Below are positions 1 through 64,000 of a DNA stretch of 64,000 bases, in pieces (the stretch's first letter is position 1; each line of letters begins with the position of its first letter). Below the pieces are notes generated by a model. It worked only from the letters and a program-made list of their open reading frames with translations, was not told where the DNA came from and did no database searches. The DNA is taken from positions 202,843,081 to 202,907,080 of the forward strand of contig CM035846.1 of assembly GCA_020510985.1 (NCBI GenBank), in the 5' to 3' direction. Made by a program: the position numbers and the translations under genes. The stretch comes from Pholidichthys leucotaenia. Its lineage: Eukaryota.

Positions 1-567
1 GACATCAGCAGTTGTTGAAGTGTGGAATCTGCTGTGGGATCAGGGACATTTTAGGGCAAGGTAAAAACAAATAAAATAGATTGGCATGCCATTGTTCACT
101 CCGTCAATTCTGACTCTGGATGAGAATCTTGTCACTTGACTGAAAAAATGATGCTGGTCTTTAGCTTGACAAGTAAAGTTCTCAACATTACATTTTAATG
201 GATTAAATCATAAAAGAAGCATTGTTTAGAGTTGAGTTTTTATCATAGGTATGTTTTGTATATGATTATGGTAGGTAATCATGTGGGTTGAGGCAATGAT
301 GCTCATTATCAACACAGTTTTGCTTTTCACTTGTTTTTGTTGAAGTTTAGCAAGTAAGTGAATACTTATGTCAGAGGTGCATGACAGTACTTAGGCATTA
401 CCCCCAACACTGCTTAAAAAATGGAATATTTTTAATCCCTTTCACTCTGAAGAAAAAAAAAACATTGAGAATGTTTGAATTATATTTTGTTGTATTGCAT
501 GCTGAGATCAAAGTTTCAGAGCCATGACACTAAATATATTCTTAATTCTGTGTTTTCTTGTTTCCAG

Positions 568-711
568 CCTGGTGAAGGACATGGACTACTCGGTTAAGAA
601 AAGTGTGGATCACCTCTTCTACATCTCCGTGCTGGTTGGTGTGACGTATGATGGAGAAATATTCAAAGTGGACCATGAGAATGATCGCAGCTGGAACTAT
701 AGAATTCACAA
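568..711 (+). CDS. Host-gene coding exon (phase-2 start): ..LVKDMDYSVKKSVDHLFYISVLVGVTYDGEIFKVDHENDRSWNYRIH(N)
   Basis: Polypyrimidine tract plus AG acceptor at 566-567 and GTAAGT donor at 712-717. The open frame joins in-frame to the next exon at 939. No TE homology. Confidence 0.5.
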
Positions 712-938
712 GTAAGTTATATTTTTGTTTTATCAGGAAGGTTAAATAAAATTCTAGTAATGCACTTTATAAATGTTTTTATAAACATTGTACAGTTATT
801 TTTGTGCATTTCTCATTCATGTCCAGTTTGACTCGGTTCTTGATATGTCAGTATTTTTGGGGTGTTTTGCACTAAAATAAATATTTTCAATTTAAAAACC
901 AAACCCTGAAACCTTGTGCATTTTTCTCTTGTCTTCAG

Positions 939-1038
939 TTGGTCGCCCTCTGTTCACGTTTGTGGAATGATCCGGGATGATGATAAAAGTGTGTGGCTGG
1001 TTGGCGAACAGGAGGGTGTAGTTCATCTCGGCCATGTT
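939..1038 (+). CDS. Host-gene coding exon: (N)WSPSVHVCGMIRDDDKSVWLVGEQEGVVHLGHV
   Basis: tcttcAG acceptor at 937-938 and GTGAGT donor at 1039-1044. The phase is compatible with the 568-711 exon (AA+T = Asn). Confidence 0.45.
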
Positions 1039-1376
1039 GTGAGTGTTGCTCATAATCTCTGAACTTTAAGCAGTCTTGGTCATGATCATCACAGTTTTGA
1101 TGGTAAAAATTATTTTAATATGATGGATTTTAATTATCATTAATGAATGAAAGATGCAGAGAGCCAAGGAGCTAGTAGGCCGATCTGACAGCCAAAACGT
1201 ATTTTAAATTGTATGGTAATTGTGTCATGTCCATCTAGATGAGCTAAAGCACATATAGCATATGATGCATTGGGGGATGTGTCTTGCTTGTGGCTGGAAA
1301 GAAATCTGATCGGCTGATGGTGATCAGGGCCAGTGAAGCCATTCGTTTAGATTCAGATAATCAAAAAGCTCCATGA

Positions 1377-3290
1377 GTGGAGAGTTGCCCTTTTCAGTCA
1401 GTTTCCTCCCCAAGGAGAGCATGGTTTTGTTCTTTGTCACATCTAACTAAAAACTTGGCTATTTGGCTCCAAGGAGCTGCTGCCTTGTTCTTGTTCATGG
1501 AACAAGACTTTTGGTCAGCCTCGAAGAGATTCTGGCAAACTGTCCGGCGGCTTAGGAGGGGAAAGCAGCTCCCTGTCCACACTGTGTATGGTGCGGATGG
1601 GGCACTGTTGACTTCGACTGGGGATGTCGTCGGGCGGTGGAAGGAATACTTCAAGGATCTCCTCAATCCCACTGATACGCCTTTCACAGAGGAAGGAAGC
1701 AGAGTTTGGGGACGAGGGGGATGACTCACCTATCACAGGGGCTGAGGTTGCCAAGGTGGTTAAAAATCTCCTTGGTGGCTGGGCCCCGGGGGTGGACGAG
1801 ATTCGCCCTGAGTACCTCAAGGCCCTGGATGTTGTTGGGCTGTCATGGTTGACATGCCTCTGCAACATTGCGTGGAGGTCGGGGGCAGTGCCTTTGGCAT
1901 GGCAAACCGGGGTGGTGGTTCCTCTCTTCAAAAAAGGGGACTGAAGGGTGTGCTCCAACTTTAGAGGGATCACACTCCTCAGCCTCCCTGGGAAGGTCTA
2001 TGCCAAGGTACTAAAGAGTAGAGTCCGGCCATTGGTCGAACCTCAGATTCAGGAGGAGCAATGTGGTTTTCGTCCTGGCCGTGGCACATCGGACCAGCTC
2101 TTTACCCTCTCGAGAATTCTTGAGGGTTCGTGGGAGTTTGCCCAACCAGTTTACTTGTGTTTTGTGGACTTGGAGAAGGCATTTGACTGCGTTGGTTTTT
2201 TGTGGGGGGTGCTTCGGGAGTATGGGGTATCGGGCTTGTTGTTACAAGCTATTCGGTCTCTGTACGACCATTGTGAGAGTTTGGTTCGCATTGCCAACAC
2301 TCGGTCGGAGTCATTCCCAGTGAGAGTTGGACTCCGCCAGGGCTGCTGCCCTTTGTCACCAATCCTGTTCATAACTTTTATGGACAGGATTTCTAGGTGC
2401 AGCCAGGGAATGGAGGGTGTCATGCTTGGTGACCACAGGATCTCATCTCTGTTGTTTGCAGATGATGTTGTCCTGTTGGCTTCATCCAGCAATGACCTAC
2501 AGCTCTTGCTGGGACGGTTTGCCACTGAGTGTGAAGCGGCTGGGATGAGAATCAGCACCTCCAAGTCCGAGTCCATGGTCCTCAGCTGGAAAAAGGTGAA
2601 TTGTCCTCTCTGGGTTGGGGACAGGCTCCTGCCCCAAGTGGAGGAGTTTAAGTATCTTGGGGTCTTGTTCACGAGTGAGGGGAGAATGGAGCGAGAGATT
2701 GACAGACGGATTGGAGCAGCATCTGCAGTGATGCGGACATTGTACCGGTCTGTTGTGGTGAAGAGGGAGCTTAGTCCTAAGGCAAAGCTGTCGATTTACC
2801 AGTCAATCTACGTTCCTACTCTCACCTATGGTCACGAGCTTTGGGTAATGACCGAAAGAACAAGATCGCGGCTACAAGCGGCTGAAATGAGCTTTCTCGG
2901 AAGGATTGCTGGACTCACCCTCAGAGATGGGGTGAGGAGCTCAGTCATCCGGGAGAGGCTCAGAATAGAACCGCTGCTCCTCCACATTGAAGGGAGTCAG
3001 TTGAGGTGGTATGGGCATCTGATTAGGATGCCTCCTGGACGCCTCCCACTTGAGAGCCCGGGGCAGACCCAGGACTCGGTGGAGAGACTGTCTCCCAGCT
3101 GGTCTGGGAACGCCTTGGTATCCTCTCTGAAGAGCTGGAGCAGGTGGCTGGGGAGAGGGAAGTCTGGGCTTCTCCGCTTGAACTGCTGCCTCTGTGACCC
3201 GGACCTCCGGAAAAGCAGTAGATGGATGGATGGATGGATGGAGCTGCTGCCTGCATGGGATGACCTGAGATAGGGATGTCCCACTAACAA
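1377..3290 (+). mobile_element. 5-prime-truncated L2/CR1-like non-LTR retrotransposon. RT domain with frameshifts; 3-prime tail with (GATG)n.
   Basis: ORFs 1377-1724, 1624-1944 and 1948-3273 give RT motifs ([49 protein letters not shown]). They are collinear with the 866-aa ORF at 60949-63549 on the minus strand. The tail gatggatggatggatgg lies at 3224-3245. Confidence 0.8.
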
Positions 3291-4194
3291 CAAAAGGGTG
3301 AAAGACCCTTAGGCCTGGTGCACACAACAACGTTTTCGTTTAGACCCAGAGAGAAACATCTGCATGCACACATCACCTCACAGAAGCAACCGCGCGTGCA
3401 CACTGATCCACCGATGGTGTGAAAACTGCTGTTGGAACTAACAGTTTTACTAGGGACTTTGGATTATTACTAAAAATGCCAGATTCCTTCTGCAATAAAT
3501 ATTTATATTCATTTTCTTAAAGGTCTGATGACACGATTTTGACATTTTTTAGTATGTTGTGTAAACCCAAAAGTCATTGTCGATGATCAATGTAACATTT
3601 ACAACCGCGCCTGCATAAACTAATTATCATCAAAAAACAGCAGCCGCTGACTGGACTGTGGAGCCACCCACCGAATTAAGGGCGGCACCTCCATGACGTA
3701 ATCGACAGAACGGACTCCGGTGTTGTTGACTGGAATGATAGCAGCTTTGTAGCTCTCTGGTTTCTTGTTATAATTTTACGGCTATGCCTTCGCGTTGTCA
3801 CAGGCTTAGATAAGCAGCAAGCCGTGAAAGACCACATCACACACTTCAGCTCCAACTGTTACAAGCCTCCTCGTGCGCTTTTATGCAGGAGGAGGGCACG
3901 AGGAGGGGAAGGATTAATGGATTTACTCTGTGAGCACATGCTGATGCTCGCCCATCCGGCCACGTCCCCTCTCTCATTATCACCAGCTGATTCCCCTCCC
4001 GCTGATCATGTTTCCCGGTCCTCGCCCAGGTGCTTCTCATCACACCATCACCAGCAGTGTTTGTACTTCACGGCCATTTGCCAGTCATGCAGTGATGGTC
4101 CATAGTATTGTCATCTGTGCTGTTAGTCTGCCAGTATTTTCAGCACTCTCACGACGTGTTAGTCACTCCATGTTCACCGCGGTTCTCGTGCGTC

Positions 4195-4625
4195 CTTGAA
4201 GCGATGTCGGCTCTGGGGCGCACCTGTGGCTAACTCGTCTCCTCCCATTCGTTCTCTGGGTGATGCCGGCCCCGAACGGCATCAGTAAATGTGTTTGTGT
4301 TTTTTGTATGTCTTCACCTTTTTTGGAATTGTCTGTCGTTCTGTATTAAATGTGCTGTGGTGAGCCCTGCACGTAAATCCTCGTTATTTCATCCTCCCTC
4401 TCCGTGCCCTGCGTAAAAGCGCACGGAGAGTTTATGATGAATGGATTTATGCGCGGGATTCACCACAGCACATGTATTGAACATAGACTGATCCCAAAAG
4501 GTGAAGACTTAGAAAAATACACAGAAACACAAACAGTAGGCGTTCGGGGCTGACATCGCCCAGCGAACATGGAGAGGAGACATGTTAACCATGGTTGCAC
4601 CCCAGAGCCGACATCGCTACAAGGG
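4195..4625. repeat. Foldback/MITE-like inverted repeat. Arms of ~130 bp (4195-4325 vs 4495-4625) around a ~170-bp spacer that itself holds a small inverted repeat.
   Basis: Reading shows tgatgccggccccgaacggcatcagtaaatgtgtttgtg...cttcacctttt is the reverse complement of aaaaggtgaagactt...cacaaacagtaggcgttcggggctgacatcgcc. The outer segments (gcgatgtcggctctggggcgcacctgtgg / ccagagccgacatcgc) also pair. Confidence 0.55.
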
Positions 4626-5229
4626 GCGCAACAGAACCACGGCTATGTGGAGTGGCGAACACGTCGTGATAGTGTTGGCAATATTGGCTGGCTGACAACA
4701 CGGCAGATGATGCACGCAAAACATGAACAGCTGACTGTCACTGAGTCTGACTCGCTAGGCACGATGCCCGCTTGGCAGGGCTCAAACCTATATGGTTTGA
4801 TGCCCCAGATTCTTCATTGTCATCCCATTCTTCGGAACTATAATCGTCTGAAGATTGAACAACACAAACCAATTCCAGACAACATGTCCTGGAACCATCG
4901 ATGTTTTCAACCGCTTCCATCCTGTGTGTACAAAGGGCAGCCAAGCGCTGTGTTCTGTCAATGACATGACAACATGGCCGGGGGTTTTTCCAGCCACTGA
5001 CGCAATTGGTGATGTGGAGCTCATAAAAGTGTCGGATATCCGCGTGATAAAAAGCCTGTTTGACTTAGAACTGCACAGACCAACCTATTTCGTCATATTG
5101 TATTGTGTTGAAAAATTAGATGAAGTCAAAAATGTGTCATCAGCACTTTAAAGCTGAAAGAATGAGGGAGTAATAACGCACAGAGATGACGTTTGTTGTG
5201 ATTAGGCGCTATACAAATAAAGTTGAATT

Positions 5230-6607
5230 AAATAAATCATGGTCTTGTGTGAAAAAGTGATTGCCACCCCCCACCCTCGTTAAAACATAAATTAACTGTG
5301 GTTTATCACATCTTTGGAAAGCTGAGTTCAGTTTCTCTCGCCACACCCAGGCCTGGCTACTGCCACACCTGTTCTCAATCAAAAAATCACTTAAAATAGG
5401 ACCTGCCTGACAAAGTGAAGTAGACCAAAAGATCCTCAAAAGCTAGACATCATCCAAACAAATTCAGGAACAAATGAGAAACAAAGTAATTGAGATCTAT
5501 CAGTCTGGAAAAAGTTATAAAGCCATTTCTCAAGCTTTGGGACTCCAGCAAACCACAGTGAGAGCCATTATCCACAAATGGCAAAAACATGGAACAGTGG
5601 TGAACCTTCCCAGGAGTGGCCGGCCGACCAAAATTACCCCAAGAACGCAGCAACGACTCATCCAAGAGGTCACAAAAGACCCCACAACAACATCCAAAGA
5701 ACTGCAGGCCTCACTTGCCTCAATTAAGGTCAGTGTTCATGACTCCATCATAAAAAAAGAGACTGGGCAAAAATGGCCTGCATGGCAGATTTCCAAGACG
5801 AAATCCACTGCTGAGCAAAAAGAACATAAAGGCTCATTTCAGCTTTGCCAGAAAACATCTTGATGATCCCCAAGATTTTGAGAAAATACTCTGTGGACTG
5901 ACGAGACAAAAATTGAATATTTTGGAAGGTGTGTGTCTCATTACATGCGGCGTAAAAGTAACACTGGGGCTGTTTTGCTGCTTCAGGACCTGGAAGACTT
6001 GCTGTGGTAAATGGAACCATGAATTCTGCTGTCTACCAAAAAATCCTGAAGGAGAATGTCCGGCCATCTGTTTGTGACCTCAAGCTGAAGCACACTTGGG
6101 TTCTGCAGCAGGACAATGATCCAAGACATACCAGCAAGTCCACCTTTGAATGGCTTAATAAAAACAAAATGAAGACTTTGGAGTGGCCTAGTCAAAGTCC
6201 TGACTTGAATCCAATTGAGATGCTGTGGCCTGACCTTAAAAAGGCGGTTCATGCTCGAAAACCCTCCAATGTGGCCGAATTACAACAATTCTGCAAAGAT
6301 AAGTGGGCCAAAATTCCTCCGCAGCGCTGTAAAGACTCATTGCCAGTTGTCAGTTGTTGCTGCTAAGGGTGACCCAACCAGTTATTAGGTTTAGGGGGGC
6401 AATCATTTTTTCACACAGGGCCATGTAGGTTTGGATTTTTCTCCCCTTAATAATAAACACCTTCATTTAAAAACTGCATTTTGTGTTTACTTGCGTTACC
6501 TTTGTCTAATATTTAAATTTGTTTGATGATCTGAAACATTTAAGTGTGACAAACATACAAAAAATGAGAAATCAGGAAGGGGGCAAACACTTTTTCACAC
6601 CACTGTA
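5230..6607 (+). mobile_element. Tc1/mariner DNA transposon, degenerate. Transposase HTH and DDE regions with frameshifts; 3-prime TIR ending ..CACACCACTG.
   Basis: ORF 5474-5863 (GRPTKITPRTQQRLIQEVTKDPTTTSKELQ) and ORF 6004-6366 (WVLQQDNDPRHTSK...[16 protein letters not shown]). The right end 6380-6607 is a typical Tc1 TIR (ggcaatcattttttcacacagggccatgtagg...cttttcacaccactg). Confidence 0.8.
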
Positions 6608-8224
6608 TAATTGCAGGCAATAAAAAAATCTGACTATCCGACAGCTGCTTTGAATATTTGATGAGTCTTCAGTCATAACTTTTACAAAAGCATTACAAGT
6701 AAGAGAAAATAGTGACATGATGAGATGTCAGGCTGCAGCCACATCTCATCATTTGCGCAGTACAAAAGTGGATTTGAAACATGGGCAGCTCCACAGTGAT
6801 TTGTTCATCATTCAGCAATAGCAGGCATCCTCCTTAGTTATAATTTTGACGATTATTTTTCCATGTAAGGCTGCATCTATTGTGTAAAAAAGCAGTTTTA
6901 CAGATGCCATTAACAGCCCATTTTTAACCTGATCCTTACCATAAATGCATCAGGCTTAAAATTTTGTCATGGAGCCCGTATTTCTGTGAGAAATACACAA
7001 AGCTCTATATCTGTATTTCTCTGTGAGAAATAAATGCTCCCTGGTGTATGGATTGGCTGAAATCTGTTGTAAACTGGGGCTGTAGCTTTTTATTTCTGTA
7101 GATACGGACCACTGTTGCCAAGTCCGCTTATTATAAGCGACTTTGGGCTTGTTTTTTGTCTAAAGTTGCTTACAAATGTCGTCAGCCACGGGTTGTGGGT
7201 TTTTGAGCTTGTTTAACGTGTAGTTGCTTATTTGGGCTTGCTTTGCTGTCTGTGTGACAGCTCTCCATATGGGACCTTTTTTTTTTTTACTTTATTAGAA
7301 CACACAATTTTTACAGCAAAACTGTGAGGCTGCCAGGGGACTAATAATACTTTTACATTCAGAAGAGTTTCAAGCCAAGGTTGCAATACAAAAATAAAAT
7401 TATGATATTTATGTACAAATACTAAACTTCTCAAGAACACCAAACACCTGAATAGCTTTCTTATTTTTTATGCTGCTAATAGTTGTGCCATATTGTTTCA
7501 GTTCACAATAAAAATGTTCAAAGTTTGGTTTCACTCCGGAGTCTGTCCACTGCTTGTGTTTGTGTAACTTTCCTTTTAGCAAAAACAATTGTATGACACA
7601 AAGTCCTTGTTCATTGATTTTTGTTCAAATCCAAAAATGATGTCTCTCAAAATAGAATTCTTTGTCTAGTCCTCTGCAAAATAAAATGTTGAACATTTGT
7701 CCAAAAGGTCTTTGTGTAAATACAATTAACAGATGAGATTGACTCTTTGCAGTCCACAAAAAACACAAAAATAATCTATTTTGAGTCCAAACCTTTCAAA
7801 TAAATCTTTAACAGGGTACATACAATGCAAAATTTTATAAGAAACTTCCTTTTCCTTGTTATTAACAAAAAAATTATCATTAATTGACCAAATTTGTTGC
7901 CAGTTTAACCCTTGATACAGAGCTGCCCAAAAACCTTGACATATTCCCACTGTCTGCATAATGCTTCTTATATATTTATCGCATATGGGACCTTAAATCA
8001 AAAAAATTCTCCTTTGAAATGAATGGCAAGAACGAAATTATCTCTTGATCCCGATCAAATTTTGCCACGAGTTACACATATGTTTGTCAATATGCTTGTC
8101 GGCTGTCATATAATATAAAATTGTCGGCTGTCATATAATAACAGATTAATATTTAGTTTTTGTTTAAATAACTAGCGGACAACTCCCGTCACCCCACATC
8201 ACTAAACACGATTACAATTTTTCA

Positions 8225-8440
8225 GTTTTTTTGTTGACTGTCGACTTTACCATCAATGTGCTGTTGCTTATGCAGAATGCACGTTTTATCAGAGTTTAAG
8301 AATTTAAGTTATTCAAAGTTTTTATGTTGACTGTGTTGACTATATAAATTTGCTGTCGCTTATGCAGAATGCATATGTATTTTCCTTTAATTAGAGTTTA
8401 TAAAATTCAGTTATTCAGTACTGACTGTTTACAATCAGTT
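8225..8440. repeat. Local tandem duplication, ~2 x 110 bp (ttgactgt..gctgt(t/c)gcttatgcagaatgca..agagttta..attcagttattca)
   Basis: Two adjacent diverged copies are visible by eye. Confidence 0.4.
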
Positions 8441-8539
8441 CACTGCAAAAAAAAAAAAAATAAAAAAATTGATATATCTATACTGTTATCAAGCAGCCTC
8501 TCCTTTACACAGTGTGGTAGGTTGGCTGTTGGGCTGTTT

Positions 8540-8665
8540 TGGGGCTTGTTTCCATAGAGCTGGCAGGGTGTACCCTGCCTCTCGCCCATAGATGCTGGGA
8601 TAGGCTCCAGCTGAAAAGGATTAGGCGGAAGAAGATGGATGGATGGATGGATGGTTGCTTGTTTC
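8540..8665 (+). mobile_element. Fragment of a LINE 3-prime tail (teleost L2-type tail motif) ending in (GATG)n
   Basis: gtaccctgcctctcgcccatagatgctgggataggctccagc...ggaagaagatggatggatggatggatgg. The reverse-oriented equivalent is at 49950-50060 and a partial one at 50330-50400. Confidence 0.5.
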
Positions 8666-10337
8666 TCTCGCGAGATCTGGCAACACTGATACAGATGCGC
8701 TTAAACGGCGCCAGGAAAACCTCTCCACTCTGGAGGCTGGTTTCAAATCTTGACACTTTCACACCTTCAAACGCCTCGTGTAGTGAGCACAGACAGCTAA
8801 ACTGGAGATGACCTTCCACGGTTTGGGGTAAAAACGTCATGAGCACGGCCCCTTTAGTGGATGAATGCTCACTACTGTGAGTCAGTTTCTACATATCAAC
8901 AGAGAGGATCTATTATAATAAGCTAGCACAGTGTCTTTCAACTGGGGTGCTGCGGCCCCTTGCCATGAGAGATCATTTGGGGTGCTGTGGGAAATTTTCT
9001 AATGCTGCTTTCAAACTACAATTTGCAAGTCACAGGCACAGGCTTCGTTAGCATAAATTAACACCTCAGCAACCCTCCATGGCGTTTTCATACGTCAAGG
9101 AGATGTGGGTCAGATTGCCCACTGATAACTATGCATTTCTCCTAGGTATAAAGTTTCATTCCCTCACATCGCTGATGTCACACAAACATGACATAAACCT
9201 GGAAACTGGAGATGCCAGCTGCTACTGATTAGTTGAGTCACTGGCATTTTAACAGGTCTTTTACTGCCCCATGTCGAACACAGCACAGATCAGTGGTTGA
9301 TTGGAATACACTGATCTGTCAAGTTCAGCCATTGTTGTTCTTTGTCCTCTGATTCAGCAGGCTTGCAAAATCCATCCTAATTTTACATAATTACCTTCAT
9401 TTTGTTTTCATTTCGGTGCCGAATAGCTTTCATATTTCCAGGAAGAGATACTGTGTGTGTGTGGGGGGCGGGGGGGGCTTGCATTTTTATTTGGTGGGGT
9501 TGTGTGTTTGTGTGTCCACCACTACACAAAGTGGGATACTTTTTTTTCCGGAGGGGGCTGCTATGGAAAAGAGGAGCAGAGCATCACAGGGTGAAAGTTA
9601 ATGCAGGGTGAACTGGGTTGCACGAATGAGCACAGAGCAGAGCTGAACATGGAAACTGCCCAGTGCCGAACCAGGACATGCTGATGTCTGCTCCACAGCA
9701 GCCGGAGATGGTCAGAGCTGCTGCAGGCCTGAAAAAAATGTTCTTAAAAGAAACAGCTGACTCTCAGCTGCTGCAGCACGTCAGCCCACACCACCATCCG
9801 GAGGGGCACACCAGCCGGAAAAATGTCACCACCACCTCCAGAAACCACATCCTGATGTTGGCTGCCCTCGGCAGTAAACAAGTGATGGACACAGAGTTCC
9901 ACCCACCCATCCATCTATCCGCCCCCAGTAAGTCTCATATTCAAACTAGTTTGTTCTCCTGGTAACAGAAGAACATCAGCGCTGATTTGTATATAATTGT
10001 GCCGCACTTCACACAGAGTGTAAACAAATTACAACATGAGCACAACAGGACTGCTTGTGGCTGAATTTCCTGACAGCTGCACAATTCCAGAAAGTTTGGA
10101 AGAATAAATAGAAAACTGAATTCCAAAACTTGGGTGTGGGAGCATTTTGGGCTGAAGCCAAATGACCAAGGAGAGCCCAGCAATGTCAGTGAGCTGGTAT
10201 GTGGCCTATATATGAAAACAGTTGAAATGAAAAGTGAAAAAGCATTGAAAGCATAACTATTCCACTTAGTTTTTCTAATTGCAAGTGGGAAGAAAACTGC
10301 ACTCAGGGACGCAGACCCCTCCATTTCCCCACAGTCT

Positions 10338-11520
10338 GATATACAGTGCATCTGGAAAGTATTCACAGCGTTTCACTTTTTTCCACACTTTGTTAGCCTT
10401 ATTTCAAAATGGATTAAATTCATTTTTCTTGAAAATCTACACACAATACCCCACAATGACAATGTGAAAAAAGTTTTTGAGATATTTTTGCAAATTTATT
10501 AAAAATGAAAACCTAAGAAATCACATGTACTTAAGTATTCACAGCCTTTGCCATGAATCTCAAAATTGAGCTCAGGTGCATCCTGTTTCCACTGATCATC
10601 CTTGAGATATTTCTACAGCTTAACTGGAGTCCACCTGTGGTAAATTCAGTTGATGAGACATAATTTGGAAAGGCACACACCTGTCTATATAAGGTCCCAC
10701 AGTTGACAGTGCATGTCAGAGCACAAACCAAGCATGAAGTCAAACGAATTGTCTGAAGACCTCCGAGACAGGATTGTCTCGGGGGCAGAAATCTGGGGAA
10801 GGGTACAGGAAAATTTCTGCTGCTTTGAAGGTCCCAATGAGCACAGTGGCCTCCATCATCCGTAAGTTGAAGAATTTCAGAACCACCGGGACTCTTCCTA
10901 GAGCTGGCCAGCCGTCTAAACTGAGCGACTGGGGGAGAAGGGTCTTAGTCAGGGAGGTGACCACGAACCTGATGGTCACTCTGTCAGAGCTCTAGCGTTC
11001 CTCTGTGGAGAGAGGAGAACCTTCCAGAAGGACAGCCATCTCTGCAGCAATCCACCAATCAGGTCTGTATGGTAGAGTGGTCAGACGGAAGCCACTCCTT
11101 AGTAAAAGGCACATGGCAGCCCGCCTGAAGTTTGCCAAAAGGCACCTGAAGGACTCTCAGACCATGAGAAACAAAATTCTCTTGTCTGATGAGACAGAGA
11201 TTAAACTCTTTGACATGAATGCCAGGCGTCATGTTTGGAGGAAACCAGGCACCACTCATCACCAGGCCAATACCATCCATAGAATGAAGCATGGTGTTGG
11301 CAGCATCATGCTATGTGGATGTTTTTCAGCAGCAGAAACTGGGAGACTAGTCAGGATAGAGAGAAAAATGAATGCAGCAATGTACAGAGACATCCTGGAT
11401 GAAAACCTGCTCCAGAGTGCTCTTGACCTCAGACTGGGGCGACGGTTCATCTTTCAGAAGGACAACGACCTTAAGCACACAGCCAAGATATCAGAGTGGC
11501 TTCAGGAGAAATCCCAGAGT
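10338..11520 (+). mobile_element. Tc1-like DNA transposon. 5-prime TIR TACAGTGCATCTGGAAAGTATTCACAGCG; transposase truncated at its 3-prime side by a SINE.
   Basis: ORFs 10774-10995 and 11005-11610 (HTH region then KRHLKDSQTMRNKILLSDETEIKLFD...HGVGSIMLCGCFSAAETGRLVRIE...FQKDNDLKHTAK). The frame runs directly into SINE sequence at about 11520. Confidence 0.8.
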
Positions 11521-11650
11521 AAACCCACGCAGACACGGGGAGAACATGCAAACTCCACACAGATCACTGTTGGTCGGGGGCTGGGATCGAACCCAGGATC
11601 CCCCGGCTAAGGGTGAATTACTGTGCTGCCGCAGTGCTAACCACTCCGCC
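11520..11650 (-). mobile_element. Partial tRNA-derived SINE (gggagaacatgcaaactccacacag family)
   Basis: Same sequence family as 37773-38093 and 50500-50650. The reverse complement contains GGTTCGATCCCAGCC (B-box-like). Confidence 0.5.
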
Positions 11651-13867
11651 ACAAAATGTTTGTCTGCAAAAATTTATTATTACAGGACTACTTACAACAC
11701 TAAATTGTCATTAGATATGCCATAAGAGGCTACAGTGTCGTTTCGTAACATTTTGGATTGGTGGGGTGCCGTAGGATTTATTTTTCCAATGTAGAAGGGG
11801 TATCATGGCTCCAGAAAGGCTGAAAAACACTTGAGCTAGCATATCCCCTCTCCTACGCTGGCAGACAGGATCTGTAATTCTAAAAAATATCTTGCGTTCT
11901 CCTGTCTGAAAAACAAGTATCCCTATCAGGCTTTACAGGCCCAAATGTAGGCTGTGTTTGAAAGTGGAATACAAAGAGGTGTAGGCTATGTGTAGGCAAT
12001 CACATGTTAGACTTTGACAAATAAATGGCATTAAGATTTGATTGTGTGAATATTAAGTACAGAATACCTAAATATTGAAAATGAATGGGACATCCAGTAT
12101 TGGTGACTGTTTCAGATCCCTTGTTTGTCAGATCACTTATTTGTGTGATGTTTTATCACTTATATTCAAGATAATAGTGTATCTTGCACTTTAGGGAATG
12201 GGAGTTGTTCAGTCATAATTATTTTAGTTTATATCACTCTTCAGTGATGGAGTTCAGTGTAATATTGAATTTCTTCTGTGGATCGTCAGTCATACAGTAC
12301 TATAACAGGACACGTTTACAAATATTTGAGACCCATTGTAGTGCGTCAGTTTATATTTTAGCAATAATTTGTTGTTAAAAGGTTTTTTAAAACTTGAACG
12401 CTAAAATTGAGATGGTGCTTATATCGTCGTGCTGGGGCGATACTGAGGCCAAATAATGATCTGAACCTTGAGGGCGTGACTGGCAAAGACTAACAATGTG
12501 AGTGCTGTGGCTCTATTATAAGCGGTTTGTTTTTTATTGATGCAAGAAGAATTTTTTTTATTATTATGCCACCTAAACGATCACATTTTTGATCCTCTAA
12601 ACGTTAACCAAAATGCAATTTTTTTTCGCCCACTCCTCAGACCCGGTGAAGAATTTTACAAACTGGAAAAAATGTGTCCCATGCTAAAAATTTTCCGACG
12701 TATCCAGCGTATGGTAGATACATCCTGCATTCGTGGAGCAAAGGTTGGAGGGCCTCCCCCCCCCATTTTTTTTGACCTTGCAGTCTGTACTATCAGCTGT
12801 CCGGTGCTGTTCTGATGGATACGTCAAAATGTCAGAACACTGGAGGAGGTGGATCCAGTCAGCTGATCGTTCGAACCGCAGAGCTCAGCTGTTTTCCATG
12901 ATAAATCAGCCTCAGGGCAAAAGCACACTCCATGCATTATCTTTTTTTTTTCACTTTATTAAAAATAACCATCAGTTAGCATGCCTTTGAGCCACGTCGT
13001 GTCTGGCCGCTGCTTCTCTCGGCATGTTCTGTGTTGATTTGTCAGACCCGGTCCCCGCTGACGCTTCACCCAGTCTGCTTGCGCACTTCATGTTCTCCAC
13101 ATATGCTGAATTATCCTTTAGACCTACGCAATCATGGCAACTTTATGGTATAATTTTTTTAAGCATTAAATCTTCAGTATTATGTTTTTCTCATCACATT
13201 TGTCATTTTTCACTTCCTTGTTTTGTCCAGGGAACACTGTGGTGACTGACAGGTCGTGGTGCCATGTATTATCCAATCAGCATGGTCATGGTGCCTGTTA
13301 TGTATGGAATTACCTCCGTAATGACGAGGCCAGGTGCACAGTTGAACTCAGCTTTTTTGGGTTGAACACACACAATACAGGCACCAGGCAGGGGCACTGG
13401 CAAAGAGGCTGGATAGGGATGGCCGCTGGTATTTATAGGGCTGTGCAGTGGCGGCAGAGGAAGTGACCGCCACTACACCACACTTCATAATAAAACAACA
13501 ATATTACAGTGCCGTGTATTATCCAGTCAGCATGACTGTGATTCCACGTATTATCCAATCAGCACGGAGTCAATCCAAAACCCTGCCCACACTTCTTAAA
13601 GTCAGGGCATGAAGAGACAGAATGGTGGCAAAGCGGTGGCTAAACTTTTATTGATAAAAATTACCATACGTATTTTGACTGAGCGAGTCCATACTCGGGG
13701 ATGCACACCCTTGTAACCTCAGCAAAACATATAAAACCTTAGGTCAGCCTGATGAACTGTTCAAGAGATATGCATGGAACAGACACACAGAGATTCTGTG
13801 CATTTATAGATAGATGTTCACTGGCATTAATGGTTATTTTGTTATGCTGAAAATGTTGACATTGTCT

Positions 13868-13996
13868 CTTTTAGTTTGCTATGGGTCCTGAGATGGCCTT
13901 CAGTTCAGCCTTCGGCTCAGTCACCATGTTCAACAACGACGATGACAACAACAACAATAACAACAACAACAACAAGAGAAGCTTGATAACAGCCGC
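13868..13996 (+). CDS. Candidate host coding exon (FAMGPEMAFSSAFGSVTMFNNDDDNNNNNNNNNKRSLITAATADN) with a poly-Asn tract
   Basis: cttttAG acceptor and GTATAA donor with an open frame. This is weak: it could equally be a CAA/AAC microsatellite in non-coding DNA. Confidence 0.25.
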
Positions 13997-14809
13997 GACA
14001 GCAGACAATGGTATAAACAAAAACTGGAACCAATTATCCAGTTGACTTAATCTATATATTATTCTGATTATTCATTTATTTAGCATCATTGAAGAAACAC
14101 TGAAACTCTTGAGATGATCATTGTATTCATATAAGAACTGCAACAACTCACACACATTTACTTGAACCCAGTGAATATTTAGCATTTGAGTTTGAGAATG
14201 GTGAATGAGTAGTGGAGAACTTGACTGGTACTGCTCCAATACAAATATCCTAAAGTAGCTCTGATTACTGCACCAGCTATTGCTTTTAATTCTGTATTGC
14301 TTGACTGCTGTTAATTACGAAAACTATTGATGTCATTTCCATGACTATGCGCGGAGACACACACACACACACACGTCACTTTCGGGGCCTCACAATAAAG
14401 GTAAGAACTTCGATCTACACAAACCAGTCACAACATGAAGCAGTTGTTTCTTAAAACTGCTAAATGACCTTAACGTGCATGTCCATACATCACAATTTAC
14501 AATGGTATAATAACTGTTAACAATACCGACAGAGACCCATCAGCAGATTACAAGATTGTATCACCCTGCAGCCAACATTCACTAAATCTGAGCCAATAGA
14601 CGAAGACAAAAACTTCACTTTATACAGCCACCATCACAATAAATTTCATCCTACCTTTGCCGTTTTGTCATTATGCAGTTAATCCAGAGGACTATTGATA
14701 GTATGACGTTTTAAGGGTTCACTCAATAATGAGAGGATTTGGAACGTAGCAGGCATTTATTTCTTTATTACCAAATTGCGCAGAACAGGGGGAAGGTCCT
14801 TCACACGCA

Positions 14810-15551
14810 CACTCACTTCACTCAGGGTGACACAGACATGCAATCTCTCACACGCAGGGAAACAACACTGTCACAGTCAGACTTATAACACAACTTCAAC
14901 ACTAACAACAATAACGCTCAGAACACAGGAATTAAAACACTCTATGAATCCCCTGCAGTACAAAGCATGCCAGGAGAGTCCCCCCCCCCTCTCCCATCAC
15001 AGCCTCGGCATTACACTAGTTAATTATATTCATACCAGTTTCGTTGCAAGAGAAACACAAACCAGCAAAACTGGTATGAATATAATATATTGTTTTTGTG
15101 TTCTGGATGAAAAATTGACAGACAGGCAACTTCAGTTTAAGAATATACGACGTTTATTTCGAGGTTATGCAAAAAATATGTTTTAATAGTGAAACACATG
15201 CACATCTGTTTACCCTTCCCAGTTAATCTGTTGCCAGTTAAACTGAAACAGTCTGTCATTATTCTGACAGATTATATTAATTTCAAAGCTACAACAGACA
15301 ACTGTGTGTGCACACAAACACACACAAGAAGAGCAAGAACAAACAACCACAATAAATTTTGTCCTACCTTTGCTGTTTTGTCATTATAAATCATAGTGTC
15401 ATGTCGGGGCTGTGGTTGGGGGGGATTCATAGCCATTTATAGTTCTTGTGTTCTGAGCATCATTGTTGTTAGTGTTGTAGTTGTGTTATGAGTCTGATTA
15501 TGATGGTGTTCTCACTACGTGTGAGAGAGTGCATGTCTGTCACCCAGAGTG

Positions 15552-15555
<4 letters not shown>
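14810..15555. repeat. MITE-like inverted repeat. ~150-bp arms (14810-14955 vs 15410-15555) flanking ~450 bp, abutting a (TG)n tract.
   Basis: The reverse complement of 15410-15555 matches 14810-14955 (cacttcactc.gggtgaca.acatgca.tctctcacacg...aacactaacaacaat..gctcagaacaca...tatgaatcccc). An internal short hairpin is at 15030-15085. There is also a direct repeat cacaataaattt.atcctacctttgc.gttttgtcattat at 14625-14670 and 15343-15390. Confidence 0.4.

Positions 15556-15605
<50 letters not shown>
15553..15605. repeat. (TG)n microsatellite, ~26 units
   Basis: Direct reading. The ORF 15549-15755 (MKCVCVCV...) is an artifact of this tract. Confidence 0.95.
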
Positions 15606-15606
<1 letters not shown>

Positions 15607-15995
15607 ACTTCCCCATTGTTCTGTGTAATTTGTCACTGAAGAAAGTGATTCAAAGTATGTCAGCCCTGGAAGGCCCCCTACTGGCCTGGGACTGTAAGCA
15701 TTTGTCTGCCGACACAGCGCCTCTGGCTATTAGGAATTTTATTTTATTAATTTAAAAAAAAAAAATGAGAGCTTGCAGCTGCGCCCCCTCCAGCAGGGGA
15801 TGCCCTAGGCAACAGACTATGTGGCTTATGTTTTGGGCCGGCCCTGCCAGGATGCATAAGATCTTTAAAGTTGGGATCTGCATTTATCATAGTTTTGGAG
15901 CAACCAATATCAGACTAAAAGTAAATTAACCACATCCAAGTCTTTTGGATCTGCAAATGGTCAGGAAGAAAATGTTTTGTAAGCTATGTGTTGTC

Positions 15996-16086
15996 TCTTT
16001 CAGAACTTTTGCTATGTGGTGACATGAAGGGCAACATGTGGTTCAATGACCCGCCACAGATGTACCTATGCAACATCAGAAAGTCT
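15996..16086 (+). CDS. Candidate host coding exon (LLCGDMKGNMWFNDPPQMYLCNIRKS)
   Basis: tctctttcAG acceptor and GTAAGT donor with an open frame. No independent support. Confidence 0.25.
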
Positions 16087-16094
16087 GTAAGTAT

Positions 16095-16420
16095 TGAGAG
16101 GATAATAATAATGGATTAGATTTATATGGCGCTTTACATGTCAAGTGGCATCTCAAAGCCACTTGACATGTAAATGTCAAACCGTTGTGTCCGTGGGCAA
16201 GACACAACGGTAGGATGGCTGGAGAGAGTGGGAGTCGAACCGCCAACTCTCTGGTTATTGAACGACCCGCTCTACCTCCTGTGCAGCTGCCGCCCGCATC
16301 TCCCTCCCCTGTTCCATTTTTTCTGAGCACCAAGCTGGACGGCAGGAAGTTCCATTTTTATATGGTCTTTGGCATGACCTGGCTGTGGGGCGGATGCTCT
16401 TCCTCCAGCTCATCACTCTG
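16095..16420 (-). mobile_element. Two adjacent tRNA-derived SINE pieces in minus orientation. 16095-16300 has an ..agcgccatataaatctaatccattattattat tail and a tRNA-like head. 16300-16420 is the second family, as at 26380-27000.
   Basis: The reverse complement of 16185-16300 (ggcggcagctgcacaggaggtagagcgggtcgttcaataaccagagagttggcggttcgactccc) parallels the SINE head at 52530-52620. 16310-16390 matches the caccaagctagaaggcgagaagtaccatttttatatggt body seen at 26490-26540. Confidence 0.55.
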
Positions 16421-17594
16421 GTAGATTCAGAGGATCTACTCTGAACTAGGGCTGACCAATATAAGATAAATCCCTGTTTAATTTTTTTACATGCTACATT
16501 TGATTTTCAATGGGTTTTTTTTTTTTCAAATTACAAAAGACAAGGAATCATTTCAAATATGTTCTTTTAATTTAAAACAACCATGATTCTCTATTGGGAA
16601 TAAAGTCCAAAGCTGTCTTTGCCCAAACAAAACCCTTTTTTTAAATCAAGGTTTGAGCAAACAAAGATAATTCCACACATTTCTGATTAAAGTGCCCAAA
16701 TAACTTTTATAAAGTTAACATAAAAAATAAAAGGTTTCTTGATCATCTTAAAGCTGAAAAAACAAAGTGCAGATCCATCTTGTTTTATTGTTGTTATTCT
16801 TTTACAGGGAATGTCCATTGAGAGGCAAAATTTCTTTTTCAAGGACAACCTGTTAACATTCACACATTCACACCTGGAATCTGCCCAGTACAACCACAGA
16901 CTGACCTGTGGCCACTGAGCAGCTCCACTGGAGCAGGTGGGGTTAAGGAGGGTGGGGCAAACACTATGTTGTCTGTCCTCCCCAGATCCAATCCTGCCGG
17001 TCCGGGGATTGAACCTGGACCCTCTGGTCATCAGTCCACATCCCTAACCATTAGGCCACCGCTGCCCCATGATTGCTTGCTACGTTTTGTCAAATAAATG
17101 AAAGTGTCTCACTGATGCCTACAGCCATGATTCATTACATGTGGCTTTATGTTGGACAGAGACTGGGTGGAGGAAGGGCTGAGAACTAGAGACTACCATA
17201 TTTACACTTGTAAAAGAGAAAATGGATATCAACAATTTTCATTTCTTGACATTGTCCAAACAAATTAATTTGAACTTTGATTTAAAATTGATTTATTGCC
17301 CAGCCCTACTCTGAACCCACAAAATTAAAACAACTTTTTAACATAAAAATGCTCATCTCATAAAAATGTTCAACTAAAAAGAGATCAGATTGTAAAAAAA
17401 AAAAAAAAAAGAGAAAATTCTCACACTTGAGTAGGTAGAATTGCCAATTTTTTCCCCCTCTTTTTACACAGACTAGAGTAACTTCTGTTGACAGTCTTGG
17501 TACTCCTAATATTTCAACTACTGTAGCTATAAAAACTAGCAAACATCTTCAATAACTAGAAGTGGCTTTAAAGAAAATTTTGTTTTGTCTTCAG

Positions 17595-17699
17595 GCTCAC
17601 AGTGACAGGATCAGTGTGCTGAAAGTCACACCCAGCATCATCATCTCAGCCTCCTACGACCGGACAGTGAAGCTGTGGGACAGAAACACCCACAAACAG
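17595..17699 (+). CDS. Host-gene coding exon encoding a WD40 repeat (AHSDRISVLKVTPSIIISASYDRTVKLWDRNTHKQ)
   Basis: Canonical WD40 signature (H..S..S.D.TVKLWD), tcttcAG acceptor at 17593-17594 and GTACGC donor at 17700. No TE homology. Confidence 0.6.
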
Positions 17700-19510
17700 G
17701 TACGCTGCAGCCTTTGGGATCAGTGTGGTCATAGTCGGAATGTATTGTTGCCCGAAAAGACCAAAGACTACAATTCAGTCGAAAAACTACTGAGTCAGAG
17801 GTGTGTTATTTTGTTGTGCTACGGAGCTCAATTCTTAATGTGTTATTGCCATTATAAGGTCTGCTAGGAAATAACGGGGACATATTATCCAATTTTTCCA
17901 TTTGATAGTGTCCAGGAGTGTTAATAAGAAGTCTTTGACATGCTTTGGCCAAAACACCAAGGGGTTGGAATATTGCAGCACCATTTTCCACCCAGATGAA
18001 GCATCCTTCCTCTGAATGACCCGTTTCCATGTGCTTCTTTAATTCTAATGAACTGTGTGATTCCATGCTTCTCGTTGGCTAACAAATGTAAAATAGGATG
18101 AATATGAGAATGTTGAAGTCTAAACAAAGCATCATTGGGGCTGAGAGGGGGGGTTAGTAGTTGATAAGACAGGACAGTATCTGGGGTATTCAACCCAGCA
18201 ACAAGCGTGAATAAGAGAATTCAGGGTTCCCTTAGCCAGAAGCTTCCGTTTAAGCTAGGCTAGCTATCAGTGAGAATAGAAGTCTGTCGTGACCATGTCA
18301 TGGATTTTCTTTACATTATAAAATATTCCTTGTTGATCTGGTGAATAAATAGGTACACAGCCAGAGGTGCCTTTTCTGGGTATTTATTTACGTCTTTGCC
18401 AAGAAGGGAAAGTGTCACGCAGCACTGCACACAGGCAGTGCTGTGGAAAATTTCAAGCCTCAGAGCAGAGTTTGAACACAATGGGCCAAACAGATGAGCA
18501 TTGTTTTGAGAACACGGAGTGAGCGGTCTGTCAGAGCTACATCTCAGAGATACAAATGTTCTGTCACAATGTTCAAGGCTCCTTTGACTCTTCGCTGTCT
18601 CGTGGAAAAGGTACTGAGTGTAATTTCATTTATGATTACAGGAGAAAGAATGAACGGACAATAAAAAAAATCCATAACACCCAAAATATATACATAAGCT
18701 AGAATAATGTAGGATATGTAATTTACTGTGGATTATTAAAATACCTGGGAACATTGATGTCTAGTGGTGTGACTAGGTCTGACAGTGGAGAGCCATAAGT
18801 TGCACCATCTCATGGCACTTAGCTAAAGATGCTAATCACCAAATCTACTGGGTCCTGCTGGACAAGAAAAAAATGACAAAATATGCCAGAATGATAAAAG
18901 ATATGTAAATGACTGTATATTAATGAGGCTGCTGGGAACACAGATGTCTGGTGAAATGCCTTAGTTATAGTGATGAGCCAGAAAAACCCCAGGTGTGCCA
19001 CTGAGTTGGCTCACTAGTGGCACTCTAGTGCCATGCTCAAAATGTCCACTCACTCCCTACTCCCTATATAGTGAATTCAAATGTAGTGGACTATATAGTG
19101 AACTCAGTAAAACAATAAAAAAGTGAACTTTTGGACACTACTCAGCTTATTTTCTTGGCACTGTTAATGACATCATCATGGTGAGACAGTAAAACGTAAC
19201 AGATTAATGGTGTTAAAAAGTGAATATATGTATTTTGTGGTAAATGTATATTAAATCAAATTGCTTTTACTTTATTTTTTTTTCCACAATATCTTTATTG
19301 AACCTTTTTTTTTTTTTTTAACAAACATGATACAAACAATCAAACACTAACACTAAAGTACTACAAAAAAAAAAAAAAATGCACTAAAAACACCAACAAC
19401 CACCAACAAAATCAAGTCTTCAACAATGCTCCTCTGTTTAGTCTAGACAATCCAATACATAAGTATACATATTATGTTCACCAGTTTGGAATTTACAAGG
19501 TCCACACACA

Positions 19511-22500
19511 TCATTCACCTTCTTCTTCAAGAGTTATGTTTAAATTTTTTACATAATCAATAAAAGGTCTCCATATATTCTCAAACACAATTTCCTTTGA
19601 TTTTAGTATATATGTTATTCTTTCTAATGGAAGGTTTGTTAACATCTGTCTTAACCACTGAGTCACATCTGGTCTATGAGTCTTTTTCCATAATAGTGCA
19701 ATACATTTTTTGGCATTAAGCAAACTGAGGTCTATGAATGTTCTTTCACTTTTATTAAAATTATGCTTTTCTGGGTACAGACCCAACAAAAACAGTTTAG
19801 GATTCAATATGATTTGTTTTGAGATTATTTTTTCAATTGTTACCCTCACCTCTTCCCAAAACATTCTTATTAATCTACATTCCCATAAACAATGAAATAG
19901 GGTTCCTTTACTTTCCATGCATTTTGTGCATGTATCTGGTATATTTTTGTTATATCTATTTAACTCCTCCGGTGTAACGTACATCCGCATTAACCATTTG
20001 AAATGTATCAATTTAAGGCGTGCATTTATTGATTTGGTTTGAGCTTCTGTACAAGCCAATTCCCATTGTTCCTCTGAAATTTCAATTTGCAGATCTTCTT
20101 TCCAGTAGTTTAATCTTTTCAGTGAATTTTCACTTGAAGATAGTGTCAGTGAGTTATAAAACTCTGAAATAATACCCTTTCTTTTACTATCTTTCATCAT
20201 CATTTTTTCCAAGGATGAATAAATAGGTCGAGTGAGAGCTTTATTTTGATTTGATCGAATAAAGTTTCTAAGTTGAAGATATTTAAAAAAATGTGTTCTA
20301 TTGAGATTAAATTTGATCCTCAGCTCTTCAAAAGACATTATGTTGTCTGCACATGGCAAATATAAATCCTGAATCTTTTGTATCCCTTTTAAATTCCATA
20401 CTTTAAATACAGCGTCCGCTCTCCCTGGTTTAAAATATTGATTACCCCATATTGGACTAAATTGTGACAATAACTGTGGTTCTTTTAAATAGTTTTTAGC
20501 TTCACACCATATTTTGGTCATATGCTTTACAAATGGATTTTTAACTTGTTTTTGTAATTTTTTTGCCGAATCTGAGTATATGAATATGGGAAGAGGTAAA
20601 GGTAAATTGTATGATTCCATTTCAGTCCAGTGAGGGAGATCATTTGATGAAAAATAATATGTCATAGACCTCAGTTGTGCCGACCAATAATACAACATAA
20701 AATTTGGACATTTCAGACCTCCACGATCAAATGGTAAATATAATAAAGACAAACGTAATCTAGCCCTCCTGTTGTTCCATATAAATTCCACTAACTTTTT
20801 TTTTATTCTTGAGAATAGATCTAAAGGTGGTGATAAGGGAATGTATTGAAATAAATAAAGTATTTTAGGTAAAATATTACTTTTAAGTATATTGATTCTC
20901 CCGATCATCGACATTGGTAGTGACATCCATCTCTGAGTTAACTCATTGATATCTGACATTAAGGCTTCATAGTTGACACTGGCGACTGATTCTAGCTTAG
21001 GCATAATTTGGATTCCTAAATATTTAAACTGATTTACAACATTGAATTGATTTACCTCAGGGGCTGGGTAATTTCTCTGGGTCTCATTTAGCATTAATAT
21101 TGAAGATTTAGTTTTATTTATTTTATATCCTGATATTTCCCCAAAATTCTTTATTAAATTCAACAAGGTTGGAATTGATTTTTTTAGATTCGACATAAAC
21201 AAAATTATGTCATTGGCGTACAGGGAGATTTTATGTTCTGTTGGTCCAACTTTAATTCCATATATTTGTGAATGTAAACGTATCGCTATCGCTAAAGGTT
21301 CAATTGCCATAGTAAACAGTAAAGGTGAAAGTGGACAGCCTTGTCGACATCCTCTATTGATTTTTATTGGTTTTGAAATATTGTTATTTGTTAGGATTTC
21401 TGCTGTAGCATTATTGTATATTATTTGAACCCATTTTATGAAATTATTTCCAAGTCCAAACCTTTGTAGGACTTCAAAAAGAAAGGGCCATTCAACTCTA
21501 TCAAAGGCCTTTTCGGCGTCCAATGATAGGAGAGCTGTATCCGGTGCTTCTTTATTAAAATAAATAATATTAAATAGTCTTCTTACATTATGGAAGCCTT
21601 GTCTACCCTTTATAAAGCCATTCTGATCTCGATTAATAATATTTGGTAAAATTTCTTGTATTCGTCTTGCTAAAATTTTACAGATTATCTTAAGGTCGGC
21701 GTTTAATAGGCTTATTGGTCTCATATTTTCACATTTATTAGAGGGCTTACCTGGTTTTGGCAGCAGTATAATTAAGGCATTATTTATGTATGATGGTAAA
21801 TTATTATTTTGAAATGCTTCTAAAACCATTTCCAAAAAAGGTTTTATTAATTTATTCTTAAATTTTTTATAAAGGTCAACTGGAAGACCATCTGGTCCTG
21901 CACTTTTTCCTGATTTCATATTATCAATGGCTAGCCCAACTTCTTCTTGACTAATTTTAGAATCCAATATCTCCCTGTTTTCATTTGGAATACACGGTAT
22001 AGATAGTTCGTTCAAAAACCCATTTAGTTTTGTTAAATCAGGTTCATTTTTGGTATCATATAATTTTTCATAGTAATCTCTAAAGGCTCTATTAATTTCT
22101 AAAGGATCTATAACTACCTGTCCGTTACTTATAATACTGGTAATTGGTGTTTTAATTTCCAATTGTTTAATCTGCCATGCTAATAATTTTCCCGATTTTT
22201 CACCTTGTTCATAAAAAGATTGTTTCAATCTTAGAAGACTCGAGGCAGCTCTATTCGCTGATTTTTTGTCGTATTCAGCTCTCAAAATCAGTAATTCATT
22301 CTCCAACCTTGGGTCACTTCCTGCATACACTTTTTCCTGAAGATTTTTTATTTTATGTTCCAATTTAGCTCTCTCCTCTCGAGTCTTCTTAGATTTTGAT
22401 CCTGTATAACTAATAATATGTCCCCTAATAAAAGCTTTGAAAGCCTCCCACTTTACACATGCTGATGTTTGTGTAGTATTGATGTCAAAGAACTCGTCTA

Positions 22501-23314
22501 TCTGTTTTTCTATATACTTGACAAATTCCTCATCCTGAAGCCATTTATGCTGAAATTGCCATCTACCTGATTCCTTTGTCAATTTTTTATCTACATATAT
22601 TAGACAACAGGGTGCATGATCAGAGATCACGATGTTATCATAAAAGCAGTATTGAATCTTGGACCTTAATTCTGTGGAAATCAAAAAATAATCAATACGT
22701 GAGAATGTCTTGTAGGTACTGGAATAACAAGAATAGGCTTTAACTTGTGGTTTCATTTCTCTCCATATATCTAACAATCTCAATTCTTTCATAAAATGAT
22801 TAATAGTCATCCTACATCCAATGTGCGTACAATCCAGTCCTGTTGATCTATCCACACCTGGATTCAATGTACAATTAAAATCCCCTGCTATTATATGTTG
22901 CCCTGTAAGTGATGATAAGATGAGAAATAAATTAGCAAAGAACTTCTGATCATCTATATTGGGACCATATAAGTTCACAAGATTTATATTTTCTAATAGC
23001 AAAGAACCTTGAATGATTACATATCTTCCAAATTTGTCTCCAATTACATTTTTCACCTGAAAAGGAACTGATTTATGTATGAGAGTCATAACTCCCCTGG
23101 CTCGGGATGAAAATGAAGAGGTGAATACACTTCCCTGCCATCTACTCCTAATTCTTTTAACATCCTCCTCTATCAGATGAGTTTCTTGTAAAAACACAAT
23201 TCTTGAACCCATGTCCTTTATTTTATTCATAACTTGTTTAAGTTTTTTTAAATTTTGTAGACCTCTGCAATTCCATGAAGTTAAATTAAGGTTAACTCTT
23301 TGGTCCATGATCAA
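19511..23314 (-). CDS. L1 ORF2p (endonuclease + reverse transcriptase), copy A. The frame is intact but the catalytic motif is YAND rather than YADD.
   Basis: Continuous 1267-aa ORF. The codon gcc-aat-gac in the minus-strand reading near 21235 gives A-N-D. Copy B has gcc-gat-gat (A-D-D) at 34216-34224. Confidence 0.85.
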
Positions 23315-23782
23315 TAGAGAGTTTGGGATTACCTTGCAGTGTAAACATGCTCATACAGAGAAGCAAAAACATGAGTGGTTGAACATTCATCCTACAAACT
23401 ACACACAAACAAATTTCCCCTTCCCACACTTGTGGCAAACCCCCCAAAATCAAAAGAAAAATTCTGTCTCCCGATATAGCCATCGACCGTTCCACACCCA
23501 CGGGGAACAGCCTAAGCCACTCCTTCTTCATCCTCCCAATCACCCTAACTCTACTGCTTTTAATGACGTAACATTAACTCTCCTCTGTAGTTTTCCAACT
23601 TAACTCCAAAATTTTTAACAACTTTGTACATCATAGTTTGTTTTTTTTTTTTGTTTGTTTTGTTTTTGTTTTGTTTTTTTAATATATAATACAATCTATA
23701 TTTTGTAAACTTACTATTTACTTCAAGTCAGTCAGATGCCTGTGCAAATGCTTAATTATTCTACCTTATATTTTGTTCATGC

Positions 23783-24709
23783 TTAGCTCCCACCAGTCTC
23801 TTCTTCTTCTTTGATCTTCTTGATGAACTCCTGCACCTCCTCTGGGGTCTTGAAGATGTGGGTTCTGCCCTCATACGTGGTCAGCAGTCTCGCAGGATAG
23901 ATTACACCATGACGAATCCCAAGGTTGCGCAGCTCCTTACGTACGGGATCAAACTGCTTCCTCAATTGCTGGATTCCTGTGGCCAAATCTGGGTAGAACC
24001 GCACCTGCTGGTCCTGGTGTTTAATCTCTCCTTTAGCACGTGCAGCGTTGAAGATCTTCATCCTGTCTCTGTTGCTAAGAAACTTCATAATTAAGGTCCT
24101 CGGCGGTCCCTTATCTCTCCGTGGGCCAATACGATGTGCTTTTTCCAGAACCACTGCTGATTGCAACTCCTCGCTGCCCAGCACCTCCGGAATCCACTTT
24201 TCCAGAAAGGAACATACGTCCCGACCTTCTGATTCCTCTGGAAGACCCACCAGCCTCAAATTATTCTGTCTCGACCGAGATTCCAAATCCAAAATATTAT
24301 CTTCCAGAGATTTATTTTTTTTTTCCAAAGTGCGCACCTTTAATTGAAGACGGGTGACGTCATCTTCAGCACTAGCGAGACGGAGCTCCATCTGCGCCGT
24401 TCGTTCTACACAGTCACCCAATTCCTTTCTTATTCCTTCCAGCGCTGTCATAATCCCATCAAATCTAGAGGAAAAGTCCGCTCTCATTGAACTCATGGCA
24501 GCCATCAGCGCATCTGCGCCATTCCACGCAGAAATCGCACCGCCGCCAGCCTCCTCCGCCATATATGGAGCCTTGTTTGCTGCGTCACAGACCTGAAAGT
24601 CCGTTAATTTGGACTGTTTCGGCGGCTCGCTTTTTCCTTTTCCTGGTTTTCCAGCCTTAGGCTTCGCCGACATATCCTCGCCCAAATGCTGGGATACGTT
24701 CTGTCCCAA
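23783..24709 (-). CDS. L1 ORF1p-like protein, copy A (intact, 308 aa)
   Basis: Coiled-coil segment (LRLASAEDDVTRLQLKVRTLEKKNKSLEDNILDLESRSRQNNLRLVGLPE) typical of L1 ORF1 proteins. Confidence 0.8.
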   Translation of the reverse strand: MGQNVSQHLGEDMSAKPKAGKPGKGKSEPPKQSKLTDFQVCDAANKAPYMAEEAGGGAISAWNGADALMAAMSSMRADFSSRFDGIMTALEGIRKELGDCVERTAQMELRLASAEDDVTRLQLKVRTLEKKNKSLEDNILDLESRSRQNNLRLVGLPEESEGRDVCSFLEKWIPEVLGSEELQSAVVLEKAHRIGPRRDKGPPRTLIMKFLSNRDRMKIFNAARAKGEIKHQDQQVRFYPDLATGIQQLRKQFDPVRKELRNLGIRHGVIYPARLLTTYEGRTHIFKTPEEVQEFIKKIKEEEETGGS

Positions 24710-24862
24710 ATGAGAGAGTTATTTGCCGATTTTTTTTCTCCAGGAGCAGAGCAGAGCGAGACACGTCCGTCCTACGTGGCAGCCATAACCGGAAGTCGCT
24801 TTTACTTTATTAATAAATAAAGATACCTTAAGGTAGTTTATTTTGTGATGTGAAGCGCTGTT

Positions 24863-26185
24863 CTAGGTTTACATGGACACAAGTAACTGGATTAAAAGCC
24901 TGATCGGAATAAAAATGCTTCATGTAAACACGCCAGTCTGAATATTCTAACCTGATCACGCTCATTCGGATCAAAATTTCATTCCGACTGGCCACATTTA
25001 CATGGGCAAAATTTCTTCAATCTGATTACAATTCAGATCAGAATTTTACTGTTTACATGGATCCTGAAAAAGCTGATCTGATTATGACGTGCGTTTCCAT
25101 GTGTCACACGTTTGAATGGAATAAATCATTTTGACATGCGCACGTCAACATTTCAACATTCAAAAAATAGAAGAAGAAGCAACTTCCGGTGTTAGCAAGC
25201 CCCGCTTCGTGTCGAAATGGACCTGTATTGTGTTATTCAGACTGTACTTTTGCTTCTGCTGGTCTCCGTAATGAAGCTACAAGTACATACTTCTGCATAT
25301 AACGAACAGAGGGAGACAGCTGGACGATACGGACCAGTTTTGTTTTACTCCTGCTATGTTTTCCGCTAGCTGCTGCTAAGGCGGAAATACTGTATGTCAC
25401 GTCGACTTGCAGCTGGTGTACAGACATGCACAGTAAACATATTTTCTGCCCTACGTTCGAAATAAGTGTTTTCATGCGCACCATTCGGATTAACAATCGG
25501 CATAACCCACCCCTCTCAATCGGAATGAAATTTTGATCCGAATGAGCGTGATCGGGTTAGAATATTCAGATTGCCATGTTTTACATGAAGCATTTTTATT
25601 CCGATCAGGCTTTTAATCCGGTTACTTGTGTCCATGTAAACATAGCCATTGAGAGGGGTGGGTTATGCCGATTGTTAATCGGAATGGTGCGCATGAAAAC
25701 ACTTATTCCGAATGTAGGGCAGAAAATATGTTTACTGTGCATGTCTGTACACCAGCTGCAAATCGACGTGACGTACAGTATTTCCGCCTTAGCAGCAGCT
25801 AGCGGAAACCATAGCGGGAGTAAAACAAAACTGGTCTGTATCGTCCTCCTGTCTCCCTCTGTTCGTCATATGCAGAAGTATGTACTTGTAGCTTCATTAC
25901 AGAGACCAGCAGAAGCAAAAGTAAGTCTGAATAACACAATACAGGTCCATTTCGACACGAAGCGGGGCTTGCTAACACCGGAAGTTGCTTCTTCTTCTAC
26001 TGTTTTCGGAATGTTGAAATGTTGATGTGCACATGTCAAAATGATTTATTCCGTTCAAACATGTGACACATGGAAACGCACGTCCTAATCAGATCAGCTT
26101 TTTCAGGATCCATGTAAACAGTAAAATTCTGATCTGAATTGTAATCAGATTGAAGAAATTTTGCCCATGTAACTGTGGCCGTTTG
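24863..26185. repeat. Block-wise inverted structure P-Q-P'-Q': P 24863-24987, Q 24988-25520, P' 25521-25645, Q' 25646-26185
   Basis: 25521-25645 is the reverse complement of 24863-24987, and 25646-26185 is the reverse complement of 24988-25520. Identity is roughly 93-97% by eye. Mirrored ORFs 25233-25496 (-) and 25576-26025 (+) encode the same peptide because of this symmetry. Confidence 0.7.
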
Positions 26186-26379
26186 GCTATGCATTGCATT
26201 ATGGGATACTTTGGCTAAGGTAGTGACCATTGGTTGAACACTACTTTCCAAAATACATTGTGGGGTATTTTGAGTGTACTATATATTTTGTCTTTTGGCT
26301 GCTCACAGCGTATCGTCCGTCACCTTATATCATAATGATTCACATGTTGATTTGGCAAGGATTTTTACACCGGATGCCC

Positions 26380-26610
26380 TTCCTGTTGCAGCCCTCCCCA
26401 TTTATCCGAGCTTGGGATCAGCACGGGGAGTACACTGTGCTCCCCCTGTGGCTGAGTAACCAACTTTCCTTCTCCCATTCTATTAAACTGAGCAGCACCA
26501 AGCTAGAAGGCGAGAAGTACCATTTTTATATGGTTTTTGGTAAGACATGGCTGGGGCTTGAACCCACAACCCCCCGGTTGTTGGGACAGATGTTCTACCT
26601 CTAGGCCACC
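26380..26610 (-). mobile_element. tRNA-derived SINE copy
   Basis: Body caccaagctagaaggcgagaagtaccatttttatatggtttttggtaagacatggctggggcttgaacccacaacccc, with the tRNA-like part reverse-oriented. Confidence 0.55.
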
Positions 26611-51657: not shown

Positions 51658-52527
51658 TTAATGGTGAGTCAAACTTGTAACCAAACGATTTTTAAGGTAC
51701 TCGCTTACAAGGTCTACAGACTACTGTAAAGAAAATAACATACTACTACTTGAATCGAATTTTAAAAGACTTTGATGAAACATTTGTTTGACAGAATCGT
51801 TTAGATAACCTGGACTTGGATTTGGAGTGTGATGATGGGGGAGGCGTATCTGTAAGTAACAGTTTTCAGTGGTGTGTTTGTTAGTTAAAGGTAATTTTAC
51901 CGACCCAGCCTGACTCGGAGTGGCTGGAACCTTCAGAATACCAGCAGCGCACAAACCGCTCATGTCCCCGAGGCTGTTTGACTGGCTTTGTTGCTTTGTT
52001 TTGAGTGAACATGGGCGTCTTAAAATGTGTGGTTGCCCTACTGTAGGGCAAAAGTGGGTGCCTGATGTTATATTGTTTATTAACCAGGTAAGGGTTTTCC
52101 TTTTCAATAACTTGAATTATTTAATCTATAAGCACTGAATATACTTTTCATACCATACAAGATAAGTCAAAAATTGGTGCTATTCCTGATAAATGTGACC
52201 AATTGAAGTGTTTTCCTGATGCTCAAATAATTACTTTAATACCAGTACAGCTGGGAGACTGAAGGAATTATTTTTCTTTAATCTTGTGTGTGCATCTCAG
52301 CACCTTACACAAAAGTTGGTGTCTATTTTTGTGCTCACAAGTATCTTTTGCATGCAAGTTAGTATCTTGTTCTTGCAAGACGCTGTCTTGTGCACACAAG
52401 ATTAAAAAATCCTGTACTGTGGAAAGAGTCAATTAGTTATTCAAGATGCCCCACTTTCAAACTGGATTGTCAACATTACTGATGGGTCAGTTTTCCCTCT
52501 TAAATTTGTAGGGGTTTTTTTTCCTTA

Positions 52528-52900
52528 TGGGCAGCAGTGGCTCAGGAGATTGAGTGGGTCGTCCAGTGACCTGAGGGGTTGGTGGTTTGAATCCCGCTCT
52601 CCCCAGCTATCCTGCCATTGTGTCCCTGGGCAAGACACTTTATCCACCTTGCCTCCAATGTCCATGACACTGGATACGAATGTGTATAAATGTTCAGCAG
52701 TGGGTGGAGAGGCTGTTGGTGCAGATTGGCAGCCACGTTTCTGTCAGTCTGGCCCAGGGCAGCTGTGGCTACAGAAGTAGCTTACCACTACCATTGTCTG
52801 TCTGTGGAGTGAATGAATAATGTATCCATTGTAGAGCATCTTTGAGTGTCCATGAAAAGCGCTATATAAATCCGATGCATTATTATTATTGTATAGTTGA
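52528..52900 (+). mobile_element. tRNA-derived SINE, common teleost type with an agcgctatataaat...attattattatt tail
   Basis: Head gggcagcagtggctcaggagattgagtgggtcgtccagtgacctgaggggttggtggtttgaatcccgctctcccc. Body ..tgtccctgggcaagacactttatccacc. Tail agcgctatataaatccgatgcattattattatt. Confidence 0.75.
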
Positions 52901-53229
52901 AGCTTCTTCTCAGTCACAAATTTTTTTTTAAACCTTGTATTCATCCAACCATTTACTGATATCCATGTGACGATGCCTCGTACAGCTTCTGGGTAATATT
53001 ATTGAGTCATGGGTGATCTTAAACAGATAAGGTTTAATCCTCCCCTCAATGCACAAAACCATATTATTGAAGGTGTAATTCATTTACAAATCACACAAAA
53101 AGAGAATTGGCTCACTTATCCTGCTGTTGTCTCAAAGTAATCAGATTTTTAAGCCCATTCCAGCAAAGCCAGAAGGCGCTAGTATGATATGGAGTCCGTC
53201 CACATTTCACAGGAGTCCCTACTCCTCCT

Positions 53230-53600
53230 TTAGGCATTTGAGATGATGGTCACCAAACTTACAACGATCCTCAGGTGGGTCTATATCCAAGTTGTGGTCA
53301 AGGGCAAAAGTCAGGAGAGCTGGGCACTTGGGTGAGTTCATGAAAATTACTCCTCCTAGTCAATTGCCCCAGTGGTTGGCAAACTCATTCATGAGGATCT
53401 TCGAGTGGGTCTGCATCCACGCTGTGCTCTAGGTCAGGGTCATGGTGAACAATCAGGTGATCTGGACACTTTATCTGATTTTGGAAAAAATCACTTTTCT
53501 TTGGCAGTTGCCTCAATGCTTACCAATCTCACTCACAAAGATCCTCAGGTAGGTCTACATCCTGGTTGAGGTCAAGGTCAACAATCCAGAGATCTGAGCA
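53230..53600. repeat. Tandem repeat, about 3 units of ~140 bp (..actca.tca.ga.gatc.tc..gtgggtct..atcc....tg.tc.agggtca.ggtca..)
   Basis: Units at about 53240-53345, 53385-53500 and 53525-53600 align by eye. Confidence 0.5.
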
Positions 53601-54479
53601 CTCATGATTTACTGAGGCTGGAATGAGCTACTCCATCAACTGACTTTCTGGTTGTTAGTTATTATGAATTTGCTGGCATATTTGAAGAAGATAAGTAATC
53701 CTTCTGATCCAGTCATTTCTGATGATTTGCAAATTAAGATGGATTTGTGAAGGCCTAGTTGTTTTTTTTTAAACATGCCACTGCTGCAGTCATGCAAACA
53801 CATCAGCAGGACATTTACAGCAGGGAAGATGAGTATTGAACATGTCAACATTTTTCTCATTAAACATATTTCTGATGGAGCCATTGACCTGAGATTTTCA
53901 CTAAATATCAGTAACAACCCAAGTAAGGCTGTGTGTCCACAAAACGCGCTTTTTGTCAACCGACTGCCTGAGGTTTTTTTTTTTTTTTTTTCCCCAGCGT
54001 TTGTGCATGACGCTGGGGGGGGGGGGCCTGTGCCCTGTATCCCAGCAACAGCTTGTCACTCTCAGCTCAACACTTCCACTTTCTTGTTGTCAGACTTTCT
54101 TATGATTTTTTTTTAATAGCAGTATCTAAATAACAATGGATGTTTTAGCAGCTCTGGGTGTGAAATATGATGACACGGAAAGCAGGAGTCTGAGTACAGA
54201 CGAGTACCAGCGTCCTATGTCCCGCTCACGCAGCAGTTCTGATTGACTGCTTAGGTCTGACATTGACGAGCTCAGCTGCAGTTTCTAAAAAGTTGAACTG
54301 TTTTCAACTCTGAGCACCGCGACAAAAAACGGCCACTGCTGAGAGTGTTTCAGCGCCGTAAACGCTGGACTACATAGAGAATGAATGGAAAATCGCCGCT
54401 CAGAGCTGAAAAAATGCGTTTGGTAGACACGCAGCCTAATCCATACATATAAAGAAATCAAGGCAACTTCACTGTTGGT

Positions 54480-55100
54480 ATGATGTTTTTGGGCTGATGT
54501 GCAGTGCCATTTCTCCTCCAGACATGCTGTGTTGTGGCTTCCAAAAAGTTCAGTTTTGGTCTAATTTGACCAGACTATATTCTCCCAGTATTTTACTTGC
54601 TTTGCCCAAATGTTGTGCAGCAAACTTTAAATGAGCTTCAACATGCTTTTTCTTCAGCAATGGAGTCTTGCAAAGTGAGCGGGCATAGAGCCCATGTCGG
54701 TTGAGTGCATTACTTATTGTTTTTTTTGAAACAGCAATACCTGCTAACTCCAGGTCTTTCTGGAGATCTCCACAAGTGGTCTTTGGCTCTTGGATAACTC
54801 TTCTCAAAATTCTGCGGACTCTTGTCAAAAATCTTGCGAGGAGCTTCTTGTCATAGCCGGTTTATGGTAAAATAATGTTCTTTCCACCTCTGAATGATGG
54901 CTCCAACAGTGCTCACTGGAACATTCAGCAGTTTAGAAATGTGCCTGTAACCAATACCATCATAATGTTTTGCTACAATAAGGTTGCAAAGGTCTAGAGA
55001 GAGCTCTTTGCTTCTACCCATCATGAGGTCTTTGTGGTGTGACAATCTGATATTTACAGACCTTTATAAAGGCAGTCAGTCAGGACTTAACCAGCTGAAA
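54480..55100 (-). mobile_element. Tc1 transposase N-terminal fragment (HTH only), truncated
   Basis: Minus-strand ORFs 54851-55045 (MSHHKDLMMGRSKELSLDLCNLIVAKHYDGIGYRHISKLLNVPVSTVGAIIQRWK) and 54550-54828. Confidence 0.6.
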
Positions 55101-57243
55101 TCAATTTGAACTGATGGGTGATGGAATGGTTTCCTAAATTCTGATGGATTTCAGCTGGTTTCTTGGCTTTCTATGCCTTTTTGCACCTCTTTTTCTTCAT
55201 GTGTTCAATACTTATTCCCTGTGTCATTTCATTTTATTAAATATAACTTGTTTTATGAACAAAGTTAGCTTGATTTCTTTGTATTTATGGAATACTTGGG
55301 TTGTTACTGATATCTTCTGAAAATATCAGGTCAATGGTTCCATCAGAAATACTCTGTTTAATGAGAAAAATGATGTGTTCAATACTTATTTCCCCCACTG
55401 TAAATATAGTTTTCCCCTTTTTGACAAATTATCCTTCATTAGGCCGAAGGCTATAAGATTGTTCATGCAATTAAAAGGCTGAAGAGGGGGAGACGGCATC
55501 AGCTGTGACAGAAGTGGACATAGAGGGTCCAGAGGATCCCCTAAGCTATATGGACAATATACAATGGATATAAAAAGTCTACACATCCCCATTCAAATGC
55601 CAGGTTTTTGTGATGTAAAAAAATGAAACCAAGATAAATCATTTCAAAACTTTTTTGCCCCATTAACTAATTACACTGGTCAACACCAGATTTATTGTCT
55701 AAGTTTTTTTTAGCTGATTTAGGACAATTTTGAAGTGCTGAATCCAAAAATCACATTGGTTTTGCTCAATCAGGTCAACTTTTTGAACTATGGCTACATG
55801 TTTTTTGATGTTTTTGTTTACATGTACGGGTATTTTCGCTTTATGTGATGCAAAATTCTTTATTTCTTGAAATTCTCTGAATTTTGAACAATGATGATGT
55901 AACATTCAATTTACATATACTTACCTTTATCAAAGTCTATTATTCAATTTACAGTACAACTGCTGTACAACTGCTTATAACTTAACATAAAAACCTGACC
56001 TGATCGAGAGAAACGGATGTCATTTTCGGATTCAGCGGTGCAAAACTGTCTTAAATCAGTTGAAAAAACACAGACAACTTACAAAAAAATTATTTTTATG
56101 TTGTGTTATTTATGTTCATTATTATGTACCTGGCAAGTTAAGATGACCGAAATTCACCAAGTCAATGACTTTAATCCGTCAGCAGCCTTCAGACAAACTA
56201 AACGTGCCAACATTTGGATTTCAAAATAAGGGAGGTTTTTCCTGCTGTCGGGTTGGTGAGGAGAGTTCTAAAAAAACTACAAATACATAGAAATATTATA
56301 ACAAAAATAACTGCATATTTGGTCATTTAATTTATTTCTTTAATAAATATAATTTTAATAATTATATTTCTTTGAATTCAGAGTTACTGTTCTGTTCTGG
56401 CTTTACAAAGTTATGGTCAAAAGTTTCAGTTGTATGAGGAAAAAGTAAAAAAAAAAAAAAAAAATTCACATTCTGTTTCAAATTTATTAAAGAAAACCCC
56501 AGCAATTTTATAATAATCTGCCTTTGGCCATCAGACAGGCCTCTTCACTGTCCAGTTTTAAAACTCCTCTTAAAACCCATTTTTATTCTCTGGCTTTTGA
56601 CCCAGTTTGAGACATTGATTTTATTTGTTCTTATTGTCTCTGTTGTATGACTATTGTTTTGTTTGTGCTGTTTTGTACTTTAGCTGTATTTTATTGATTT
56701 TATATTTTATTTATTGTTGATGTACAGCACTCTGTGTCAATTGTCGTTTTGAAAGAGCTTTATAAATAAAGTTGGATTGGATTAAAAAAGATAAACATTA
56801 GCCATAAAATAATACACAAATTTATAATAGTCTCAAATGTACAAGAAAAGTAATAATTTTACAAGAGAAAATGACAAATTTGAGGAAAATGGTTGCAAAT
56901 TTAGATAAATTTACAGAGAAAAGTAGAAAACTATAAGAAAATTGTTGTGAATTTTGGAGAAAAACCTCAAACCTTCAAGACTGAAGTCATTACCCAAGTT
57001 TTTAAGTGGGTGCTCTTTGTATCCTTAACTCGACTAGAAATTTTTGTCTACTTTTAATTATTAATTTCAAAGCACTGCTTTTACATGAGTAGAATTTCTG
57101 GCTACTACCTCTGACCATATAATTTAAGTATACATGAGTAAATTACTATTATGAATGGGTTTCCCCTCCCCTTTTCCTACTCTTTGTCAATGGAAAAAAA
57201 GAAACGCCAGAATAAAAATACAAAAAATACACATTTTGGTTAT

Positions 57244-58960
57244 TTATGTAAACCATGAAAAAAAAATCCTGCAAGACAAAACATGACACTTGATGGTTCT
57301 GCCTCTGATGCTCCGGAATCGTTTGCCAGATGGCAGAAGTTCAAAGTGTTTATGCAGAGGGTGAGAACGGTCCTTGACAATGTTCAGTGCCCTGCTCCTA
57401 CAACGGTTCTGAAAAAGTTCTTGGACAGAGGGGAGGGAGACTCCAATTACCCTCTCAGCTCCCTTAACTATCCTCTGCAGGACTTTTTTGTCTGACATAC
57501 TGCAGCTGGAGTACCATGTAGCAATGCAGTACATCAGAACACTCTCCACCACACCTCTGTAGAAGGTCCTGAGGATGCAGATGGGGAGAAAGGCTTGTTT
57601 GAGTTTTCTCAAGAAGTGCAGTCTCTGCTGGGCCCGCTTCCTGATCCCCAAGGCATTCTTGCTCCAGGTCAGGTCCTGCGAGATCTGCACTCCGAGGAAC
57701 TTGATGTTCTCCACTAAACGGCCGCCGATGCTGAGGGGGACGTGTTCAGGCTGTGACCGCCGGAAGTCGATAATCATCTCCTTCGTTTTGTCCACGTTGA
57801 GCACCAGATTGTTTTCCCTGCACCAGCCCTCCAGGTCTCTCACTTCTTCCCTGTACATTGATTCCTCATCCCTCTGAATAAGTCCCACCACCGTGATGTC
57901 GTCTGCAAACTTAATAATCTGGTTCCCCTCGTGTCTGGGTACACAGTCATGTGTTAGAAGTGTAAACAACAGTGGACTGAGTACGCAGCCTTGAGGGGAT
58001 CCGGTGCTCAGCGTGACAGAGTTGGAGATGTTGTTTCCAACCCGGACAGACTGAGGTCTCTCAGTCAGGAAATCCAGGATCCAGAGACATGTGGTGGTGT
58101 TCAGACCAAGGAGTAATTTCTCCATCAGTCTCTGGGGAATAATGGTGTTGAATGCTGAGCTGAAATCAATGTACAGGAGTCTGGCGTAGGTGTCTTTCTG
58201 ATCCAGGTGGGTGATGACAGAGTGCAGGGTGGTGACTATAGCATCCTCCGTGGAGCGGTTTGAACGATATGCAAACTGGAGCAGGTCATGTGATGCAGTG
58301 GGCCAGGCTGTGATGTGTGGTTTGACAAGCTGTTCAAAACACTTCATCACAATTGGTGTCAGTGCAACAGGACGATAGTCATTCAGACAGGACACAACTG
58401 GTTTCTTTGCCACCGGTACTATGATAGAGGTCTTGAAGCATCTGGGAACGATGGCCTGACTCAGGGAGATGTTATAAATGTCAGTCAGTACATCCGCCAA
58501 CTCGCTCGCGCAGTCTCAGAGCACACATCCCGGGATGTTGTTCGGACCTGCAGCTTTACGTGGGTTGACCCTGGTTAGGGTCCTCCGTGTGTCCGCTGTG
58601 TTGATGGTAAAAGCTGGTCTGGCCAATGGTGGGGATGGGCCAGCCCTCCCTCTGATTGTCGGGTTTGATGCTTCAAAACGTGCAAAGAAGTCATTGAGCC
58701 TGTCTGGAAGCGAAGCGTCGTCATCATCGACCCCCTGCCTAGACTTATAGCCCATCAGTGTCCGAACTCCCTGCCACATCTGCTTGGTGTTCCTAGTGTC
58801 ACAGAGGTGTCCCTGGATTTTCTCCGCATAGGCGTGCTTTGCCGTCTTAATTCCCTTTGACAGCGCAGACCTGGCTGAGCGGAGGGTGATCCTGTCCTTC
58901 GCTCTGAAGGCTGCATCTCTGGCTGTAAGCAGCGAGCGCACCTCTGCGGTCATCCAGGGC
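57244..58960 (-). mobile_element. 5-prime-truncated Rex1/CR1-like non-LTR retrotransposon (RT domain, no endonuclease)
   Basis: ORFs 57244-58500 ([39 protein letters not shown]) and 58516-58953 upstream on the same strand. Confidence 0.75.
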
Positions 58961-60925
58961 TTATGGTTTTTGGTATTTTCTAGCCTGTTTGTATACCACT
59001 ATAGAAGAGAGAACCTGAATTAGACAGAGCTCAGAAAGGGAAAGATGAGACAGAAGAGAGGAGCCAAGGAGAGGAAAGTGTTCAGACTAGGGATGGGCAT
59101 AATTAATCAATTAATTGATAATTGATCATTAAGAATTTCACAGAGGAAGTTCGTTTTCGTCGACAAACCGATTTTTTTTTTTTTTTTTTTTTGAAACAAT
59201 CCGAATGTAGGTTATTAGGCCTAGTGCACGGCCGTCCTCAAACAATGCAATGCATTTAACTGTGCCACTGGCAAAATTTGGGCACCAGGGGGCAACATTT
59301 CACCATCGCCGTACCCTGGTGTGCCTCAGTTGATACATGCGAGCTTCCGTAGGTCAATCGCCAAATCATGAAGAGGTCGCGGCAAAGTGTTGCGTGGGAC
59401 CACTTTAATTTAAAAAATGACCAGGTGTACTGCAATCACTGCAATGCAGCATACAAATATACCTCATCGACAACACAAATGATGTATCATTTGAACACCA
59501 CTCATCCAAGCCTGGTAAACGACGGTGGCGGCGGTTCATCATCTCTAACCCAGGCTAGCCTGGACTCGATGCTAGCACAGAGGAGCTGCTTTGTTGCCTT
59601 GTTACAGGCTTTTCGAGATTGTTGTTTTATTATTTTTATTTAGGGTAAAAAAAACGGCTGTTCTGTTATGTTGTCACTGACATGAGTTCACGTTTTACTG
59701 CCAAACACTGAACAAGTGCATTTTTTTTTTTTTTTTAACAAAAAGCAGGCCTATAATTCTGACGCCGTGATATAATGGGATAGCCTACGTAAAGGCAAAT
59801 TGTTGTGTAGCTTTCTTATTTTGATATCCTTGTTTTTAAACAAAGGAAAAGAAAAAAGTAAAAGAAATATGTTCCGTTATGTGTCCTGTATGTGTCTTCC
59901 GTTATTGTCTGGCTTGCAACTTGAAGCCTCCCTCGTTTGCGCAATGCGCATGTGTTCACGTTTTACTGCAAACTTGTCTTGTTAATAAATTCATCCTCGA
60001 AGAAAAACACTCTGTATTTTTTTATTATTATTCTCAATACATAAGAGTATAGGCATCATAGGCCTAAATGTGATTGTTTTTTAATATAAAAATGTTAATG
60101 ATTAACCGATTATTAATCATTAATTCTCCCGACGATCGACAAAGAAAATTTCACCGAATGCCCATCCCTAGTTCAGACAGAGGGTCCAGGAGAGGTGAGA
60201 GCAGAGGGAGGCTAGAAGGATGACACCAGTAAAAAGTCCAAACACAGGGCATCAGGGTGGGACCCCAACTGGCCCAATATGCCAACATTCAAGCCTTAAA
60301 TGGTAAGTTCCATTATGCAGTATTACTGTGCAAAATTAAAAAAAAAAGAAAAAAAGAAAAAGAAATGGTGTAAAATTAACATTTCCGGTTACAATCGTGT
60401 CATGTGTTTTCTGCCTCCCCCCTTTTCCGGAAAAATATGTTGCCACCGCGCCAAGGTCTTTAAGCCAGAGGAAACACTGCACATAATGGGTATTAAGTAG
60501 GCCTGCTGCTTCATAGTGGTATAGACTATTACAAGGCTGAATATAGATTTGGTAAATTAGGGAAATAATTGTTACAACTGTTACTAATATGGGACTGCCA
60601 AAATAAAGGGGTAAATTAGCCTTGTCCTTTTAGCAAAGTTAACAATTTTAGGCTCTTCCTCCACACTAGGATACATATACTGTCATTTTTTTAATTTAAA
60701 AAATCCTTTTCCTTTAAAAATGAAAAAGAAGACATTGGAGACAACTGCCTGTACTGATGACCTGACAGTCCTATAATAAAAAGATTTTTTTTTTTTAATC
60801 CTTATATGGGCAGAGATCTCAACACTCCCCCCCCCCCCCCCAATGTTTGAAACAAAGTTATGCCCTTGGAGTCATCACACACCTGCCACCATTTAAAGTA
60901 CCTCTGATTAACCCCAAATAAAGTT

Positions 60926-63426
60926 CCATCCATCCATCCATCCATCTTCTACCGCTTTTCCGGAGGTCCGGGTCGCGGAGGCAGCAGTTCAAGCAGAGAA
61001 GCCCAGACTTCCCTCTCCCCAGCCACCTGCTCCAGCTCTTCAGAGGGGATACCAAGGCGTTCCCAGACTAGCTGGGAGACATAGTCTCTCCACCGAGTCC
61101 TGGGTCTGCCCCGGGGTCTCCTCCCAGTGGGACGTGCCTGAAACACCTCAAGTGGGAGGCGTCCAGGAGGCATCCTAATCAGATGCCCATACCACCTCAA
61201 CTGACTCCTTTCAATGTGGAGGAGCAGCGGTTCTACTCTGAGCCTCTCCCGGATGACTGAGCTCCTCACCCTATCTCTGAGGGTGAGTCCAGCAATCCTA
61301 CGGAGAAAGCTCATTTCAGCCGCTTGTATCCGCGATCTCGTTCTTTCGGTCATTACCCAAAGCTCGTGACCATAGGTGAGAGTAGGAACGTAGATTGACT
61401 GGTAAATCGACAGCTTTGCCTTAGAACTAAGCTCCCTCTTCACCACAACAGACCGGTACAACGTCCGCATCACTGCAGATGCTGCTCCAATCCGTCTGTC
61501 GATCTCTCGCTCCATTTTCCCCTCACTCGTGAACAAGACCCCAAGATACTTAAACTCCTCCACTTGGGGCAGGAGCCTGTCCCCAACCCGGAGAGGACAA
61601 TCCACCTTTTTCCGGCTGAGGACCATGGACTCGGACTTGGAGGTGCTGATTCTCATCCCAGCCGCTTCACACTCAGCGGCAAACCGTCCCAGCAAGAGCT
61701 GTAGGTCATTGCTGGATGAAGCCAACAGGACAACATCATCTGCAAACAACAGAGATGAGATCCTGTGGTCACCAAGCATGACACACTCCATTCCCTGGCT
61801 GCGCCTAGAAATCCTGTCCATAAAAATTATGAACAGGACCGGTGACAAAGGGCAGCCCTGGCGGAGTCCAACTCTCACTGGGAATGACTCCGACCGAGTG
61901 TTGGCAATGCGAACTAAACTCTCACAACGGTCGTACAGAGACCGAATAGCTCGTAACAACAAGCCCGATACCCCATACTCCCGAAGCACCCCCCACAAAA
62001 ATCCACGAGGGACGCGGTCAAATGCCTTCTCCAAGTCCACAAAACACATGTAAACTGGTTGGGCAAACTCCCACGAACCCTCAAGAATTCTCGAGAGGGT
62101 AAAGAGCTGGTCCGATGTGCCACGGCCAGGACGAAAACCACATTGCTCCTCCTGAATCCGAGGTTCGACCAACGGCCGGACTCTCCTCTCCAGTACCTTG
62201 GCATAGACCTTCCCAGGGAGGCTGAGGAGTGTGATCCCTCTAAAGTTGGAGCACACCCTCCGGTCCCCTTTTTTGAAGAGAGGAACCACCACCCCGGTTT
62301 GCCATGCCAAAGGCACTGCCCCCGACCTCCACGCAATGTTGCAGAGGCGTGTCAACCATGACAACCCAACAACATCCAGGGCCTTGAGGTACTCGGGGCG
62401 AATCTCGTCCACCCCCGGGGCCCGGCCACCAAGGAGATTTTTAACCACCTTGGCGACCTCAGCCCCTGTGATAGGCGAGTCATCCCCCTCGTCCCCAAAC
62501 CCTGCTTCCTCTGTGGAAGGCGTATCAGTGGGATTGAGGAGATCCTCGAAGTATTCCTTCCACCGCCCGACGATATCCCCAGTTGAAGTCAACAGTGTCC
62601 CATCCGCACCATACACAGTGTGGACGGGGAGCTGCTTTCCCCTCCTGAGCCGCCGAACAGTTTGCCAGAATCTCTTTGAAGCCGACCGAAAGTCTTGTTC
62701 CATGGCCTCACCGAACTCCTCCCATACCCGGGTTTTTGCTTCAGCAACCACCCGAGCTGCACTCCGCTTGGCCTGCCGGTACACCTCAGCTGCTTCGGGA
62801 GTCCCACAAGCCAACCAAGCTTGATAGGACTCCTTCTTCAGCTTAATGGCCCCCCTCACCACTGGTGTCCACCACTTGGTTCGGGGGTTGCCACCACGAG
62901 ATGCACCGACCACCTTGCGGCCGCAGCTCTGGGCTGCCGCTTCAACAACAGAGGTGGAGAACATGGCCCATTCAGACTCCATGTCTCCAGACTCCCTCGG
63001 AATGTGGTTGAAGTTCTTCCGGAGGTGGGAGTTGAAGACCTCCCGGACAGGGGCCTCAGCCAGACGCTCCCAGCACACCCTCACTATACGTTTGGGTCTA
63101 CCAGGTCTGAATGGCTTCCTCCCCTGCCATCGGATCCAACTCACCACCAGGTGGTGATCAGTTGACAGCTCTGCACCTCTCTTTACTCGGGTGTCCAAGA
63201 CATACGGTCGCAGGTCTGATGATACGATAACAAAATCGATCATCGACCTGCGGCCTAGGGTGTCCTGGTGCCAGGTGCACATATGGACACCCTTATGCTT
63301 GAACATGGTGTTCGTTATAGACAGACTGTGGTTAGCACAGAAGTCCAATAACTGAACACCACTCGGGTTCAGATCGGGCAGGCCGTTCCTCCCAATCACC
63401 CCCCTCCAGGTTTCACTGTCGTTGCC
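60926..63426 (-). mobile_element. 5-prime-truncated L2/CR1-like LINE (C-terminal half of the APE endonuclease plus a complete RT). 3-prime (CCAT)n tail; inserted into a Tc1 copy with 11-bp TSD caaataaagtt.
   Basis: ORF 60949-63549 (866 aa). Its first ~40 residues are read-through into the Tc1 flank; the rest is EN (..[31 protein letters not shown]) plus RT ([11 protein letters not shown]). caaataaagtt occurs at 60915-60925 and again at 63427-63437, both inside Tc1 sequence that is otherwise contiguous. Confidence 0.85.
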
Positions 63427-64000
63427 CAAATAAAGTTCAGCTGTTCTAATAGGCTTTTCCTGACATTTGGGTCGTCGCATCTTACAGCACAAGCCATGGT
63501 CCGCAGAGAGCTTCCAAAGCATCAGAGGGATCTCATTGTTTAAAGGCATCAGTTAGGATAAGGGTACAAAAGAATTTCCAAGGCATTAAATATACCATGG
63601 AACACAGTGAAGACAGTCATCATCAAGTGGAGAAAATATGGTACAACAGTGAAGCATGATAATGACGCCATCATGCTTTGAGACTGTTTTTCTTCAGCGG
63701 GAACTGGGACCTTAGTCAAGGTGGAGGAAATTATGAACGGTTCCAAATACCAGTCAGTGTTGGCACAAAACCTTCAAGCTTCTGCTAGAAAGCTGAAGAT
63801 GAAGAGGAGCTTCCACTTTCAGCATGGCAATGACCCAAAGCACACATCCAAATCAACAAAAGAATGGTTTTACCAGAAGAAGATTATAGTTTTGGAATGG
63901 CCCAGCCAGAGTCCAGACCTGAGTCTGATCAAACATCTGTGGGGTGATCTGAAGAGGGCTGTGCACAGGAAATGCCCTCGCAATCTGACAGATTTGGAGC
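63427..64000 (+). mobile_element. Tc1 (outer-family) copy, internally deleted. It continues beyond the window; its left part is at 60830-60925.
   Basis: Collinear with 38170-38290 and 40380-40700. The transposase ORF is present (..[50 protein letters not shown]). Confidence 0.7.

What the first reader, a model, noticed from the sequence alone, without database searches (positions are those of the whole stretch)
24863..26185. Unusual block-wise inverted structure P-Q-P'-Q' abutting the L1-A 5' end
The arrangement is not a simple palindrome. It is P-Q followed by the reverse complement of P and then the reverse complement of Q (blocks of 125 bp and 530 bp, ~95% identical). It can be read two ways: a 780-bp element with 125-bp TIRs (P-Q-P') plus an extra Q', or a foldback element with 530-bp arms (Q-P'-Q') plus an extra P. 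Either reading implies a rearrangement such as template switching or nested foldback insertion. The mirrored ORFs (25233-25496 on the minus strand and 25576-26025 on the plus strand, both ..MVRMKTLI.NVGQKICLLCMSVHQLQ.DVTYSISALAAASG..) follow from the symmetry and are probably non-coding. L1-A is inserted about 65 bp to the left. The locus will form strong cruciforms or hairpins.
Basis: seen in the sequence. Interest (0 to 1): 0.5.

Follow-up and report, generated by a model that had tools for sequence, protein, structure and literature searches.

The report
One small transposon inserted into another
The odd P-Q-P'-Q' pattern is most simply explained as two copies of one ~658-bp non-coding DNA transposon in a fish genome, one copy inserted backwards into the other, which is an ordinary and well-documented kind of event.

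Summary
The block pattern is real. P 24863-24990 matches the reverse complement of 25517-25645 at 94%. Q 24990-25520 matches the reverse complement of 25648-26180 at 95.7%.

It needs no template switching. P and Q begin with the same ~22-nt motif (GGCYAYRTTTACATGGRCAMAA). The stretch Q+P' (24990-25647, 658 bp) is therefore a unit with short terminal inverted repeats (17 of 22 positions match).

Joining the remaining pieces (24863-24989 plus 25648-26180) and reverse-complementing them gives a second copy. It aligns with the first from end to end at 95.9% identity. The only junction-specific difference is three extra bases at the join: ACT and ATT flank the inner copy, where the uninterrupted copy has a single ATT. 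That is a 3-bp target-site duplication. The outer copy is flanked by GTT/GTT.

The locus is thus a non-autonomous TIR transposon inserted in opposite orientation into another copy of its own family. The 3-bp duplications and GG-initial termini suggest PIF/Harbinger (Tourist-like), but this is unproven.

The mirrored ORFs are non-coding. A ~530-bp hairpin is predicted as a by-product.

No further copies could be found with the collections available, so copy number and the family consensus remain untested. Interest is low.

The parts
24990..25647 (+). Inner copy of the ~658-bp non-autonomous TIR transposon (blocks Q + P'), complete
   Evidence: It has inverted termini, and its flanks rejoin into a second copy of the family.
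24990..25011 (+). Inner copy, left TIR: GGCCACATTTACATGGGCAAAA
   Evidence: 17 of 22 positions are complementary to 25626-25647. Binomial p = 1.3e-6. Only 6 of 200000 random window positions at the same spacing match as well.
25626..25647 (-). Inner copy, right TIR (reverse complement GGCTATGTTTACATGGACACAA)
   Evidence: (I6)
24987..24989 (.). [quoted passage not shown]
   Evidence: The alignment of the inner copy with the rejoined outer copy shows exactly 3 extra bases at the junction.
25648..25650 (.). [quoted passage not shown]
25518..25520 (-). The same target site, uninterrupted, in the inner copy (AAT on the + strand, ATT on the other). It serves as the 'empty site' reference.
   Evidence: The inner copy reads CTCTCAA---TCGG where the outer copy reads CTCTCAATAGTCGG.
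24863..24989 (-). Outer copy, P-end portion (block P), 127 bp. This copy lies in the opposite orientation to the inner copy.
   Evidence: Matches 25517-25645 in reverse complement at about 94%. Collinear after rejoining.
25651..26180 (-). Outer copy, Q-end portion (block Q')
   Evidence: 95.7% identical to 24990-25520 in reverse complement.
26159..26180 (-). Outer copy TIR at the Q end (reverse complement GGCCACAGTTACATGGGCAAAA)
24863..24882 (+). Outer copy TIR at the P end (CTAGGTTTACATGGACACAA). It lacks the terminal GG seen on the inner copy.
24860..24862 (.). Putative 3-bp target-site duplication of the outer copy, left (GTT)
   Evidence: GTT/GTT is a perfect match only for boundaries 24863..26180. 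The chance of such a match is about 1/64 per boundary tried.
26181..26183 (.). Putative 3-bp target-site duplication of the outer copy, right (GTT)
19275..24797 (-). Neighbouring full-length L1 ('L1-A'). It is an independent insertion with its own 12-bp TSD GCTTTTACTTTA (19263-19274 and 24798-24809) and is not part of the compound element.

Best explanation
The locus holds two copies of one family of small (~658 bp), non-coding, cut-and-paste (class II, TIR) transposon in a teleost genome. The older copy (24863-24989 plus 25648-26180) lies in one orientation. A second copy (24990-25647) was inserted by a transposase into a site 127 bp from one end of the first copy, in the opposite orientation, duplicating 3 bp of target (ATT). 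Writing the unit as Q+P', the host copy reads P+Q' on the + strand. Inserting Q+P' at the P|Q' point gives P-Q-P'-Q'.

Shown by the sequence: the short TIRs, the collinear rejoining of the flanks, and the 3-bp duplication.

Inferred: (a) A trans-acting transposase made the insertion. It is most likely of the PIF/Harbinger type, because both insertions have 3-bp flanking repeats and the termini start with GG. (b) The repeated subterminal motifs are protein-binding sites. TTACATG occurs four times per unit, always within 75 nt of an end, and TCNGAAT occurs eight times. (c) The long Q/Q' hairpin is an accidental by-product.
For: (1) P and Q both begin with the same motif. The inner unit's two ends are complementary at 17 of 22 positions at exactly the block boundaries (binomial p = 1.3e-6; 6 of 200000 random placements do as well).
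(2) The rejoined outer halves, reverse-complemented, align with the inner unit from first to last base: 629 of 656 identical, 95.9%, K2P 0.042. At the junction there are exactly 3 extra bases.
(3) The inner copy is flanked by ACT/ATT, and the uninterrupted copy has a single ATT there. The outer copy is flanked by GTT/GTT.
(4) Divergence in P (6.3%) and Q (3.6%) is not significantly different (Fisher p = 0.21), as expected if each copy is one unit.
(5) 12 of 17 transitions are CpG-associated, which fits neutral decay of old inserts.
(6) TTACATG occurs 4 times per unit, all subterminal, against about 0.19 expected per 658 bp from the window.
(7) There is no coding capacity.
(8) The window is TE-dense teleost DNA containing L1, Gypsy and Tc1 elements.
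(9) MITE multimers, nested insertions and self-insertions are documented. The review PMC5172404 reports Jiang & Wessler 2001 as finding more than 10% of 6,600 rice MITEs in multimers.
(10) Harbinger elements with 3-bp TSDs occur in teleosts (PMC9179366).
Against: Only these two copies were available. There is no third copy in the window and none in the searchable collections. The canonical unit, copy number and TSD rule are therefore inferred from a single nested pair.

The inner TSD has one mismatch (ACT against ATT). The outer copy lacks the terminal GG at its P end. Its GTT/GTT TSD therefore requires a 2-bp terminal loss, or is coincidental (about 1/64 per boundary tried).

For the PIF/Harbinger assignment specifically, the duplicated triplets (ATT, GTT) are not the usual TWA. 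No autonomous partner or transposase was found. The resemblance of the terminus to mPing's GGCCAGTCACAATGG is recalled from memory and was not tested.
Confidence: 0.85

Rival explanations
1. A single element with 125-bp TIRs (P-Q-P'), or a foldback with 530-bp arms (Q-P'-Q'), was rearranged by replication template switching or a similar non-transposase event, adding the extra block.
For: The blocks can formally be parsed this way. The P-Q-P' parse also has 3-nt flanks with one mismatch (GTT/ATT).
Against: It does not explain why Q starts with the same 22-nt terminal motif as P. It does not explain why the extra block begins exactly 3 bp after P' ends, or why P+Q' rejoin into a full collinear copy. 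The Q-P'-Q' parse has no TSD of 2-10 bp. Template switching typically yields P-Q-Q'-P' palindromes with microhomology junctions, not this order (my knowledge).
Confidence: 0.04
2. P-Q-P'-Q' is itself a canonical, amplified family. A nested dimer arose once and was then mobilised as a 1.3-kb unit using the outer termini.
For: The outer copy retains a good TIR at the Q end and most of one at the P end, and is flanked by GTT/GTT. MITE dimers that become new families are known in the literature (my knowledge).
Against: No other copy of any kind was seen. The outer P-end terminus lacks GG. The origin would still be the nested insertion described above.
Confidence: 0.07
3. Assembly or sequencing artefact, such as a chimeric foldback read or mis-join.
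For: Inverted duplications are a known artefact class in long-read assemblies (my knowledge).
Against: The arms differ by about 4%, with CpG-biased transitions and small indels. The order is not a simple foldback. The junctions coincide with TIRs and a TSD.
Confidence: 0.01
4. An inversion breakpoint within a tandem (satellite) array of a ~658-bp unit.
For: ...PQ|P'Q'... could be read as the junction of two oppositely oriented arrays.
Against: There is no tandem array. TRF finds none, there are no direct repeats, and unique flanks begin at 24862 and 26181. The 3-bp duplication is not predicted by this model.
Confidence: 0.01

Closest known systems
Nested MITE multimers and self-insertions (Jiang & Wessler 2001, Plant Cell 13:2553, as summarised in PMC5172404)
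   Same: A small non-autonomous TIR element is inserted into another MITE, here one of its own family. The inner copy is complete with its own TSD. The host copy is split but collinear when rejoined. The copies arose by independent insertion events.
   Different: The documented cases are mainly from plants (rice, maize) and mosquito, whereas this one is in a teleost. Whether this family shows a self-insertion preference is unknown, because only one locus was seen.
PIF/Harbinger non-autonomous elements (Tourist-like MITEs such as mPing; zebrafish Harbinger3N_DR)
   Same: It has 3-bp flanking duplications at both insertions and short TIRs beginning with GG. It has repeated subterminal motifs that could bind a Myb-like ORF1 protein. 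The superfamily is present in teleosts (PMC9179366; PMC2836001).
   Different: The duplicated triplets are ATT and GTT, not TWA (TTA/TAA). At 658 bp it is at the large end for a MITE. No transposase or Myb-like partner was identified, and terminal similarity to a catalogued Harbinger was not tested.
Foldback elements and long-TIR elements
   Same: The compound locus contains long inverted arms (530 bp) around a short loop and is predicted to fold into a very stable hairpin.
   Different: The arms are not intrinsic to one element. They are the overlapping parts of two oppositely oriented copies. There is no TSD at the foldback boundaries, and no subrepeat-built arms.
Mu killer-type inverted transposon duplications that trigger silencing (maize; my knowledge)
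   Same: It is an inverted arrangement of two copies of one transposon that would give a long hairpin RNA if transcribed.
   Different: There is no evidence here of transcription or small RNAs. Mu killer arose by partial inverted duplication, not by nested transposition.

Membership tests
Non-autonomous class II TIR transposon (MITE-like) | Terminal inverted repeats at both ends of the unit | tested here: met
   24990-25011 against 25626-25647: 17 of 22 complementary, p about 1e-6. The outer copy carries the same termini.
Non-autonomous class II TIR transposon (MITE-like) | Target-site duplication of fixed length flanking the element | tested here: met
   Inner copy: ACT/ATT, with a single ATT in the uninterrupted copy. 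Outer copy: GTT/GTT.
Non-autonomous class II TIR transposon (MITE-like) | No coding capacity and small size | tested here: met
   658 bp. The longest open frames have no Pfam match and no relatives among 5.8 billion proteins. Codon differences are 10 non-synonymous against 2 synonymous.
Non-autonomous class II TIR transposon (MITE-like) | Many dispersed copies in the genome | not testable with these tools
   The source genome is not available. There are only 2 copies in the 64-kb window. Scans of public collections gave only chance hits in bacterial or viral contigs.
Nested self-insertion (MITE multimer) | Host-element halves rejoin into a collinear full-length copy once the insert and one TSD copy are removed | tested here: met
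   End-to-end global alignment at 95.9% identity, with exactly 3 extra bases at the junction.
PIF/Harbinger superfamily (Tourist-like) | 3-bp TSD | tested here: met
   Exactly 3 extra bases at the inner insertion, and a 3-bp GTT/GTT at the outer one.
PIF/Harbinger superfamily (Tourist-like) | TSD sequence TWA (TTA/TAA) | tested here: not met
   The triplets are ATT (ACT) and GTT.
PIF/Harbinger superfamily (Tourist-like) | Termini align at positions 1-11 with a catalogued Harbinger (the Repbase rule, PMC4455052), or an autonomous partner encodes a DDE transposase plus a Myb-like protein | not testable with these tools
   Repbase and Dfam are not available, and no partner lies in the window. A literature search for the terminal sequences found nothing.
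CACTA/EnSpm (CMC) superfamily | Termini beginning CACTA/CACTG, with a 3-bp TSD | tested here: not met
   The termini are GGCCACAT.../GGCTATGT... The GG/CC must belong to the insert, because the flanks otherwise fail to reconstitute the target.
   Q-P'-Q' has no TSD of 2-10 bp. P-Q-P' has only GTT/ATT and leaves Q' unexplained. The arms are explained by two overlapping copies.

The most novel reading that the evidence does not exclude
The family may preferentially target its own copies. The insertion site (AAT|CGGAAT in unit orientation) abuts one of the repeated subterminal TCNGAAT motifs, which are plausible binding sites for the transposition proteins. A transposition complex tethered to these motifs in another copy could explain self-insertion. 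Opposite-orientation dimers such as this one would give ~530-bp hairpin RNAs if transcribed. Such RNAs could seed small-RNA silencing of the whole family, as Mu killer does, which would amount to a built-in self-limiting mechanism.
Probability: 0.05. Interest if true: 0.45.

Novelty: new member of a known kind. Interest (0 to 1): 0.15.

Why it matters
It matters mainly for annotation. The locus should be masked as two copies of one 658-bp TIR element (one complete, one split), not as a foldback, a long-TIR element or a rearrangement hotspot. The two mirrored ORFs should not be called genes.

The nested pair also works as a natural 'filled site against empty site' comparison. From one locus it gives the unit boundaries, the TIRs and the 3-bp TSD of an otherwise uncharacterised family.

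The long inverted arms could make the region fragile or a source of hairpin RNA, but nothing here shows that this happens.

Tried and rejected
1. Other copies in the window: sensitive BLASTN of the unit found none. The terminal-motif search gave only the four ends plus one chance-level 1-mismatch hit at 52847.
2. Other copies through proteins: the longest pseudo-ORF had no relatives among 5.8 billion proteins. I ran no further search on the other frames. The closest fish L1 in that collection is only 82% identical, so the source species is evidently not represented.
3. DNA scans of public collections. The metagenome scan gave one 24-nt chance match in a bacterial purN contig. The genome-contig scan gave one 26-nt chance match in a bacterial MAG. 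Viral scans gave 18-19-nt chance matches or nothing. These scans are now exhausted or uninformative.
4. A literature search for the terminal sequences gave no papers. Jiang & Wessler 2001 and Sinzelle et al. 2008 are not held in the library, so they are cited only through PMC5172404 and PMC2836001.
5. Rfam and tRNA scans of the window found nothing.
6. I fetched the contig of the closest L1 relative (L002, Logan SRR31175880). It contains no copy of the element.
7. Rejected models: tandem-array inversion, assembly artefact (4% divergence), CACTA termini, and hAT, Tc1 or piggyBac TSD lengths (exactly 3 extra bases).

Full report
**Observation.** The region was read directly and compared with itself on both strands (repeat finder; BLASTN). 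Only inverted matches exist.
- P 24863-24990 matches the reverse complement of 25517-25645 at 93.8-94.4% (E = 2e-52).
- Q 24990-25520 matches the reverse complement of 25648-26180 at 95.7% over 534 columns (E = 0).
- The order P-Q-P'-Q' is therefore real, at the coordinates given, and far beyond chance.

**Context.** The window is TE-dense eukaryotic DNA.
- Pfam finds L1-type ORF1 and ORF2, a Gypsy-type pol, several other reverse transcriptases and Tc1 transposase fragments.
- The L1 ORF2 is closest to teleost (percomorph) proteins: 82% to a Logan contig, and 56-62% to Poecilia, Oreochromis and Oryzias entries.
- No tRNA or Rfam family is present.
- L1-A occupies 19275-24797 on the minus strand and has its own 12-bp TSD, GCTTTTACTTTA.

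Block P and block Q begin with the same sequence.
- Q starts GGCCACATTTACATGGGCAAAA (24990-25011).
- The reverse complement of the end of P' is GGCTATGTTTACATGGACACAA (25626-25647).
- These match at 17 of 22 positions with no shift allowed (binomial p = 1.3e-6). Only 6 of 200000 random placements in the window at the same spacing do as well.
- Q+P' (24990-25647, 658 bp) is therefore a unit bounded by short terminal inverted repeats.

**The rest of the locus is a second copy.** I joined 24863-24989 to 25648-26180 and reverse-complemented the result.
- It aligns with the inner unit from the first base to the last: 629 of 656 identical, 95.9%, K2P 0.042.
- The only junction-specific difference is exactly three extra bases at the join. 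The inner copy reads CTCTCAA---TCGG and the rejoined outer copy reads CTCTCAATAGTCGG.
- On the + strand the inner copy is flanked by ACT (24987-24989) and ATT (25648-25650), while the uninterrupted copy has one ATT (25518-25520, other strand).
- This is the signature of a transposase-made 3-bp target-site duplication, with one later T>C change.
- The P/Q boundary is therefore nothing more than the insertion point.

**Systematic TSD test.** A test of TSDs of 2-10 bp at every conceivable parse shows the following.
- The whole compound (24863..26180) is flanked by a perfect GTT/GTT.
- The inner unit is flanked by ACT/ATT.
- The foldback parse Q-P'-Q' has no TSD.
- The P-Q-P' parse has GTT/ATT, but leaves Q' and the shared terminal motif unexplained.
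- One blemish: the outer copy's P end starts CTAGG... where the inner copy has GGCTATG.... Either two terminal bases were lost, or the GTT/GTT match is coincidental (about 1/64 per boundary tried).

**Further consistency checks.**
- Divergence is statistically the same in the P and Q portions (Fisher p = 0.21).
- 12 of 17 transitions are at CpG, as expected for neutral decay in a methylated vertebrate genome.
- The ~4% divergence also excludes a foldback assembly artefact.
- The L1-A/L1-B pair differs by only 1%, so the nested pair's common ancestor is older than the L1 activity.
- The core of the TIR, TTACATG, occurs four times per unit, always within 75 nt of an end. About 0.19 occurrences per 658 bp are expected from the window.
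- A second short motif, TCNGAAT, occurs eight times, mostly subterminal. These look like subterminal protein-binding repeats, which is an inference.

**Coding potential.** There is none.
- The longest frames (87-149 aa) have no Pfam match and no relative in a 5.8-billion-protein collection.
- They differ between copies by 10 non-synonymous and 2 synonymous codon changes.

**Hairpins.** Folded as single-stranded DNA, 24863-26180 gives -648.5 kcal/mol, with Q paired to Q' (~530 bp) and P' as the loop. A single unit folds only modestly (-92.9 kcal/mol, z = -6.2). The order A-B-A'-B' has pseudoknot topology. P/P' and Q/Q' therefore cannot both form in a nested structure, and the longer pair wins. 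The structure is a by-product of the opposite orientation of the two copies.

**Mechanism.** A non-autonomous cut-and-paste element was mobilised in trans and integrated into another copy of its family in the opposite orientation. The insertion, TIRs and TSD are shown by the sequence. The identity of the transposase is inferred.
- A 3-bp TSD occurs in PIF/Harbinger, CACTA/EnSpm-Chapaev, Zator and Academ (my knowledge).
- CACTA termini are excluded by the sequence.
- GG-initial short TIRs resemble PIF/Harbinger ends, such as mPing's GGCCAGTCACAATGG (recalled from memory).
- Harbingers with 3-bp TSDs are present in teleosts (PMC9179366; PMC2836001).
- Against this, the triplets ATT and GTT are not TWA, and no partner element was found.
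- I put PIF/Harbinger at roughly 50% and the nested-insertion reading at about 85%.

**Comparison with what is known.** MITEs inserted into MITEs, including self-insertions and dimers, are well documented. [quoted passage not shown] Repbase classifies non-autonomous DNA elements by termini and TSD (PMC4455052). That test could not be run here.

**What could not be done.** The window has no third copy. The metagenome, prokaryote-genome and viral collections gave only short chance hits. A related fish L1 contig has no copy. Copy number, the consensus, the true TSD rule and whether the dimer ever amplified as a unit therefore remain open.

**Verdict.** The proposed rearrangement is unnecessary. 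The locus is an ordinary nested insertion of one small DNA transposon into another copy of itself. Interest is low. The only mildly novel possibility is self-targeting through the subterminal motifs, with hairpin-RNA consequences, and it is unsupported at present.

Noticed in passing
window 19275-24797 (-) and 30641-36153 (+): Two full-length L1 copies, 99.0% identical, lie in inverted orientation 5.8 kb apart, and the finding sits between them. Each has its own TSD (12-bp GCTTTTACTTTA; 15-bp AAGTTGGTCCAAACG), so they are independent recent insertions. L1-A has intact ORF1 (308 aa) and ORF2 (1267 aa). In L1-B, ORF2 is split into 851 and 347 aa. These 5.5-kb inverted arms are a far larger substrate for inversion by recombination than the reported structure.
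   Followed up: partly
window 27809-28196, and 30400-30640 plus 36154-36509: Another interspersed repeat family is present as two inverted copies at about 84-87% identity. L1-B is inserted into one of them, which is a second nested insertion in the same neighbourhood.
   Followed up: no
window 26453-26585, 26840-26969, 16324-16389 and 27149-27226 (-): There are several ~100-130-bp copies (77-89% identical) of a short repeat containing GGGCTTGAACCCA-like sequence. This suggests a tRNA-derived SINE, although ARAGORN and Rfam call nothing.
   Followed up: no
window 42046-45294 (-): A long open Gypsy/Ty3-type pol (RT, RNase H, integrase; 1082 aa) lies in a GC-rich block (57% GC, against about 40% around it).
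   Followed up: no
window 57244-58500 (-) and 60949-63549 (-): Further reverse-transcriptase ORFs. One carries an ALKBH8_N-type domain after RVT_1, and the other is 866 aa with an endonuclease-RT domain. These are additional non-LTR retrotransposon families.
   Followed up: no
window 25518-25526 (unit positions ~529-537): The site used for the nested insertion directly abuts one copy of the subterminal TCNGAAT motif (AAT|CGGAAT). This may hint that insertion is guided by the element's own protein-binding sites. It rests on a single observation.
   Followed up: partly
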